NCBI GenBank assembly: GCA_046715155.1
Contig: JBKJZI010000236.1
Coordinates: 1-54,332 of the forward strand
DNA from: Chthonomonadales bacterium
Lineage (GTDB): Bacteria > Armatimonadota > Chthonomonadetes > Chthonomonadales > CAJBBX01
Length of the DNA: 54,332 nt
Direction of reading: 5' to 3'
Shown: positions 1-54,332 of the stretch, in pieces
Layout: every line of letters begins with the position of its first letter
How positions within the stretch are numbered: position 1 is the stretch's first letter
The notes under the pieces: generated by a model
Database searches by the model: none
The model's input: the letters and a program-made list of their open reading frames with translations, nothing else
Told to the model about the DNA's origin: nothing
Translations under genes and position numbers: made by a program

Positions 1-1211
1 CTGAATGCGCGCCGGAGCCGCTGGATTCCGAGCATACGCTGTTCATCCTCTATACCTCCGGCTCGACCGGCAAGCCGAAGGGAATCCAGCACACGACCGC
101 CGGATACCTGACCGGAGTCTACGCGACCACCAAGTGGGTTTTTGACCTGAAGGAAGACGACATCTACTGGTGTACGGCGGACATCGGCTGGGTCACCGGG
201 CACTCCTATATCGTCTATGGTCCGCTGGCGAATGGGGCGACTTGCGTGATGTACGAAGGCGCGCCGGATACGCCGGAGCGCGACCGGTTCTGGAAGATCA
301 TCGAGAAGCATAAGGTCACTATCTTCTACACGGCGCCGACGGCGATTCGGACCTTTATGAAGTGGGGCGACGAGTATCCGGGGCGGTGCGACCTGTCCTC
401 CCTCCGGCTGCTCGGTTCTGTTGGCGAGCCCATCAATCCGGAAGCCTGGATGTGGTACCAGGAGCACATCGGCTGGGGCCGCTGTCCCGTCGTGGATACC
501 TGGTGGCAGACGGAGACCGGGCACATTCTGATCACCCCACTCCCCGGAATCACCAGCACGAAGCCCGGTTCGGCGACCTTCCCCTTCCCTGGAATCGAGG
601 CGGACGTAGTGAACGACCGCGGCGAATCCGTGCCGCTCGGCGGGGGCGGTTACCTGGTCATCAAGAAGCCGTGGCCGGGAATGCTTCGCACGCTGTGGGG
701 AAATGACGAGCGTTACCGCGATGTCTACTGGAGCCGATTTCCGGGAGTGTACTTTCCTGGCGATGGGGCGAAGCGGGATGACGAGGGCTACTACTGGCTG
801 CTTGGCCGCGTGGACGACGTGATGCTGGTGGCCGGCCACAACATCAGCACCATGGAGGTGGAATCCGCGCTGGTGGAGCACCCGGCGGTCGCCGAGGCCG
901 CGGTCATAGGCAAGAAACACGACATCAAAGGCCAGTCCCCCTGCGCATTCGTCACCGTCCGCGAGGGATTCCAGACCGGCGATGCGTTGGCCGATGAGCT
1001 CAAGGCCTTCGTCGGCAAAAAGCTCGGCGCCGTGTGCCGCCCGGACGATATTCTCTTCACCGCAGACCTCCCCAAGACTCGCAGCGGCAAGATCATGCGC
1101 CGATTGCTGAGAGACATCGCCGAAGGCCGCGCCCTTGGGGATACAACGACGCTCGCCGACCCCGCCGTAGTATCCGGCCTCAAAGAAAAGTACGAATCTG
1201 AGGAAGGCTAA
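1..1211 (+). CDS. acs: acetyl-CoA synthetase (AMP-forming), last ~400 codons; the 5' end lies upstream of the window
   Basis: The frame is open from nt 3. The translation contains [24 protein letters not shown] (AMP-binding signature), WWQTETG and the C-terminal [14 protein letters not shown]. Stop TAA at 1209-1211. ORF-track entry 246..1211 is only the part after an internal Met. Confidence 0.93.
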
Positions 1212-1217
1212 ACCGCA

Positions 1218-2711
1218 GTGTCCGAGCGACGACCACACGAAAACTGTTATTGGGTAGACGAAGCTTTGCTCGCTGGTGAATACCCGGGGGACAAGGATGC
1301 CGGTAAGGCGCGCGCAAAGATCGGAAGCATCCTGGACGATGGCGTCACTTGTTTTTTTGATCTCACCATGGAATGCGAGCTGGTACCGTACGAACAATCC
1401 CTTAATTCTGAATCCGCCAAGCGGGGTACAGTCACAGAATACCAGAGATTCCCGGTTCCCGATCTCGGGATTCCGACGGCTGACCAGATTACTGCGATCC
1501 TTGATGCAATTCAAGCGGCGGCAAGGATAGGGCGAAAATCATATATCCACTGTTGGGGTGGCGCCGGAAGGACCGGCGTCGTCGTTGGATGTCTCTTCGT
1601 GCGGCGCGGGATGTCTGGGACCGAAGCGCTCGAAACGGTATCACGACTCTGGTCCAGTGTAGAAAAAGCGTATCGAAGTCCTGCATCGCCTCAAACCGGC
1701 GGTCAAAGAAAGGCGGTTCTGGAATGGAGCGAGCCTTCTCGCCGGATGAATGCCGGAAAGGTTAATATTAATCGGCAAACCATAAGCCGATTCCGCGGTT
1801 GTCTACTCGGTCTAGCCGTCGGTGATGCAGTGGGAACGACTCTGGAGTTCAGAAGTCCGGGAACATTTGCGCCCATCAAGGACTTGGCAGGCGGAGGACC
1901 CTTTCGTTTGTCACCGGGCGAGTGGACTGACGATACGTCGATGGCGCTTTGCCTCGCTGCAAGCTTGATTGAATGTGACGGTTTCGACCTTAAAGATCAG
2001 ATCGAGCGATATGTGCGGTGGTGGAAATCGGGTTACCTTGCATCAAACGGGCGTTGTTTTGATATCGGAAACACCGTTCGTAGAGCACTGGAATCCTATA
2101 CACAGACGGGCAATCCTGAATCTGGACCAACAGACACGATGTCGGCTGGGAATGGGAGTATTATGCGGCTGGCTCCGGTAGCAATGGCCCACTTCTATGA
2201 TCCTGGTGAAGTCGCGAGTAAAAGTGAGCTTAGCTCGCGAACTACGCATGGGACTAAGACAGCCCTGGATGCGTGTCGTTTCTTTGGCGTCTTGCTGGCT
2301 GGTGCCTTGAACGGAGCGACCAAGGATGACCTCCTAGCGCCAGACTTCGAACGCGCTTCCAAGGTCTTCACCGAATCGCCGCTTCATCCGGAGATCATGA
2401 GGGTAGTGTCCGGCTCGTACAAGACGAAGAATCCGCCGGAGATTCGCGGAACCGGTTATGTCGTGCAGTCGCTGGAAGCGGCACTCTGGGCATTTTACAA
2501 TAGTACGTCTTTCGAGGAAGGCTGTTTGATGGCTGTGAATCTCGGTGATGACGCCGATACCACTGGCGCGGTGTACGGGCAGTTCGCCGGCGCCTATTAC
2601 GGGGAAGACAGTATTCCAATTAAGTGGCGAGAGAAGCTGGCCCATAGAATCGCCATCGAGCTTTTGGCCGAGCAAGTGTACGCGCTTGCTCGGCGAAACG
2701 GCGCTGGTTAG
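1218..2711 (+). CDS. fusion protein: N-terminal Cys-based (PTP/dual-specificity-like) phosphatase domain plus C-terminal ADP-ribosylglycohydrolase (ARH/DraG family) domain
   Basis: GTG start 6 nt after the acs stop. The N-domain has HCWGGAGRTG, an HCX5R(T) phosphatase P-loop. From about aa 190, FRGCLLGLAVGDAVGTTLEF, GEWTDDTSMALC, GNGSIMRLAPV and DADTTGAVYGQFAGAYYG are ARH-family blocks. Confidence 0.85.
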   Translation: MSERRPHENCYWVDEALLAGEYPGDKDAGKARAKIGSILDDGVTCFFDLTMECELVPYEQSLNSESAKRGTVTEYQRFPVPDLGIPTADQITAILDAIQAAARIGRKSYIHCWGGAGRTGVVVGCLFVRRGMSGTEALETVSRLWSSVEKAYRSPASPQTGGQRKAVLEWSEPSRRMNAGKVNINRQTISRFRGCLLGLAVGDAVGTTLEFRSPGTFAPIKDLAGGGPFRLSPGEWTDDTSMALCLAASLIECDGFDLKDQIERYVRWWKSGYLASNGRCFDIGNTVRRALESYTQTGNPESGPTDTMSAGNGSIMRLAPVAMAHFYDPGEVASKSELSSRTTHGTKTALDACRFFGVLLAGALNGATKDDLLAPDFERASKVFTESPLHPEIMRVVSGSYKTKNPPEIRGTGYVVQSLEAALWAFYNSTSFEEGCLMAVNLGDDADTTGAVYGQFAGAYYGEDSIPIKWREKLAHRIAIELLAEQVYALARRNGAG

Positions 2712-2786
2712 TGTAGACTCGATTGGGCGATGGCGGCGACAATCCGGAAAACTTGCATGTAGACCTGAAAGTAGGACGTTTAGAGA

Positions 2787-3035
2787 ATGGCGTTGGACAT
2801 AGACACCGCGAGAATACGACGCAAGCAGTCGAAATCCAAAGCGAAAAATCCCATGACCGCATGCCCGCCTCTTGATATGCTCGTTTTGCCAAAGAACGCG
2901 AAGGAGCCGCCTGATTTCGAGGCGCTGCTACAGTCTCTTCCTCGGTTTGATGCAGCGGAAGCGCAAAGCATGCGCAAAGCAATAGCGGACGAACGTGTGG
3001 AGAGGCGCCGGCATTCTCGCGAGACGGCCGATTGA
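2787..3035 (+). CDS. putative antitoxin partner of the downstream PIN toxin (fold not recognisable from sequence alone)
   Basis: An 82-aa ORF whose stop TGA (3033-3035) overlaps the TTG start (3032) of the PIN gene by 4 nt, the classic type II TA arrangement. The start is uncertain; an alternative ATG lies at 2853. Confidence 0.55.
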   Translation: MALDIDTARIRRKQSKSKAKNPMTACPPLDMLVLPKNAKEPPDFEALLQSLPRFDAAEAQSMRKAIADERVERRRHSRETAD

Positions 3036-3436
3036 ATCTGCGCGTCATCGACACAAACATTGCGAGCATTATGATGGACCTGAATCCATTGCTGGCTCGC
3101 TATCAGCCCTACCTGATCGGATTCCGACTCGTATTGAGTTTCCAGTCCATAGCGGAAATGCGGCTCGGTGCGCTCAACGCCCGATGGGGCAAGAAACGGC
3201 TTCAGAAATTGGAATCCTTCCTCAGCGGGTTTACAATTGCAGTCTATACCGAAGAGCTTGGGAGAGCCTGGGCACAAGTCATGAATGATGCCAGACGCGC
3301 GGGAAGGCGGTTGGAGGCGGGTGACGGTTGGATCGCGGCAACAGCGCTCGTTCTCGGCGTACCCCTTGTGTCGGATGATAGGGACTTCGATGACGGTGCA
3401 TGCCCTTCAATAATGGTGTTACGACCAATACCCTAG
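3032..3436 (+). CDS. vapC: PIN-domain ribonuclease toxin (VapC family)
   Basis: MNLRVIDTNI... gives the N-terminal acidic residue. SIAEM, GDGWIAATALVLGVPLVSDDRDF match the PIN acidic quartet layout. 134 aa, with a 4-nt overlap on the upstream small ORF. Confidence 0.8.
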   Translation: MNLRVIDTNIASIMMDLNPLLARYQPYLIGFRLVLSFQSIAEMRLGALNARWGKKRLQKLESFLSGFTIAVYTEELGRAWAQVMNDARRAGRRLEAGDGWIAATALVLGVPLVSDDRDFDDGACPSIMVLRPIP

Positions 3437-3497
3437 CGATTCTGTCAGGTGCAGGCATCACTGGATAGAGTTGTTTTTGAAATCGAGTAAGAACTCT

Positions 3498-3782
3498 ATG
3501 GACGATAGGGCGTTTGTACAGTACCGTGGGATGCGCGTCAATCGGGATTGGGTCGAGGAGATCAAAAGGGCGCAGGAGAAGGCGACCTATCTGATCAACG
3601 GCGATGTTTTCGAACGCGTGGCGTTCGGCGAAGAACGGCATCTAACCGAGCGACCGAAGAATCCGTGCCTTGGCTGCGCCGTCCGTCCCGGCGAGTATCA
3701 CGTTTCCGGCTGCGAATACGAGCGCTGCCCTGCCTGCGGCAAGGTGGCACTTGAATGCGACTGCCAATACTCGGATGAGTGA
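3498..3782 (+). CDS. hypothetical Cys-rich (probable zinc-ribbon) protein
   Basis: ORF 3471..3782; the first ATG is at 3498. The C-terminus CLGCAVRPGEYHVSGCEYERCPACGKVALECDC carries 8 Cys in CxxC-like pairs. No family recognised. Confidence 0.45.
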   Translation: MDDRAFVQYRGMRVNRDWVEEIKRAQEKATYLINGDVFERVAFGEERHLTERPKNPCLGCAVRPGEYHVSGCEYERCPACGKVALECDCQYSDE

Positions 3783-3815
3783 ACATCGGTCAAATCCGAC
3801 GGATCGGTAGGATCA

Positions 3816-6176
3816 CTAAGGGTTGACGTAGGCTACTTCGCCGGAATCGCCTACGGCGCGGCGGGCGGCGATGAGCTTGCCGGCGGGGGTGGCTATGAAG
3901 CGGGATTCGGTTGGGGTGAGACTATCCTGATGGCGGAATCCGCGGATGGCTTTTGGCGTGGTGCTCGCCGCATGGGCGAGGATCAGTTTTGGGTTGGAGG
4001 GGTGGGACTGTATGGAAAGTCCCCACAGCTCCGTACCTCGCGTAGTGAGCCCGGACTTTGTGTCAACGATGGCGGAATCCGAGTAGCGCAAGGGGAGCTT
4101 CGACGTCAGGGCCGCCGGAATCCGGAGGTTCTGCGGCTTGCCGATCAGGAATACGCTGGACGCGCTGAGGTCTCTGGTGGTAACGGAACGGTCTGATTGA
4201 GTGCGTATTCGGGCGGTTGGAACTACGGAGGCGACCCACGCCGCTGCGGATTTGACCGCGCTTACCTCTGAGGCGGACCCGCCGGTGGCGTAAACGACCA
4301 ATAGCAGTCCGACGGATGTGTGGAGACGCAGCAGATTAGGGCCCGGTGGGACCTCGGTGTCTGCGCGCAGGCTCTCACGCTGCGGGTCCAGCCAGACGGA
4401 ATTGGGCGGGTTGGTCGTCTCGATGCGGAAGGGCGCGGCGGAGCCTTTAACCTGGATGTGTACGCTTCGGGAGCCGCCCGTGCTCTGAACCACCAGTGGA
4501 AGGCTGATCCAGAACGGCGGGGCAGGCTGGCTTATGGCTCCGGTGATCACATACTTCCCGTTTTCTTTTGCTGCTTTGACGTCAACCAGGCGCAGTTTGG
4601 GTAAGTCTGAGCGGTTGAGCCAGGGCGGGAAGAAGGCAGCCCATTCTTCGCCGGCCTCCTCCGTGACGGCTTTGATGAAGTCCTGCCATTCGGCGTCCTC
4701 GCACTGGCGGTGATTCCGGATGAACCGCCGCATGCAGGCGAGCGTCTTCTCCTGGCCGAGCAGCCGCTCGAGATTCTCCAATACCACGCTGCCCTTGCCG
4801 TAGCCGATGATCGATTCCGTCATCTCCATCGCATCGTTGGCGGTAGCCAGGGTGGCGCTCTTGAGCATCGGAATCATCGCGCCCATGACCTTCGTGTTGA
4901 ATTCATGCAGCCCGGGTTTGCCGTTAACTCGCCCGTAGAGTCCGTCTGAATACTCGGCGAAAGACTCGTTCCAGAGCGTGCGGGTGTAGGTGTTCGGGAC
5001 GACCCCGCCCCACCAGGTGTGCGCGACTTCGTGGACAATGGCGAGCGGGACATAATTCGCGGCGCACAGCGTCCAGGAATAGCACTCCAGCGCGGCCGGG
5101 AAGACGTCTGTCTCAACCACGGCGTAACTCGAGTAGGGATAGGGGCTGAGATTCCGGGCAAACCATTCGATGGCGTCGCCCGCGGTCTGGATCGCGGATT
5201 CGGCGCGCTCCGCGTTTGGACGCAGGAGCCACGCGGAGACGTTGATTCCGCCGATCTTGCGCGTGGTGACGGTGTACTTTCCGGCGGCGATGGTGAAGTA
5301 ACTGACGGCCAGCTTGTTCGAGAACGAGTAGGTCGTTTCCGTTTCGCCGACGTTTTTGCCGAGCAGTTCTCCCTGGCCAATGGCTGACCAGCCGCGCGGG
5401 ACCGTGATTGCGACCTCGTGCGTGGCGGGCAGGCGTCCGGTGTGGGCGTACCAGTAGGCGGTTAGCCCTGCCTGATTGTCCTTAATGTAATCTTCCGGAC
5501 CTTCTCCGATCTTCGCTGTGAAAGCCAGGTCATAAACCGCATGGTCGCCTTCAGCCGGCTTTACCGCCAGGATTCCGCCCGCTTGCCGGAACTCGACCGG
5601 CGCTCCGTCGCGAGTTACGGCTGTGACATTGTAGATCGAGTTAAGGCGGAGGAAGGCGGCCGGCAGTCGGTCAGTCTTTTGCTCGACTTTTATGCGGTCC
5701 GTGATATGGACTCGGCGGTTAGGGAGATCGAAACGCACGGCCAGTTTGTGGTCGCGGATTCGGTACCCCGTAGTATCGGTCTCCGGAATCTCCCTCCCCA
5801 GCTTTGGGCCGGATTCCGTTTGCGAGATCGGATACAGATGGTCACCCGTCGATTCGCACGGGTGGTACTTGGTGACGTTGACGAAGGTGTTCCGGCCGGG
5901 CTCGGAAATCCAGGGGACCTCCAACCGCTTGACCTGCCAGGCCCGATCCGGGGCGACGAGGCTTTTGCCTTTAGTGGCCCACCGGAAGTCGTTCTCAACT
6001 CCGGACTGGGTCATCGCCTTTAAGGCACCGGCATCCTGCCGGTTCACGGCAAATGATAGTTTGGTTAAGAATGCCGGGTCGATTGCGGCGGCTCGCTGCG
6101 AACAGGCGGAAGCGCACGCCGCGACGAGGAGGCTCAGCGCAACTATTGGTTTGCCAAGGATAACGGGGAATCTCAT
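3816..6176 (-). CDS. M1-family zinc aminopeptidase-like lipoprotein
   Basis: Gluzincin signature IVHEVAHTWWGG...(18 aa)...WNESFAEY (HEXXH-X18-E). The N-terminus MRFPVILGKPIVALSLLVAACASAC looks like a lipoprotein signal peptide. 786 aa. Confidence 0.9.
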   Translation of the reverse strand: MRFPVILGKPIVALSLLVAACASACSQRAAAIDPAFLTKLSFAVNRQDAGALKAMTQSGVENDFRWATKGKSLVAPDRAWQVKRLEVPWISEPGRNTFVNVTKYHPCESTGDHLYPISQTESGPKLGREIPETDTTGYRIRDHKLAVRFDLPNRRVHITDRIKVEQKTDRLPAAFLRLNSIYNVTAVTRDGAPVEFRQAGGILAVKPAEGDHAVYDLAFTAKIGEGPEDYIKDNQAGLTAYWYAHTGRLPATHEVAITVPRGWSAIGQGELLGKNVGETETTYSFSNKLAVSYFTIAAGKYTVTTRKIGGINVSAWLLRPNAERAESAIQTAGDAIEWFARNLSPYPYSSYAVVETDVFPAALECYSWTLCAANYVPLAIVHEVAHTWWGGVVPNTYTRTLWNESFAEYSDGLYGRVNGKPGLHEFNTKVMGAMIPMLKSATLATANDAMEMTESIIGYGKGSVVLENLERLLGQEKTLACMRRFIRNHRQCEDAEWQDFIKAVTEEAGEEWAAFFPPWLNRSDLPKLRLVDVKAAKENGKYVITGAISQPAPPFWISLPLVVQSTGGSRSVHIQVKGSAAPFRIETTNPPNSVWLDPQRESLRADTEVPPGPNLLRLHTSVGLLLVVYATGGSASEVSAVKSAAAWVASVVPTARIRTQSDRSVTTRDLSASSVFLIGKPQNLRIPAALTSKLPLRYSDSAIVDTKSGLTTRGTELWGLSIQSHPSNPKLILAHAASTTPKAIRGFRHQDSLTPTESRFIATPAGKLIAARRAVGDSGEVAYVNP

Positions 6177-6284
6177 TATCGTCTCGCTTTCGACCGGGCT
6201 AGACTCAGTATGCCGCCCATCGATTACGAATACGAGAACGATTACGAATCCACGCCGAGACTCGAAGAAATCGGGACTTCTCCG

Positions 6285-6719
6285 TCAGTTCAACTTCTTT
6301 CCGCACGCAGGGCAGAACAGCCAGCCCGGCCTTCGATCACAGCGACAACTGCGGGCCGCGCGCCGTTCGAGAGGCGGATGGACCTTCTTTGCGTGATTGA
6401 AAACGTAATAGGTCCGGCCGAGCATGCGGTAGCCACCGCAGACCTTGTCCAGCACAATGCGCAGAGCCGTTGTTGGGTCCGTGCCTCGGATGCATACGGT
6501 GATCCGTCCTGCGAAGTCGGGGGCCAGCATGTACGGAGCGCCGCCGCATTGATTGAACAGCTCCTGAACAACTCGCCGAGCATCGGCTTCCTTCGCATCG
6601 ACCGATACCGCGCCGTATTGGCGGTCGTAGCGGACGAGGAGCGATTCCGCGCGGGCGGGGAGGGAAAGAACGGCCACACCCAGCACGACGGCCGGCAGCG
6701 AGAGACGGATGGATCGCAT
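6285..6719 (-). CDS. hypothetical exported protein with C-terminal zinc-ribbon
   Basis: ATG at 6719 is preceded by AAGGAGAG. It starts with signal peptide MRSIRLSLPAVVLGVAVLSLPARA and ends with CRCDRRPGWLFCPACGKKL. Preferred over the overlapping + strand ORF 6210..6725, which has no such features. Confidence 0.6.
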   Translation of the reverse strand: MRSIRLSLPAVVLGVAVLSLPARAESLLVRYDRQYGAVSVDAKEADARRVVQELFNQCGGAPYMLAPDFAGRITVCIRGTDPTTALRIVLDKVCGGYRMLGRTYYVFNHAKKVHPPLERRAARSCRCDRRPGWLFCPACGKKLN

Positions 6720-6919
6720 GGCTAACTCTCCTTTGGGGAAATGGTGTGATAGTCCTAACGCCCCCTCGGTCATTCCGTGACGCGCGGCCGAGCAGAGCGG
6801 AAGGGCGCTACCGCCGGGAACATGCGGTTCGGCCGCCGCGTCTTCCGAGAGTTGGAGTGCGGATAAGCGGACGCGTAGGGAAATATGCCGCCGCGCGAGG
6901 GCGGCGCTGGAGGTTCGGA

Positions 6920-7687
6920 ATGGGAATGGTTAAGGAATGCTGGGCGATGACTCGAGGTGTGGCGCTGGGCGCCGGGCTGATGTACCTCCTGGATCCCGTG
7001 GCCGGCCGGCGCAGGCGCGCCATGATTCGCGACAAAGCAGTCAGCACGCTCTATGACGCGGAAGACCTGCTGGAGGGGGGAGTGGAAGACCTGGCGAATC
7101 GCGCTCGAGGCGCGGCGGCGGAAGCCATAAGCGCAGTGCGTAAGGATCCTATCTCGGACCAGACGCTTCACGACCGCATTCGGGCGATGATGGGCCGGAT
7201 CGTCTCCCATCCACGTGCCATCGAAGTATGCGTCGATTGTGGGCGCGTTACTTTGAGCGGCGCGATCTTTTCGGACGAAGCGCCGAAGTTGATCTACGCG
7301 GTCTCGGGGATGCGCGGAGTCAATGGCGTCGAGAATCTGCTCGAGAAACACGGAGTGCCGACGGACCATCCCGCCCTTCAAGGACACGCCGCTTCAACCG
7401 GGCCACAGCCCGAATTCTTGCAGACTTATTGGACCGACGGTCCTCGACTGGTGGCGTGTCTCGCTGGATGCGCGCTCGTCTTGCGAGGAGCAAGAGCAGG
7501 CGGAGCGCTCGGTCTCACCGCCGCGCTTGGCGGAATCGCGTTGATGAGCGAAGCGGCCGAGCGCACTCCAAAAGCGGACCAGCCTAAACTGAGCAAACGC
7601 AGATCGCAGCCGGAGTCCGAGATTCGGCGCTACGATTTGCCGGCAATGGAGCAGGCGCCGGATTTAATGGAGGCGGACGCAGCGTAG
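6920..7687 (+). CDS. BON-domain (OsmY-like) membrane protein
   Basis: ATG 6920 lies 7 nt after GGAGG. An N-terminal hydrophobic helix is followed by LHDRIRAMMGRIVSHPRAIEVCVDCGRVTLSGAIFSDEAPKLIYAVSGMRGVNGVENLL, a BON-domain pattern. There is a C-terminal hydrophobic segment. Confidence 0.75.
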   Translation: MGMVKECWAMTRGVALGAGLMYLLDPVAGRRRRAMIRDKAVSTLYDAEDLLEGGVEDLANRARGAAAEAISAVRKDPISDQTLHDRIRAMMGRIVSHPRAIEVCVDCGRVTLSGAIFSDEAPKLIYAVSGMRGVNGVENLLEKHGVPTDHPALQGHAASTGPQPEFLQTYWTDGPRLVACLAGCALVLRGARAGGALGLTAALGGIALMSEAAERTPKADQPKLSKRRSQPESEIRRYDLPAMEQAPDLMEADAA

Positions 7688-7688
7688 G

Positions 7689-9215
7689 CTATTGAAGCGG
7701 CGCCGGCGCCGAGGCGCGCCAGCCGGCTTTGAGTTGGGCGCGAAGGCGTTCGACCAGGTCCTTGTTTTCAGGCCGCGCGGCGACGTTCTCATTCTCGACG
7801 GAATCCGCATGATGGTCGTAGAGTTCCACTCCTACCGATTCGCCTGCTGCTGAGGCCCATTCAGTGAAACGGTACCGCTCAGTGCGTATGGAGCGGCCCA
7901 TTACTCCGCTCGCTCGTGGGTACTGGCTGAAGGCGGCGCTTTTCCAGGCGCGGTTTGGATTCTCCATCAGCGGAACCAGGCTTGTACCCTCGATCCCATC
8001 CGGCACGGGCAGGCCGGCGAGCTGCGTCAGAGTCGGATAGACGTCTACGAACTCCACCAGGCGGTCGGTCTTAGCGCCCCGCGTTTTCTGACCGGGAGCG
8101 CTAACAATGAGCGGGGAGCGGGTGGCGACCTCGAAGTTGCTGTGCTTGCACCAGAGCCCGTGCTCTCCCAGGTGCCAGCCGTGGTCTCCCCACAGGACGA
8201 CAATGGTGTTTTCACGCTGGCCGTTCTTCTCCAGGGCGTCAAGGACCCGGCCGACCTGCGCATCCATGTAGCTGGCCGCAGCGTAATAGGCGCGAATCAA
8301 TTCGCGCGCTTTGTCCGTGGGGACCGGCCCCTCCCTGGGAATATCCGAGTACTGGCGCAGCTCACCGGAGTTGTGCAGGGCGGCCGGTGGGCAGTCCTTC
8401 GGCGCATGGTAGTTGTCGGGAAGCTTTATGGATTCCGGTGGGTAAAGATCGAAGTACTTCTTCGGCGCGATGAACGGCAGGTGGGGCTTGTGGAAGCCGA
8501 CTGCCAGGAAGAATGGCGATGTCTCCGCCTTGTACTCGGCCAGCAGATCGACGGCCCTATCGGCAATCTTTCCGTCGCCAAGCCCATTGTCCGCGGAATC
8601 CGCCGCTTCCCAGGACGTCCCTCGCACCGCGCGGCCGGGGCGGGCGACCTTTAGCGCCGCGCCGGTTTTCGGATCGCGCTCGAGGACCTGCTCGCTGCGC
8701 AGCCTGCCGCCCGCGGCCCGAATCCGCGCGCGCTCTTTCTGAATAGCCTCCCTTGTTGCCGGGTTGGTGTATTCCTGGCCGCGCGGATTCCAGGTTGGGG
8801 CGCTCCACGATAACGGGTCGTCCAGTCCGGGATGATAGATCTTGCCGAGGGACTGCGTGTGATAGCCGTTGTTCTTGAAGTGCTGCGGCAGCGTCACTAC
8901 GTCCGGCAGGTTCAGCCGCAGATGCGTTTCCAGGTCGTATACCTTCGTGGTATCGGGCCGCCGTCCTGATAATAGCGAGACTCGCGACGGGTTACAAACT
9001 GCCTGCTGGCAATAGGCGCGTGAAAACAGGATTCCGCCGGCGGCCAGCGCATCGATGTTCGGCGTCTTGATCATACCGCCATAGCACCCGAGCTGGGGCC
9101 GTAGGTCGTCCACGGCGATGAATAGGACATTCGGGCGCCGCGAAGGATTCTGGCCCGCGGCCGGAATTGCGAACATAAGTGAGGTAAGTAGAAAAACTGT
9201 GCGGATCCCAAGCAT
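7689..9215 (-). CDS. formylglycine-dependent sulfatase (arylsulfatase/iduronate-sulfatase-like), exported
   Basis: PNVLFIAVDDLRPQLGCYGG and CNPSRVSLLSGRRPD (C-x-P-x-R FGly motif), then GDHGWHLGEHGLWCKHSNFE. The ATG at 9215 gives signal peptide MLGIRTVFLLTSLMFAIPAAGQ. The ORF track extends further, to 9410. Confidence 0.9.
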   Translation of the reverse strand: MLGIRTVFLLTSLMFAIPAAGQNPSRRPNVLFIAVDDLRPQLGCYGGMIKTPNIDALAAGGILFSRAYCQQAVCNPSRVSLLSGRRPDTTKVYDLETHLRLNLPDVVTLPQHFKNNGYHTQSLGKIYHPGLDDPLSWSAPTWNPRGQEYTNPATREAIQKERARIRAAGGRLRSEQVLERDPKTGAALKVARPGRAVRGTSWEAADSADNGLGDGKIADRAVDLLAEYKAETSPFFLAVGFHKPHLPFIAPKKYFDLYPPESIKLPDNYHAPKDCPPAALHNSGELRQYSDIPREGPVPTDKARELIRAYYAAASYMDAQVGRVLDALEKNGQRENTIVVLWGDHGWHLGEHGLWCKHSNFEVATRSPLIVSAPGQKTRGAKTDRLVEFVDVYPTLTQLAGLPVPDGIEGTSLVPLMENPNRAWKSAAFSQYPRASGVMGRSIRTERYRFTEWASAAGESVGVELYDHHADSVENENVAARPENKDLVERLRAQLKAGWRASAPAPLQ

Positions 9216-9358
9216 CACGCGCCTCCGATCCACAATGTGGTCTCCTCCGAATTCTTCGTCAAAGCCGTCATCCCTCCCCGCCGGCAGGTTGTGTAACGCT
9301 GTACGGTGAATTGACGGTAGTGTTTGAGCGAACCGACCCCTACGATGGAGAATGCCTC

Positions 9359-12034
9359 TTGAACTTCCTCTTCTTTTTCGTGATGATTCTCTGCGCCGTT
9401 GGCGTTTCACATGCCGATTTGAAAGCTGTGAATCTGCGCTGCGAGTCCCTCGTCAATCCGCTCGGAATCGAATCCGTCAAGCCCCGGCTGAGCTGGATGC
9501 TCGAATCGGGCGAGCGTGGACAGTTGCAGACGGCCTACCAGATTCTGGTCGCCGGCGACGAGAAGAACCTCCGCTCGAACAAGGGCGACGCGTGGGATTC
9601 CGGCAAAGTGGCCAGCGATGAATCTCTGCACATCGATTACGCGGGCAAACCGCTAGAAGCGATGAAGCGCTACTATTGGAAGGTGCGCGTGTGGGATAGA
9701 GACGGGAAGGCATCCGCATACAGCCGGCCCGTTCGATGGGAGATGGGACTTCTGAATCCGCGCGGCGAGGGGCTGAAGTGGATCGGCCGGACCCTTGACA
9801 AGGACGTGCGGCCGGCGCCACTGCTTCGAAGACAGTTCAAATTGAGCGGTCCGGTTGAGCGCGCGACGGCCACCATCTGCGGCCTCGGATATTACGATCT
9901 TCGCATAAACGGCCAACGTGTAGGAGATCATCGGCTCGATCCCGGTTATACGCGCTACGACCGCCGCGTTCTTTATGTGACTCATGATGTGACGAAGCTT
10001 CTAAGGAAGGGGGAGAACGCGGTCGGAGTCGTCCTCGGGTCCGGTTGGTACAACTTTCATCCGCTCGCGGTTTGGAACTTCGACAAGGCGCCCTGGCGCG
10101 CCGCGCCCAAACTCTGGATGCAGGTCGCGGTCCGTTATGCGGATGGGAGTTCCGAGATAGTCCAAACCGATGAGAAGTGGAAGACGTCTTCGGGTCCTAT
10201 TACGTACGAATCGGTCTATAGCGGCGAGACGTACGATGCGCGCCTGGAGAAGCCCGGATGGGACACCGTCGGTTACGACGACCGAGATTGGCAGCCGGCC
10301 CTGGTGGTCGCTCCACCCGGAGGAAAACTGGTATCCCAGCAGATGCCGCCGATTCGGGTAACGAAGACACTGAAACCCGCTCGGATTCTGGAGCCTTCAC
10401 CGGGCGTGCATGTCGTGGATTTCGGGCAGAATCTGTCCGGTTGGGCGGAGATCAGTGTCAACGGTCCGGCGGGAACCGAAGTAACGCTCAAGTACGCTGA
10501 AAAGATCAAGTCGGACGGGAACCTCGACCGGAGCAACCTTGACGTCCACATGATCAAAACGAATCCACCGCAGCGATTCCAGACTGATGCTTATATTCTC
10601 AAGGGCGGCGGCACGGAACGCTGGGAATCTTCGTTTGAGTACAACGGATTCCAATACGTGGAGGTCACCGGATTCCCCGGCAAACCGACGGTTGAGAACT
10701 TTCGGGCGAAGGTATGCAACAGCGCGGTTGAGCCGGTGGGGGAGTTCTCTTGCTCGAACGAGCTGCTGAATAAGATCTGGGAGGCAGGGCGTTGGGCGTT
10801 TCTGAGTAATTTGCAATCGATTCCGACCGACTGCCCCCATCGGGAGAAGAACGGCTGGACAGGCGACGCGCATCTAGCCTGCGAGATGGGGTTGTTCAAT
10901 TACGACGCAGCGACAGTCTATGCCAAGTGGATCAATGACCTGGAGGATGAGCAGAAGCCGACCGGCGAGCTGCCCGGAATCGTGCCGACTAGCGGCTGGG
11001 GTTATGAGTGGGGCAACGGTCCGGCCTGGGATTCCGCCTATCTGCTGGTTCCCTGGTACGTCTATGTGTACACCGGCGACAAGCGGATTCTGACCGACCA
11101 CTACGACGGATTCAAGCGGTATGTCGACTACTTGACGACGAAAGCGGACAAGGGAATCGTCTCGATAGGTCTCGGCGATTGGGCGCCCTGGAAGACAGAG
11201 ACTCCGGTGGCCGTGACCTCGACCGGCTATTACTATGTCGACGCCGTGATCGTATCGAAGACTGCGGAGCTGCTGGGAAAAGTGGACGAGTCGATCCGGT
11301 ATCGCGAGCTGGCGGACTCCATCAAGAAGGCGTTCAATGTCCGCTTTGTAAACCGCGAAACAGGAAACGTCGCGAACGGCTCTCAGACGGCGTTGAGCTG
11401 CGCCCTCTATCAAGACCTATTGGACTCCGAAACGCGCCCGAAGACGCAAGCGCGCTTGGTGGAAGCGGTGCAGAAGACCGATGGCCACATCGATACTGGA
11501 ATCCTTGGCGCCAAGTACATTCTGAACGTGCTGACGGATATGGGTCGGGCGGACGTGGCCTATGGAATTGCGAGCAAGGAGACGATTCCGAGCTGGGGCT
11601 GGTGGATCAAGCAGGGCGCGACAACGCTTTGGGAACAGTGGAACGGCACAGAATCGCGAAATCACATCATGTACGGCGACATCCTCGCGTGGTTCAATAA
11701 AACCCTCGCCGGAATCAACCCCGACCCCGCCACTCCCGGTTTCAAGCGGTTCATCATCAAGCCGCACCTTCCACCGGGTTTACGAGCAGTCAAGGCAAGT
11801 TATCGGTCCGCACGCGGCGCCGTTCGAGCGGGATGGACTCGAAATGGGGACACGATTCTGCTTAATGTTGAAGTCCCGGCAAACACATTTGCCGTAGTCT
11901 ACGTGCCGGCGCGTGATAAGCGGTCAGCCTTTGGAGGGTCGGGTGGGCCAATTCGATACGAGCACGGGTATGCGGTATTCGAGGTTGGTTCCGGCAAGTA
12001 CAGCTTCATCAGCAGTTTGAAAGTGCCCAAGTAA
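9359..12034 (+). CDS. alpha-L-rhamnosidase (GH78)
   Basis: The N-terminal block LRCESLVNPLGIESVKPRLSWML...QTAYQILVA...WDSGKV...YYWKVRVWD is typical of GH78. DCPHREKNGWTGDA lies in the catalytic (alpha/alpha)6 region. The start is uncertain: TTG 9359 after GGAGAA gives a signal peptide, and ATG 9383 is an alternative. Confidence 0.9.
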   Translation: MNFLFFFVMILCAVGVSHADLKAVNLRCESLVNPLGIESVKPRLSWMLESGERGQLQTAYQILVAGDEKNLRSNKGDAWDSGKVASDESLHIDYAGKPLEAMKRYYWKVRVWDRDGKASAYSRPVRWEMGLLNPRGEGLKWIGRTLDKDVRPAPLLRRQFKLSGPVERATATICGLGYYDLRINGQRVGDHRLDPGYTRYDRRVLYVTHDVTKLLRKGENAVGVVLGSGWYNFHPLAVWNFDKAPWRAAPKLWMQVAVRYADGSSEIVQTDEKWKTSSGPITYESVYSGETYDARLEKPGWDTVGYDDRDWQPALVVAPPGGKLVSQQMPPIRVTKTLKPARILEPSPGVHVVDFGQNLSGWAEISVNGPAGTEVTLKYAEKIKSDGNLDRSNLDVHMIKTNPPQRFQTDAYILKGGGTERWESSFEYNGFQYVEVTGFPGKPTVENFRAKVCNSAVEPVGEFSCSNELLNKIWEAGRWAFLSNLQSIPTDCPHREKNGWTGDAHLACEMGLFNYDAATVYAKWINDLEDEQKPTGELPGIVPTSGWGYEWGNGPAWDSAYLLVPWYVYVYTGDKRILTDHYDGFKRYVDYLTTKADKGIVSIGLGDWAPWKTETPVAVTSTGYYYVDAVIVSKTAELLGKVDESIRYRELADSIKKAFNVRFVNRETGNVANGSQTALSCALYQDLLDSETRPKTQARLVEAVQKTDGHIDTGILGAKYILNVLTDMGRADVAYGIASKETIPSWGWWIKQGATTLWEQWNGTESRNHIMYGDILAWFNKTLAGINPDPATPGFKRFIIKPHLPPGLRAVKASYRSARGAVRAGWTRNGDTILLNVEVPANTFAVVYVPARDKRSAFGGSGGPIRYEHGYAVFEVGSGKYSFISSLKVPK

Positions 12035-12050
12035 CGCAAGGGGAGTAACA

Positions 12051-13160
12051 GTGTCTTCCGTTCCGATCTTAGTATTGCCGGATCAAACCGAATCTTGCCG
12101 CGCGCGCATGGAATCCGATCCACTGAACGCGGAAGCGCTTGGCGAGCTGCGAGAGGCGCTACGGCTCGACGGGGGGAAGCTTGGCGCTCTCGAAGCCCTC
12201 TCGAAGGTGTGCGACGTTCTTGATGGCGGTAATTCCGCAGAATCCGATTCCGAGCCCCTGCGTAAGCCGTTGAATAAGGCAGAACATGAAGGGCTGGTGG
12301 TGCATCCGCGGGAGAAGCAGGAGCGCCGGCATAAGCTTGCCTCGCTTCTCGGGCGCGTGCTTCACCTTGTTCAGGGCGATGAAGCGGCGAAGACGGTCAC
12401 GCGGGTTTGTGAGAGCGGGACCGATACGACCTATCCGGCGCTTGATTTGGCGAATAAGGCTTGCTCGGGATTCCTGGGCGTGCAGCCACCCGCCGTGTAT
12501 GTCGCTCGGGGAGAGGAGCCGTTATTTGTGGCTATGCTGGACCGCGCTCCGTTTCTCTGCGTTCATCATGATTACGTGGCGGAGTCCAATCGCAAGCTAT
12601 CGGAGTCGGAGCTCCGATTCGGGCTGGCGCACCAACTGGAGCACGTTAAGAGCGGTCACACGGCTTTGCTGCAGATCAGTCCGGAGAGGCTGGAAGCGCT
12701 GATGCTCGACCAGGTCCCGTTCCTCTTCCGCACGCCTATTCAGCTCGCTAGCAAGGCGGTGGGGTTTAGCCGGGCGAATCTGGCGGCGAAGAAGATCGGT
12801 GATTGGCTGCCCGACAACTCGCGAACGGCGAAAGTGTTTGACACGGTCGGCGACCTGCTGCCGGACAAGGACCAGGAAACGATCTTGCCGGAAGTGGTGC
12901 ACGATTGGGTGCGCGCGTGGATTCAGGCCGTAGAATACAGCGCTGACCGCGCCGGCCTTGTCGCTTGCGGCAGCGTAGGCTCCGCGGTTTCGGCCATTGT
13001 CGCACTCTCACCTGAGCTTGCGGCAGCGAAGCACAAGATTCCCACATTGCGACGCCTACTCTCAGATTGCGAACGCACCGATCGCGCCACTGCCGACCGA
13101 ATTCGTGAGCTTCTCCGCTTCGCCTTTTCACGGGAATATCTTACTTTCGCGGCGGGATGA
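12051..13160 (+). CDS. hypothetical protein with degenerate M48-like metalloprotease core (HQLEH instead of HEXXH)
   Basis: GTG start. RFGLAHQLEHVKSGHTALL resembles the M48 helix (HELxHxxxxH), but the Glu is shifted. 369 aa. Confidence 0.6.
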   Translation: MSSVPILVLPDQTESCRARMESDPLNAEALGELREALRLDGGKLGALEALSKVCDVLDGGNSAESDSEPLRKPLNKAEHEGLVVHPREKQERRHKLASLLGRVLHLVQGDEAAKTVTRVCESGTDTTYPALDLANKACSGFLGVQPPAVYVARGEEPLFVAMLDRAPFLCVHHDYVAESNRKLSESELRFGLAHQLEHVKSGHTALLQISPERLEALMLDQVPFLFRTPIQLASKAVGFSRANLAAKKIGDWLPDNSRTAKVFDTVGDLLPDKDQETILPEVVHDWVRAWIQAVEYSADRAGLVACGSVGSAVSAIVALSPELAAAKHKIPTLRRLLSDCERTDRATADRIRELLRFAFSREYLTFAAG

Positions 13161-13185
13161 CGCGCGACTTTAGGGCTCCACGGCG

Positions 13186-14115
13186 CTAGGGACGACGCCG
13201 ATGGTCGCGCCTGGGGTCGTACGCCGCTCCGGGAGCTCCTGGCGCCTCCGCCAACCACGCGGGCTTGAACTTTGGCCCGTACGGGCCGGAGGTAAATTCG
13301 AAGTTGCCCATCTCACCCCAATGGCCGGAATAGTTGAGCCAGCTCGGATTCGTCCGGTCGACCCACTCCAGCCTTTCCCAGGTGCGCCAAACGGGCCCGG
13401 ATGCGTCCATATGGTCAAACGATTTGCGTCCGGCCGTGGGAAAACTCGCGTGGCTGTGATGCGCGGAGTAAACTACCGGACGTCCTTCCGAGTTCATGCA
13501 ACTCGCCGCTGGATGCCACTCGCCGCCGTTGTGCGCCGCGTAGTAGACGTGGCTCGCCTTGCCGTTAATCACTCGCACCGTTATATGCTCGAAATCCCCT
13601 TCGTGACCGACGATCTCCACGCCAGGGATGTGCGACTTGCCGAGAACGGGATCGCCGTTGTAGGCATAGAAGAACCAGTACTGGATGTCCAGGTAGCCCC
13701 GACCCTCGATGGTATGCGCGTAGCAAACGGCCGAGGCGAGGTCTCCCTGGCGCGTCGTCTTTTCATCCCGGTCATTAGGAATTTGTAGGAAGAAGTCGCT
13801 TTTGCTGCGACCGCCGGAGCTCTGGCCGCGGCGAGATTGGGCGGCGATGGCCGCCGGCGTCACCTGCCCCTTATTCAGGACCTGGTCGTCGCTCCGCAGG
13901 CGACGGTGCAGGCGCATGTGTACGCGCTGCATGTACCATAGAGTTGACGCTGGACGGTAGGAATCACGCGAGTGGAGCCGCACTTCGGGGGCAAGCTGGC
14001 GCACCAACGTCTCCGTATCGGTCGGCCTGGGAATTGCGCCCTTCTGAACTTCCGCCTGACCGGCGGCATAACCCGAAATCAAACAGATGCCGATGGAAAC
14101 AATCGCCCACTTCAC
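13186..14115 (-). CDS. exported Vps62/DUF946-like protein
   Basis: Signal peptide MKWAIVSIGICLISGYAAGQA. YLDIQYWFFYAYNG and GHEGDFEHITVRV match the Vps62 (PF06101-like) core motif H-x-G-D-[WF]-E-H. Confidence 0.8.
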   Translation of the reverse strand: MKWAIVSIGICLISGYAAGQAEVQKGAIPRPTDTETLVRQLAPEVRLHSRDSYRPASTLWYMQRVHMRLHRRLRSDDQVLNKGQVTPAAIAAQSRRGQSSGGRSKSDFFLQIPNDRDEKTTRQGDLASAVCYAHTIEGRGYLDIQYWFFYAYNGDPVLGKSHIPGVEIVGHEGDFEHITVRVINGKASHVYYAAHNGGEWHPAASCMNSEGRPVVYSAHHSHASFPTAGRKSFDHMDASGPVWRTWERLEWVDRTNPSWLNYSGHWGEMGNFEFTSGPYGPKFKPAWLAEAPGAPGAAYDPRRDHRRRP

Positions 14116-14191
14116 GGCAGACCCTCCCGGAGTTTCTCTAGTGTCTTCTGTGGATAGACACTCGATAACGCTCCGGCGTGGGTCTCGTTTA

Positions 14192-15271
14192 TTATGGATT
14201 CGGGCTCAGAGAGCGTTGGCGGCGCGGGGCCTTTTTGATCTCGCAGCCGAACGCTTTGGTCTCCGGCGTGGCGACGGGTTTGCCCGCGAGAACGGAATCG
14301 AGGGCGTCCTTCAGGTAGCGCTGTTTGACGGCGGCGGGATCCTGATTGTCATCGATAGAGCCGCTATAGACCGCGGTTCCTTTTGCATCCACCACCCAGA
14401 CGGTCGGAGTGAACTCAACGGCGAATCGGTTCGCGAGGCTGTTCCGCATATCGCGCGCCACCGGGAAGCCGATCTTACGTTCTTCCGCGCGCGCTTTGAT
14501 CGCCACGGTCCGTTCGCCCTGGTTGGGATAGAGCCCGAGGAACGCCACGTCTTTGTAGGCCGGATCTGTGGCGAGCTCAGATAGGCGCTCCTCATACGCC
14601 TTCGTTACAGGACAATCCACGCTGAGGAAGAGGACCGCTGAAACCTTTTTGCCGGCCGGAAGCAGGGTGGCGGTCTTTGCGTTGACATCCTTCACCGAAA
14701 AGCTTGGGACCGGCTGGCCGACCTTGCCCTTCCAGTTGGAAAGCAGCAGGGCGAGGTTTTCGCCGTGGCGGGTGGTGAAAGCGCCGCCGGTGCGGTCGAA
14801 CTGGGCGTTGACATTGCGGTCGATGTGGGTGATTGTGCCCGTAGTTCCGATCACGAAGGTAACACGCGCGGCGCGGCCACTGGGCTGCAGAACGCCATAG
14901 GCTTCGCTCATCTTCTTGTCGGAATCGGCAAGCAGTGGGAAGTTCAGCATCTCCTTCTCGTGGAACGCTTTCTGGGCTTCCACGGTGTCGGTGCTGATTC
15001 CGAATACGACGGCGTTACGCTCCTGAATGCGGCCCATCACGTCCCGGAGGGCCTTAACTTCGCACGTTCATCCAGGCGTCCCGGCGCTGGGATAGAAGGC
15101 AAGCACAACGCGCTTGCCGCGGTAATCACTGAGCTTCTGGAATTTGCCGGAATGGTCGGCCATTTCAAATTCCGGCGCTTTCTGGCCGACTTCCAACTCC
15201 GCGCCCTTGGCGCCGGGCGCCAGGGCCAGCGTGCAGATTATGGCCGGAACGACCCCTCGCAATGAGATCAT
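14192..15271 (-). CDS. candidate selenoprotein: exported Bcp-type peroxiredoxin (TGA at the peroxidatic position, 15068-15070) fused to a TlpA/redoxin-like thioredoxin-fold domain
   Basis: ORFs 15068..15343 and 14192..15040 share one frame. Read-through gives VVLAFYPSAGTPG-[TGA]-TCEVKALRDVMGRIQERNAVVFGISTD, the Prx active-site block. ATG 15271 follows AAGGAG and starts a signal peptide, MISLRGVVPAIICTLALAPGAKG. The second domain has SVDCPVTKAY and the C-terminal FGCEIKK. Confidence 0.7.
15028..15064 (-). promoter_or_regulatory. candidate SECIS-like stem-loop downstream of the peroxiredoxin TGA
   Basis: RNA UGCG-AAGUUAAG-GCCC-UCCGGGACGUGAU-GGGC-CGCA forms two 4-bp helices separated by an 8-nt bulge. 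It starts 4 nt after the UGA. Drawn by eye only and not scored against a bSECIS model. Confidence 0.2.
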
Positions 15272-15425
15272 AATTGCTCCTTGAGATTGCCTGAATCCGA
15301 CGACGAACCATGGAGCCGGACCATAATCCAGGCGGTAATCCATCTGACTAAGTGTAATCCACAGTCGCGCGCGGGGTCAATGCGTCTGTGGCATAATCGT
15401 TTTAGCGTTCCAGAAGGAGTGGATT

Positions 15426-16250
15426 GTGAGCGAAGCGCGGGCCGTGGTAATCGCTAATGTCGCGCCGATGAGGGGCGAACCAGGCAGCCGATCGGAACAG
15501 ACGAGCCAGGCGATCTTTGGCGAGACGGTGCGGGTCCATGAGGAGTCGGGCGAGTACACGCGGATTCAGACTCCGGATTCCTACTCCGGCTGGATACGGT
15601 CATCTCAGCTCTGGGTGCTGGAGACTGATGAGCGGTACCCAAACCCGACGCGCGCCGCCATGGTCTCATCGCTCATTCTTCCGGTCTTTCGCGAGCCATC
15701 CGGACGGTCGGAGCGGATTACGCTGCTTACTCTGGGCACTGCGGTCGAGCTGGCGGACGGGGATGCGGGATCCGCGTTCTTCCCCATCCGGTTTCCGGGT
15801 GGGGAGATCGGATACCTGGAGAGCTCAGCGCTCATCGTGCCGCACTACCCACCGCCGGAAGAGCTGGGTCCGAATCTGGCCGTCGTTGCGCGCGGCCTGA
15901 TTGGGGCGCCGTATCTGTGGGGTGGGCGTACGCCCTTCGGGATCGACTGCTCCGGATTCACGCAGCGGGTTTACTGGCTGTGCGGTCACGTGATTCCGCG
16001 TGACGCCTATCAGCAGGCCGCGTTCGAACAGTTTGAATCCGTGGAAAAGGACGAATTGCGCACGGGAGATCTAGTCTATTTTGCCGCAAAGGAAGACCCG
16101 CGCAACAGAGGCGTTACTCATGTGGGCCTTATGGTGGACTCCGCGCGGTTCATTCACGCGTCGGGACGATACAATGGAGTCTCGATCAGCCCGCTGGAAG
16201 ACGTCCATTACGGGCCGGTCTATTGGGGGGCGCGGAGGATGAAGAAATGA
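15426..16250 (+). CDS. NlpC/P60 (C40) cell-wall peptidase with N-terminal SH3b-like domains
   Basis: GAPYLWGGRTPFGIDCSGFTQRVYW (catalytic Cys) and THVGLMV (His). GTG start. Confidence 0.85.
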   Translation: MSEARAVVIANVAPMRGEPGSRSEQTSQAIFGETVRVHEESGEYTRIQTPDSYSGWIRSSQLWVLETDERYPNPTRAAMVSSLILPVFREPSGRSERITLLTLGTAVELADGDAGSAFFPIRFPGGEIGYLESSALIVPHYPPPEELGPNLAVVARGLIGAPYLWGGRTPFGIDCSGFTQRVYWLCGHVIPRDAYQQAAFEQFESVEKDELRTGDLVYFAAKEDPRNRGVTHVGLMVDSARFIHASGRYNGVSISPLEDVHYGPVYWGARRMKK

Positions 16251-16251
16251 A

Positions 16252-16335
16252 CAGTTATCAATATCAATTATCAATAAGCCCCCATCCTACATTGATAATT
16301 GATAATTGATAATTGATAACTGATAATTGACAATT
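16252..16335. repeat. hairpin built from tandem ATTGATA heptamers, between convergent gene ends
   Basis: Left arm cagttatcaatatcaattatcaat (16252-16275). Loop aagcccccatcctac. The right arm is (attgata)x4-actgata-attgaca (16291-16335) and can pair with the left arm in several registers. Confidence 0.85.
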
Positions 16336-17172
16336 CTAGGGGTGGAGCCCGCCCGGAATCCCCTTCGGAAACGTTTGCTGGATGGCTTCCTTGATCCGCT
16401 CCGTGCGCTTATCCGGATTCGGGTGGGTGCTGAAGAATTCGGGTTGGCGGCCTCCGCCTCCGGCGGCTTTTTTGAGGACCTGCATGACGGTTAGCATGGA
16501 ACGAGGGTCGTAGCCTGCCTGGGCCATGTAGCGGACTCCAAGTTTGTCGGATTCCAGCTCATCCTCGCGGCCGAAGCGCATATTGACGAGCTGGCCGATG
16601 GCCGCGGCGACCGCGGCGCTGTTGCGGCTGCCGGCGTTGTTCGGATCATAAGTGGCAATTACTGCGGCACCGGTCAAGCCGGCGGTCAACTCCTGCTTGG
16701 CGAGGTGCTCGGCTCCGTGGCGGCCCACGACGTGGCCGATCTCATGGCCCAATACCCCGGCGAGCTGGCCGCGCGAATCCAGTTTATGGAGCAGCGCCTC
16801 GGTGATGAAGATCTGGCCGCCGGGAAGGGCGAAAGCGTTTACGGTTTTCTCGTCGTCCAGCAGGTGGAACTCGAATCGATAGGGACTCTTTTTCGCGTCC
16901 GATTCCGCCACGATTTCCTGCCCCACTTCATGGACTAATTGCCGACCTTTCGGGTCGTTGGATTCCCCCCCGAACTGCTGCGCGAGCTGCGGCGCTGCTT
17001 GAAGTCCGAGGGCAATTTCCTGATCGGGTTTAATGCTGACCCGCTGCTTCTCGCCGGTGACGGCGTTGATCTGTTCCGAGCCGTAGTATCTCCAGAGCGC
17101 GAAGCCGGCGATCAAAAGCGCAATGATCAGCTTCGCGCCGCCGAATCCACCGCCCGATCGTTGGTAGTTCAT
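16336..17172 (-). CDS. M48-family zinc metalloprotease, membrane anchored
   Basis: HEIGHVVGRH (HEXXH), followed by a downstream ELESDKLG-type third ligand region. ATG 17172 follows GGGGGAAGGA. N-terminal TM helix AKLIIALLIAGFALW. Confidence 0.88.
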   Translation of the reverse strand: MNYQRSGGGFGGAKLIIALLIAGFALWRYYGSEQINAVTGEKQRVSIKPDQEIALGLQAAPQLAQQFGGESNDPKGRQLVHEVGQEIVAESDAKKSPYRFEFHLLDDEKTVNAFALPGGQIFITEALLHKLDSRGQLAGVLGHEIGHVVGRHGAEHLAKQELTAGLTGAAVIATYDPNNAGSRNSAAVAAAIGQLVNMRFGREDELESDKLGVRYMAQAGYDPRSMLTVMQVLKKAAGGGGRQPEFFSTHPNPDKRTERIKEAIQQTFPKGIPGGLHP

Positions 17173-17383
17173 TGTCCTTCCCCCTTCCATCAAGCCGCCA
17201 AGGCAGCAGAAGCAAAGACGCAATCCCCTCATTCAAGGGTTCCAACCCGCGTTCCTCTCCGCAGAGGTTGGCTGAGAGGACAGCGCAAGTACGAAAAACG
17301 AAAACAGAATCAGCTACGTACTCAAAGAAATGAAACGAAACCTTGTGAAATTGGAGACGTAATGGGTGCATACGGGAGGAAGT

Positions 17384-17773
17384 ATGAACCGAGCGCTGTC
17401 GTGCTGCCCCGTCTGTTCGACCTCGCTGTACGTTTCGGAGCTGGCGTGCGGATCGTGCGGCACCAGGGTCAGCGGTTCGTTTGCTGGTTGCAGCTTCTGC
17501 CGTCTCTCACTGGAACAGTTGCAGTTCGTGCAGATATTCCTATCGAACCGCGGCAATCTCAGCGGAGTCGGCGGCGAGCTTGGAATCTCCTACCCTACCG
17601 TGGCAAAGCGTCTCGACGCCGTGCTGTCGGTGTTGGCGTTGAACGGTGATCGGTCGGATCAGCCAGATCGGACGGATCAGCATTTGGAAGGCGAACGGCT
17701 TCAGATTCTGGAGCAGCTAGACCGAGGCGAGATCACGGCGGACGAGGCGACGAAAAGACTAAAGGACCTCTGA
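17384..17773 (+). CDS. DUF2089-family zinc-ribbon/HTH protein with C-terminal SHOCT-like tail
   Basis: CPVCSTSLYVSELACGSCGTRVSGSF..CSFC, then LEQLQFVQIFLSNRGNLSGVGGELGISYPTVAKRLD. ATG 17384 follows GGGAGGA. Confidence 0.8.
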   Translation: MNRALSCCPVCSTSLYVSELACGSCGTRVSGSFAGCSFCRLSLEQLQFVQIFLSNRGNLSGVGGELGISYPTVAKRLDAVLSVLALNGDRSDQPDRTDQHLEGERLQILEQLDRGEITADEATKRLKDL

Positions 17774-17783
17774 GGGAGCGAAT

Positions 17784-19241
17784 ATGGAAGAGCATATTTC
17801 TCGCATATTGAAGATGTTGGAGGAGGGGAAGATATCGGCTACGGAGGCGCAGACGTTGATCTCCGCGCTGAAGGCCGATCCTCCTCCGGGCGCACCCACT
17901 TCGCAACCGCGGGCAGCGGACGGAAACTCCAGCGCTCGGGCGGAATCGCCGCCACGGGAAGAATCCGGTAAGGCGAAATCCTTTGAATTCGAATGGAGCC
18001 AGCGCAAAGCATTCCCTTTCGATTTGAGTGGCCTTGGGAAACAGATCAGCGACGCGGTCAAGAAGATCGACCCGGAGAAGATGGTCCGCGAGGCCAGGGC
18101 GGGATTTCAAAAGGGCGGAAAAAGGTTCAACGAACGGTTCAAGGGCTGGGCTTTCTTTGGAGATGGGGAGGACGGGCGGCCCGAAAACGTCTCCGGCCAT
18201 CCGACCGCAAGGACAAGCGAGACGATCGATCTTGAGCTGAAACCGGATTCTCTGGTGCAGATGGAGAACTCATTCGGCTCGATCGCCGTTTTCGGCGGCG
18301 CGGAATCCGCGCGGGTGGAGATTGATAAAGAAGCCTGGGCGCCGGTGGAAGAAGAGGCGGAGGCACGGCTGAAAGAGCTCATGGTAGAGACGAACGACTT
18401 CAGCCCGGACATCGGCATCCCGCGCCTCGAGGTGAAAGTTACGGGCCCCGAGCAGTTCCGGGACGGATTTGTGAATCTGAGGCTGCACGTGCCGGATTCC
18501 GTTGCGCTGCGGCTCGGAACGATCTTCGGCGAAATCCGGGTGGAGAACCAGGCCGGCGCGGTGGAGGCGCACACTATCAGCGGCGCGGTCTCCTTCGACA
18601 ACCTGAAGGGCGATGCGCGCGCGGAGGGAATCAGCGGCGACATGCGGGCCGCCAACATCGGCGGAGCGCTTAATCTGGCCAGCAAGAGCGGCAACATTCG
18701 GGCGGAATCGCTGAGCCGCGGCGCGACGGTTACCTGCGTGAGCGGAGATATTTCCATCACCGGCGTCGAGGGCGGTCGGTTGGAGGCTAAGTCCGTTTCC
18801 GGCGACGTGAAAATCGAAAAGGCCGGCAAGGAGAGCCCCCTCGACCTGACCGCGGAATCCGTCTCCGGCGATATCAGCCTGAAAGGGGCGGGCGGGAACA
18901 TCACCCTGAAGACCGTCTCCGGCGACGTATCCGGCGATGAGCTGAACGCGCTCACTCTGCAGGCCCAGACGGTGTCTGGCGACGTGAAGGTCTCGCTGAC
19001 CGCGCCGTTTGCAGGGACGCTCTCGACGAACACGGTCTCCGGCGACGTCAGCATCGCCGCCCCCACCGGTAGCAACTTTCGCTTCAGCATCGGCACCCAA
19101 TCCGGCGACCTCTCCTGCGACTACGAAGCTCACGACACCACCAAAACCGACACCCTCTGGACCGGCACCATCGGCACCGGCACCGGCAACGTCAACATCC
19201 AGACGCGCACCGGTGACGTGAAGCTCGCCAAAGCTCCCTAA
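17784..19241 (+). CDS. DUF4097-family beta-repeat protein (putative adhesin-like) with N-terminal SHOCT-like segment
   Basis: Repeated GxISGD/VSGDV/VSGDI strands along the C-terminal 250 aa. It shows the usual pairing with a DUF2089 gene. Confidence 0.82.
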   Translation: MEEHISRILKMLEEGKISATEAQTLISALKADPPPGAPTSQPRAADGNSSARAESPPREESGKAKSFEFEWSQRKAFPFDLSGLGKQISDAVKKIDPEKMVREARAGFQKGGKRFNERFKGWAFFGDGEDGRPENVSGHPTARTSETIDLELKPDSLVQMENSFGSIAVFGGAESARVEIDKEAWAPVEEEAEARLKELMVETNDFSPDIGIPRLEVKVTGPEQFRDGFVNLRLHVPDSVALRLGTIFGEIRVENQAGAVEAHTISGAVSFDNLKGDARAEGISGDMRAANIGGALNLASKSGNIRAESLSRGATVTCVSGDISITGVEGGRLEAKSVSGDVKIEKAGKESPLDLTAESVSGDISLKGAGGNITLKTVSGDVSGDELNALTLQAQTVSGDVKVSLTAPFAGTLSTNTVSGDVSIAAPTGSNFRFSIGTQSGDLSCDYEAHDTTKTDTLWTGTIGTGTGNVNIQTRTGDVKLAKAP

Positions 19242-19333
19242 GCGTTGGGCGTTGGGCATTCGGAACCACACTTCACGCGGCTTCTCGCGGATTCCGGAGT
19301 CTGAGTATCGTGGAACAGCCGAAGGAGCCTGGG

Positions 19334-19858
19334 ATGACGAACGAAGCCAGCCTGCATGTCGGTGACGACGAGTATCAAGCACGGACCGCGAGTTTCAAGC
19401 GAGCAAGCGACTGGGTCGGCCTGGCCGCATTCTGCCGTAATGTCGAGAAGCGAATTGCTCGTTCGATACGCCGGGGCACCACATCCGAGGATGACCAAAG
19501 ACTCCGCATTGGTGCCCTACTGGACTTGCAGATTGCGTACAGTGTCCTAAGACGACCAGACGAGGAGGTGGCGGCGGGGCAGGAAGCGATTCGCGCCGCC
19601 AAGCGCATTCCCTTGGACCCAATCAACATGCACTTCATGTATTTGATGTTGGCGCGGGCTTACAAGCATGCAGGTGCGACGGAGAAGTCGCGTGAAGCGA
19701 TCGGCCGTGCAATTACCAGCGTGCTCACAAAGTCTCAAACAGAGTTTGTTTTATGTGGCCTTGAAGAACTGGAGGCTGCCAACTCAGGTGCCATTACCCT
19801 CCGGGAACTCGCGGAGATCCTTAAGAAGGCGAGAAGAGTGGCGAGCAGGTCAGAATAG
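19334..19858 (+). CDS. hypothetical helical protein
   Basis: ATG 19334 lies 6 nt after AAGGAG. 174 aa. No recognisable motif. Confidence 0.55.
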   Translation: MTNEASLHVGDDEYQARTASFKRASDWVGLAAFCRNVEKRIARSIRRGTTSEDDQRLRIGALLDLQIAYSVLRRPDEEVAAGQEAIRAAKRIPLDPINMHFMYLMLARAYKHAGATEKSREAIGRAITSVLTKSQTEFVLCGLEELEAANSGAITLRELAEILKKARRVASRSE

Positions 19859-19959
19859 TTGCGCCCAGAGGTTTGGACATTGATGGCGGAGAGGCTTGTG
19901 AGATGTGTGGGTCCGTGGCGGCATAATGATTATGGAGACTTTTGAAACGGGGTGATTCG

Positions 19960-20220
19960 GATGGCGACGACCAGAGACATCTTGCTTGAGGAGACGGAAG
20001 ATGCGCCGGAAGAGTTCTCCGCAGCGTTATAGATTACATGCGGTTCCTGAAGCGCCGAATCCATGACGAACGGAACGAGCCCATGCTGCTGGCGGAATCC
20101 GCGCTGGCGAAGGATTGGCTCAGATAGGAAGAAGACGAGGCGTGGAAAGACCTGTAAAAGGGGATATCGTCGTCAATTCTTTTGTCAATAGTCGGTCGGG
20201 CATTTTGAATGTGGCGTCTG
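19960..20220 (+). pseudogene. decayed type II TA remnant: DUF2281-like antitoxin (frameshift plus in-frame TAG) followed by the first ~20 codons of a MazF/PemK-like toxin
   Basis: Frame a reads MATTRDILLEETEDAPEEFSAAL*. Frame b continues DYMRFLKRRIHDERNEPMLLAESALAKDWLR*EEDEAWKDL*, then KGDIVVNSFVNSRSGILNVASA*. The pieces match the antitoxin and toxin N-terminal consensus only when frames and stops are bridged. Confidence 0.5.
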
Positions 20221-20251
20221 CGTAGAATCAGAAGTCCGTTCGAAGGGGAGC

Positions 20252-21184
20252 CTGACGACCGATTGCGAATCGCAATGGCCGAGCCTACCGCTAGAGGAAT
20301 GGAGCGATACCTGCGCAACGCTGCATCTGTGGACGCAAATCGTTGGAAAGATCCGGATGGAGCAGAGTCCGTGGGTGGATCATTCGTGGGGTGTTACGCT
20401 GTATGTGACTTCACGGGGCCTTACTTCGTCGCCGATTCCGCACGGTACGCGCATCTTTGAGATCGAGTTTGACTTTATCGAGCATGAGTTGGCGATCCGA
20501 TCGAGCGATGGCGGCACGGGACAGATCCCGCTGCGGCCGCAGTCGGTTGCGGCCTTCTATCGAGAATTGATGGGCGAGATGGACCGGCTCGACCTTCACG
20601 TCAAGGTCGACCCGATCGCCAACGAGATTCAGGATACTGTCCGGCTTGACCAGGATGAGTCCCATGGGTCGTATGATCCCGAGTATGCGAATCGGTTCTG
20701 GCGGATTCTGGTGCAGGCGGATCGGGTGTTCAAAGAGTTTCGTTCGAGATTTATCGGCAAGTGCAGTCTGGTGCATTACTTCTGGGGCGGGCCGGATCTG
20801 GCGGTGACGCGGTTCTCCGGGCGGACCGCCCCGCCGCATCCCGGCGGAGTCCCCCACTTGCCGGACCGCGTTGCGCGCGAGGCCTACTCGCATGAGGTGA
20901 GCAGCGCCGGGTTCTGGCCAGGAGGCGGTTCGATTCCGTATCCGGTCTTCTACTCCTACGGTTATCCCGAGCCGGCGGGATTCCGGGATGCTACCCTCAA
21001 GCCGGATACAGCGTTTTACAGCCAGGACTTGCGGGAGTTCGTCCTGCCGTACGAAGCGGTCCGCCAGGCGGGGAATCCGGATGAGACGCTGTTGGATTTC
21101 CTGCAGACGACGTATGAAGCAGCAGCCATTCACGGAAACTGGGACCGGGATGCGCTGGAGAGACCGGCTGGATGGCACGTTTAG
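20252..21184 (+). CDS. DUF5996-family protein
   Basis: The conserved N-terminal block QWPSLPLEEWSDTCATLHLWTQIVGKIRM lies upstream of the first ATG (20357). The frame is open back to 20192 with no ATG, GTG or TTG; CTG 20252 is the only near-cognate codon. The 5' end is therefore uncertain or damaged. Confidence 0.7.
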   Translation: MTTDCESQWPSLPLEEWSDTCATLHLWTQIVGKIRMEQSPWVDHSWGVTLYVTSRGLTSSPIPHGTRIFEIEFDFIEHELAIRSSDGGTGQIPLRPQSVAAFYRELMGEMDRLDLHVKVDPIANEIQDTVRLDQDESHGSYDPEYANRFWRILVQADRVFKEFRSRFIGKCSLVHYFWGGPDLAVTRFSGRTAPPHPGGVPHLPDRVAREAYSHEVSSAGFWPGGGSIPYPVFYSYGYPEPAGFRDATLKPDTAFYSQDLREFVLPYEAVRQAGNPDETLLDFLQTTYEAAAIHGNWDRDALERPAGWHV

Positions 21185-21198
21185 GAGGGCCACCTGCG

Positions 21199-21456
21199 AT
21201 GTGTGAGCATATCGGTGCCGTTGTTGAAATGAAGGCGGCGAAGGAGTTTGCTTGCGAGGAGTGCGTGAAGACGGGGGATACGTGGGTCCACCTGCGCACG
21301 TGCCAGACGTGCGGGCAGACTCTCTGCTGCGATTCGTCTCCGAATCGGCATTCGACCCGGCATGCGATGGCCTCAGGGCATCCGGTTATCGCTTCGGCTG
21401 AGCCGGGGGAACGCTGGCTTTACTGCCACGTAGATGAAGAATTCGGAGAATACTGA
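21199..21456 (+). CDS. UBP-type zinc-finger protein
   Basis: CEHIG...CEECVKTGDTWVHLRTCQTCGQTLCCDSSPNRHSTRHAMASGHPV. ATG 21199 follows AGGAGG. Confidence 0.8.
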   Translation: MCEHIGAVVEMKAAKEFACEECVKTGDTWVHLRTCQTCGQTLCCDSSPNRHSTRHAMASGHPVIASAEPGERWLYCHVDEEFGEY

Positions 21457-21472
21457 ACTCTGGAGGTTGGCA

Positions 21473-21802
21473 ATGGCAGAGCAGGCGCCTGAATCGCTGC
21501 GCGGTAAAACGGTCCGCTGGAGCTTTAACGAGGGTCCGACGAAGGGAAAGACTTTCGAGCATGTCTTTAACGAAGATGGCTCGGCGAAGTACAACGAAGT
21601 GGGCGGCAATGGCCAGGGGGAGACGGTTCGGAAATGCGCGGTGGAGAAGGTGACGCGCGATGTTCACGTGGTCTCCTATCTCTCGGAATCCGGATACACG
21701 CTCACAGCGGTATTGAACTTTGCCGATATTACGGTACTGTCGTTCGCTTCGAATGAGAAGGGTTGGTTTCCGGCGCGGGGGACCTTCGAGATGGTAGAGT
21801 AA
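21473..21802 (+). CDS. MoaF-N-terminal-domain-like small beta protein
   Basis: GKTVRWSFNEGPTKGKTFEHVF...VHVVSYLSESGYTLTAVLNF. ATG 21473 lies 6 nt after GGAGG. Confidence 0.55.
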   Translation: MAEQAPESLRGKTVRWSFNEGPTKGKTFEHVFNEDGSAKYNEVGGNGQGETVRKCAVEKVTRDVHVVSYLSESGYTLTAVLNFADITVLSFASNEKGWFPARGTFEMVE

Positions 21803-21836
21803 GCCCTCTCGCAGTTGTGATGAGGAGGAAGAGACA

Positions 21837-23141
21837 ATGAGGTCTGCCGTATTTGCGCTATCGACAGTGGTCGGTTTTTTCGCTTTTGGCCAGTCGTCGC
21901 GAGCCGAACAAGAGGCTCCGGCAACTCCGGAATCCTTGACCGCGAAAATCGAGACGCTGCGGCCTAAACAGCTCGTCTGGAGAGAGATCGGCTGGAACCG
22001 GTGCCTGCTCGATGGGCTGAAACAATCGCGTGAGCAGAAAAAGCCGGTGCTGCTCTGGGCGTTCATCAACGCGGATCCGCAAGGGGAGCGGTGCTGAGTG
22101 TTCGCAGGAGCTGCCCGTGAGGCGGTCTTCTCCAACCCGACGGTGATCCGTCGGCTGAACGCCGAATTCATTCCGGTTTCGGTCAGCGCCGCACGGATGC
22201 ATACACCGCCGCAAGATATTGAAGGGCGTTTGCTCCAAGCGGCCGGTCGCGTCGCGCCCGCTCCACAGGGAATCGCCGTGTTGAACTCCGACGGGCAGCC
22301 GCTCGCCTGGACCCTGATGTTCGACAGCGACTCCGCGGTTCTCGACTTTCTGGACTACGCGAAGCGCCGATTCCGGGAGTATGGCGACAGGTCGCGGCCA
22401 TTCGAGAGCGAGCGATTCCAGCGCTTTCCTTCCATGCGCGAGCCGGATGCCGCGTACACGGGCGGGTTACGCGCTCCGGCAAGTCATCCTCAAGGGGAAG
22501 CGTGTCCTGGCCGTCCCCAGCATCCGAAGGGCACGCTCCGGGTGCAGGTTATCGGGCGCGCTCTGGACGACCGCGGGCAGCCCGGCGCGGATACGCTCCA
22601 CCAATCGCAGTACGTTCAAGACCAGTTCGAGATTCCGGTGCCGATGCAGCGGCTGATAGCCGCGGCGCTTTCCGGCGCGGAATTCGGCCCAATCCGCGTT
22701 CCGGATGGTTTCGCCCGGATGCTCGTCTTCCACGCTTTCCTGGGGCAGATCGACGTCCGTCCGCTGGAGAATCCGAATGGGGGCCATTCAAAGATAGCTG
22801 TGTACGAGTTCTGGGCCCAGCGAACGAGTGGGAAGGACGGAAAGTCAGTCCTGCGGCTAGATGGAACCTCTCACCTTGTTACCGATGCTGCACCGCAAGG
22901 CGAAATGCAGCACTTCCGACACTCAGTGAAGCTCACGTGGGAAGGGTTCCTGGAACTGGATGGAAACCGGATTACTCGCCTGATACTGTCCGGCGAAGGC
23001 ACGGAGCGATTGACATGGAACGCGCCGCAGCCACCCACAGGAACTCTATCAGAGGTCGCTTTTCTTCCCGCCGGCCGCTCTATCAACTTCGATGGAAAAG
23101 TGCGCTACGGATTGATAGGCAAGCCGACTGGTAGCGATTGA
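21837..23141 (+). CDS. candidate selenoprotein, exported; thioredoxin-like N-domain with in-frame TGA (22095-22097) plus ~340-aa domain of unknown function; paralog of 49130..50350
   Basis: ORFs 21837..22097 and 22098..23141 are contiguous in one frame. The first has a signal peptide and ends ...KKPVLLWAFINADPQGERC-[TGA]. The second has no RBS, spacer or signal peptide and continues VFAGAAREAVFSNPTVIRRLNAEFIPV. Confidence 0.65.
22111..22125 (+). promoter_or_regulatory. candidate SECIS-like apical hairpin
   Basis: CUGCC-CGUGA-GGCGG: a 5-bp stem including one G-U, with a loop 19-23 nt after the UGA. A stronger 7-bp hairpin, CCGACGG-UGAU-CCGUCGG, lies at 22137-22154. Neither was scored against a model. 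Confidence 0.2.
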
Positions 23142-23161
23142 GTGTATTGGTTGCATAAGGA

Positions 23162-23192
23162 CGCCCCGACGGAATCCGATTCCGCCGGGGCG
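23162..23192. terminator. GC-rich hairpin between convergent genes (probable bidirectional terminator)
   Basis: cgccccgacgg / ccgccggggcg give 10 of 11 bp, with loop aatccgatt, followed by gtcttctttgg. Confidence 0.5.
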
Positions 23193-23212
23193 GGTCTTCT
23201 TTGGTACGGAAT

Positions 23213-25207
23213 CTATTTGCTCGCTTTGAGCCGGGCGTAGATTTCCTGGAGGTCGCGGGCGGGGATCGCGTAGGTGCTGGTGCGGTCGGCGCGGGCGATA
23301 TTCAGGCCGAGAAGCCGGCCCTCGGTATCCAGCACGGGTCCGCCCATCTGCGCGGGGCGCAGGATCGCGTCGTGGTGGATCACCCTCGGGAACGGGCCGG
23401 ATACCCGGCTGACCTCGCCCGATAGCATCTCCGGCAGCCCTCCCCGGCCGGGTAGGTCTGCCGGGCGGGTGGTGAGGTTGATAGTCGCCTCGATACGCTC
23501 CTCGCCGCGGGCCAGGCGAACGGTCACGGTGTCCCCCGGTTTTTTGTTCACCATCAGGTCCATGAAGGTGTCCGGATCGTCCACCGGTTTTCCCTCTACC
23601 TCCACCACGATATCACCCGTTCGGATTCCGGCGCGGTCGGCGGGGAGATCGGGCTGCACGAACATGCGGACTCCCTGCTTGATCTTCAACTCGTCCAGCG
23701 TCTCCCGGTCTACCGGAGCAAGGCTTACGCCCATGTAGGCGCGGCTAGTAGGTCGCGGAGCAATTCCTTTGCCGCGGACCGGCATTTCGGCCACTCCCAC
23801 GATTCCGATGGCGGCAAGTCCGCCGGCGGAATCCGGTGTGAAGGTCCAGTGACCGGGCGGCGCGGAATCGGACTTTATCGCCGTCTGTAATCCGCTCGCT
23901 TTCACGCGTAGAAGGGCAACGTCCCATCCGGTTTCCGTCCCTACGCGCTCGGCGATAAGAGACCGGCCATCCGACAGGATGACAGTGAGAATCCCTTCAG
24001 GAAGCTCACTCGCCTTTGTGAGTATGTCGCCGTCGGCGGACATGAGGGTCCCAAGCGCGACATCCTTCTCGTCAGTGCGAATCCGGACCACTCCGCGAGC
24101 GAGGCTCGCGGCGGCGCTGCCGGCGGCGGAAAGCAGCAGCCGGTCCCCTTTGCGCTGACCCGGAATCGTATTAAGATTGTCGAGCCGGTCCAGGAGCCGG
24201 GTTACGGAGGCGAGGCGGGTCACCGTGGAGAAGTCGGGGTCGCTTCGGATGAATTCCGGGTCGTTGAATCCGCGATCGGCGGCATCGACCAGCGCAGCGG
24301 CGGCCAGGTCCGGCTTTCCCATCTTGGCGTAGGCGCGCGCCATCAAGATCGGGGCGGCGGCGCTGGCGGGGTCGAGTCGGACAGCCTCGCGAGCGTGGCG
24401 TATAGCATCGGCATGTCCGGCATCCCTTAGCGCGGCGCCCGCTTCCGTCAAAGCATCGCGGTAGGCCGCGCTCGGGCCGCTCCAGGTGCGGGTTTCCTCG
24501 CCCTTCTTTGCTGCTTCCACTGCTGCTTTCGCGAGGTTGACGGGCACGTGGATGCTGGCCATGCGGCGGCCCGCCGAGGTGATCATGGAATTGATTCCGA
24601 CCACTCGGCCATTGAGGTCGAAGAGCGGGCCGCCGCTGTCGCCGCTAATGAGCGGGGCGTCTGTGCTGACGCGTACGGGCTCGGATTCGTCTCGCGAGCG
24701 CATCAGGCTGATGATGCGGCCGATTCTGAGTACGGGTGGACGGTCCTTCATCTGGCCGAGTGGGTGTCCCATAGCAAGAAGCCACTGACCGCGGCGTAAG
24801 GTGGAGGAATCTCCGAGTGGGGCAACGGGCAAGTCCTGCGCTTCGTTGATTTTTACGAGGCCAAGGTCGCTTTCGCGGTCGGACCCGAGGTACGTCGCCG
24901 GAAGATTCCGTCCATCCGGCAGGGTCACCGTGCATCGGCTGCTGCGCCGGCCGCTGATAACGTGGCCGGCGGTGAGCACGAGGCCATCGGCCGAGATGAT
25001 GACTCCCGAGCCGGTAGCGCCCGCCATCCGGAGGTTCACGACGGTCTTCACCAGCGCCGGTTGAATCGCCTCTACCTGATTCTGGATGGCGAGAAATCCG
25101 TCGCGCGGCCCAGCCTGCGAAGCCGCGCCAAACAGCGCGAAAACAAGCAACATGATCGCTGCCGCTGCGTGGGTCCTGCGAGGTAGAGCGTATGTACGTG
25201 TTTGCAT
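23213..25207 (-). CDS. HtrA/DegP-like trypsin-fold serine protease with TPR-like linker, second degenerate protease-like domain and PDZ domain
   Basis: GSGVIISADGLVLTAGHV (His), DLGLVKI (Asp), GDSGGPLFDLNGRVVGINS (Ser). PDZ-like GIRTGDIVVEVEGKPVDDPDTFMDLM. ATG 25207 gives signal peptide MQTRTYALPRRTHAAAAIMLLVFALFGAASQAG. Confidence 0.88.
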   Translation of the reverse strand: MQTRTYALPRRTHAAAAIMLLVFALFGAASQAGPRDGFLAIQNQVEAIQPALVKTVVNLRMAGATGSGVIISADGLVLTAGHVISGRRSSRCTVTLPDGRNLPATYLGSDRESDLGLVKINEAQDLPVAPLGDSSTLRRGQWLLAMGHPLGQMKDRPPVLRIGRIISLMRSRDESEPVRVSTDAPLISGDSGGPLFDLNGRVVGINSMITSAGRRMASIHVPVNLAKAAVEAAKKGEETRTWSGPSAAYRDALTEAGAALRDAGHADAIRHAREAVRLDPASAAAPILMARAYAKMGKPDLAAAALVDAADRGFNDPEFIRSDPDFSTVTRLASVTRLLDRLDNLNTIPGQRKGDRLLLSAAGSAAASLARGVVRIRTDEKDVALGTLMSADGDILTKASELPEGILTVILSDGRSLIAERVGTETGWDVALLRVKASGLQTAIKSDSAPPGHWTFTPDSAGGLAAIGIVGVAEMPVRGKGIAPRPTSRAYMGVSLAPVDRETLDELKIKQGVRMFVQPDLPADRAGIRTGDIVVEVEGKPVDDPDTFMDLMVNKKPGDTVTVRLARGEERIEATINLTTRPADLPGRGGLPEMLSGEVSRVSGPFPRVIHHDAILRPAQMGGPVLDTEGRLLGLNIARADRTSTYAIPARDLQEIYARLKASK

Positions 25208-25494
25208 CTTGTTTTCTATTCCACTAGTATGCGAGCGTCCCGATACCGATAGCTGCGAATACGAACGCGCCAGCGTAGTAGGTTCCGGCACTGGAGTTAA
25301 TGCGGTACGCCAGGCAAGGGATACCTTCCTTGACGAAGACTGTTCCCCGTATGTGACACGTTCTGTTGACGTAGACTTTCGCCGCGCGCGTCAGTAACAG
25401 GTTTTGAAGGATTCCTGCATTCGATGGCGAACGCTCACATTACATTCGCCGCATCGCCCCACTCTACCCCCGGCGCTCTCAAGGAGGAACGCCT

Positions 25495-25830
25495 ATGAAA
25501 CAAAAGGTGTCGCTGCCGGTCGCTATTGCCGCAGTACTTGCCGTTATCGGAATTGCAGCCTTCGTCTGGTTCCGGCTGGCCGGCAGCCCACAAGGAAACG
25601 CGGCGGGAGGACCCCCGCCAATTCCATCGAGCGCGGCCGCCGCGCTTCAGACGATTCAGCCACCCACGGGTAAGACGGCGCCCACGGGATCAGGTGGACC
25701 TCCATTACCCGGTGGCATGATGCCGCCAGGGATGGGCGGCGGTATGACTGCGCCACCTGGAACGGGAGGTGCAATGGGTGCGCCTCCCGGAATGGGAGGT
25801 ATGACCGCGCCACCAATGTCCGGCAGATAG
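25495..25830 (+). CDS. small single-pass membrane protein with Pro/Gly/Met-rich tail
   Basis: A strong RBS AAGGAGG precedes ATG 25495. TM helix VSLPVAIAAVLAVIGIAAFVWF. Tail PPLPGGMMPPGMGGGMTAPPGTGGAMGAPPGMGGMTAPPMSGR. Confidence 0.75.
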   Translation: MKQKVSLPVAIAAVLAVIGIAAFVWFRLAGSPQGNAAGGPPPIPSSAAAALQTIQPPTGKTAPTGSGGPPLPGGMMPPGMGGGMTAPPGTGGAMGAPPGMGGMTAPPMSGR

Positions 25831-25894
25831 TAGTTCGGAACAATTGCGCCAGGACAAGCTTTCCCTGGCGGCTTTCTAAGGAAGGGAGTCGGGA

Positions 25895-26719
25895 ATGAAA
25901 CGAAGTGGTTTTACTCTGATCGAGCTGCTCGTGGTTATCGCGATTATTGCCATTCTCGCCGCAATCTTGTTCCCAGTTTTCGCTCAGGCAAGGGAGCAGG
26001 CGCGCTCCACCTCGTGCCTGTCAAACGTGAAGCAGATAGGCCTCAGCGTCAAAATGTACGCAACGGACTATGACGAGGCGTTTCCGATGGGAACTTACAA
26101 CGGTCCCCGCAACTGGGAAGTCAACATGGACGTGCCGCAGCAGAACCTGGGGTGGAATGACTGCTGGGCCGATCCCGTGTCTGGCGGTCCGATGAGATGG
26201 CTGGGATTTAACCCTGGAGACGGCGGCCCCAACTATGTTGGTTGTGGCTACGGCGGAGAGTTTTACCGGACGCTCATGACAATACAGCTCGGCCCCTACC
26301 AAAAGAACAAACAGATCTGGTACTGCCCCTCCGACAAGTACCGAACGCCGAGCCCGCAGAACATCACTACCGGAATGCAGTCCTACCAGTGGTTCCCGAA
26401 CTGGATCTACAACGGTTGCTGCGGAATCGACGTCCGCTATCCGGAAGGGTTCATTAACCTGATCTCGGACAACCCGTCGGAGAAATCGGACCGGGTGGCG
26501 GAGCGAATGCTCTTCACGGAGCGCGGTACGTTTGGCTGGGACGGGGCGGACGCCCAGAACGGTGCCTGCCAACCGTGGACAGATCGTCGCGGAATCTTCA
26601 ATCACCCGCGCGGCTACAATGCCATCTACTTCGACGGTCACGCCAAGCTGGTCCCGTACGGCCGGAAGTGGCGCACGATTCCGGCATCCGGGTGGGGCAT
26701 CGGCTGCCGGCCGCAATAG
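25895..26719 (+). CDS. prepilin-type N-terminal cleavage/methylation domain protein, DUF1559 family (type IV pilin-like)
   Basis: [29 protein letters not shown] (class III signal, G-F-T-L-I-E) and the C-terminal YFDGHAKLV motif. Confidence 0.92.
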
Positions 26720-26736
26720 ACCTACGCCGAACGTAT

Positions 26737-26775
26737 CACACCGAAGGCCGCGACAGAATCGCGGCCTTCGGTGTG
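26737..26775. terminator. perfect 17-bp hairpin between convergent genes (bidirectional terminator)
   Basis: cacaccgaaggccgcga-cagaa-tcgcggccttcggtgtg. Confidence 0.7.
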
Positions 26776-26803
26776 AGTCCCCTTACACAACGGCGACAAG
26801 CGC

Positions 26804-28012
26804 CTAGCGTCTCAATTCAAGCAAGTCCAGTTCGATGATCTCATCGCAGTCGGCGCGGATTCCGGCGAGGAGGGCGGAATCCGGGGGGCCGTCGAGGTTG
26901 ATGCGGGCTACGGCGGCTTCGGCGCCCTCAAAGACCACGTTTTCCATTTCCTGGACGTTGATGTGGGCGGCGCGGAGGGCGTTGAGGACAATGGCGAGGA
27001 CACCGGGACGGTCGCGGTGGCGTACTACCAAGCGGTGGGTGGCGGGCGTCTTCGTTGCTAAATTGACTACGTTTGGGACGCTGCCGGTCTCCTTGAAGGT
27101 CGTAATTATGCGAACTGTTTCGGCGGCGATTGCTTCCTGGGCCTGCTCAGTGGATGCGCCGATGTGGTGGGTGCCGTATAGATTCGGCTCTTCGCGAATG
27201 GGGTCTGTGAACTCGCCTGTCCCGCCGCTGGGCTCAGTGGCGTACACGTCCAAGCCGGCGCGGATTCCACGGGAGCGCATCGCCTCCACCAGCGCGGCCT
27301 GATCCACCACCTCGCCTCGGGATGTGTTGATGAAGTACGCACCCTCCTTCATGGCGCCGAAGAATTCCGCCCCGATGATTCCGCGCGTCTCCGGGTTCAA
27401 CGCTATGTGCACGCTGACGACGTCGGATCGCTGAGCGACGTCTACGGGAGACTCCGCGAACTCTATTCCGAGGCGCGCGCCTTCTTCGGCCGTCAAGCTG
27501 CGGCTCCAGCCGACGACCTTCATTCCAAACGCCTTCGCGCACGGAATCATCTCCTGTCCGATCTTACCCAGTCCCACTAGGCCAATCGTGCGGCCGAATA
27601 GTCCGCGCGCTTCGGAGAAAGCCTTCTTGTTCCACTCGCCCTTGCGCAGGGCGATGACATTGTCGGCGACTCTCCTGTCCAGTGAAAGGATGAGGGCGTA
27701 CGCCAGTTCTGCGACCGCGATGGAGTTCGCACCGGGGCAGTTGGAAACGTAGATTCCTTTACGGGAGGCAGCGGCCACGTCGATGGTGTTGTAGCCGGCG
27801 CCCGCGCGGACCACGAGCTTCAGGTTCCCGACTTCCAACGCCTTCTCGGAGACTTCGGTGGACCGAACGACCAGGATGTCCGCGACGGAATCCGCTAGCG
27901 CTTTCTCAAGCGATTCGTCCTTGGCGTCCGGATGATAAACAACTTCACAGCCCGCGGACTCTAAACCTGCAATACCAGATTCTTCGAAGCTATCCGCGAT
28001 CAACACGCGCAT
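26804..28012 (-). CDS. serA: D-3-phosphoglycerate dehydrogenase with C-terminal ACT domain
   Basis: D-2-hydroxyacid dehydrogenase fold: GLVGLGKIGQEM NAD-binding site, SRGEVVD, and catalytic HIGASTEQAQ. It has a ~75-aa ACT-like tail. 402 aa. Confidence 0.88.
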   Translation of the reverse strand: MRVLIADSFEESGIAGLESAGCEVVYHPDAKDESLEKALADSVADILVVRSTEVSEKALEVGNLKLVVRAGAGYNTIDVAAASRKGIYVSNCPGANSIAVAELAYALILSLDRRVADNVIALRKGEWNKKAFSEARGLFGRTIGLVGLGKIGQEMIPCAKAFGMKVVGWSRSLTAEEGARLGIEFAESPVDVAQRSDVVSVHIALNPETRGIIGAEFFGAMKEGAYFINTSRGEVVDQAALVEAMRSRGIRAGLDVYATEPSGGTGEFTDPIREEPNLYGTHHIGASTEQAQEAIAAETVRIITTFKETGSVPNVVNLATKTPATHRLVVRHRDRPGVLAIVLNALRAAHINVQEMENVVFEGAEAAVARINLDGPPDSALLAGIRADCDEIIELDLLELRR

Positions 28013-28040
28013 TCATCTCTCCTGGCGAATGTAGAACGGC

Positions 28041-28122
28041 GATTAAGAGAAAGATTAAGATTAAGATTAAGATCAAGATTAAGACCCAACGACCCACCGA
28101 CCCACGACCGACCCAACGACCC
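28041..28122. repeat. two abutting simple-sequence arrays in a divergent promoter region: (GATTAA)n then (CGACCCAM)n
   Basis: GATTAA at 28041. GATTAA x3, GATCAA and GATTAA at 28053-28082. Then gacccaac-gacccacc-gacccac-gacc-gacccaac-gaccc at 28083-28122, followed by the partially complementary attggtcggttg. Confidence 0.85.
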
Positions 28123-28221
28123 ATTGGTCGGTTGACGAATCCGGGGGGCTGTGATACACTGACACGACTGCCGCCAGGCAATTCTTCGAGGCCGGCGGAA
28201 TCGTTCCCCCCGAGAGTCTGG

Positions 28222-28572
28222 ATGTTCGCCCTCAACTTTTACACCGATCTCTATGAAGACGTTCTGCGCACGGGTCGCAAATCGGCGACGATACGTCTGG
28301 GCGACAAATCGGACAAATACCAGACGGGGCAGATTTGCTGGGTCACCGTCGGCCAGCGGTTCGGGAAGCGCCAGAAGCTCTTCTCCGCGATTCTTGACAG
28401 CGTCGAAGTGAAGCTGGTTGCGGACATCTCACCGCGTGACATCACGAAAGAGAATCCGGAATTTCGCTCGCGAGACGAAGTCCTGCAGCTTCTCCGCCGC
28501 ATTTACGGCCCTGAGATCAACCTTGAAGACACCGTCACGGTGGTCTATTTCTCCCCGGTCAGCGAGTACTAA
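28222..28572 (+). CDS. ASCH (PUA-like) domain protein
   Basis: MFALNFYTDLYEDVLRTGRKSATIRLGDKSDKYQTGQICWV...VTVVYFSPV. The first plausible ATG is at 28222, within ORF 28132..28572. Confidence 0.65.
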   Translation: MFALNFYTDLYEDVLRTGRKSATIRLGDKSDKYQTGQICWVTVGQRFGKRQKLFSAILDSVEVKLVADISPRDITKENPEFRSRDEVLQLLRRIYGPEINLEDTVTVVYFSPVSEY

Positions 28573-28577
28573 CCCCT

Positions 28578-31205
28578 ATGCGCCGTTTAGCCTACGCCGT
28601 TCTCGCCGTCGCCCTCGCGTTCGTCCCGCTCCGCCTGTTATCTTCACAGCAGCCCGCAACCGGAGGGGTTTTTACGGACCGGAGCGGCGCTAAACACGCG
28701 TGGAACATTAACTCATCCCACGCGCTGACGTGGGACCGAGAACCCTATATCCCTGTGGGTGGGGTCTTCTGTCCGCGTTACCTGGCCGAGGGCCAGACGG
28801 AATCAAACTGGGCCGCCGACGCGAAGGCGCTGGATTCCCTCAAAGCGAAGGGAATGCAGGACATCCTTATAAACCCCGTGGTCTCTGCCGCTGAGATTCC
28901 GGCCGCCGCGTGGCAGAAACTGATCGACTACCTGGACGCGAACGGATTCCGGTATGGGATTTCATTCGGCCTGGGAATCCGCGCTCCTCTGACAGGGACG
29001 CTTATCAAGCCACAGAGCTACCGCCAGCCCAACATTCGAGAAGGCGCGGAGATCAACTGGAAGGTCTCCGACGCGGATTCCGCCCGCTTTGTAATTGCCG
29101 ATGGGGAAGGGACCGTCCACGACTCGCGCGATATCCAATTCACCAGCGGAAAGGCGACCTTCGTCCCCGACACGAGCGTACTTCCCGGCTCGGTTGCGCT
29201 GCTGTTTCCGCGAAAGACGCTGAAGCCCCACGCGGATGGTTGGCTGCCGGACGTCTGGTCGGATTACGATTCGTATCGCGACCGATTGCTTCGAAGCCTC
29301 GGCGCAGTAAAGTTCGGGCCAGGTCTGCGATTTTTCCTTGACCCGCTGGCGCATCCGTTGCGAATCAGCCTGGAGGCGGACGACCTGGTGCCTGACTCCG
29401 CGGGATTCCGTCTCGAGTGGGAGGCGTACCTGTCGCGGAAATACCGAAGCGCGGACGAGCTGCTGGCGAGCTGGGCGATCCTGGATCGCGAGGTGGATAC
29501 GTACGCCCATGCTGCCGCGCTTGTCCCACTCTGGTCTCGCGGCCGAGGAGTGCCGTACATGCTCGATCCGATCAAGAACCGGCTGATCGAGATGGACCGG
29601 AACTCCGCCGATCAGTCCCGTTTCTGGCAAGATCTCCGACTGTGCCGCCATGAGTCGCTGGCGTACTACATGAACAATGCGGCCGATCTGTTGAAGCGCC
29701 ATATCGCGGACGTTCCGGTCATCTACACCTATACGGATCAGCACCGGATGTTCACCAACTTCCAGCCGGCAGGCGGATTCGACGGTATCGGAATTGCGGC
29801 GTATGGGCGCGGTACTGCCCTTGTCAGCGGCGGCGCGAGCGCCGCCTACTCGCAAGCGAATGAGAGCAAGCGGCCGTCTTGGCTGATAGTGACCGAAATG
29901 CTGGACGGGCCGATCCAATCAAAATTGACGCCCGGATACGAATCCGAACAGGGAATGACGCGCGACCTGGACTGGCTGCGCGGAATCGGCGCCAAAGGGT
30001 TCTTCGTCAACGGGTTTCAGCTTTTGCCCGACGCATCTGCCGCCAACGCGCAGCTCCTCAAAGCCCCCGAGCAGATCGACTGGCTGAAGCGATACGCCGA
30101 CCGCGTGCAGCGCGAGAACGTGGCGCACAATCGGCCGGTCACTCTCCCCTATCCGGCATGCGCTGCGGGGCTGGTAAGCGAAGGACCCATCGGAAGTGGA
30201 AGTGTGTGGTGGGTGCCGTCCCTTTCCGCCGGAAGATCGCTCGAATTCGGGACGTCCTACGCGGGTTACGTCATTGCGATGCCGGAGGGAGATACCACAG
30301 TCCTCTGGTCCCTCGCCGGCCCGCGCGAGACGCGTCTGTACGTCGCCGATCCTCGTACGGTCCAGGTCATGACCGCGGATTTAAAACCCCTATTGACAAA
30401 GGCGAACCTGAAGAAGCGCACCGTAACCGTGGTCATAGATAAGAATCCGGTGGTGATCCGGGGAGCTGGGGAAAACTTTCTACCGCTCGAAGCGGTCGAG
30501 GATTCGCTGCAACAGCTTTACGCGCTGCTGCAAGAAGCGGAAGCCGGCAAGATCCCGGTGCACGAAGCGCGCAACTCATTCGAGAGCGCGCTGCGATCCA
30601 TGAACAACAACCAGCCGCTAATGGCTTTCACCGCCGCGGTGGACGGTCTGAATAAGGCCGGGGCCGCGCTTCAGCCCTATACCTGGATCGAGGCGGAATC
30701 CGCCCAGAACCACAGCTTCAGCGAGGCCAACCACGATGCGGCAGCGTCCGGCGGGGGATTCCTGGCGCTCAACACCGAAACGAATCCGCCCGCCGCCGGC
30801 TACTCCGCGCAGTTCCAGTTCTCGGTGCCGCGGGAAGACGTCTATATGGTTTGGGCAGCCGCAACGCCTCCCGGCACGGAATCATCGCCGTTCTACTGGA
30901 CCATCGATTCCGACGATCCGCAGACCAGCGCTCAGGCGGTACCGATAGGCGGCACGTACTTGCACGACCGGCTGATCTGGCTTCGCCTGGGACGCACGCG
31001 GCTTAAAAAGGGCGACCATACGCTCACCCTGCGCGTGACAGACCGGGCCGCTCCAGAGGGCCGATTCCACCTGGCCCTCGATTCCATCATGGTAACGCGT
31101 TACCCATTCACCCCCTCGGGAATTACAAAACCTCCCCTCGCGCTACTCACCGGCAAGCCGATTCCGCTAACCGACATGTCCAAACGCGCGCGTCCCTCCA
31201 AGTAG
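28578..31205 (+). CDS. large exported hypothetical protein, possibly glycoside-hydrolase-like with a C-terminal carbohydrate-binding-type domain
   Basis: Signal peptide MRRLAYAVLAVALAFVPLRL. 875 aa. C-terminal WIEAESAQNHSF...AAASGGGFLALN resembles CBM-type sugar-binding modules. The family assignment is weak. Confidence 0.8.
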   Translation: MRRLAYAVLAVALAFVPLRLLSSQQPATGGVFTDRSGAKHAWNINSSHALTWDREPYIPVGGVFCPRYLAEGQTESNWAADAKALDSLKAKGMQDILINPVVSAAEIPAAAWQKLIDYLDANGFRYGISFGLGIRAPLTGTLIKPQSYRQPNIREGAEINWKVSDADSARFVIADGEGTVHDSRDIQFTSGKATFVPDTSVLPGSVALLFPRKTLKPHADGWLPDVWSDYDSYRDRLLRSLGAVKFGPGLRFFLDPLAHPLRISLEADDLVPDSAGFRLEWEAYLSRKYRSADELLASWAILDREVDTYAHAAALVPLWSRGRGVPYMLDPIKNRLIEMDRNSADQSRFWQDLRLCRHESLAYYMNNAADLLKRHIADVPVIYTYTDQHRMFTNFQPAGGFDGIGIAAYGRGTALVSGGASAAYSQANESKRPSWLIVTEMLDGPIQSKLTPGYESEQGMTRDLDWLRGIGAKGFFVNGFQLLPDASAANAQLLKAPEQIDWLKRYADRVQRENVAHNRPVTLPYPACAAGLVSEGPIGSGSVWWVPSLSAGRSLEFGTSYAGYVIAMPEGDTTVLWSLAGPRETRLYVADPRTVQVMTADLKPLLTKANLKKRTVTVVIDKNPVVIRGAGENFLPLEAVEDSLQQLYALLQEAEAGKIPVHEARNSFESALRSMNNNQPLMAFTAAVDGLNKAGAALQPYTWIEAESAQNHSFSEANHDAAASGGGFLALNTETNPPAAGYSAQFQFSVPREDVYMVWAAATPPGTESSPFYWTIDSDDPQTSAQAVPIGGTYLHDRLIWLRLGRTRLKKGDHTLTLRVTDRAAPEGRFHLALDSIMVTRYPFTPSGITKPPLALLTGKPIPLTDMSKRARPSK

Positions 31206-31331
31206 GGGCGAGTCCCTTGCGGCCGCCACCGGCTTGTCACCGGACTGGCAATCGTAGGGGCGGCCCTGTGTGGCCGCCCTTATCCTGTGTAAACTGACAC
31301 GCGAGGCAGGCCACACAGGGCCGCCCCTACG
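31202..31331. repeat. REP/REPIN-like element: GTAG-headed GC-rich palindromes in inverted orientation between convergent genes
   Basis: cGTAGGGGCGGCCctgtgtGGCC (31253-31275) is the exact reverse complement of GGCCacacagGGCCGCCCCTACg (31309-31331). The left copy also folds on itself (GGGCGGCC-ctgtgt-GGCCGCCC). A degenerate third copy, GTAGGGGCGagtcccttgcGGCCGCC, lies at 31202-31227. Confidence 0.8.
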
Positions 31332-31338
31332 AATACCG

Positions 31339-32493
31339 TTATACGACGCCCTTCCGCAATTCATTGAGCGGGTAGAGGGTGCCGCGCCAGAGGACCCCGC
31401 CCTGCCGGTAGGTGATCCACATCGACTTCAGCATCGTATAGAGAATAAGGATTCCAGCCAACGGATATCCCAGGCCGATAAGTGGTGATATTCCCATCGT
31501 AAGGCCGGGCGCGGCTGCGGCGGCGGCCATCATCAGCCATGTGGCGCAGCAGATAAGGCGCGGTCCGATCGGCCCTGCGAACGCTCCGATCGCCGGCCAG
31601 ACGGCGAAGAAGAATAGCATCGCACACGAAACAACCACTCGGTCCGGGCGGAATCCGAGACCGGCGAACATGTTCTTCGTTAGCCCGTTTATGGCCCCGC
31701 CGAGGCCAGAAATCCAACGGACCTTGACCATCTCGCGGGATGCGATCACGTCGCACCGGGCGCCACTGCGTTTGAAGAGCTTGCCGAGCTTGACGTCGTC
31801 CGCCACTTCCAGCGGGAGCGCGGCGTGGCCGCCCATTTTTCGATAGGCTTCCGTCCTTACGAGGTTGAAGGCGCCCACCCCAATATACGCGGAACTCATC
31901 GGATTTCGGACGTCCCATGGACGGAATCGAGCGCTGAAGATAACTCCGAAGAAGCTGACAAATAGCGTTTCCCAGAATCCGCGCAGCAAGACCCGTGGAA
32001 AAAGGGCTAGATGGTCCAGGTTTCGGTCCACCGCGAATCCGACCGCACGTCGAAGCGCTCCCGGGTCAAAATGGACGTCGGCATCAGTGAACAGAATCCA
32101 TGGGGTCTTGGCGAGAGACGCGCCGGTCCAGAGCGCGTGATTCTTTCCAAGCCAGCCTGGTGGCAGCTCTGTCACGTGGATGACGGTCAGCCGGTCCGCG
32201 GCCGTGGCAAGTTCATCGAGAGTCCGCCCTGTCCCGTCAGTCGAACGATCGTCGACCGCTATGACGGTGAGCTCGGGGTAATCGCTTGCAAGTAAGGATC
32301 GCATGGCCGGATCTATCGTTTCCTCCTCGTTGAGGGCCGGAACGATAACGGCGAGCGCGGGAAGACTCCCATCCGTCGCTGGTGGGATGCTTTCAAGCGC
32401 CAACTCGCTGCGGAAGTATCGGTGGAAGAGGAACGTGAGTCCCGTCCAAGCACTGAGTGAGAAGAGGGCGGCGACCCACCAGGCGAGAGTCAT
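31339..32493 (-). CDS. family 2 glycosyltransferase, integral membrane
   Basis: LAVIVPALNEEETI...VIAVDDRSTDGT...GWLGKNHAL...FTDADV (GT-A DxD region), followed by several C-terminal TM helices. Confidence 0.85.
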   Translation of the reverse strand: MTLAWWVAALFSLSAWTGLTFLFHRYFRSELALESIPPATDGSLPALAVIVPALNEEETIDPAMRSLLASDYPELTVIAVDDRSTDGTGRTLDELATAADRLTVIHVTELPPGWLGKNHALWTGASLAKTPWILFTDADVHFDPGALRRAVGFAVDRNLDHLALFPRVLLRGFWETLFVSFFGVIFSARFRPWDVRNPMSSAYIGVGAFNLVRTEAYRKMGGHAALPLEVADDVKLGKLFKRSGARCDVIASREMVKVRWISGLGGAINGLTKNMFAGLGFRPDRVVVSCAMLFFFAVWPAIGAFAGPIGPRLICCATWLMMAAAAAAPGLTMGISPLIGLGYPLAGILILYTMLKSMWITYRQGGVLWRGTLYPLNELRKGVV

Positions 32494-32504
32494 TGGCCAG
32501 CGAG

Positions 32505-35500
32505 TCAGGCGACCAACTGTTCCAGGGGCTCCGTGTCGTCACAGTGAAGGGCGAGTGCGACGGCGCGGTCCAACGACAATGCTGCGCCCGCGGCCCACGC
32601 TGCCGCGAAGTCCTCCTCCCGCAGCTCCGCCTTCATCGCGCGGATGTCCAACTCACGGAGGCTCCGCGCACGCTCACCCAATGGAATCCCGAGCTTGGCT
32701 TGGGCGGATTCCGCCGCCGCCATGAGCTTCGCCGCGGTGTACGGCTGGGACTCGCAGCGGGCCACGTTTCCCAGACTCGCGATGGTCTCCGCCATACCGG
32801 CTTTGTCGCCCAGGTCGCGATTCATGTGAAGGCTTTGCTCGAAATGCTCCCTGGCGCGGCGAAGGTCCCCCTGGCGCAATCTCACTTCGCCGATATTGTG
32901 ATGGAGTAAGGCTTCGCCCCAACGGTTTCCCAGCTCTCTGAATAGGTCGAGGCTGTGCTGGTAACAGACGTACGCAGGGCGGAACTTGAGCTGCTCGAAT
33001 GCGGCGCTGCCTTCGTTGTTGAGGACTATCGCCGCCTGCGACCGGTCGCCGAGCTGCTCGAATAGCTGGCGGCTCCGGCGATAGTAGTCGATGGCAGTAA
33101 GGTGGTCATCCTGGTCCTGAGAGATACGGCCGAGGTTGTTCAGGCAGGCTGCTTCCCCCCATCGATCTCCCATCTTCTTACGAAGGTCCAGGCAGAGCTC
33201 GTAGTTCTCCCGCGCCGTTCGGCTATCGCCGCGATCACCCGCCAATACGCCGAGATTATTGTAAGCCTCCGCCTTAGCAGATGCGTCACGGAATCGCTTC
33301 GCGAGGTTCAGACTGCTTGTCAAGGCGGATTCCGCGCACTTCTGATCTCCCAAATGATAGGCCAGCACGCCCAGTCCGTTGAGCGCTCTGGCTCGCGTGA
33401 TTGTTGGCTCCTGGGAACCGGCAAGGGCGACTTCGAGCCACTGACGGCCTTCACCGACGTAACCGCGCACGAACCAGAAACGCCAAAGTGCGGCCGCCAG
33501 TCGCAGACCGATCTCGTCGTTTGTAAACCGTGACAGCGCTGCTCGGAAGTTGTCGTGTTCCATCTCGATGCGGGTGTACGCCGAAGTCGAATCCGCGCTT
33601 CGGAATGACGACTCAGCCGATTCCGCTATCTGAAGAAAATGCTCGGCATGAAGACGATAAAGCGACCTGCGATCGGCTTCATCCAGCATTTCGTCCGTAT
33701 ACTCCCGAAGTGTTTCGAGAATGCGGAAGCGCATATCGTCTTCAGCGAGAAGCTCGGTAACAATGAGCGAGCGCTGCACCAGCGCGTCAACGAGCTCGAA
33801 GGCGTCCGGTATCCCGCACACCTGCTGCGCCTGCTCCAGGGTCCATGTCCCGCGAAAGACCGAGAGTTGTGAATAGAACCGAGCCATGTCCGCCGGCAAG
33901 AGGTCGTAACTCCAGGCAATCGCTGATCTTATGGATTGGTGTCGGGGTTCTACGTTCTTCTTGCGACTCACCAGGAAACTCAGCCGCCGCCCCAACTGGC
34001 TGAGCATTTGCGTTGGGCTGATCGATTGCGCCCTGGCTGCGGCCAGCTCGATAGCCAGAGGGACTCCTTCGAGCTTTTCACATATCGCGGCGACGACCGG
34101 CGCATTGCGCGACGTGATTTGAAAGTCCGGGCTTACGGCCTGCGCGCGGTCGACGAACATCTGTACGCACGCAAACTCCATCAGCCGGTCCGGCGTGCCG
34201 GGTCGAGACGGTATGGGAAGGGGCCTGAGGGGAATGACGACTTCGCCTTGCAGATCGAGCGGTTGGCGAGAAGTGATAAGGCAGGTAAGCGTTGGCGCCT
34301 TCTGGAGTAAACCCCAGACCCACTCGGCCGCCTCTGGCTCGAGGTGCTCGAAGTTGTCGAACACGACAAGCGCTGGAGCGCCCGCCAGCGCGTTGACGGT
34401 CATCAGCTCTAAGTCTCCGACGGGTGAACGCGGAACGCCTAGCGCATTTGCGAGCGCGTCAGGAAGGGAGCGCGCGTCATGGAGATCCGCCAGCGGGACG
34501 AAATAGACCCGCTGGGCATAATCGGCGGAGATACGGTGGGAGAGCTCCAGGGCCAGCCTGGTTTTCCCCGCGCCGCCAGGGCCCGCAAGCGTCACCAGCC
34601 GCTCGGCTCCTTGCTGGAGGGCTTCCAGAAGGCGCTGCAGTTCAACCTCACGGCCAAAGAATCGTGTGAGAACCAGGGGCAGGCGTACGGGTTCGGGTGA
34701 TTTCGATGCCTGCTCCGGTTTCGGCAAATCCTCAGCCGGCGTGCTCGCGACAACGCTGCCGGGTGGTCGAGTCGCGCGGTAAGCTGGATCCCGCCGCACG
34801 AGGATTCCGGTTTGCAGCCGAATCAGCTTCGTTAGCTCGACTATCTCCGGACTGGGGCGTAGGCCGAGATCGCGACGGAGAATGCGGGACAGTCGGCGAT
34901 ACTGCTCCTGCGCGTCATGCGGCCGGCCGAGCTTCAGGTATAGCCGCATGAGATCATAGTGCGCTTCCTCGGAGTCATGCGCAGCGGAGATGGCCCGCAG
35001 TCCAAAGTCGAGGGCATCCTGGTAGGAGCCTCGTTCCTCGAGGTGCAATACGATCTGCCTGAGGGCCTGAAGATGCATCACCAGAAGTCGCTCGCGCGAG
35101 ACGAGCACCCAGTCGTCGTAGCAGCCCGGAAGGAATCCGCCATGATACATCTCGACTGCCCGAAGATGAAGTTGGAGTTTTTCGTCGGGATCGTCCGTCG
35201 ACTTAGCGCTCTCGATGAGGCTCAGAAACTCAGCGACATCGGTCGTGATGCTAGAAGGGTTAAGGCGGGCGAAACGCCGAGGAGCAATGAGGAAAGTCGA
35301 TAGGGGAACTCCCGGGGGTTCTAGCTGCTTGCGAAGCGATGTCAGCGCCTGGCTGAGGCTCTGGCTGCCGCGATCCCATTCGGAATCGGGCCAGAATAAC
35401 TCCATAAGCTCATCGCGGGAGTGGTCTTCCCTCAGGTTGTAGGCGAGATAGGCGAGGAGGAGACCGGTCTTGCGCGTCTGGAAGCGAACGATCTCGCGCC

Positions 35501-35555
35501 CATCGCTAATCGCCCTTAAGCCTCCAAAAAACTCGATTCTCCACGGCGTAATCAT
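32505..35555 (-). CDS. BTAD/SARP-type transcriptional regulator with NB-ARC-like ATPase and TPR domains
   Basis: The N-terminal winged-helix plus BTAD region has LLAYLAYNL and YHGGFLPG. Walker A is LAGPGGAGKTRLALE. The C-terminal ~400 aa are TPR repeats. The start is set at ATG 35555 (MITPWRIEFFGGLRAI); the ORF is open to 35780. Confidence 0.85.
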   Translation of the reverse strand: MITPWRIEFFGGLRAISDGREIVRFQTRKTGLLLAYLAYNLREDHSRDELMELFWPDSEWDRGSQSLSQALTSLRKQLEPPGVPLSTFLIAPRRFARLNPSSITTDVAEFLSLIESAKSTDDPDEKLQLHLRAVEMYHGGFLPGCYDDWVLVSRERLLVMHLQALRQIVLHLEERGSYQDALDFGLRAISAAHDSEEAHYDLMRLYLKLGRPHDAQEQYRRLSRILRRDLGLRPSPEIVELTKLIRLQTGILVRRDPAYRATRPPGSVVASTPAEDLPKPEQASKSPEPVRLPLVLTRFFGREVELQRLLEALQQGAERLVTLAGPGGAGKTRLALELSHRISADYAQRVYFVPLADLHDARSLPDALANALGVPRSPVGDLELMTVNALAGAPALVVFDNFEHLEPEAAEWVWGLLQKAPTLTCLITSRQPLDLQGEVVIPLRPLPIPSRPGTPDRLMEFACVQMFVDRAQAVSPDFQITSRNAPVVAAICEKLEGVPLAIELAAARAQSISPTQMLSQLGRRLSFLVSRKKNVEPRHQSIRSAIAWSYDLLPADMARFYSQLSVFRGTWTLEQAQQVCGIPDAFELVDALVQRSLIVTELLAEDDMRFRILETLREYTDEMLDEADRRSLYRLHAEHFLQIAESAESSFRSADSTSAYTRIEMEHDNFRAALSRFTNDEIGLRLAAALWRFWFVRGYVGEGRQWLEVALAGSQEPTITRARALNGLGVLAYHLGDQKCAESALTSSLNLAKRFRDASAKAEAYNNLGVLAGDRGDSRTARENYELCLDLRKKMGDRWGEAACLNNLGRISQDQDDHLTAIDYYRRSRQLFEQLGDRSQAAIVLNNEGSAAFEQLKFRPAYVCYQHSLDLFRELGNRWGEALLHHNIGEVRLRQGDLRRAREHFEQSLHMNRDLGDKAGMAETIASLGNVARCESQPYTAAKLMAAAESAQAKLGIPLGERARSLRELDIRAMKAELREEDFAAAWAAGAALSLDRAVALALHCDDTEPLEQLVA

Positions 35556-35840
35556 CGTGCCGGAGTCCCTCAACAGAAGAAACGCGCGGATCTCAGGTCC
35601 ATCCAGACCCACGGCATGAGGACGCACGCTCATCGATAACATTCTCGATACGTCACGTTCACGGTAGGCTGGATCAATTCCTCTGAATTCGCAAGATTCC
35701 GTCACGCCTCGGTCTGTCCCGGCTTCTTGTGAAGCGCCCCCAATGAAGTGTGGCGAACTGAATGATCGAGTAGACGGCATCTCCGCTTCGGCGTGCCGGC
35801 CCCTGAGCTACCTCGAGGGTAACCGGCGGATTCCGGTAGG

Positions 35841-36431
35841 TCAGACGCTCCGGCGCTTCGGAGTTGGGATGGCCGCTCTCTCGCCAGCCGGAGGTTGGGA
35901 GGAGGGAGCCTTACGCATGGCGTGGGTCCGCAGCGTCCGGAAAACCAGGTCGGCGAGTGGAAAAACGACGTTGAGGTTAGTGCCGTGGTTCTTGTGATGG
36001 AGCCGATGGTGCTCGTTCAGGAACCTGAAGAGACGGGTCCGCTCGATCCAGCGATCACGCGGTACGTGCATAACGTAGTGCATGCCTTCGTAGCAGCAGT
36101 AGTAGAAGGTGATGGAGGCCATCGCTCCCCAGAGGCTTGGGATTCCGGTCAGCTTCTGGGCGAGCCAGGCGAAGGGAAAGTGGAATCCGAGGAAGAGCGG
36201 GAGGGCGAACCAGTCCATCATGATATGGTGGCCGTGCGGGTCGTCTTCGCTCGGCAGATCGTAGCTATCGTCGCCCCGGTACATGCCGTGGTGCGTGAGC
36301 GCATGCGCCTTGTAGGTGGCCGGAATCAACTTCGGGCTATGGAACAGATGCTTATGAAACACCCACTCAAAAAAGCTCCCATAGACGAACCACGCGACGA
36401 ACGCACCGGCCTGATACAGAACAAAAGTCAT
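35841..36431 (-). CDS. fatty-acid hydroxylase/sterol-desaturase superfamily membrane protein
   Basis: His boxes HKHLFH, HALTHHGMY and HHRLHH. ATG 36431 follows GGGAGAAG. Confidence 0.8.
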   Translation of the reverse strand: MTFVLYQAGAFVAWFVYGSFFEWVFHKHLFHSPKLIPATYKAHALTHHGMYRGDDSYDLPSEDDPHGHHIMMDWFALPLFLGFHFPFAWLAQKLTGIPSLWGAMASITFYYCCYEGMHYVMHVPRDRWIERTRLFRFLNEHHRLHHKNHGTNLNVVFPLADLVFRTLRTHAMRKAPSSQPPAGERAAIPTPKRRSV

Positions 36432-36597
36432 GCTCGATCTTCTCCCTACTTCGCATCGTTCCTCAACCCGAGTTCGGCACGCCGCAAAAAAGCCCCGGCG
36501 CGTTGCGCGGTAAACGTGCGCGCATCGACAGCTTGAGGCTCTCACTTAGTGCGCGGCTGATGTGCGTGGCGCAGCCTGACGCCGCCGCTAGTATACC

Positions 36598-37728
36598 TTA
36601 ACCGATATCCCGGCCCTGCCCGCCGTCACCGATTGCCGCCGGTTCTTTGAGAAGCTCCCGCGCGCGCTGACGGAGCCGATCCAAGGGCTGATATTCAATG
36701 CCTGTTTCGGGGCGGGCCATCCATGCAGTCCAGCCATTGCAGCCCGCAGCGCCCAGAAGATGGGCGCCAACGAAATGGATACTCCCGCGTGCGCCGTTAG
36801 AAGATATAGTGCCGTCAGCGTGGATCAATCCGAATAGTGGTCCGCTGCCAAGACGCAGCCGGTCCCCTTCCCTTACGAGACCCAATTCCAACAGGACGGA
36901 GAAAGCGACACGCTCCGGCTGAGGCGGAGGCGGCGCTAGGGATTCATCCGGCGCGGGCGTCACGGATTCGATCCTCATGCGGCCAGCGTCAACATAAGCG
37001 TCCTCGCGTTCGATTCCGATAAACCGGCGGCCCAGCCGCTTTGCGACCGACGCCGTGGTGCCCGCTCCTAAGAAAGGGTCCAGAACGGTATCGCCAGGAT
37101 TTGTGCAGCTTCGGATGATGCGATGCAAAAGGGCTTCCGGCTTCTGGGTGGTGTGGACTTTACCGTTCGCGTCGCGGAGTCGCTCTCTCCCCTGGCAGAT
37201 CGGCAGATACCAATCGCTGCGCGCCTGCAGATCTTCGTTGCCGGCCTTGAGCGACCCGTAATGAAATGTATAGCGCTTCTGTTCCGCCGACTTCTTCGCC
37301 CAAATCAGAGTTTCGTGCGCGTTGCAGAATCGGACCCCGCGGAACTGCGGCATGGGATTGGATTTGACCCAGCAGATGTCGTTGAGAATCCAATATCCGA
37401 GGTCCTGAAGGATGGAGCCGACTCGGAAGATGTTATGGTAGGTGCCGATAACCCAAATAGTCCCCGTGTCTTTCAACACGCGGCGGCATGCCAGGAGCCA
37501 CTCTCGGGTGAACCTATCGTAGGCTTCAAAGCTCATGAACTGGTCCCAACCGTCATTCACCGCATCAACGCGCGACATATCGGGCCGGTAGAGCTCTTTG
37601 CGAAGCTGAAGGTTATACGGAGGGTCCGCAAAGACGAGGTCCGCGCACTGCTCAGGGAGCGACTGCATAACCTGAATGCAGTCGCCCTGGATGATGTCAC
37701 CGCCGTCCATTTCGATCTTCACGTTCAC
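36598..37728 (-). CDS. ccrM: CcrM-type beta-class N6-adenine DNA methyltransferase (predicted GANTC specificity); no adjacent endonuclease
   Basis: LVFADPPYNLQL (motif IV DPPY), VLDPFLGAGTTASVAKRLGRRFIGIERE (motif I). There are long collinear blocks I recall from Caulobacter CcrM: DAVNDGWDQF, YDRFTREWL, RRVLKDTGTIWVIGTYHNIFRVG, NPMPQFRGVRFCNAHETLIWA, KRYTFHY, TQKPEALL. The CcrM-specific C-terminal domain is also present (GSIHFVGA...CNGWTAW). Confidence 0.9.
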   Translation of the reverse strand: MNVKIEMDGGDIIQGDCIQVMQSLPEQCADLVFADPPYNLQLRKELYRPDMSRVDAVNDGWDQFMSFEAYDRFTREWLLACRRVLKDTGTIWVIGTYHNIFRVGSILQDLGYWILNDICWVKSNPMPQFRGVRFCNAHETLIWAKKSAEQKRYTFHYGSLKAGNEDLQARSDWYLPICQGRERLRDANGKVHTTQKPEALLHRIIRSCTNPGDTVLDPFLGAGTTASVAKRLGRRFIGIEREDAYVDAGRMRIESVTPAPDESLAPPPPQPERVAFSVLLELGLVREGDRLRLGSGPLFGLIHADGTISSNGARGSIHFVGAHLLGAAGCNGWTAWMARPETGIEYQPLDRLRQRARELLKEPAAIGDGGQGRDIG

Positions 37729-37744
37729 GACCCCCGGTCGTTTA

Positions 37745-37803
37745 GTAATTAACTAATCAGTCAACAGTAATGGCCCTTACTGATCACTGTTTACTGATTA
37801 CTG
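37745..37803. repeat. imperfect hairpin of ACTGATN heptamers between ccrM start and fmt stop
   Basis: cagtcaacagtaa (37758-37770), loop tggccc, ttactgatcactg (37777-37789): 11 of 13 bp. The right arm continues as actgatc-actgttt-actgatt-actg and overlaps the fmt stop codon. Confidence 0.7.
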
Positions 37804-38738
37804 CTTTCCGTCTCAAATCGGTCACCCGGTGAAATGCGAGCCCCGCGAGCCCACTCTGCGCCGGACATTCGGCGGCTGTTTTCGGGCTGCACTTCCAATA
37901 GATCAACAGCGCCATTCCCGGTTCCTACGGTCACGGAATCGCGGCTGCTGGAAACGACGGTTCCAGGCTCTTTCTCCGGAAGGGGAGATACCGCTACCGA
38001 CCACAACTTGATCCTGCGCCCGCGGAAGTAGGCGAAGATGCCCGGCCGAGGTGAGAGCGCCCGCACCCGGTTGCGAATTCTCGTCGCGGGCTCGTTCCAT
38101 CGGACAGCAGTGTCTTCAGGTGTGATAGCAGGGGCGTGTGTTGCGAGCGCGTCGTCTTGCGGAATCCGCGCGATAGTCCCTTCCTGAATCTGCCTAAACG
38201 TCTCCAGAAGCAGCTCGGCGCCTGCGGCGGCCATCCTGGGGACGAGCGTGCCGGTTGTATCCTCCGGATCGATCGGAACTTCCAGTTTGAGCAGAATATC
38301 TCCGGTATCCAGAGTTGCGTCCATCCACATGGTGGTTACGCCCGTTACGGTCTCGCCGTTCAAGATAGCGTATTGTATCGGAGCAGCTCCCCTATATGCC
38401 GGAAGCAATGACCCGTGCACGTTGATAGGGCCCTTCGGCGGTAGATCCAGCAGCGCCTGCGGAATGATCTGCCCAAACGCCGCGAGCGCCAGCGCCTCCG
38501 GATTCATCTCCCTCGCCTGTAAGATGAACGATTCCGCTCGCACCCGCTTCGGCTGCAGGACGGGCAGACCCAACCGGAGAGCCGCGTGTTTGACCGGTGA
38601 GAACGCCACCTTTAAACCTCGTCCTTGCGGCCTGTCCGGCTGAGTAACGACCGCCAAAACTTCATGTCGGCCGGATTCCGCCAGCGCCTCTAAGGAAAGC
38701 ACCGCGAACTCAGCCGTCCCGAAGAAAAGCACGCGCAT
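37791..38738 (-). CDS. fmt: methionyl-tRNA formyltransferase
   Basis: MRVLFFGTAEFAV..., VVTQPDRPQGRG, HGSLLPAYRGAAPIQYAILNGE, TGVTTMWMDATLDTGDIL. Confidence 0.93.
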   Translation of the reverse strand: MRVLFFGTAEFAVLSLEALAESGRHEVLAVVTQPDRPQGRGLKVAFSPVKHAALRLGLPVLQPKRVRAESFILQAREMNPEALALAAFGQIIPQALLDLPPKGPINVHGSLLPAYRGAAPIQYAILNGETVTGVTTMWMDATLDTGDILLKLEVPIDPEDTTGTLVPRMAAAGAELLLETFRQIQEGTIARIPQDDALATHAPAITPEDTAVRWNEPATRIRNRVRALSPRPGIFAYFRGRRIKLWSVAVSPLPEKEPGTVVSSSRDSVTVGTGNGAVDLLEVQPENSRRMSGAEWARGARISPGDRFETESSNQ

Positions 38739-38739
38739 T

Positions 38740-38767
38740 GAGAATTAGCCGCAAATGAACGCGAATG
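38740..38767. repeat. left arm of a 27/28-nt inverted repeat bracketing the GxxExxY insert
   Basis: gagaatTAGCCGCAAATGAACGCGAATG is the reverse complement of 39154-39180, apart from one extra T. Confidence 0.9.
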
Positions 38768-38780
38768 GACGGGAATGGAT

Positions 38781-39166
38781 TCAAAAGTCAAGAACGATTC
38801 GTTTCCATTCCATGCGTGGGTGCTGAAAGTTTATTAGGAGGGCGATCTTGATGTTGGTCGCCCGAAGGTAATTTAGGCATTGAGCCATGTGTTCATCACT
38901 GAAGCATTCAACACACTTTAGCTCAATGACCAGGCAGCCCTCGATTAGAATGTCGGCGAAATACTCACCGACGAGTTCCCCCTTATACAGGACAGGGACC
39001 GGAACCTGGGACTCGGCCCTGATCCCAATTGAACGAAGTTCCTGAATAAGCGCCCGCTCATCACTTTCTCAAGAAATGCGGCGCCCAGCACATTGGAAAC
39101 CTCATAGGCGGCTCCAATTACCCGGCGAACCAGGTCGTTCAAGTATTCGCGTTCATTCGCGTTCAT
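38781..39166 (-). pseudogene. GxxExxY-family (PD-(D/E)xK-like) protein gene, interrupted by a 1-nt frameshift near 39060-39064
   Basis: Frame 1: MNANEREYLNDLVRRVIGAAYEVSNVLGAAFLEKV. After the frame shift (one base missing, near 39060-39064): ERALIQELRSIGIRAESQVPVPVLYKGELVGEYFADILIEGCLVIELKCVECFSDEHMAQCLNYLRATNIKIALLINFQHPRMEWKRIVLDF*. Restoring one base (..EKV-Y-ERAL..) gives a complete 128-aa family member. Confidence 0.8.
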
Positions 39167-39180
39167 TTGCGGCTATTCTC
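39154..39180. repeat. right arm of the inverted repeat bracketing the GxxExxY insert; overlaps the def stop and the GxxExxY start
   Basis: CATTCGCGTTCATTTGCGGCTAttctc. It contains the tandem decamer (TCGCGTTCAT)x2 that encodes the MNANERE N-terminus on the minus strand. Confidence 0.9.
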
Positions 39181-39745
39181 GCATCTCCGGATCGTCTTCT
39201 TCATCCAGCTCCGATTCGACGAGCCAGTGAAGGGTCTCGCGCTCGGCTCGCTGGAAGAAGAGGATTCCGTCCAGGTGGTCGATTTCGTGCTGGATAACGC
39301 GCGCTTCGAGCTCACGGGCGCGGCGGCGGAACGGCCGGCCGAGAAGGTCCATGCCTTTGACGATAACTTCATTGGCGCGTTTGACCTCGCCCTGCAGGCG
39401 CGGAATAGAGAGGCAGCCCTCCGTTCCGATCTGTTCTCCTTTCAAGGAGACGATCTTCGGATTCACCACCACTCGCACCGGTTCATCCTCCTCCGGAAGC
39501 CTGTAAATGATTACGCGCTCCGAGACCCCGATCTGAGGGGCGGCGAGTCCGATGCCGCGCCAGTCGGCCATCGCCTGTTTCATCCGGTCGACGAGCTGAC
39601 GCGTTGCAGCAGTCGGCTTAACGACCGCAGTTGACGGCCGTTCCAACACCGGATCCGGATACTTGACGATGGGGCCGTCCAACTCATCCCACAGCGCCCG
39701 GATATCGGGCGGAATCTCGAGTTGGAACTCTTTGTCGATCAGCAT
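39173..39745 (-). CDS. def: peptide deformylase
   Basis: GIGLAAPQIG, EGCLSIP, HEIDHLDG (the three PDF motifs). Confidence 0.93.
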   Translation of the reverse strand: MLIDKEFQLEIPPDIRALWDELDGPIVKYPDPVLERPSTAVVKPTAATRQLVDRMKQAMADWRGIGLAAPQIGVSERVIIYRLPEEDEPVRVVVNPKIVSLKGEQIGTEGCLSIPRLQGEVKRANEVIVKGMDLLGRPFRRRARELEARVIQHEIDHLDGILFFQRAERETLHWLVESELDEEDDPEMRE

Positions 39746-39810
39746 GGGGAGTTTCTACCGGCAGTCTCTCCCGTCAGTATACCTTGACGCGAGTCCACGT
39801 GTTTGTGAGA

Positions 39811-39883
39811 GTGTGGAGTGATGGAAGCGTTGGCGTATTGGAGTGATGGGTCGCAATACTCCATCACTCCCTTACTCCATACC
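39811..39883. repeat. hairpin of GGAGTGAT-type octamers between the kinase-like gene stop and the def start
   Basis: The core is a perfect 10-bp stem, GGAGTGATGG (39840-39849) / CCATCACTCC (39861-39870). The flanks repeat ggagtgatgg / ctccat units. Confidence 0.75.
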
Positions 39884-39888
39884 ACTTG

Positions 39889-40821
39889 TCATCGCGGCTG
39901 GATTCGCAACAGGTCCATCTGGGACAGGGAATAATCGGCGAGAGTGTGGCGTTTCTGCGCATGATACCGGCCGAATTCCGCGGCGGAAACCATGCCGGTG
40001 CGCACTTCGAGAGGGGCGCGCTGCTGCTCCAAATCCGAGATGGCTTCCGCCGCAGTCTCGTAACGATAGCTTGGCGACTTGGCGAGCATCTTCGCCAGGA
40101 CGTCTCGAACGAAGGGCGGCTGATTCAGCAAGGGCGCCGGGATACTGGAGCGTACTTTTGCGACGACCTCGTGGCCGGTCTCACCGGTGAATGGGGCCTT
40201 GGCGCTCAGCAATTCATACATGACTGCGCCCATCCCGTATACGTCTGAGCGAAGGTCACCTTCGAATCCTGCAAGCTGCTCGGGCGAAACGTATGGCGAG
40301 CCGGTCTTGTCGCGCGTGTGGCCCAGGCCAAAATTGATCACCCTCACGCTGCCGTTAGGCGTCAGCAAGATATTGTATGGCGTGATATCGGTGTGGCACT
40401 GGCCGTTGGCGGCCGCGTAGTCCACTGCGTCCGCCACCTGGCGGAAGACTTCAATGGCAAATGCCAGCGGCTGCGGCCCGTCGTTGTCGATGATGCTGCG
40501 GATGGTGCGGCCGTCGAAGTATTCGGTGGCGACATAGAAAAGCGCGCCTTGCTCTCCGAAGGCAAAGATCTTCTGTATGGCCGCATGAGAATCCACGCGC
40601 TCGTGAGCGGCGAGGAGCTCCCTGAAACGGTCAACGGCCTGCGTCCATTGTTCCTCGTCCGCGCCGGCGGGCCGGGCGAATCCACGGAAGACCGCAATCC
40701 GGCCCGTGGCTATTTCGCGGGCTCGATAGACTTTTCCCAGGGGGCCGCGTCCGAGCTCGCCATGAATCTCATATCCGGCGATGACGGGCAGTCCCTGGCT
40801 GGCTACGGATTCCGCGGGCAT
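39889..40821 (-). CDS. Hanks-type Ser/Thr kinase-fold protein lacking key catalytic residues (probable pseudokinase)
   Basis: G-loop GELGRGPLGKVY. VAIK is replaced by IAVFR (no beta3 Lys). HRD becomes HTDITPYN. DFG becomes INFG. APE-like SPYVSPEQ is retained. Confidence 0.8.
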   Translation of the reverse strand: MPAESVASQGLPVIAGYEIHGELGRGPLGKVYRAREIATGRIAVFRGFARPAGADEEQWTQAVDRFRELLAAHERVDSHAAIQKIFAFGEQGALFYVATEYFDGRTIRSIIDNDGPQPLAFAIEVFRQVADAVDYAAANGQCHTDITPYNILLTPNGSVRVINFGLGHTRDKTGSPYVSPEQLAGFEGDLRSDVYGMGAVMYELLSAKAPFTGETGHEVVAKVRSSIPAPLLNQPPFVRDVLAKMLAKSPSYRYETAAEAISDLEQQRAPLEVRTGMVSAAEFGRYHAQKRHTLADYSLSQMDLLRIQPR

Positions 40822-40918
40822 GGCTCTCCTGGTAGGGAAGGGTTACGAGGTTGTTTTCGTTCGCTTGCGCGCCGTGATAATATCACGCACACGGCGGCTT
40901 GGTCAACGCGCGGGGCCT

Positions 40919-40988
40919 CGTGAGTGGTGAGCCAGTGATTGAGAGTAAGTTGTCCGTAGTTCACTCACTCACTCAACCGCTCACACAC
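40919..40988. repeat. imperfect hairpin of GTGAGTG / TCACTCAC units in a divergent intergenic region
   Basis: Left arm cgtgagtggtgagccagtgattgagagtaag, loop ttgtccgtagt, right arm tcactcactcactcaaccgctcacacac. Confidence 0.6.
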
Positions 40989-41028
40989 AACATGGAACAA
41001 CTTTTCATTCCACCCTGGAGAAACTGTT

Positions 41029-41460
41029 ATGAGGCACACGGTCCTGCTGGCTTTTGCGCTGCTGGTTGTTATCACCTCGGCGAGCGCGATCGCTCCGCGG
41101 AAGCGGTATGTTCGGCGGTCTTCGGCCGCCGGCCTAACGCGGTCTCTTTTGGCGCAGAGCAGCCGGTACCTGGCTGGAGTTCGAGCGGAGTGGAAACGCC
41201 AGCCGGTGCGGGTAGGGGGCGGCTTCAAGCGGTACGCGCCGTTCACCGTCGTCTCTACCGCAGCCGACGTTGAAAAGTCTGATTCCGCGTCCGCGCCATT
41301 CCGTGGGCATCTGACTATCAAGGTGAAGTACCGCGAGACGGCATTGCATGAGAATCCCCGTGAAGCGCTGCGCGCTCCGCTGCGCGCCGAGCGGGAGTTC
41401 GCTTTCGAGCCGGCTTTCGCATTCCGTCACGGCAAGTGGGTGGCGGCGTCGGAAGAATGA
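41029..41460 (+). CDS. hypothetical exported protein
   Basis: RBS GGAGAA. Signal peptide MRHTVLLAFALLVVITSASA. 143 aa. Confidence 0.65.
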   Translation: MRHTVLLAFALLVVITSASAIAPRKRYVRRSSAAGLTRSLLAQSSRYLAGVRAEWKRQPVRVGGGFKRYAPFTVVSTAADVEKSDSASAPFRGHLTIKVKYRETALHENPREALRAPLRAEREFAFEPAFAFRHGKWVAASEE

Positions 41461-41544
41461 GTGTGGAAGTGTGGAGGTGTGGAAGTGTGGAAGATTCTGG
41501 GGTCGTGTCTTGCATACCTCCACACTTCCACACTTCCACTCTTC
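41461..41544. repeat. hairpin of GTGTGGAA octamers immediately after a stop codon
   Basis: Left arm (gtgtggaa/gtgtggag)x4 at 41461-41493. Right arm cctccacacttccacacttccactcttc at 41517-41544. One register gives a perfect 15-bp pairing, 41479-41493 with 41525-41539. Confidence 0.85.
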
Positions 41545-41591
41545 GAATCGGCTGGATCCTAAAAAATTAGCGCAAATTTGTCCCCCGGCCG

Positions 41592-41620
41592 TTGACAATC
41601 GTCGATATACTCCATATAAT
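41592..41620 (+). promoter_or_regulatory. perfect consensus sigma70-type promoter, TTGACA-17 nt-TATAAT
   Basis: TTGACA at 41592-41597, a 17-nt spacer, TATAAT at 41615-41620. An A/T-rich tract (taaaaaattagcgcaaatttg, 41560-41580) lies upstream. The next ATG with an RBS is 41660. Confidence 0.7.
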
Positions 41621-41659
41621 GGAGGAAATGTAGAAGATTGTACACTGGAAAGGACGGCA

Positions 41660-42229
41660 ATGGAACATTCGCAACCATTCTCGGACGAGCAGCTTGCCCT
41701 GGAGCGCGTGGCCGACCGCATCCTGGAGACCTTCCCTTCGGACCCCGACCGTCCCGCCTATACCGAGCGGCAGTTGGCCCGCCACGGCAAACACCTTGTT
41801 GTTGTGAGCATCTACAGCCTGTCCGAAAGGATGGTGGCTGAGCCCCAGGAGTTCCGCGACGAGCTGCGATTCCTCATGTCCGTCACCCGGTTACGGCCGG
41901 AGCAGCGGCGCTGCCTTCGATTGTGGGTGGATGGCTGGAGCCAGTGGGAAATAGCCACGGCCTACGGCGTTCCGCAGCAAACAATCTCTTACCGAATCCG
42001 CCGCGCACTACGCGCTTGCTATGATTCCGCCCCCCTATCCTTCCGCCGCTTCAGCTATCACAGCATCTATCGTAAGCCTCGCAATGGCCGCGACTTCACT
42101 ATTCTGCGCAAGTGCACACACTGCGAGGACGCGTATTCCCTGGGAGTCGGGTTGGGGCGCTACTGCTCTCTCCGCTGCCGGGAGGCCGCCCGCCATTCCA
42201 GCGCGGAAAAAATCGCAGCTCCATATTGA
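41660..42229 (+). CDS. sigma-70 region-4-like HTH protein with C-terminal zinc-ribbon
   Basis: ATG 41660 follows GGAAAGGA. LRPEQRRCLRLWVDGWSQWEIATAYGVPQQTISYRIRRALRA (r4/LuxR-type HTH). C-terminal CTHCEDAY...YCSLRCREAA. Confidence 0.7.
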   Translation: MEHSQPFSDEQLALERVADRILETFPSDPDRPAYTERQLARHGKHLVVVSIYSLSERMVAEPQEFRDELRFLMSVTRLRPEQRRCLRLWVDGWSQWEIATAYGVPQQTISYRIRRALRACYDSAPLSFRRFSYHSIYRKPRNGRDFTILRKCTHCEDAYSLGVGLGRYCSLRCREAARHSSAEKIAAPY

Positions 42230-42860
42230 CTCTCGCGACGAAAAGTGGGAATATGGTCACGTCGCACGTTCGCCGGTGGCCAGAAACTCTCAGCAACGCC
42301 GCCGGCACTTGCTGCCGAACAAGGAGGGCCTACGGTTTTGATACCGCCGGACAGTCTAACGGAAAGCAGCCGGGAGAGGGCCTGACCCTGACTGAACGTC
42401 GCCGAGCTACCGCCACCGTCCCACGGGACAGCGACGGCTCCGACGAGACTCCAGGCGCAGAGAACGCGCACGAAAAGGGCGGCTCTCTCCCGGTTTCCCG
42501 TTTGCACCCCCTCCTCTTCGCAATCACCTCGGAACCATTTCGCAATCCAGCCTTCGCCTGACCCGGATTACCCTCAATTCTGTCGGAACTACCATTCGCC
42601 GGATTATCGGATTTCACGGACTTCGACCCCCTACCAGAGGGATGAATATCCGGCGACTGAACTGCCCTGTCCCGCCCAGGCCCCTCAAAAACCTCAAAAA
42701 CCGCCCCGAACGGCCAAAAAACCCCAAAAAACTTCAAGAAAAGTAGCGCGTGAACCGAAAACGGCTTAATCTTGAAGTTCCCTTGAAGTTCCACTCTCTA
42801 TAATGGCTCATGCAGCATAACGAATATCGTTTGCTCGCATCCCATAGGGAGGGAAACTGA

Positions 42861-43298
42861 ATGAACCGCACCACCGGCAGCACCGTATCCAGCCCAACGT
42901 TCCGCTCTCGCTTCGCCCGCATCGTCACGGCGTTCTACCTGCTCACCGTGTCCACCGCGGCGCTTGCCGTGGTGGTGACCATCCCGATCCACATCTCGAC
43001 GCCGTCCTCCGTAACCGGCGGGAACAACTTCACGACGACTGTAGGCACGGGATCCGCAATTTCACAGAACGGAGCGGTACTGGTCAGCACCACGCGCCCG
43101 GACATCCTTACCTCGCCGACTGCGAGCTGGCCCTACACCCTGACCATCCCGGCAAACACGACGAGCGGCGCATTCTCGGTCAGCGCATCCAGCGTCAGCT
43201 CCTCGCAGAACGCCACGATCGTCACCTGCGCAACCAACGAAGACATCTCGAATCCGAACAACTGGCGCGCAACCTTCAGCGTGACCGTCAATCCGTAG
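42861..43298 (+). CDS. hypothetical membrane-anchored Ser/Thr-rich protein
   Basis: RBS GGGAGGGA. TM helix IVTAFYLLTVSTAALAVVVTI. 145 aa. Confidence 0.65.
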   Translation: MNRTTGSTVSSPTFRSRFARIVTAFYLLTVSTAALAVVVTIPIHISTPSSVTGGNNFTTTVGTGSAISQNGAVLVSTTRPDILTSPTASWPYTLTIPANTTSGAFSVSASSVSSSQNATIVTCATNEDISNPNNWRATFSVTVNP

Positions 43299-43330
43299 TC
43301 GCCTTTCGGCCGGAATGAGGCTCGGCAGAA

Positions 43331-43396
43331 CTGGAGTAATGGAGCATTGGAGTAATGGGCCCAACTCACTCCAACACTCCATCACTCCATCACTCC
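43331..43396. repeat. hairpin of TGGAGTAA / CACTCCAT octamers after a stop codon
   Basis: Left arm ctggagtaatggagcattggagtaatgg, loop gcccaact, right arm cactccaacactccatcactccatcactcc. Same unit family as 39811-39883. Confidence 0.8.
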
Positions 43397-43456
43397 GTTG
43401 CCCTCCTCCGGCCGGACCCGACGGTGCCTGGGCCGGCGACAGACCCACGGCACCCC

Positions 43457-43488
43457 GCGGGCGGGCGGACTGGGAGACGCCCGCCCGC
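43457..43488. other. GC-only 11-bp hairpin
   Basis: gcgggcgggcg-gactgggaga-cgcccgcccgc. No T-tract follows. Confidence 0.5.
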
Positions 43489-43707
43489 ACTTACAGATCG
43501 AGGACAATCGGCTTCGTATGGCGGCGCCTTGGATCATAAATCTGCCCCGCTATAGTTGAATGAGTCCCGAATCTTGCGCCCGGCTCGCATCATCTGTTCA
43601 TATACTCTCCCGACCTGCGGAACAACTATACTTGGAATGGAACCGGTGACCGCGGATTCCGTCGCGTCTTGAAGCTGGATCCTGTTCTGATACGGCCGTG
43701 GATTCCG

Positions 43708-43736
43708 TTGCAAAGCTCAGCCCGGTATGGTAAGAT
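43708..43736 (+). promoter_or_regulatory. candidate promoter of tRNA-Ser
   Basis: TTGCAA (43708-43713), a 17-nt spacer, TAAGAT (43731-43736). The tRNA 5' end is at 43750. Confidence 0.5.
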
Positions 43737-43749
43737 AGCGCGTTGTCGC

Positions 43750-43838
43750 GGAGAGGTGGCTGAGTGGTCGATAGCGGCGGTTTGCTAAACCGTTATAGGC
43801 TTTAAACCCTATCCCGGGTTCGAATCCCGGCCTCTCCG
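43750..43838 (+). tRNA. tRNA-Ser (anticodon GCU), class II with long variable arm
   Basis: Acceptor GGAGAGG/CCTCTCC, D-arm GCTGAGTGGTCGATAGC, anticodon stem-loop GCGGT-TTGCTAA-ACCGT, variable arm TATAGGCTTTAAACCCTAT, T-arm CCCGGGTTCGAATCCCGG, discriminator G. The CCA end is not fully encoded. Confidence 0.93.
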
Positions 43839-43848
43839 CCGGGAAACA

Positions 43849-43935
43849 CAGTAATCAGTTATCAGTGTTCAGTCATCAGTAAAGGCCGCAAAACTGATCA
43901 CTGATTACCGATCACTGATCACTTACGATCATCAG
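43849..43935. repeat. long imperfect hairpin of CAGTNAT / ACTGATC heptamers directly after the tRNA
   Basis: Left arm cagtaatcagttatcagtgttcagtcatcagt (43849-43880), loop aaaggccgcaaa, right arm actgatc-actgatt-accgatc-actgatc-acttacg. About 26 of 32 positions are complementary. Confidence 0.8.
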
Positions 43936-45087
43936 GTGAGGGGACATGCCTTGAGGCCTCCGGTTCCTCGCCCGCCGCATTGCTTGGAGGCGCTTCTCTT
44001 GGGTTTTATTCAGCGTGTAATCTTCGTTCTAGGCGTACTGATCATCCCCGCATCGGCGTTTGCCGTCTCGCCGGAGGAGTACCTTAAGCTCCGCGCGAAG
44101 CATCGACCCGATCACCGTCTCAGCTATTCGGCGATCCAGCAGTCGCCCGGCGAGTATGTGGGCAAGGTGTTCGAGCTGCGCGGCGTGGTCGATGGATTCG
44201 TGCGGCGGGACTCCGTGCTCGGATTCATGCTCAGCCTGGAAGGCCGCCAGGCGGCGTTGGTCAACGGGACCGAAGTGGATTCCGTGGTGATCACCAGCCC
44301 CAGCAAGCAGCGGCTGCGTGTCCTTGCGAAAGTAGCGGATTCCGGCTCGGGCAACGTCGCTTTGCTGGATGCGCTCGCGGTCGCGAATGAAGCCGAATTG
44401 ACGATACTGGAGCGCGAGCTTGCCCGAAAAGCATCGCCAACCGCGCCCAATCCCGCGCCGAACCGCAAAGCTTCACGCCCGTCCGTCGCGAATGGGACGC
44501 GAGGGATATCGCCGAGCCGGAGCGGCGCGACCCTCACCTCCATGGGAGTCTCCGCGCTGGCAGCGCGCGTACTCTCCGCCGAAGCGCAGCAGATCTACCC
44601 GTATTACCGCGACCACGTTTGGAGCTGCAATAAGCGGCTGAATCAGGACGAGGTCGACGCCATCGCCGTCAGCCTGCTTTACTACTGCCAGGCGTGGCAG
44701 GTCGACCCGCGGCTTGCCGTGGCGATGATCATGGCGGAATCCGACTTCCGGCCCAACATCACCTCGCACAAGGGCGCGATGGGGCTGGGACAGATTATGC
44801 CGGACGAGGCGCGCGTACACCGGCTTCAGAATCCGTACGACCCCGTAGAGAATCTCGGCGCGGCCATCCGGATTCTGCGCGGCAAGCTGGACCGCTACCG
44901 TGACCACAGCTTCCCACCCGGTCAGTACACGCTTAACCAGATAAGGCTCGCCCTCGCAAGCTACAACGCCGGCCCCGGCGCGGTCCGAAAATACGGCGGC
45001 GTCCCGCCGTACAAAGAAACGCAAAACTACATTAAGAAGATCCTTCGAATCTATTCCGAGCTCTGCGGAGATCCATCCATCAGGTAA
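43936..45087 (+). CDS. lytic transglycosylase (SLT domain) with N-terminal signal/anchor
   Basis: AMIMAESDFRPNITSHKGAMGLGQIMPDEA (catalytic Glu block) and LASYNAGPGAVRKYGGVPPYKETQNYIKKI. The GTG start at 43936 is uncertain. Confidence 0.85.
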   Translation: MRGHALRPPVPRPPHCLEALLLGFIQRVIFVLGVLIIPASAFAVSPEEYLKLRAKHRPDHRLSYSAIQQSPGEYVGKVFELRGVVDGFVRRDSVLGFMLSLEGRQAALVNGTEVDSVVITSPSKQRLRVLAKVADSGSGNVALLDALAVANEAELTILERELARKASPTAPNPAPNRKASRPSVANGTRGISPSRSGATLTSMGVSALAARVLSAEAQQIYPYYRDHVWSCNKRLNQDEVDAIAVSLLYYCQAWQVDPRLAVAMIMAESDFRPNITSHKGAMGLGQIMPDEARVHRLQNPYDPVENLGAAIRILRGKLDRYRDHSFPPGQYTLNQIRLALASYNAGPGAVRKYGGVPPYKETQNYIKKILRIYSELCGDPSIR

Positions 45088-45110
45088 GCGAGAACTGCTC
45101 GCTCGATATC

Positions 45111-45146
45111 ATGGGGTGCTGAATCAGTGCAGATTCCGCACCCCAT
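45111..45146 (+). terminator. stem-loop after the SLT gene
   Basis: ATGGGGTGC / GCACCCCAT form a 9-bp stem with an 18-nt loop, followed by ttcacttctgtt. Confidence 0.45.
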
Positions 45147-45237
45147 TTCACTTCTGTTCCCTTACCGCCGCGTCGCATAGGATTCCGACGCCCTCGGACG
45201 GAATCTTCCCAGCAGTTACGTTCTCAGGAGACTATCC

Positions 45238-46755
45238 ATGCCACGACATCTCTTTCAATCAGCTCTTGTAATTGCACTTTGCGCCGCGCCGGCATTCGGC
45301 AAGGCGGACGTCAAGCCGAACGGGTTATTTGCCGATAACTGCGTGCTGCAGCGTGGAGTACAGGTGCCCGTGTGGGGTACCGCGGATTCCGGCGAGAAGG
45401 TGACCGTGGAGTTCCAGGGTCAACCTGTTTCGACAATGCCGGAGGACGGGCGCTGGCGCGTGCTGCTCAAGCCGCTCAAGACCGGTGGTCCCAATACCCT
45501 CACGATCAAGGGCTCCAACTCCATTGAGATCAAGAACGTGCTGGTGGGCGAGGTGTGGCTGTGCGGCGGGCAGTCGAACATGCAGTGGGCGATCTTTCAG
45601 AGCGATGACCCCGAGAAGCACATCGCGTCTGCGCAGGATTCCCTGCTGCGCCTGGTGACCGTTCCGCGAACCTCCAGCGATACTCCGCTCACCAGCGTGA
45701 ACCTGCAGTGGAAGGAAGCCGTCGGCGAGAACATTCGTGACTTTTCGGCGGTCGCATATCACTTTGGCAAGCGGTTACGAGAACATTTGAAAGTGCCGGT
45801 GGGACTCATCAGCAGCAACTACGGCGGGACGCCGGCGGAAGCCTGGATGCGGCGCGAGGCGCTGGAGCAAGTACCCGAGCTGCGCGGAATCCTGGCGGAT
45901 CATCAGAAGCGAGTGGACGAATTCCCGGCGCAGCTCAAAGCGCATGAGGACGCCGTTCTGAAAGCCAAGGCAGAGGGCAAGCAGTCGCCCGCCCCGCCGC
46001 GCGACCCTAAGACGAATCCTCAACGGCCAACCGGACTCTACAATGCAATGATCGCGCCGCTCTCTCCCTACGGCATCAGGGGCGCTATCTGGTATCAGGG
46101 CGAATCAAACGCTGGGCGCGCCTACCAGTACCGCACGCTCTTCCCCGAAATGATCTACAACTGGCGCCGGGCGATGGGAAACCGCGACTTCCCCTTCCTC
46201 TTCGTCCAGCTCGCGCCCTTCATGGCCATTAACCCGGAACCGATGGATTCCGCCTGGGCCGAGCTCCGCGAAGCGCAGCTATTAACGACGAAGGAAGTGC
46301 CCTACGCGGCGATGGCCGTTATTACCGATGTCGGTCACGAAACGGATATCCATCCCAAGCAGAAGGAACCCGTAGGCGAGCGCCTCGCTCTGGCTGCCCG
46401 TGCGCTAGCTTACGGCGAATCCGTCAAGTGGTCCGGTCCCGAGTTCGATGCGATGAAGGTGGAGAACGGCAAGGCGATCCTACGATTCCGTCCAAGAGGT
46501 GGAAGCCTGGAAACGCCGAACGGGGAAGATCTGAAGGGATTCACCATCGCAGGCGACGACCGCAAGTTTGTGAACGCCAAGGCGAAGATCGACGGGAACA
46601 CGGTCGTTGTCTGGAGCGAAAACGTACCGACTCCGGTCGCGGTCCGCTACGGCTGGGCCAACTACCCGGTGGTCAACCTGCGAAACAAGGAGGGCCTCTG
46701 GGCCTCCCCCTTCCGCACCGACACCTGGCCCGGAGTTACTCAACCAAAACCATAG
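45238..46755 (+). CDS. sialate O-acetylesterase-like carbohydrate esterase (SASA/DUF303, SGNH-like)
   Basis: Signal peptide. GEVWLCGGQSNMQW (GQSN nucleophile block), IRGAIWYQGESN, FLFVQLAP. Confidence 0.88.
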   Translation: MPRHLFQSALVIALCAAPAFGKADVKPNGLFADNCVLQRGVQVPVWGTADSGEKVTVEFQGQPVSTMPEDGRWRVLLKPLKTGGPNTLTIKGSNSIEIKNVLVGEVWLCGGQSNMQWAIFQSDDPEKHIASAQDSLLRLVTVPRTSSDTPLTSVNLQWKEAVGENIRDFSAVAYHFGKRLREHLKVPVGLISSNYGGTPAEAWMRREALEQVPELRGILADHQKRVDEFPAQLKAHEDAVLKAKAEGKQSPAPPRDPKTNPQRPTGLYNAMIAPLSPYGIRGAIWYQGESNAGRAYQYRTLFPEMIYNWRRAMGNRDFPFLFVQLAPFMAINPEPMDSAWAELREAQLLTTKEVPYAAMAVITDVGHETDIHPKQKEPVGERLALAARALAYGESVKWSGPEFDAMKVENGKAILRFRPRGGSLETPNGEDLKGFTIAGDDRKFVNAKAKIDGNTVVVWSENVPTPVAVRYGWANYPVVNLRNKEGLWASPFRTDTWPGVTQPKP

Positions 46756-46818
46756 CCCGTTTATGTCCGAAGGACGGGCGAGCAACCGCCGCGAATCTCA
46801 AGCGGGTACGCGGCGGTT

Positions 46819-48465
46819 TTGTTTGTCTGGTTGGAAGGAGCGGAATTTCCTTTGGAAGCAATCGCAACGCGCGTCGACTCGAACGCGCCCGGATTCCGGG
46901 ATAATGCTGCGTTTCATGCGAAGCTGGCGACGGAGCTAAAGCAGCGGATTACAGAAGCGCACAAGGGTGGAGGTGCGGAATCCGTCGCGAAGCATACTGC
47001 CCGGGGCAAACTGCTGGCGCGAGAGCGGATTGACTCACTCATCGACCCCGGCTCCCCTTTCCTGGAATTCAGCGCACTGGCCGCCTATGAGATGTACGAG
47101 GACGAAGCGCCGGGTTCGGGAATCGTCACCGGAATCGGATCGGTGCAGGGGCGAGAATGCATCATCGTCGCCAACGACGCCACAGTCAAGGGCGGCACCT
47201 ACTTCCCGATCACCGTCAAGAAACACCTGCGGGCGCAAGAGATCGCCGAACAGAACCATCTGCCCTGCATATACCTGGTCGATTCCGGCGGCGCGTACCT
47301 GCCACTTCAGTCCGAGGTCTTCCCGGACCGCGAGCACTTCGGGCGTATTTTCTATAACCAGGCGCGCATGTCGGCGCTGGGGATTCCGCAGATCGCGGCG
47401 GTGATGGGTAGCTGCACGGCGGGCGGCGCCTACGTGCCCGCAATGTCAGACCAGACGATCATCGTTAAAGGCACCGGCACCATCTTTCTTGCCGGACCGC
47501 CTCTCGTGAAGGCCGCAACGGGCGAGGAAGTCTCAGCAGAGGAGTTGGGAGGGGGAGAGACCCACACTAAGATAAGCGGTGTAGCCGATTACCTGGCGGA
47601 GGACGACGCGCACGCCCTTTCGTTGGTGCGCGAAATTGTCAGTGGACTCAATAGGCCCAAACGCATTGATCCGCCCGCCGACATTGCACCCCCGGAAGAA
47701 CCGCTCTACGCGGCCGAAGAGATCTACGGAATCCTCCCTAAAGACCGCCGCCAGCCGTTCGAAGTCCGCGAGGTCATCGCCCGCCTGGTGGATGGCAGCC
47801 GATTCCACGAGTTCAAGCCGTTATACGGTCCCACCCTCATCTGCGGATTTGCGCGCTGGATGGGCTATCCGGTCGGAATCCTCGCGAACAATGGCGTGCT
47901 ATTTTCCGAGAGCGCGCTAAAGGGTACGCATTTCATCGAGCTCTGCTGCCAGAGGCGGATTCCGCTCGTCTTCCTACAGAACATCACGGGATTCATGGTG
48001 GGGAAAAAGGCAGAACACGAAGGGATCGCCAAGCACGGCGCAAAGATGGTTATGGCCGTATCCAACGCCGAAGTACCCAAGTTCACAGTGATCATCGGCG
48101 GCTCGTTCGGAGCAGGCAACTACGGGATGTGCGGCCGCGCCTTCGGTCCCCGCCAGCTCTGGATGTGGCCCAACGCCCGCATCTCCGTCATGGGCGGCGA
48201 GCAAGCCGCGAATGTCTTATTGACCGTAAAGAGGGACCAGCTTGACACGAAGGGCACGAAGATGACGAAGGCGGAAGAAGAGGAACTGACGGGGCCGGTA
48301 TTGGAAACCTACGAGCGCGAAGGCAGTCCCTACTACTCCACCGCCCGCCTCTGGGACGACGGAATCCTCGACCCGATCGACACCCGAATGGCAATCGCCC
48401 TAGGAATCTCCGCCGCCTACAACGCCCCCATCCCCCAAACCCGCTTCGGCGTCTTCCGGATGTAG
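46819..48465 (+). CDS. acyl-CoA carboxylase carboxyltransferase (beta) subunit, methylcrotonyl-CoA carboxylase-like
   Basis: [83 protein letters not shown] and the C-terminal RFGVFRM. The start is uncertain (TTG 46819 or downstream TTG codons). Confidence 0.9.
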
Positions 48466-48501
48466 GACCCGCATGATAGAATTATATCGGGAGGCGAACA
48501 C

Positions 48502-48771
48502 ATGAGGAACTTGACTCAGGAGGAGAAGGAGTCGATTGCGCGGCGGGCAGACCAGATGTACGATGAGAAGATCAAGCCGCTAGAGGCCGAATTTGAGGGA
48601 AAGATTGCGTCCGTGGATCTCGACACGGGTGATTACGAGATCGCTGATACTCCACTCCTGGCGACCACGAAACTCCGCGAGCGGCGACCCAATGGAAACT
48701 TCTTTGCGTTCCGAATAGGCTATGACGCGGTTTATGCCATAGGCGCGAGGCTGCACCGGCGGAGTAAATGA
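48502..48771 (+). CDS. small hypothetical protein, upstream partner of the retropepsin-like protease
   Basis: 89 aa. GKIASVDLDTGDYEIADTPLLAT...FFAFRIGYDAVYAIG. The stop overlaps the next start (ATGA). Confidence 0.7.
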   Translation: MRNLTQEEKESIARRADQMYDEKIKPLEAEFEGKIASVDLDTGDYEIADTPLLATTKLRERRPNGNFFAFRIGYDAVYAIGARLHRRSK

Positions 48772-49133
48772 TAAGAGGCGTGGTGGGCGGCCTTCAAGCA
48801 TTAGTGAGCCTGGAAGTCATTGATGCGTACGGTCGACCGCTTTCGTTGGAGGGAATCGTCGATACAGGGTTCGCCGGATATCTAACACTGCCTTCGGACC
48901 TTATTCAAAAGCTCCAGTTGCGTTGGACTCACCGCATGTACTCTCGTTTGGCGGGGAATATACCGATGCTGTCCGAGGTTTACGAAGCTACGGTCCACTT
49001 CCGCGATGTCAAGGAAAGAATCGAAGTTTTGGAGATGGAAGACGACATCCTGCTCGGCATGTCACTCTTGATCGGAACCGAAATTCGAATCCAGGTGGAG
49101 GAAGGTGGACTTGTGGAAATTGAGCCTTTATGA
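48768..49133 (+). CDS. clan AA (retropepsin-like) aspartic protease
   Basis: IVDTGFAGYLTLPSDL (D-T-G active-site triplet). 121 aa. ATGA overlaps at both ends. Confidence 0.78.
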   Translation: MIRGVVGGLQALVSLEVIDAYGRPLSLEGIVDTGFAGYLTLPSDLIQKLQLRWTHRMYSRLAGNIPMLSEVYEATVHFRDVKERIEVLEMEDDILLGMSLLIGTEIRIQVEEGGLVEIEPL

Positions 49134-50350
49134 ACGTCAGGATGTTCGGAATCATCGCCAGCTTACTCGCTTCTGCAATCCTGTGGGCCAGCGGGGACAC
49201 GATATCGGAACTGGAGGGGAAGATCGCCGCGGTATTGCCGACCGCCGAGGAAGATGCTTTTCTGCAGATTCCGTGGCGGATGAATGTGCTTCGAGCCCGG
49301 GCGGAATCTGCTCGGACGGGGAAGCCATTGTTCATCTGGTCTATGAACGGGCATCCTTTCGGCCACACTTGAGCGAACGGTCTGCGGAACCGGCGGTTGA
49401 CGCTGAATCATCCTGAAATCCGGCGAAAGCTCACGTCGGACTTCATTCCCACGGTAGCGCCCAGCACCGATCCCTCTTTCAGCGACAGCGAGGCTGGAAA
49501 ATGGTTCTTCCGCATGGCCGATACGAACAAGGAGTCGGGCGGGCATTACCAGGGCTTTTACATCGTTAACGCCGACGGAATTGGTCCCACACGCCATTTT
49601 GATCCGATCGGCCATTACCCCACCGGTCCGCTGCTCAAGTTCATGGACGACGCTTACAGAGTCGTCCGGGCGAAACCAGTATCCAAGACCGAGATTTCGG
49701 AAAGCCAGCTCAGCCTGCCGCCGATGGCCCGCCCGGACCCGTCGACTTCCGTGCTTCGGATCGTGAACCGCATTGTTGGCGCACCTGCCGACCCCCACCT
49801 TCTCAACAATGCGCCGGACCGAGACTTCATCTGGGTTTTGCGCGAAGAGGTCAAGGAAATCGTACAACTCGCGCGCCAGGGAGGTGAATTCGCTCTTCCC
49901 CGACCGATGGTCGGCCGTCTCGTCCGCTATCACCTCGTGGACAACCTGGGCGGCCGAACGCAGTTCTTCATGGGTGCGCGGGAAGTCAAGCGGGCGGATT
50001 TCCGGGCACGCGTCCTGCGCGTAGGACCACGATTCCTAGAGCTAAGTCTGAACGGAACTTACGCGTCCACTCAGGAAAAGAACGCTTTCGGAATCGAAGG
50101 CGAGATCCAAGGTGAATTGAGAATTGACACTCAAACGCTGCGGATCACGCGCCTTCGCGCATTCGCTACATCACAGGCGTGGGGCGGTCCGGTCAATGGG
50201 GCTGAGACACCTCCCCCGGGAAAGTTCAAGATAATCCACGCCCTGACCGAGGCAGACGACGTGATCGCCCGCAACGTCCCTCCCGCCTACGGCTATTCCA
50301 CAACCTACCTCGACGCCGGCTACCGGAGTCTTCCGAAGTACACCCCCTAA
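49130..50350 (+). CDS. candidate selenoprotein, exported; paralog of 21837..23141 with in-frame TGA at 49370-49372
   Basis: ORFs 49130..49372 and 49397..50350 share one frame, with only sense codons between them. Read-through gives GKPLFIWSMNGHPFGHT-[TGA]-ANGLRNRRLTLNHPEIRRKLTSDFIPTV. The TGA-to-FIP spacing (24 residues) is identical to the paralog. Signal peptide MNVRMFGIIASLLASAILWASG. Confidence 0.65.
49374..49395 (+). promoter_or_regulatory. candidate SECIS-like hairpin
   Basis: CG-AA-CGGU-CUGCGGA-ACCG-G-CG: 6 bp with a small internal loop, starting 2 nt after the UGA. Drawn by eye only. Confidence 0.2.
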
Positions 50351-50411
50351 AGGAATCAGCGAACTTCAGACGGAATCAACCGTCCGTACAAATCCCGACG
50401 GAGGTTTACCC

Positions 50412-50900
50412 ATGTACGCAATGGAATGGCAAGCCGGCATAATCGAGCGCGCGGCCAATACGCTGGCCTATTGGATAGAGACCACGCCGGAGGATAAGTT
50501 GGGCTGGTGCCCGGCGGCCGACGCGTCTTCGAAGACACGATGCATCAAGGAACAGATGCAGGAGTGCATCGGCCTGAATAGAGGCGTGGCGGCCAAACTT
50601 CGAGGAGATGGCGCAGCGCCGTCCAGCGACCAGCCCAGGGCTGAAGACCAATCACTTCTCGTTCGAGAGATCGCCTCCAGCGGCCGAGAGCTCGCCGAGG
50701 CCGTTCGCAACACGAAGCCGGAGGACCTCGGGCGGGAACACGACCTCGGATTCGGCCCTTTCCCGGCGGCCTTTCTCATCGAAATCGCCACCGGAAACAT
50801 GTTCTACCACGGCGGCCAGCTCAACTTTATCCAGACCCTTTATGGAGATACCGAATTCCGCTTCCCGGGGCCGGATTATAACCCCTTGAAAGACGCCTGA
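50412..50900 (+). CDS. DinB-family (DinB_2-like) four-helix-bundle protein
   Basis: C-terminal FYHGGQLNFIQTLYGD resembles the DinB H-x-G-Q helix. 162 aa. Confidence 0.6.
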   Translation: MYAMEWQAGIIERAANTLAYWIETTPEDKLGWCPAADASSKTRCIKEQMQECIGLNRGVAAKLRGDGAAPSSDQPRAEDQSLLVREIASSGRELAEAVRNTKPEDLGREHDLGFGPFPAAFLIEIATGNMFYHGGQLNFIQTLYGDTEFRFPGPDYNPLKDA

Positions 50901-50904
50901 GCCC

Positions 50905-51657
50905 ATGTTCTTTTCGCTTGAAGGACACGGAGCCGTTGTCACTGGCGCCGCGCGCGGAATCGGATTCGCGATCGCCCGGCGGCTGGCGCGGGCCGGGGCG
51001 GGCGTGGTTATAGCAGACATGGACGAATCAGCGGCCAAGAAGGCGGCCGAATCGCTTCGCGGTGAAGGTCTAAATGCGGACGGAATCCGCGCGGATGTAA
51101 CGCAGCCTCAGGATGCCGAGGCCATGGTGGCGCAAGCCGTGGAGCTTTACGGCAACCTCGGAACGATGGTGAACAACGCCGGTATCGCTGGAAAGTCCGC
51201 GCCGATCTGGGAGACCAGCAACGAGGATTGGTCGCGGGTAATCGAGGTGAACCTGACCGGCGTATTCAACTGCTGCCGGGCGGCGATAAAGCAGATGCGC
51301 GAGCAGAAGTCCGGCGCCATCGTCAATATCGCCTCCATTTCCGGCAAGGAGGGGAATCCGAACATGATTCCCTACTCCACTTCCAAGGCCGGCGTCATTT
51401 GCCTTACGAAAGCTCTCGCCAAAGAAGTAGTAGGCGACGGGATCCGCGTCAACGCCGTGGCCCCCGCCGTCATCGAGACCGAGATACTGCAGCAGCTCAG
51501 CAAAGAGACGGTCGAGTACATGTGCAGCAAGATCCCCATGGGCCGCCCAGGCACCACCGAAGAAGTCGCCGCCGTCGTCCACTTCCTCGCCAGCCCCGAC
51601 GCCAGCTTCGTCACCGGCCAATGCTACGACGTGAGTGGGGGAAGAGCGACGTACTGA
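50905..51657 (+). CDS. short-chain dehydrogenase/reductase (FabG-like)
   Basis: VVTGAARGIGFAIARRL (TGxxxGxG), NNAGI, and catalytic YSTSKAGVICLTKALA (YxxxK). Confidence 0.9.
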   Translation: MFFSLEGHGAVVTGAARGIGFAIARRLARAGAGVVIADMDESAAKKAAESLRGEGLNADGIRADVTQPQDAEAMVAQAVELYGNLGTMVNNAGIAGKSAPIWETSNEDWSRVIEVNLTGVFNCCRAAIKQMREQKSGAIVNIASISGKEGNPNMIPYSTSKAGVICLTKALAKEVVGDGIRVNAVAPAVIETEILQQLSKETVEYMCSKIPMGRPGTTEEVAAVVHFLASPDASFVTGQCYDVSGGRATY

Positions 51658-51856
51658 GTGTGTGGCTGAATCGTTCTCTTACTCGTAATCGTGATCGGCC
51701 GTTTCAAGCATCATGCCCCTGAGGAAGTAGTCCGGGGCAGTTGTTTTACACCCCGGACTGGATTAAGGCGAATACCCCGGCGACGCATGGCGCGAGAAAC
51801 TGGACCATGAGCTAGCTGTCTAACAATACTTTCATCGCAGGGTGAAACATTTTTAC

Positions 51857-51892
51857 TGGTACGCCCGTCTATTATAATAGGCGGGCGTACCA
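51857..51892. promoter_or_regulatory. 36-nt palindrome with TATAAT at its centre (operator and/or hairpin)
   Basis: tggtacgcccgtctattataataggcgggcgtacca gives 17 Watson-Crick pairs plus one T-G. TATAAT is at 51873-51878. It lies 74 nt upstream of the multi-HTH gene. Confidence 0.6.
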
Positions 51893-51901
51893 CATTTGGC
51901 C

Positions 51902-51946
51902 CCGTCTAATCTTTCCGATCCGTCTGATATGTCCGATCCGTCGGAT
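51902..51946 (+). promoter_or_regulatory. three direct CCGTCNNAT repeats at exact 18-bp spacing
   Basis: CCGTCTAAT at 51902, CCGTCTGAT at 51920, CCGTCGGAT at 51938. A fourth copy, CCGTCTATT, lies at 51865 inside the palindrome, with an inverted imperfect copy at 51876-51884. Confidence 0.55.
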
Positions 51947-51965
51947 CAAGTCTTAAGAGGAAGAC

Positions 51966-53450
51966 ATGCCAAGAAACGACAACCTTTTCCAGGACCCGGA
52001 TTCTCTCCGAAAGAAAGGCTGGTTGCCGCAATCCGAAGCCGCCAGGCTCCTCGGACTCCCCCCAACTGAAATGATCAGTTGGGACTTCATCGACGCCGAG
52101 CAGCGAACCGAAGACGGCGGCAACTGGGTCAAGCTCCTCCCCGAAGTCGCCGCCAAACACGGCCTCACAAAACCGCCCAAGCCGTCACCCGCCACCCGTC
52201 CTCCGTCCAAAAGTCCAAAATCCAAAATCCAAAATCCAAAAATAGATAACCCCCGTATCGTCGAGCTGAACCACCAGAAACTCCTACGTCCCTGGTTCAA
52301 CGGCGCCTACGCCCGAACCGTCCGCGAAGCCGCTGAAGAGTTGGGCGTCTCCGCTGCCTACATTCAGGGAATCGCCCGGAACCGTCTCAACGCCATCAAA
52401 CGTGAGGGCATCCTCTGGATTCCCCAGGACGAGATCGACCTTCATCGCTGGCGGCAGGAGCGCTGGGCCGAGCTGGGGGGTCAATGGACTTCTTATGGCC
52501 GGAAGTGGAAAAAAGGCACGGAACCCGTCCCGGAGCCGGAGCCGGAGCTCACGCTCGACGATCTTGGAGAGCCCGTTGGCGCCGACGTCTGGATAACTGC
52601 CAGGGAAGCAGCCGCCATTCTCGGATTCAATCCTCCATTCGTCAATCAACTTGCGCGGCAGGGAAAACTCAACTTTCGAGTGGAGTCCGCGCCCGATAGC
52701 ACGCGCGGTAGAGGGCATTTACTGAGCCGCAAGCGGCTTGTGTACAATATGGCCGAAGTGCTCAAATACGAAATGCGGCGAGCGGAAGAAAGCTGGAAGC
52801 GGAATATCTCGCCGAAGGAATGGAACCATGACCGGCGTCGCCCCATTCTTCGTAGCTGGCGCGACATACCCCCGACCGTAAACCTGATCTCCGCCCGCAA
52901 GGCGGCGCAAATCCTCGGCGTTTCCAAGCAGACTCTCGCCGGCATCGTTAAGCGCGGCCGCCTGTTCATATGGAGCGCCCGACACGGTAAGCGCGGCGCG
53001 CCAACATTCAACAGCGAAGATCAAGTAATGCGATACGCCTCCAATCCCGATCGCCTGGCAAGGAGAGCGGCCTACTTTAGTCCCCCGAAAGAGAAGCAAC
53101 CCTATGCCGAGGACGGCCTGCTGAAGGAGTGGGCAGACTGGCAAGAGGATAACGGACTGTTAGACCACCACCCGAACCCCAAAAAGGCGCGCGACGTCGG
53201 CGAATTCTACACCACGCGCCAGGCTGCACAGGTTCTTGGGGTAAGCGCATCCGCGGTCCGGGCCATGCGGGATAGGCGGCGGATTAAGGGTTACCGGAGC
53301 CGCAAAACCTGGATCCGTGAGAACCCAAACTCCTACTGGTTCTTTAAGAAAGAAGACATCCACGCCCTGCTACACGACGAGAAATACCGTCGCCTGCGCG
53401 ACGACGCAAAACGGAAGAACTTCGAAACCCAACGCCGCCGCTCCTCCTGA
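51966..53450 (+). CDS. protein with five tandem excisionase/MerR-type HTH (HTH_17-like) domains
   Basis: RBS AAGAGGAAG. Five units of pattern x[ST]xx[EQ]AAxxLG[VLF]-x8-10-G-x-[LI]: LPQSEAARLLGLPPTEM, RTVREAAEELGVSAAYIQGIARNRL, ITAREAAAILGFNPPFVNQLARQGKL, ISARKAAQILGVSKQTLAGIVKRGRL, YTTRQAAQVLGVSASAVRAMRDRRRI. Confidence 0.75.
   Translation: MPRNDNLFQDPDSLRKKGWLPQSEAARLLGLPPTEMISWDFIDAEQRTEDGGNWVKLLPEVAAKHGLTKPPKPSPATRPPSKSPKSKIQNPKIDNPRIVELNHQKLLRPWFNGAYARTVREAAEELGVSAAYIQGIARNRLNAIKREGILWIPQDEIDLHRWRQERWAELGGQWTSYGRKWKKGTEPVPEPEPELTLDDLGEPVGADVWITAREAAAILGFNPPFVNQLARQGKLNFRVESAPDSTRGRGHLLSRKRLVYNMAEVLKYEMRRAEESWKRNISPKEWNHDRRRPILRSWRDIPPTVNLISARKAAQILGVSKQTLAGIVKRGRLFIWSARHGKRGAPTFNSEDQVMRYASNPDRLARRAAYFSPPKEKQPYAEDGLLKEWADWQEDNGLLDHHPNPKKARDVGEFYTTRQAAQVLGVSASAVRAMRDRRRIKGYRSRKTWIRENPNSYWFFKKEDIHALLHDEKYRRLRDDAKRKNFETQRRRSS
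52206..52241 (+). repeat. TCCAAAA heptamer array inside the multi-HTH coding sequence
   Basis: TCCAAAA at 52206, a single g, then four perfect tandem TCCAAAA units at 52214-52241. It encodes the linker SKSPKSKIQNPKI. Confidence 0.9.
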
Positions 53451-53533
53451 TACCGCAGCTCGATTACGTTCATGCGCCTCAACATCACGGGAAGCGTATA
53501 CCCTCCCGCGCGTCCGGAGGACGATTTTCCCAG

Positions 53534-53553
53534 CCGGGGATTTGAATCCCCGG
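53534..53553 (+). terminator. 8-bp hairpin plus T-rich tail after the multi-HTH gene
   Basis: ccggggat-ttga-atccccgg, followed by ttctgctt. Confidence 0.55.
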
Positions 53554-53568
53554 TTCTGCTTAACGCCT

Positions 53569-54332
53569 TCAGATTCCGGCCGTCAATACTCGCTCTGTAG
53601 CTTCCAGCGTCGCGTCGATGTCGGATTCGGTGTGTGCGGTGGAGATGCTTCCCTGTTTGGTGGGGAGGGGGAAATTGTAGATACCTTCCTCGATGAGAGC
53701 GCGGCGGTAGCGAAGGTCGCGGGGCATGTCGTGGTTTTCGGCGAGGTCGTGCCAGTCTTGCGGGTCGTGGTCCATAAAATACGCGCAGAAGGCGGATCCC
53801 TGTCTTCCTACAGTGGCCGCGATTCCGTGCGTGCGGAATAGGTCAGTCAGCCCCTCTTCCATGCATTTACCCATTCTCTCTAGCCGTGGGTAAATGTCTT
53901 CTTCCTCCCGAATTAGCTTCTCTAGCGTGGCGATGGCGGCGGCGACGGGAATCGGATGGCCGTTGTAGGTCCCTGATATCATCACTCGGCGCGCGGGGTC
54001 CGGCTGCGAAAAAAAGTCCATGATCCCGGCTATCCCACCGATGGCCCCCAGCGGGTAGCCGTTCGCGATAGCCTTGCCGAAAATCGAGAGATCGGGCGTC
54101 ACGCCCGCGATAGATTGATATCCGCCCAGCGCGTGTCGGAATCCGGTCTTTACCTCGTCGAAAACGAGGACCACGCCGAATTGGTCGCAAAGCGCGCGCA
54201 GACCTGCAAGGTACCCCGGCAGCGGCTTCACCACACCAATGTTCTGTAGAATCGGCTCCGTGATAAGGCAGGCGGCCGGATTCCGCTCGAAGACCCACTG
54301 AACGGAATCGAGATCATTGAAGTTCACGACGT
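53569..54332 (-). CDS. class-III PLP-dependent aminotransferase (GSA-aminomutase-like), C-terminal part; the 5' end lies beyond the window
   Basis: VLVFDEVKTGFR (PLP-Lys block) and TYNGHPIPVAAAIATLEKL. The ORF is open to the window edge. Confidence 0.88.
   Translation of the reverse strand, partial: VVNFNDLDSVQWVFERNPAACLITEPILQNIGVVKPLPGYLAGLRALCDQFGVVLVFDEVKTGFRHALGGYQSIAGVTPDLSIFGKAIANGYPLGAIGGIAGIMDFFSQPDPARRVMISGTYNGHPIPVAAAIATLEKLIREEEDIYPRLERMGKCMEEGLTDLFRTHGIAATVGRQGSAFCAYFMDHDPQDWHDLAENHDMPRDLRYRRALIEEGIYNFPLPTKQGSISTAHTESDIDATLEATERVLTAGI

Follow-up and report, generated by a model that had tools for sequence, protein, structure and literature searches.

A frameshifted GxxExxY gene enclosed by inverted tandem-unit arms at the def-fmt junction, a candidate selfish cassette

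In the 54,332-nt stretch of DNA analysed here (the window), the 441-bp region between def and fmt (38740-39180) holds a cassette in which a ~128-aa PD-(D/E)XK-fold gene is accompanied by two arrays, inverted relative to each other and each made of about three 10-nt units. The def-fmt copy is a descendant of the PF13366/GxxExxY family that is now a pseudogene, and the type of cassette to which it belongs is widespread and barely described. The explanation that we favour, and hold to be moderately probable, is that a compact, selfish nuclease-plus-cognate-repeat cassette left this dead copy, which would also form a stem in the def-fmt transcript resembling that of an intervening sequence (IVS). 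The site comprises the following features:

39173-39745, minus strand: def (peptide deformylase), the upstream host gene (TIGR00079, 141 bits; NF001159, 150 bits).
39145-39180, minus strand: upstream arm of 10-nt units, GAGAATAGCCGCAAATGAACGCGAATGAACGCGAAT, holding the def stop codon and the cassette ATG (39166).
39062-39166, minus strand: GxxExxY pseudogene, first 35 codons (MNANEREYLNDLVRRVIGAAYEVSNVLGAAFLEKV), in which the near-invariant motif Gly (G30) is Ala.
39060-39062, minus strand: frameshift site, a Tyr codon minus one base, reading GTG AT GAG and not GTG TAT GAG.
38781-39059, minus strand: GxxExxY pseudogene, last 92 codons (ERALIQEL...RIVLDF) plus TGA, in the -1 frame, scoring 104 bits against TIGR04256 alone.
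38740-38776, minus strand: downstream arm, ATTCCCGTCCATTCGCGTTCATTTGCGGCTAATTCTC, ending 1 nt before the fmt ATG.
37791-38738, minus strand: fmt (methionyl-tRNA formyltransferase), the downstream host gene (TIGR00460, 292 bits).

Both host genes match NCBIfam equivalogs and lie 434 nt apart. The original prediction had described an inverted repeat of 27/28 nt at this site, and the repeat proved to be longer, spanning 31 nt at 94% complementarity (38746-38776 against 39145-39175) and, with one bulge allowed, 36 nt (39180-39145 against 38776-38740) built of tandem ATGAACGCGA units. As had been noticed, a tandem decamer at 39145-39164 (ATTCGCGTTC x2) both forms the arm and encodes the N-terminus MNANERE, and the upstream arm overlaps the def stop codon (39175-39173) and the start of the ORF; of the ORF, whose ATG is at 39166, this overlap takes in 22 nt instead of 13, and the opposite arm ends 1 nt, not 2 nt, before the fmt ATG. 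The shared TAGCCGC end of the arms had raised the idea that the element provides the def stop codon, which was rejected: the TAG is native, because def of the close relative L210, which lacks the cassette, also ends in ...PEMRE-TAG. Arm-encoded peptides comprise MNANERE at the N-terminus and, in host ORFs, a C-terminal ...LAANERE. An Rfam search of the insert gave no match to rRNA or any other family, and PADLOC and PHROGs searches gave no match.

When its two frames are joined by X, the gene scores 131 bits against TIGR04256 over the full length (cut-off 35) and E = 3e-38 against PF13366 (PDDEXK_3). Alignment with the closest intact homologue contains exactly one 1-nt gap, between 39062 and 39061, with no further indel, and the missing base falls in the Y column of the GxxExxY motif; the extra base that had been called for near 39060-39064 thus belongs to the Tyr codon. 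The G-x-x-E-x-x-Y signature is therefore not intact here, its Gly being replaced by Ala and its Tyr codon being one base short, and the suspected decay of the gene is borne out. The PD-(D/E)XK residues ADI...IELK are kept in the second frame, and D72, E82 and K84 are invariant among 32 homologues. A sequence search of the PDB found no homologue; an AF2 model of an intact homologue (pLDDT 94) has lambda-exonuclease, Cas4, MGME1 and Hjc as its nearest PDB folds. The family is large, with 4,322 clusters at E <= 1e-10 from this one query, and a survey of PD-(D/E)XK proteins enters PF13366/GxxExxY as 'Unknown, multiple transfers' (PMC3424549). Framing arms were not described for GxxExxY or PF13366 in the literature found.

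It is very improbable that the insert arose by chimeric assembly, with a repeat wrongly joined into the def-fmt gap, that the frameshift is a sequencing error in a live gene, or both. Although the sequence comes from a fragmented MAG, which is 76% complete and in 374 contigs, and the runs with this sequence yield low-depth soil-metagenome contigs, none of them across 39010-39140, both junctions are exact, one at the stop codon and the other at the start codon, within a contig of 54 kb. Furthermore, independent soil-metagenome contigs agree with parts of the insert and of def with zero differences, the indel lies outside a homopolymer, the Gly to Ala change is a second lesion in the same motif, and another GxxExxY copy in the genome, C211, is likewise frameshifted.

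The cassette was shown to have arrived at the junction of the def stop and the fmt start after the split from the relative with 92% Def identity. In this relative, L210, the def-fmt spacer measures 79 nt and the cassette is absent; since about 40 more distant relatives likewise do without it, the difference reflects an insertion. With def-fmt spacers of -1 to 116 nt in relatives, the earlier view of an insertion between normally adjacent genes is upheld. A comparison of near-identical strains revealed no presence/absence polymorphism. There is no visible target-site duplication, and the flanks contain no direct repeat. Insertion into palindromes was tested through the complementarity of the flanks outside the arms, which is clear in some copies and modest overall (0.36 against 0.28 expected, 54 ORF-bearing loci). 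In some copies, the inverted repeat runs on into the flanks.

The same framing recurs across the genome. All five GxxExxY genes lie between inverted tandem-unit arms, as had been anticipated for paralogues, and 10 of the 11 genes for four-helix-bundle proteins (23S-IVS-type) are framed alike. Altogether, 15 of 16 GxxExxY or four-helix-bundle loci are framed, compared with 0.35% of random spans, and all 15 are true brackets in which neither arm has a local partner. The ribosomal-protein gene rpsK was dismissed as arm cargo: the two flanks each contain a self-contained, complete hairpin with the same type of unit, and the long-range match is a cross-match. Since the four-helix-bundle genes, which do not encode nucleases, share the frame, the nuclease is not the general engine. 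Beyond this genome, a set of 80 GxxExxY loci drawn from many phyla includes 61 with frames, and almost every one of the 61 has the same arm family, namely that flanking the query paralogue. Among cultivated bacteria, an operon-embedded cassette is carried by Paramagnetospirillum kuznetsovii LBB-42 (L101), Algoriphagus aestuariicola JCM 31546 (L114) and Paludibacter sp. 221 (L060).

The clade of the def-fmt copy includes more than 100 homologues at 60-73% identity, among them the intact P0003 at 73%, proteins 60-70% identical are found across phyla, and the arm-encoded MNANERE start is present in most of the 25 homologue sequences inspected. Units of this clade form the array RGCCGCGAATGAACGCAAATGAACGCGAAT, and the unit of another clade is ACCACAGAGACACAGAG. 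The arms of the def-fmt cassette recur at five loci in other organisms, around homologues that are intact, with arm nucleotide identities of 87-100% compared with 60-66% for the ORF bodies. These findings show that each protein clade has arms of its own, which are inherited together with the cassette, and that the arms are conserved more strongly than the gene. At one locus, seen in two samples, the arm length differs by one unit.

These patterns bear on an account set purely at the RNA level, in which the arms exist to pair in the def-fmt pre-mRNA as a target of RNase III, with no recognition of them as DNA or by a protein, and the insert is cut out to leave separate def and fmt messages, the ORF being a passenger. 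The predicted 36-bp stem is strong, with a computed arm duplex energy of -52.8 kcal/mol, and in a modelled 461-nt RNA the arms are paired in both the MFE and centroid folds (z = -6.8; 0 of 100 shuffles as stable), so that the pairing around the ORF that had been foreseen holds in the models. The def stop and the fmt start are both located at the stem base, and therefore a mid-stem cut would spare both ORFs. In addition, promoter and terminator prediction inside the insert was negative, and cassettes are mostly co-oriented with their neighbours (39/57 upstream, 42/59 downstream). We nevertheless judge this account unlikely, as it leaves the identical tandem units inside one arm unexplained, and pairing alone is insufficient for arms that exceed their ORFs so clearly in identity across organisms. 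Sense-strand G-U pairs are not in excess among the arm mismatches (80 vs 64, p = 0.21), half of which are transversions. Inter-unit positions are often unpaired (matching in only 66-74% of loci), solo arms occur, and the arrival of cassettes at new sites is unaccounted for. The stronger conservation of the arms, their identical repeated units and the lack of a G-U bias argue for sequence-specific recognition at the DNA or protein level, and indicate that such recognition would add to any RNA processing.

The original prediction had likened the insert to an rRNA-type IVS, and this comparison stands for its build but not for a stem that serves pairing only. ORF-bearing IVSs of 23S rRNA are located in helix 9, 25 or 45. 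The Coxiella 23S IVS has a 28-bp terminal stem, within which RNase III cuts in mid-stem, and tandem heptamers before the ORF start in polymorphic number (PMC4990558). The 23S IVSs with an S23p ORF (Coxiella burnetii helix 45, Leptospira) and the def-fmt cassette have in common an insert of ~430-450 nt, a terminal stem of ~28-36 bp, tandem arm units of 7-10 nt that reach the ORF start codon, a strain-variable unit number, an often decaying ORF and an insertion where the host RNA tolerates loop-out; furthermore, the 23S IVS protein family is the very one framed likewise in this genome, at 10 of its 11 genes. They differ in their host (rRNA, compared with an mRNA operon) and in their cargo, the S23p/PF05635 four-helix bundle being replaced by the PF13366 PD-(D/E)XK fold. 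Moreover, excision by RNase III is a property of 23S IVSs and is putative for the def-fmt cassette, whose arm sequence also tracks the protein clade; for a stem that only has to be cut by RNase III, such tracking would be unnecessary. The MAG contains no 23S gene, so its own 23S rRNA offers no IVS for comparison, and no statement supporting GxxExxY in 23S IVSs was present in the literature found.

The genome also contains about 185 gene-less tandem-unit hairpins, of which the following lie in the window (no strand assigned):

16252-16335: gene-less hairpin with (ATTGATA)n arms.
37745-37803: gene-less tandem-heptamer hairpin at the junction of the fmt stop and a ccrM-like gene.
41460-41544: gene-less hairpin of -56 kcal/mol whose arms are (AGTGTGGA)n.
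43849-43935: gene-less hairpin whose arms are (ATCAGTN)n, immediately following the tRNA gene at 43750-43838.

Arms of the def-fmt type occur without a gene at six other loci of this genome, which confirms the suspected kinship between the cassette and empty hairpins. In other genomes, arm-word matches number up to 69, compared with ~0 for a reversed-pattern control, and many of the matches in genomes rich in def-fmt-type (type-A) arms are solo arms with no inverted partner. The genome G095 carries eight gene-less copies and an ORF-bearing copy with identical 24-nt outer arms and unrelated flanks. Thus, gene-less copies with the same arms are shown to be dispersed in this and other genomes. 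For the C281-type arms of a second clade, the cognate gene is present in 7/12 arm-rich genomes compared with 0/18 arm-free ones; for type-A arms, a cognate-clade gene is present in 1/5 arm-rich genomes and absent from the other four. Tandem-unit intergenic hairpins are abundant in many soil and water bacteria.

A stop codon lies within -12 to +10 nt of 69% of the ~185 gene-less hairpins, compared with 8% of random spans, and hairpins are located between essential ribosomal-protein genes. Such positions would suit an intercistronic hairpin that benefits the host as a REP-like mRNA stabiliser, an attenuator or a translational-coupling device, with small genes sheltering inside, and many relatives do have other tandem-unit hairpins at the def-fmt junction, which differ among several of them. 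Close relatives, however, are not alike in what occupies the junction, and in most relatives it is unoccupied, which points to turnover rather than conservation. Arms are also spread among genomes in a patchy, burst-like manner (10/401 and 27/151 genomes) and accompany particular protein clades across phyla; we regard a host benefit as quite improbable.

Dispersed repeats paired with a small gene have precedents. The Ssn family, known from Neisseria and many phyla, consists of small GIY-YIG nucleases of ssDNA whose genes lie between hairpin repeats of their own, termed NTS/SRM (PMC11893778). In common with it, GxxExxY cassettes have a small single-domain nuclease(-fold) gene with hairpin-forming repeat copies on both sides, dispersal of the same repeat without the gene, numbering tens to hundreds of copies, a match between repeat variants and protein variants, and a gene-repeat association across genomes, the latter for one clade here (the 7/12 and 0/18 above). 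In contrast to Ssn repeats, GxxExxY arms are tandem-unit arrays in strict inverted order that enclose the gene, and the gene-repeat association is weaker for the def-fmt arm type, as its single cognate-carrying genome among five indicates. REP/REPIN-RAYT systems of Pseudomonas and Enterobacteria likewise place a single gene between inverted copies of a spacer-populating, clade-specific repeat, with gene-less hairpins between genes. However, RAYT is a Y1 (HUH) transposase of ~150-190 aa, which GxxExxY is not, REP is a single imperfect palindrome and not a set of tandem units, and RAYT is usually single-copy and vertically kept, whereas GxxExxY proteins of 60-70% identity are spread across phyla. 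Their PD-(D/E)XK fold therefore places GxxExxY proteins outside both the Ssn (GIY-YIG) and the RAYT (HUH-Y1) families. With IS elements and their MITEs, the cassettes share full and internally shortened copies that have the same termini and unrelated flanks (in G095 and in this genome), as well as copy-number bursts in some genomes. Unlike an IS, the GxxExxY element has no recognised transposase, profile, PADLOC and PHROGs searches having returned no transposase family, nor a direct target-site duplication; at ~450 bp it is smaller than any known IS, and its copies are often nested inside other palindromes.

Under the selfish-cassette explanation, the predicted nuclease would recognise, and probably cut at, arrays of its own unit, by analogy with Ssn at NTS repeats and RAYT at REP. 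Such recognition or cutting would act on DNA to maintain or spread the cassettes together with derivatives that lack the gene, with hairpin tips and stop-codon-proximal spacers as putative preferred targets. At def-fmt, the gene is broken and the arms are still paired; the 36-bp arm stem would loop the insert out of the transcript and bring the def stop beside the fmt start, which may render the insertion tolerable, and RNase III could plausibly cleave the stem, as it does in 23S IVSs. Several observations count against this explanation: the frame shared by the four-helix-bundle genes, the four genomes rich in type-A arms that lack a cognate-clade gene, the solo arms among their matches, and the negative results for target-site duplication and presence/absence polymorphism. 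In addition, elements may lie near stop codons simply because they survive only in short operon spacers.

A broader proposal, possible as a whole though doubtful, is that GxxExxY cassettes, four-helix-bundle (S23p) cassettes and gene-less tandem-unit hairpins constitute one undescribed superfamily of minimal mobile elements, in which a small protein would read phased arrays of its own 6-10-nt unit and entry would take place at hairpin tips and stop-codon-proximal junctions. Such entry would explain the nesting of elements in one another. If the proposal is true, the classical 23S rRNA IVS is only one special case, that of an invaded hairpin belonging to rRNA as one of its helices, and the origin of ORF-bearing rRNA IVSs, the orphan 'IVS protein' and GxxExxY families and intergenic tandem-unit hairpins become connected. 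PF13366/GxxExxY is a very large, function-orphan family, and the clade-specific arms provide a testable substrate hypothesis, namely a protein together with a three-unit oligonucleotide. For annotation, inserts of this kind account for odd gaps in tight operons, such as def-fmt, and for spurious arm-encoded terminal peptides.

The def-fmt gap spans 434 nt and contains a single reading frame, with all three genes located on the minus strand:

39745-39173, minus strand: def (NCBIfam equivalog match)
ATG at 39166, minus strand: GxxExxY ORF, first part, 35 codons (MNANEREYLNDLVRRVIGAAYEVSNVLGAAFLEKV)
From 39059 to the TGA at 38783-38781, minus strand: GxxExxY ORF, second part, in another frame (ERALIQEL...RIVLDF)
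38738-37791, minus strand: fmt (NCBIfam equivalog match)

When joined, the two ORF parts matched TIGR04256 (GxxExxY; 131 bits, cut-off 35) and PF13366 (E = 3e-38) in profile searches. A single 1-nt gap between 39062 and 39061 restored the DNA alignment to the closest intact homologue, no further indel being required, which confirms the frameshifted GxxExxY ORF that the original prediction had placed between def and fmt. The missing base forms part of the Tyr codon of the GxxExxY signature motif, whose nearly invariant Gly is replaced by Ala; the catalytic D...E-x-K is retained. That the deletion is a sequencing error is unlikely, since its site is no homopolymer and the same motif carries a second lesion. 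Judged from its sequence, the def-fmt copy is a young pseudogene. Neither a sigma-70 promoter nor an intrinsic terminator or an Rfam family was detected by prediction and search over the insert.

The ORF is enclosed by an inverted repeat of 31 nt with 94% complementarity (38746-38776 against 39145-39175), which extends to 38740-38776 against 39145-39180 when one bulge is allowed. The arm is a series of 10-nt units (…AGCCGCAAAT GAACGCGAAT GAACGCGAAT), two of which are exact tandem copies, bearing out the predicted inverted repeat of tandem decamers. As also predicted, the upstream arm overlaps both the def stop and the ORF start: it spans the stop codon and, six bases beyond it, contains the cassette ATG and first seven codons. 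The downstream arm does closely approach the fmt ATG, the distance being one base and not the 2 nt originally given. The RNA duplex of the arms amounts to -52.8 kcal/mol, and the arms were paired in both the MFE and centroid folds of the whole insert RNA (z = -6.8).

A survey of relatives for empty sites revealed no GxxExxY gene in the def-fmt spacer of any of 21 genomes related at family or order level (-1 to 116 nt, plus one of 271 nt), nor in the 79-nt spacer of the best comparison, metagenome contig L210 (Def 92% and Fmt 89% identical), in agreement with an insertion between normally adjacent genes. The def end (...PEMRE-TAG) and fmt start (ATGCGCGT) of L210 are the same as in the window; since its def ends identically without a cassette, the def stop is native and the cassette starts immediately after it. 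The L210 spacer is another tandem-unit hairpin, as are the spacers of L155 (192 nt), L166 (482 nt), L169 (112 nt) and L175 (174 nt), further relatives, L155 and L166 from metagenomes; each hairpin starts right at the def stop, and their units differ from those of the def-fmt cassette. The L166 spacer (L166:1118-1601) consists of a (GGAGTGAGA)n hairpin in three tandem copies, and that of L155 (L155:1408-1601) of one large (GGGAGTGT)n hairpin (-109 kcal/mol); colonisation of this one junction has thus been independent. The def-fmt junction is repeatedly colonised and turned over by the tandem-unit hairpin class.

The genome of the window's organism (G000; 374 contigs, 76% complete) contains five GxxExxY loci and eleven four-helix-bundle loci (TIGR02436, '23S rRNA IVS protein'). 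Fifteen of these 16 loci lie inside an inverted repeat with a score of 14 or more, compared with 0.35% of 2,000 random same-size spans reaching score 15; all five GxxExxY paralogues are bracketed by inverted tandem-unit arms, as anticipated. All arms of these brackets are tandem units of 6-10 nt, the unit type varying from cassette to cassette, and examination of each bracket showed that none of the 15 is a cross-match of two stand-alone hairpins. A second GxxExxY gene (C211:16057-16406) is also frameshifted, with its (GACGCCAAG)n arms intact, and several four-helix-bundle copies are degraded. Being framed by an inverted repeat characterises the gene family and is not peculiar to the def-fmt site. 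A candidate cargo, rpsK, was rejected, its long-range match being a cross-match between two stand-alone hairpins. At this ribosomal-protein operon (C290:800-1360), both spacers around rpsK are filled by complete (GGGTATC)n-type hairpins, each beginning a few bases from a stop codon, the first being followed by the rpsK Shine-Dalgarno.

A scan led by the GxxExxY paralogue of contig C281, with one genome per species, yielded 80 loci (56-72% protein identity) in Acidobacteriota, Proteobacteria, Chloroflexota, Planctomycetota, Bacteroidota and other phyla. Sixty-one are framed, nearly all by the unit family that flanks C281 itself, ACCRCRGAG-RCRCRGAG-RCRCRGAG. For the def-fmt clade, a protein search returned more than 100 homologues (60-73% identity), and most of the 25 sequences read start with MNANERE or something close to it, as encoded by the def-fmt arm units. 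Five loci of other organisms, among them that of a Sedimenticola MAG, carry these arms in their DNA (RGCCGCGAATGAACGCAAATGAACGCGAAT plus complement). Pairwise nucleotide identity reached 87-100% in the arm versus 60-66% in the ORF body; therefore, the arm sequence itself is constrained and specific to the protein clade. At one locus recovered from two farmland metagenomes (L118 and L119), the GxxExxY proteins are identical and the downstream arm has two versus three 10-nt units, a one-unit difference that indicates slippage. In Sedimenticola MAGs (L120/L121), an intact cassette of this clade separates the beta-subunit gene from the alpha-subunit gene in an operon of the propionyl-CoA-carboxylase type, 26 and 51 nt from the neighbouring genes.

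The original prediction likened the insert to an ORF-bearing 23S rRNA intervening sequence (IVS), its arms serving as an RNA stem in the def-fmt transcript. The architecture indeed matches that of the Coxiella IVS, for which excision by RNase III is proven and which has a 28-bp terminal stem with three tandem GACAGAT heptamers ahead of the S23p start, a unit number that varies by strain, a decaying ORF and mid-stem cutting by RNase III (PMC4990558). The 36-bp near-perfect stem of the def-fmt transcript could plausibly serve as an RNase III substrate; cutting at mid-stem would spare both the def and fmt ORFs, and the stem would place def's stop codon next to the start of fmt again. Relatives' def-fmt spacers of ~10 nt without an obvious Shine-Dalgarno suggest that the two genes are translationally coupled. 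Most cassettes point the same way as their neighbours (39/57 upstream, 42/59 downstream), and the upstream stop lies -10 to +2 nt from the arm start in 22/39, features that fit cassette expression via read-through and coupling. A sense-strand RNA stem alone, however, should give arm mismatches favouring G-U over A-C, and no such excess was observed over 79 loci (80 vs 64, p = 0.21). Transversions made up half of the 288 arm mismatches in these loci, and at positions between units only 66-74% of loci showed a match to the partner (44-49% by chance). This pattern, together with the conserved arm sequence and the identity of the tandem units, argues for a constraint in addition to pairing. The IVS analogy stands for the architecture and for the link to empty hairpins, and is incomplete as a mechanism.

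No PDB homologue of the GxxExxY protein was found by sequence. For an intact homologue, a confident AlphaFold model (pLDDT 94, pTM 0.87) has lambda and LHK exonucleases, Cas4 SSO0001, MGME1, Hjc and tRNA-splicing endonuclease as its nearest solved folds, and the protein is accordingly modelled as a minimal PD-(D/E)XK nuclease core. PADLOC and PHROG gave no matches, GxxExxY and PF13366 are scarcely mentioned in searchable literature, with 3 papers naming the former and 2 the latter, and a PD-(D/E)XK survey lists PF13366 as of unknown function with multiple transfers (PMC3424549). The cassette shares its build with ORF-bearing 23S IVSs, whereas host RNA and cargo differ. It would work most like Ssn with NTS/SRM, GIY-YIG nucleases flanked by hairpin repeats which they cut (PMC11893778), and RAYT with REP/REPIN. 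It is a member of none of these three systems, because of its PD-(D/E)XK fold, its tandem-unit arms and the lack of a transposase or direct target duplication, neither of which was found. Within this widespread class, essentially undescribed in print, the def-fmt copy is dead and was acquired recently. Its value is that of a clean example, combining an exact stop-to-start insertion and a close relative without the cassette with N-terminal codons encoded by the arm and arms outliving the gene.

Approximately 185 gene-less hairpins of cassette-arm build were found in G000, four of them within the window. Of the gene-less hairpins in G000, 69% are located -12 to +10 nt from the stop codon of a long ORF, compared with 35% of ordinary inverted repeats and 8% of random spans. 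The def-fmt arm word recurs at six further G000 sites without the gene, substantiating the proposed link to empty hairpins. Three (C43:20330-20512, C356:1683-1808 and C126:4640-4760) are copies of a composite element that has the def-fmt cassette's arms on the outside and a short interior of arm pieces of other cassette types, among them the type that forms the 5' arm of the GxxExxY cassette on C211 (AACCGCCAAGACGCCAAG); the C43 copy also encloses a complete (AAGAGTGG)n hairpin, i.e., hairpins nested in hairpins. Copies on C62 and C347 are solo arms; in both, as at def-fmt, the upstream gene terminates at the TAG contained in the arm end TAGCCGC. The C15 copy (C15:480-1019, minus strand) combines a short loop with an arm duplication: arm plus 15 nt are directly repeated, a form also present in an independent soil-metagenome contig, and the host ORF (C-terminus ...DIEFDYEDEDLEEADEE) runs into the arm, ending in the arm-encoded LAANERE*.

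Across the phylum, the def-fmt arm word is patchy (10/401 genomes, up to 69 matches; reversed control ~0). The C281-type word occurs in 27/151 genomes, with up to 161 matches, most of them paired at a distance of 50-120 nt. A gene of the cognate clade, with an identity of 57% or more, was present in 7/12 genomes rich in C281-type arms versus 0/18 arm-free genomes (Fisher's p ~4e-4, calculated from these counts), and in 1/5 genomes rich in def-fmt (type-A) arms, many matches in the others being solo arms. On these genomic comparisons the gene-repeat association is real but incomplete, as expected if gene-less copies outlive the gene, and is no proof of action in trans. In another genome, G095, eight gene-less copies and one cassette that carries the ORF have identical 24-nt outer arms and a common inner tier of further tandem-unit arms in unrelated flanks. 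Complementarity extends into copy-specific flanks in 5/8 gene-less copies, once for 25 nt, that copy lying at the centre of another palindrome; over 54 ORF-bearing loci, flank complementarity beyond the arms is only modest (0.36 vs 0.28 expected).

In genome G126, which has no GxxExxY gene at all, five forward type-A arm words ~160 nt apart form a tandem array of arm-bearing units (L129; G126:C64, ~15695). The gene-less tandem-unit hairpins of G000 have a strong intrinsic polarity: G exceeds C in the 5' arm of 156/180, on either strand, although common ancestry among unit families may have raised this count. Only some AT-rich families deviate (TTATCAA, TCTTAA/TCCTAA, AATGTCC and TCGTAA). Within the window, a tandem-heptamer hairpin (43849-43935) begins 10 nt past a tRNA gene (43750-43838).

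Follow-up and report, generated by a model that had tools for sequence, protein, structure and literature searches.

The window, by which we mean the whole 54,332-nucleotide stretch of DNA analysed here, contains two open reading frames that lie in one and the same frame on the forward strand. The first (49130..49372) consists of 80 codons followed by a TGA at 49370–49372, and the second (49397..50350) opens with a TTG and encodes 317 amino acids. The eight codons between the TGA and the TTG (GCG AAC GGT CTG CGG AAC CGG CGG) are all sense codons, and reading through the TGA gives a product of 406 residues with the sequence quoted in the original prediction. This read-through coding sequence, delineated from the translation and from dN/dS analysis, runs from 49130 to a TAA stop at 50348–50350, with the putative selenocysteine (Sec) at residue 81. 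The frame is open on both sides of the TGA, with no second stop and no frameshift. The product starts with a probable N-terminal signal peptide (MNVRMFGIIASLLASAILWASGD, encoded by 49130..49198), as judged from its sequence, and relatives whose N-termini could be reconstructed also have an N-terminal hydrophobic segment. This is followed by a thioredoxin-fold domain of the DsbH/Thioredoxin_7 type, assigned from profile, model and Foldseek matches, the boundaries of which (49262..49684) are approximate, and by a beta-rich C-terminal domain (49727..50347) recognised in the family alignment by the motifs RYHLVDN, FRA..AWG and PPPGKF. The motif around the TGA is His-Thr-Sec (GHPFG-H-T-U-ANG) and not Cys-x-Sec, and the mature protein is devoid of cysteine.

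Directly upstream on the same strand is an ORF (48768..49133) for a clan AA (DTGF) aspartic protease-like protein, which carries a VDTGF motif and matches TIGR03698 (47.7 bits, E 1.6e-12) without reaching its cut-off of 57.35. Its TGA stop does overlap the ATG at 49130 (ATGA). However, the proposed coupling of the two genes recurs only in a single syntenic relative, L003, where the protease is 48% identical and the flanking genes are 76–92% identical, and we do not therefore regard it as a conserved functional link. Clustering of the ORFs around 87 loci likewise revealed no conserved neighbouring gene, and a DinB-like gene near the locus was found only in L003 and L004.

An exhaustive representative search recovered 1437 representatives of 50%-identity clusters at E<=0.001, whereas a word-index protein search with the family alignment gave 14 matches; 417 genome loci were confirmed by tblastn. 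Almost all members of the family keep the TGA. It lies at the same column in 90 informative homologous loci, the sole exception being L007, which has TGC, and the idea of a chance stop at TGA 49370 was rejected on this basis. The TGA form was present in 79 of the 80 species genomes that were kept, which belong to the Armatimonadota, Planctomycetota, Verrucomicrobiota and Obscuribacterales, and the read-through frames of the TGA-bearing relatives are intact. Complete genomes with the family include those of Stieleria marina K23_9 (NZ_CP036526.1, L071) and Armatimonadetes bacterium Uphvl-Ar1 (CP021423.1, L032). L001–L005, which are 45–80% identical to the window protein, share its H-T-U motif, and the TGA is retained in all six members of this H-T-U clade. 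Most relatives have the motif C-T-U-N-N-G (C-x-U), in which a cysteine is found two residues before Sec. Among the best 150 of the 1437 cluster representatives, about 141 start right after the TGA column, as is expected from truncated gene calls.

Gene callers annotate the locus as split, and TTG is a permitted start, which would be consistent with two genes, the first for a secreted peptide of 80 residues that ends at the TGA and the second for a 317-residue protein initiated at TTG 49397. We consider such an arrangement highly improbable. There is no conserved start codon after the TGA, as in 88 relatives the first possible start may come as early as codon +4 or be missing from the first 80 codons altogether, and 45 of the 88 have no ATG in that interval. 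Moreover, the eight codons from the TGA to the TTG show dN = 0 against L003 and encode the same amino acids in L003 and L001, so that, given also the variable starts, there is no support for expression of the downstream ORF by itself from TTG 49397. Strand 1 and helix 1 of one and the same thioredoxin fold also lie on either side of the TGA, and full-length forms with cysteine exist as single proteins. These full-length Cys relatives are rare; they comprise P0009 (the product of L007, with TGC at the column and the motif GCTC), P0028, P0113 and P0156, all of which have CTC, along with P0080, which has CDDC.

In comparison with the syntenic ortholog L003, the part before the TGA has a dN/dS of 0.12 and the part after it one of 0.11, with dS of 0.7–1.3, from which we conclude that both halves have been under long-term purifying selection. 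A gene read in one piece could in principle have an amino acid other than Sec at residue 81, either because the code is reassigned (to Trp or Gly) or through near-cognate read-through (with Trp, Cys or Arg), and one public gene call (JGI, for L001) indeed translates such TGAs as Trp. That call, however, also continues beyond the real stop, giving the protein a spurious tail. In the window TGA is a normal stop, terminating 12 of the 39 genes including the one immediately upstream of 49130. Members of the family occur in several phyla, and full-length relatives have Cys and not Trp in the place of Sec. Furthermore, a covarying hairpin at the position of a SECIS element, described below, would not be expected for simple read-through. 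Decoding as something other than Sec is accordingly most unlikely, and column conservation together with the Cys forms among relatives argues for assigning the TGA at 49370..49372 as Sec.

The original prediction proposed that a SECIS element is embedded in the coding sequence, and regarded synonymous-site conservation just 3′ of the TGA as its signature. Such conservation is seen at the family level: when pairs with the same amino acid were compared, the fraction using the same codon reached 0.63 over codons +1 to +10, whereas the values for the upstream part and for codons +11 to +25 were 0.44 and 0.45, respectively, and particular codons were preferred (Arg at +7 is CGT in 60 of 79 sequences and Ser at +9 is TCG in 29 of 39). 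An alignment of 86 sequences also revealed a helix of 5–6 bp, formed by nt 16–21 and 27–32 (numbered with the U of UGA as 1), which covaries in register with the UGA. In this register 85.4% of cells pair, as opposed to 28–41% when the partners are slid, and the covariation score is 0.552 as opposed to 0.05–0.13, a value that none of 500 shuffles reached. The pair 18–30 is GC in 53 sequences, CG in 28 and AU in three. The loop has five nucleotides (C-G-U/G-N-N), with G23 inside it. The bacterial SECIS (bSECIS) model specifies a loop of 3–9 nt with G in one of its first two positions, an upper stem of at least 4 bp, a spacing of 16–37 nt and an energy of -7.5 kcal/mol or lower (PMC13188914). At the level of the family the hairpin agrees with this model, with strong covariation in addition.

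The copy of this element in the window is less clear-cut. The family-wide SECIS position (nt 17–31, at 49386..49400 on the forward strand, with CGGCG at loop nt 22–26) contains a G18·G30 mismatch here that breaks the best-covarying pair of the family; only two of the 86 sequences, the window and L003, are unpaired at 18–30. The canonical hairpin retains 3–4 contiguous pairs (-1.7 to -2.6 kcal/mol), and the RNA downstream of the TGA is no more stable than its shuffles (z of +1.16 for 61 nt and of -0.17 for 40 nt), whereas the close ortholog L003 forms a stem-loop of -18.2 kcal/mol (z -3.4). The predicted embedded SECIS is thus upheld by the covarying helix of the family but not by the stability of the window copy. 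Two substitutions are specific to the window: C30 to G, by which Phe becomes Leu, and C36 to G, which is synonymous. They weaken both the family helix and a UGA-based stem that is very stable in L003; however, the same two changes complete a 5-bp hairpin with a GU loop (CGGCG-GUUGA-CGCUG, nt 22–36, at 49391..49405 on the forward strand) at a permitted spacing. This candidate SECIS has a predicted energy of -7.6 kcal/mol, its loop of five nucleotides begins with GU, and it lies 23 nt from the UGA. It agrees with every bSECIS specification quoted above, yet cannot be told apart from shuffles; covariation lends it no support, and comparative support is limited to a 4-bp version in L003.

These observations raise the possibility that the window copy, although belonging to a genuine Sec family, is decaying or poorly decoded, with an eroded SECIS at which UGA mostly terminates, and that the gene is heading towards loss or replacement of Sec by Cys. 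The weakening of both structures by the two substitutions, the rare unpaired state at 18–30 and a fold energy indistinguishable from that of shuffles would all be in keeping with this. Set against them are the intact frame on either side of the TGA and the purifying selection on both halves, as well as the new hairpin that these very substitutions create. In addition, the H-T-U clade has weaker hairpins than the C-x-U clade in general, and yet none of its six members has lost the TGA. We regard decay as unlikely, albeit less so than the two possibilities discussed earlier.

Recognition of the thioredoxin fold came largely from relatives, as the window protein itself has no Pfam match at E<=1 and no NCBIfam match. 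Thioredoxin_7 (PF13899) matched nine of 25 members below threshold (best E 0.0012) and DsbH (PF03190) four of 25. The family profile matched PDB 3f9u_A (E 0.0033) and 3ira_A (E 0.0067), and in these alignments Sec falls on the first Cys of their CxxC motif. Neither the window protein nor the C-T-U-N-N-G relatives have a CxxC active-site motif, however, there being no Cys at +3 from Sec. The topology was taken from AlphaFold models of two relatives, the Cys homolog P0009 and the ortholog P0003, in which the gene call has Trp in place of Sec; the models have pLDDT of 77–79 and pTM of 0.77–0.78. In the P0009 model the domain is arranged as beta-alpha-beta-alpha-beta-beta-alpha with the CTC just before helix 1, and a Foldseek search with it found 7tkv_A (E 3.2e-4), followed by 3ira (probability 1.0) and AGR2. 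The same search with P0003 gave nothing significant, probably because its active-site loop is poorly modelled (pLDDT <50 at residues 83–92). No Pfam or NCBIfam match was obtained for the C-terminal domain, and Foldseek returned only weak START-like or lipocalin-like matches for it (probability 0.1–0.2).

When the window was searched for pairs of ORFs that share a frame and are separated by a TGA, only three had a coding-like context, which bears out the claim of three recoding candidates in 54 kb. The other two are likewise thioredoxin-fold genes. One of them is a distant paralog at 21837..23141 on the forward strand, with its TGA at 22095–22097 in the motif GERC-U-VFAG. BLASTP between the two read-through products (E 2e-7, 26% identity over 189 aa) aligns the TGA columns, confirming that the TGA occupies the identical column in both, and the predicted equal distance from the TGA to FIP also holds, with 23 residues between them in each. 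The KP strand, said to lie 15–17 residues upstream of the TGA in both, is only approximately so placed (15–16 residues here and 17–18 in the paralog). The family profile matched the downstream part of the paralog with hhalign (probability 96.8%, E 2.7e-10) over 271 columns, indicating that homology runs through the C-terminal domain. Taken with the alignment of the TGA columns, this supports the view that the two are old paralogs that have both retained the TGA. The hairpin of the paralog (22110–22126) is in the family register, with the loop CGUGA. A metagenome scan with the paralog found a single close relative. In L093, an ortholog of the paralog that is 89% identical to it, the TGA is kept and a U-G pair of the hairpin is changed to C-G.

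The third candidate is a peroxiredoxin-thioredoxin fusion gene on the reverse strand (14192..15271), with its TGA at 15068–15070 in PSAGTPG-U-TCE, an instance of the known PxxxTxxU motif; a hairpin of -11.9 kcal/mol starts 17 nt after its UGA. This gene serves as context, suggesting that the organism probably decodes Sec. Within the 54-kb window we found no tRNA-Sec, selA, selB or selD; ARAGORN detected no tRNA-Sec there, and the only Rfam match at the gathering threshold was tRNA-Ser. The two further TGA candidates in the window point indirectly to such a machinery in the genome. Some Planctomycetes are reported to have the Sec machinery in full (PMC4807772), and this phylum includes members of the family.

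Support for reading the TGA as Sec is good, and comes from its conservation, the Cys homologs, the covarying helix, the synonymous constraint, the purifying selection and the thioredoxin fold. On the strength of these features we conclude that 49130..50350 is very probably one gene, which encodes a secreted protein of around 400 residues and has selenocysteine inserted at TGA 49370. By the established bacterial mechanism, SelB with Sec-tRNA(Sec) would be recruited by a stem-loop within the coding sequence just 3′ of the UGA. Across the wider family this element would be the covarying 5–6 bp helix at nt 17–31 with its 5-nt loop; in the window copy, where the family helix is degraded, the shifted hairpin at nt 22–36 or the longer UGA-based stem would be the likely substitute. 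The predicted order of the protein is signal peptide, thioredoxin-fold domain and conserved beta-rich C-terminal domain, and Sec would stand where CxxC proteins have their nucleophilic first Cys. From the resemblance in fold alone, the protein probably works outside the cytoplasm as a selenol-based oxidoreductase. In the C-x-U relatives Cys and Sec could form a selenenylsulfide. The members of the H-T-U clade have His in place of this Cys and no Cys in the mature protein, and so would have to act as one-Sec enzymes that depend on an outside reductant for recycling; the substrate is presumably bound by the C-terminal domain.

In several respects the family resembles the thioredoxin-fold selenoproteins already described in bacteria (Sec-thioredoxin with UxxC, Sec-peroxiredoxin with TxxU, and the DsbA-like and DsbG-like proteins). 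Here too the UGA is placed at the N-terminus of helix 1, Sec takes the position of the nucleophilic Cys and the hairpin is in the coding sequence, where a loop with G followed by U or G, 18 nt from the UGA, fits the published description (PMC13188914). The family differs from them in lacking a Cys at +3, having its partner Cys at -2 instead (His in the window clade), and in carrying an extra conserved domain of some 200 residues. The best-matching selenoprotein model is that of the VPGUxxT thioredoxin-like selenoproteins (NF041383 / NF041382, OS_HP5), which are likewise uncharacterised. NF041383 weakly matched 14 of 25 family N-terminal domains (best E 9.5e-4) and the paralog (E 0.028, 14.1 bits against a curated cut-off of 275 bits), and the window protein matched neither NF041383 nor NF041382. 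VPGUxxT is absent from the family, the motif of which is G-[C/H]-T-U-[N/A]-N-G. The closest fold is that of DsbH/DUF255 (PF03190), Thioredoxin_7 (PF13899) and PDB entries 7tkv, 3ira and 3f9u, which have the same preceding KP-hydrophobic strand, but those proteins use a cysteine CxxC and have other C-terminal partners, and their matches are below the Pfam thresholds. Bacillus subtilis YphP/BrxB (PDB 3fhk) belongs to the thioredoxin-fold CxC isomerases, and YphP has a CxC motif; two redox residues with a single residue between them where helix 1 begins are reminiscent of C-x-U and C-T-C. The Foldseek match is weak, however (E 0.28, probability 0.57), no sequence similarity was detected, and the first of the two Cys is missing from the window protein.

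Among the 119 families of prokaryotic selenoproteins in a catalogue from 2026 (PMC13188914), no match above threshold was obtained for those listed with Pfam, TIGR or NF models, which are the ones that were scanned. No description of the family was found in the open-access literature, although absence there is not proof, and its phyla are never mentioned in the selenoprotein review or the database paper that were searched. The chances appear about even that this is a large and hitherto undescribed selenoprotein family, consisting of secreted thioredoxin-fold proteins with a C-x-U motif (H-x-U here) and a new C-terminal domain in Armatimonadota, Planctomycetota, Verrucomicrobiota and Obscuribacterales, with Sec in more than 90% of cases and the window clade being a natural one-Sec enzyme. 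The preponderance of Sec members may explain why searches for Sec/Cys pairs would have missed the family; families in the GOS ocean-metagenome survey have the opposite Sec/Cys balance (PMC2398784).

If the family is indeed uncatalogued, it would be a widespread addition to the bacterial selenoproteome, and hundreds of split 'hypothetical protein' annotations would be corrected. Since Cys almost never replaces Sec in it, the family would offer a natural test case for why Sec is kept, and the H-T-U clade, whose mature proteins have no cysteine, would show in isolation how a single selenol reacts outside the cytoplasm. For the organism itself, the Sec-peroxiredoxin, the paralog and the gene described here, three candidates within 54 kb, point to substantial use of selenium by a soil Armatimonadota-like bacterium.

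The two open reading frames 49130..49372 (80 codons followed by the TGA at 49370-49372) and 49397..50350 (317 amino acids from a TTG start) had been predicted to share one frame, and this was confirmed: 8/8 of the codons between them are sense, and read-through of the TGA gives a 406-residue product. An arrangement of this type could be explained by two separate genes, with the downstream frame expressed alone from TTG 49397, or by a pseudogene. When the sequence was compared with L003, its syntenic nearest relative (80% identical), dN/dS was 0.12 over the 80 codons preceding the TGA and 0.11 over the C-terminal 297 codons, and dN was 0 for the 8 codons separating the TGA from TTG 49397. In 88 relatives the earliest position at which translation could start in frame 3' of the TGA varied, from codon +4 to no such codon in the first 80, and 45 of them had no ATG over that distance. 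The TGA falls inside a single fold of the thioredoxin type. TGA is also the ordinary stop of 12 of the 39 window genes, so that the code is not reassigned. On the combined evidence we reject two genes, a pseudogene and a recoded genome.

A protein search returned mostly fragments that started just 3' of the TGA column, along with one that ended exactly there; the full-length calls were one with Trp and one with Cys at this column. At the DNA level, loci L001-L005 (45-80% identical) all encode GHP[LF]GHT-TGA-ANG with the TGA in the same column and the frame open on both sides. The 'Trp' homologue proved to be a JGI gene call for L001 (164..1453) in which the TGA had been translated as Trp, and which also overran the true TGA stop to give a false 19-residue tail; such calls can pass for homologues lacking selenocysteine (Sec). 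The more distant loci L006 and L008-L012 encode GHPLGCT-TGA-NNG, and L007 has TGC at the column, giving C-T-C. A genome scan using one genome per species gave 417 loci confirmed by tblastn, of which 80 were kept, from Armatimonadota, Obscuribacterales, Planctomycetota, Verrucomicrobiota, Poribacteria, Omnitrophota and Polyangia. TGA is present at the column in 79 of these, and the contig of the 80th does not include this region of the gene. When 1.84 billion cluster representatives were searched exhaustively with a profile, 1437 matched at E<=0.001, and about 141 of the best 150 start at or just past the TGA column, as expected for truncated gene calls. The few full-length representatives have CTC or CDDC (the classical CDDC motif in P0080), or have lost the redox residues entirely, as in P0110, P0040, P0154, P0160 and P0165 (SVE, CVA, AAG, AGS and VTN). 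Apart from P0110, a fusion with a Ser/Thr protein kinase, every member looked up is annotated 'hypothetical protein'.

The RNA following the TGA was assessed in an ungapped alignment of 86 distinct sequences anchored at the UGA (its U being nt 1). A helix is formed between nt 17-21 and 27-31, often extended by 16-32, enclosing a 5-nt loop of CGUGA, CGUGC or CGGCG. At 18-30, G-C accounts for 53 sequences, C-G for 28 and A-U for three. Across the helix 85.4% of cells are paired, compared with 28-41% after shifting the partners by 1-3 columns, and the covariation score is 0.552 against 0.05-0.13; 0/500 shuffles reached the observed values. The hairpin fits the published bacterial consensus for a Sec insertion sequence (SECIS), in that its small loop carries G followed by U/G and lies 18 nt from the UGA (PMC13188914). 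The synonymous-site conservation proposed for the region 3' of the TGA was also found: among sequence pairs with an identical amino acid, the same codon is used in a fraction of 0.63 at codons +1..+10, compared with 0.44 upstream of the TGA and 0.45 at +11..+25, with Arg +7 being CGT in 60/79 sequences and Ser +9 TCG in 29/39.

The original prediction placed the TGA of the paralogue 21837..23141 (TGA at 22095-22097) in the identical column, and BLASTP does match the two (E 2e-7); homology also runs through the C-terminal domains, as claimed (hhalign profile comparison, probability 96.8%, E 2.7e-10, 271 columns). The paralogue has a hairpin with loop CGUGA in exactly the family register, and in its 89%-identical orthologue, L093, the TGA is retained while a U-G pair of the hairpin is replaced by C-G. 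By contrast, pair 18-30 is unpaired only in the window copy (G·G) and in L003 (U·C), which disrupt it through different substitutions, and the canonical family hairpin of the window copy reaches only -1.7 to -2.6 kcal/mol. L003 has a 40-nt stem-loop beginning at the UGA (1790..1829, -18.2 kcal/mol, z -3.4, loop GUAACCG); the window equivalent, 49370..49409, reaches only -10.5 kcal/mol (z -0.17) because of the window-specific substitutions C30 to G (Phe to Leu) and C36 to G (synonymous). The same substitutions complete a shifted hairpin, CGGCG-GUUGA-CGCUG (nt 22-36, -7.6 kcal/mol), whose GU loop lies 23 nt from the UGA and which satisfies the published SECIS criteria (PMC13188914). Structured RNA downstream of the TGA is borne out at the family level, but no structure in the window copy taken alone could be distinguished from shuffled sequence, and each is a candidate SECIS only.

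The window does contain three recoding candidates, as predicted, the third TGA (15068-15070) lying in a minus-strand gene (14192..15271) whose product joins a peroxiredoxin to a second thioredoxin-like domain. Its context, PSAGTPG-U-TCE, is the known Sec-peroxiredoxin motif PxxxTxxU, and a hairpin of -11.9 kcal/mol begins 17 nt downstream of the UGA. No Sec machinery was found within the 54-kb window; three candidates in this distance are good indirect evidence that the organism decodes Sec.

Coupling to a retropepsin-like protease gene had also been proposed. The overlap is real: ATG 49130 overlaps the TGA stop of ORF 48768..49133 (ATGA), which contains the motif VDTGF and is similar to clan AA aspartic proteases at a score short of the curated threshold, and this ORF is itself joined by an ATGA overlap to an 89-amino-acid ORF (both within 48502..49133). 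However, the adjacency recurs in L003 only and no neighbour gene is conserved across the family, and we therefore treat the coupling as incidental. The small ORF and protease pair is 46-48% identical to that of L003, compared with 76-92% for flanking genes, suggesting that the two form a rapidly evolving cassette. A DinB_2-superfamily gene lies 3' of the selenoprotein gene in the window and in two relatives (window 50412..50900, L003 2823..3308, L004 1638..1931), the sole neighbour to be seen repeatedly. The window also holds a carboxyltransferase gene (46819..48465; best named relatives Chthonomonadales, Capsulimonadaceae and Armatimonadaceae, 73-80% identity), a DUF1559/prepilin-type gene (25895..26719), and sulfatase and rhamnosidase genes; the first two make a bacterium of the Armatimonadota the most likely source. 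Genes for a RAMA-domain N6/N4 DNA methylase and for a large regulator of the BTAD-AAA-TPR type (36598..37728 and 32505..35780, minus strand) are unrelated to the selenoprotein.

The N-terminus is hydrophobic and resembles a signal peptide, both in the window protein and in relatives with reconstructed N-termini. A profile of the N-terminal domain matched the thioredoxin-fold structures 3f9u_A (E 0.0033) and 3ira_A, a DUF255 protein (E 0.0067), in both cases with Sec aligned to the first Cys of CxxC; single members matched Thioredoxin_7 (9/25) and DsbH (4/25) below threshold. AlphaFold models of the orthologue P0003 (pLDDT 78.8, pTM 0.78) and the Cys homologue P0009 (pLDDT 76.9, pTM 0.77) were reasonably confident, and the latter has the classic beta-alpha-beta-alpha-beta-beta-alpha order with C-T-C directly ahead of helix 1; Foldseek related it to the DsbH-domain protein 7tkv_A (E 3.2e-4), 3ira and AGR2. 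The C-terminal half is beta-rich, with conserved RYHLVDN, FRA..AWG and PPPGKF motifs and weak START-like or lipocalin-like matches. Residue -2 from Sec is Cys in most relatives, His in the window's clade and Ser in L034; cysteine is absent altogether from the window protein. On these features the protein would act outside the cytoplasm as a selenol oxidoreductase, and its C-terminal domain may bind the substrate.

Taken together, the conserved TGA, Cys forms, covarying hairpin, synonymous conservation and purifying selection support the Sec interpretation, and we consider it very probable that TGA 49370-49372 is read as Sec, the atypical SECIS of the window copy being among our main reservations. 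The recoding itself would follow the usual bacterial Sec mechanism. Pfam and NCBIfam scans gave no model at threshold for the window protein or family members; among selenoprotein models VPGUxxT type 2 came closest, at about 14 bits against a cut-off of 275. None of the 119 families in a 2026 review matched by domain model, its C-x-U entries being tied to other models (PMC13188914), and BSepDB is built on families already reported. The family thus appears uncatalogued, and we rate the chances that it is truly undescribed as about even. The scarcity of Cys forms may be the reason that searches based on Sec/Cys pairs have missed it.
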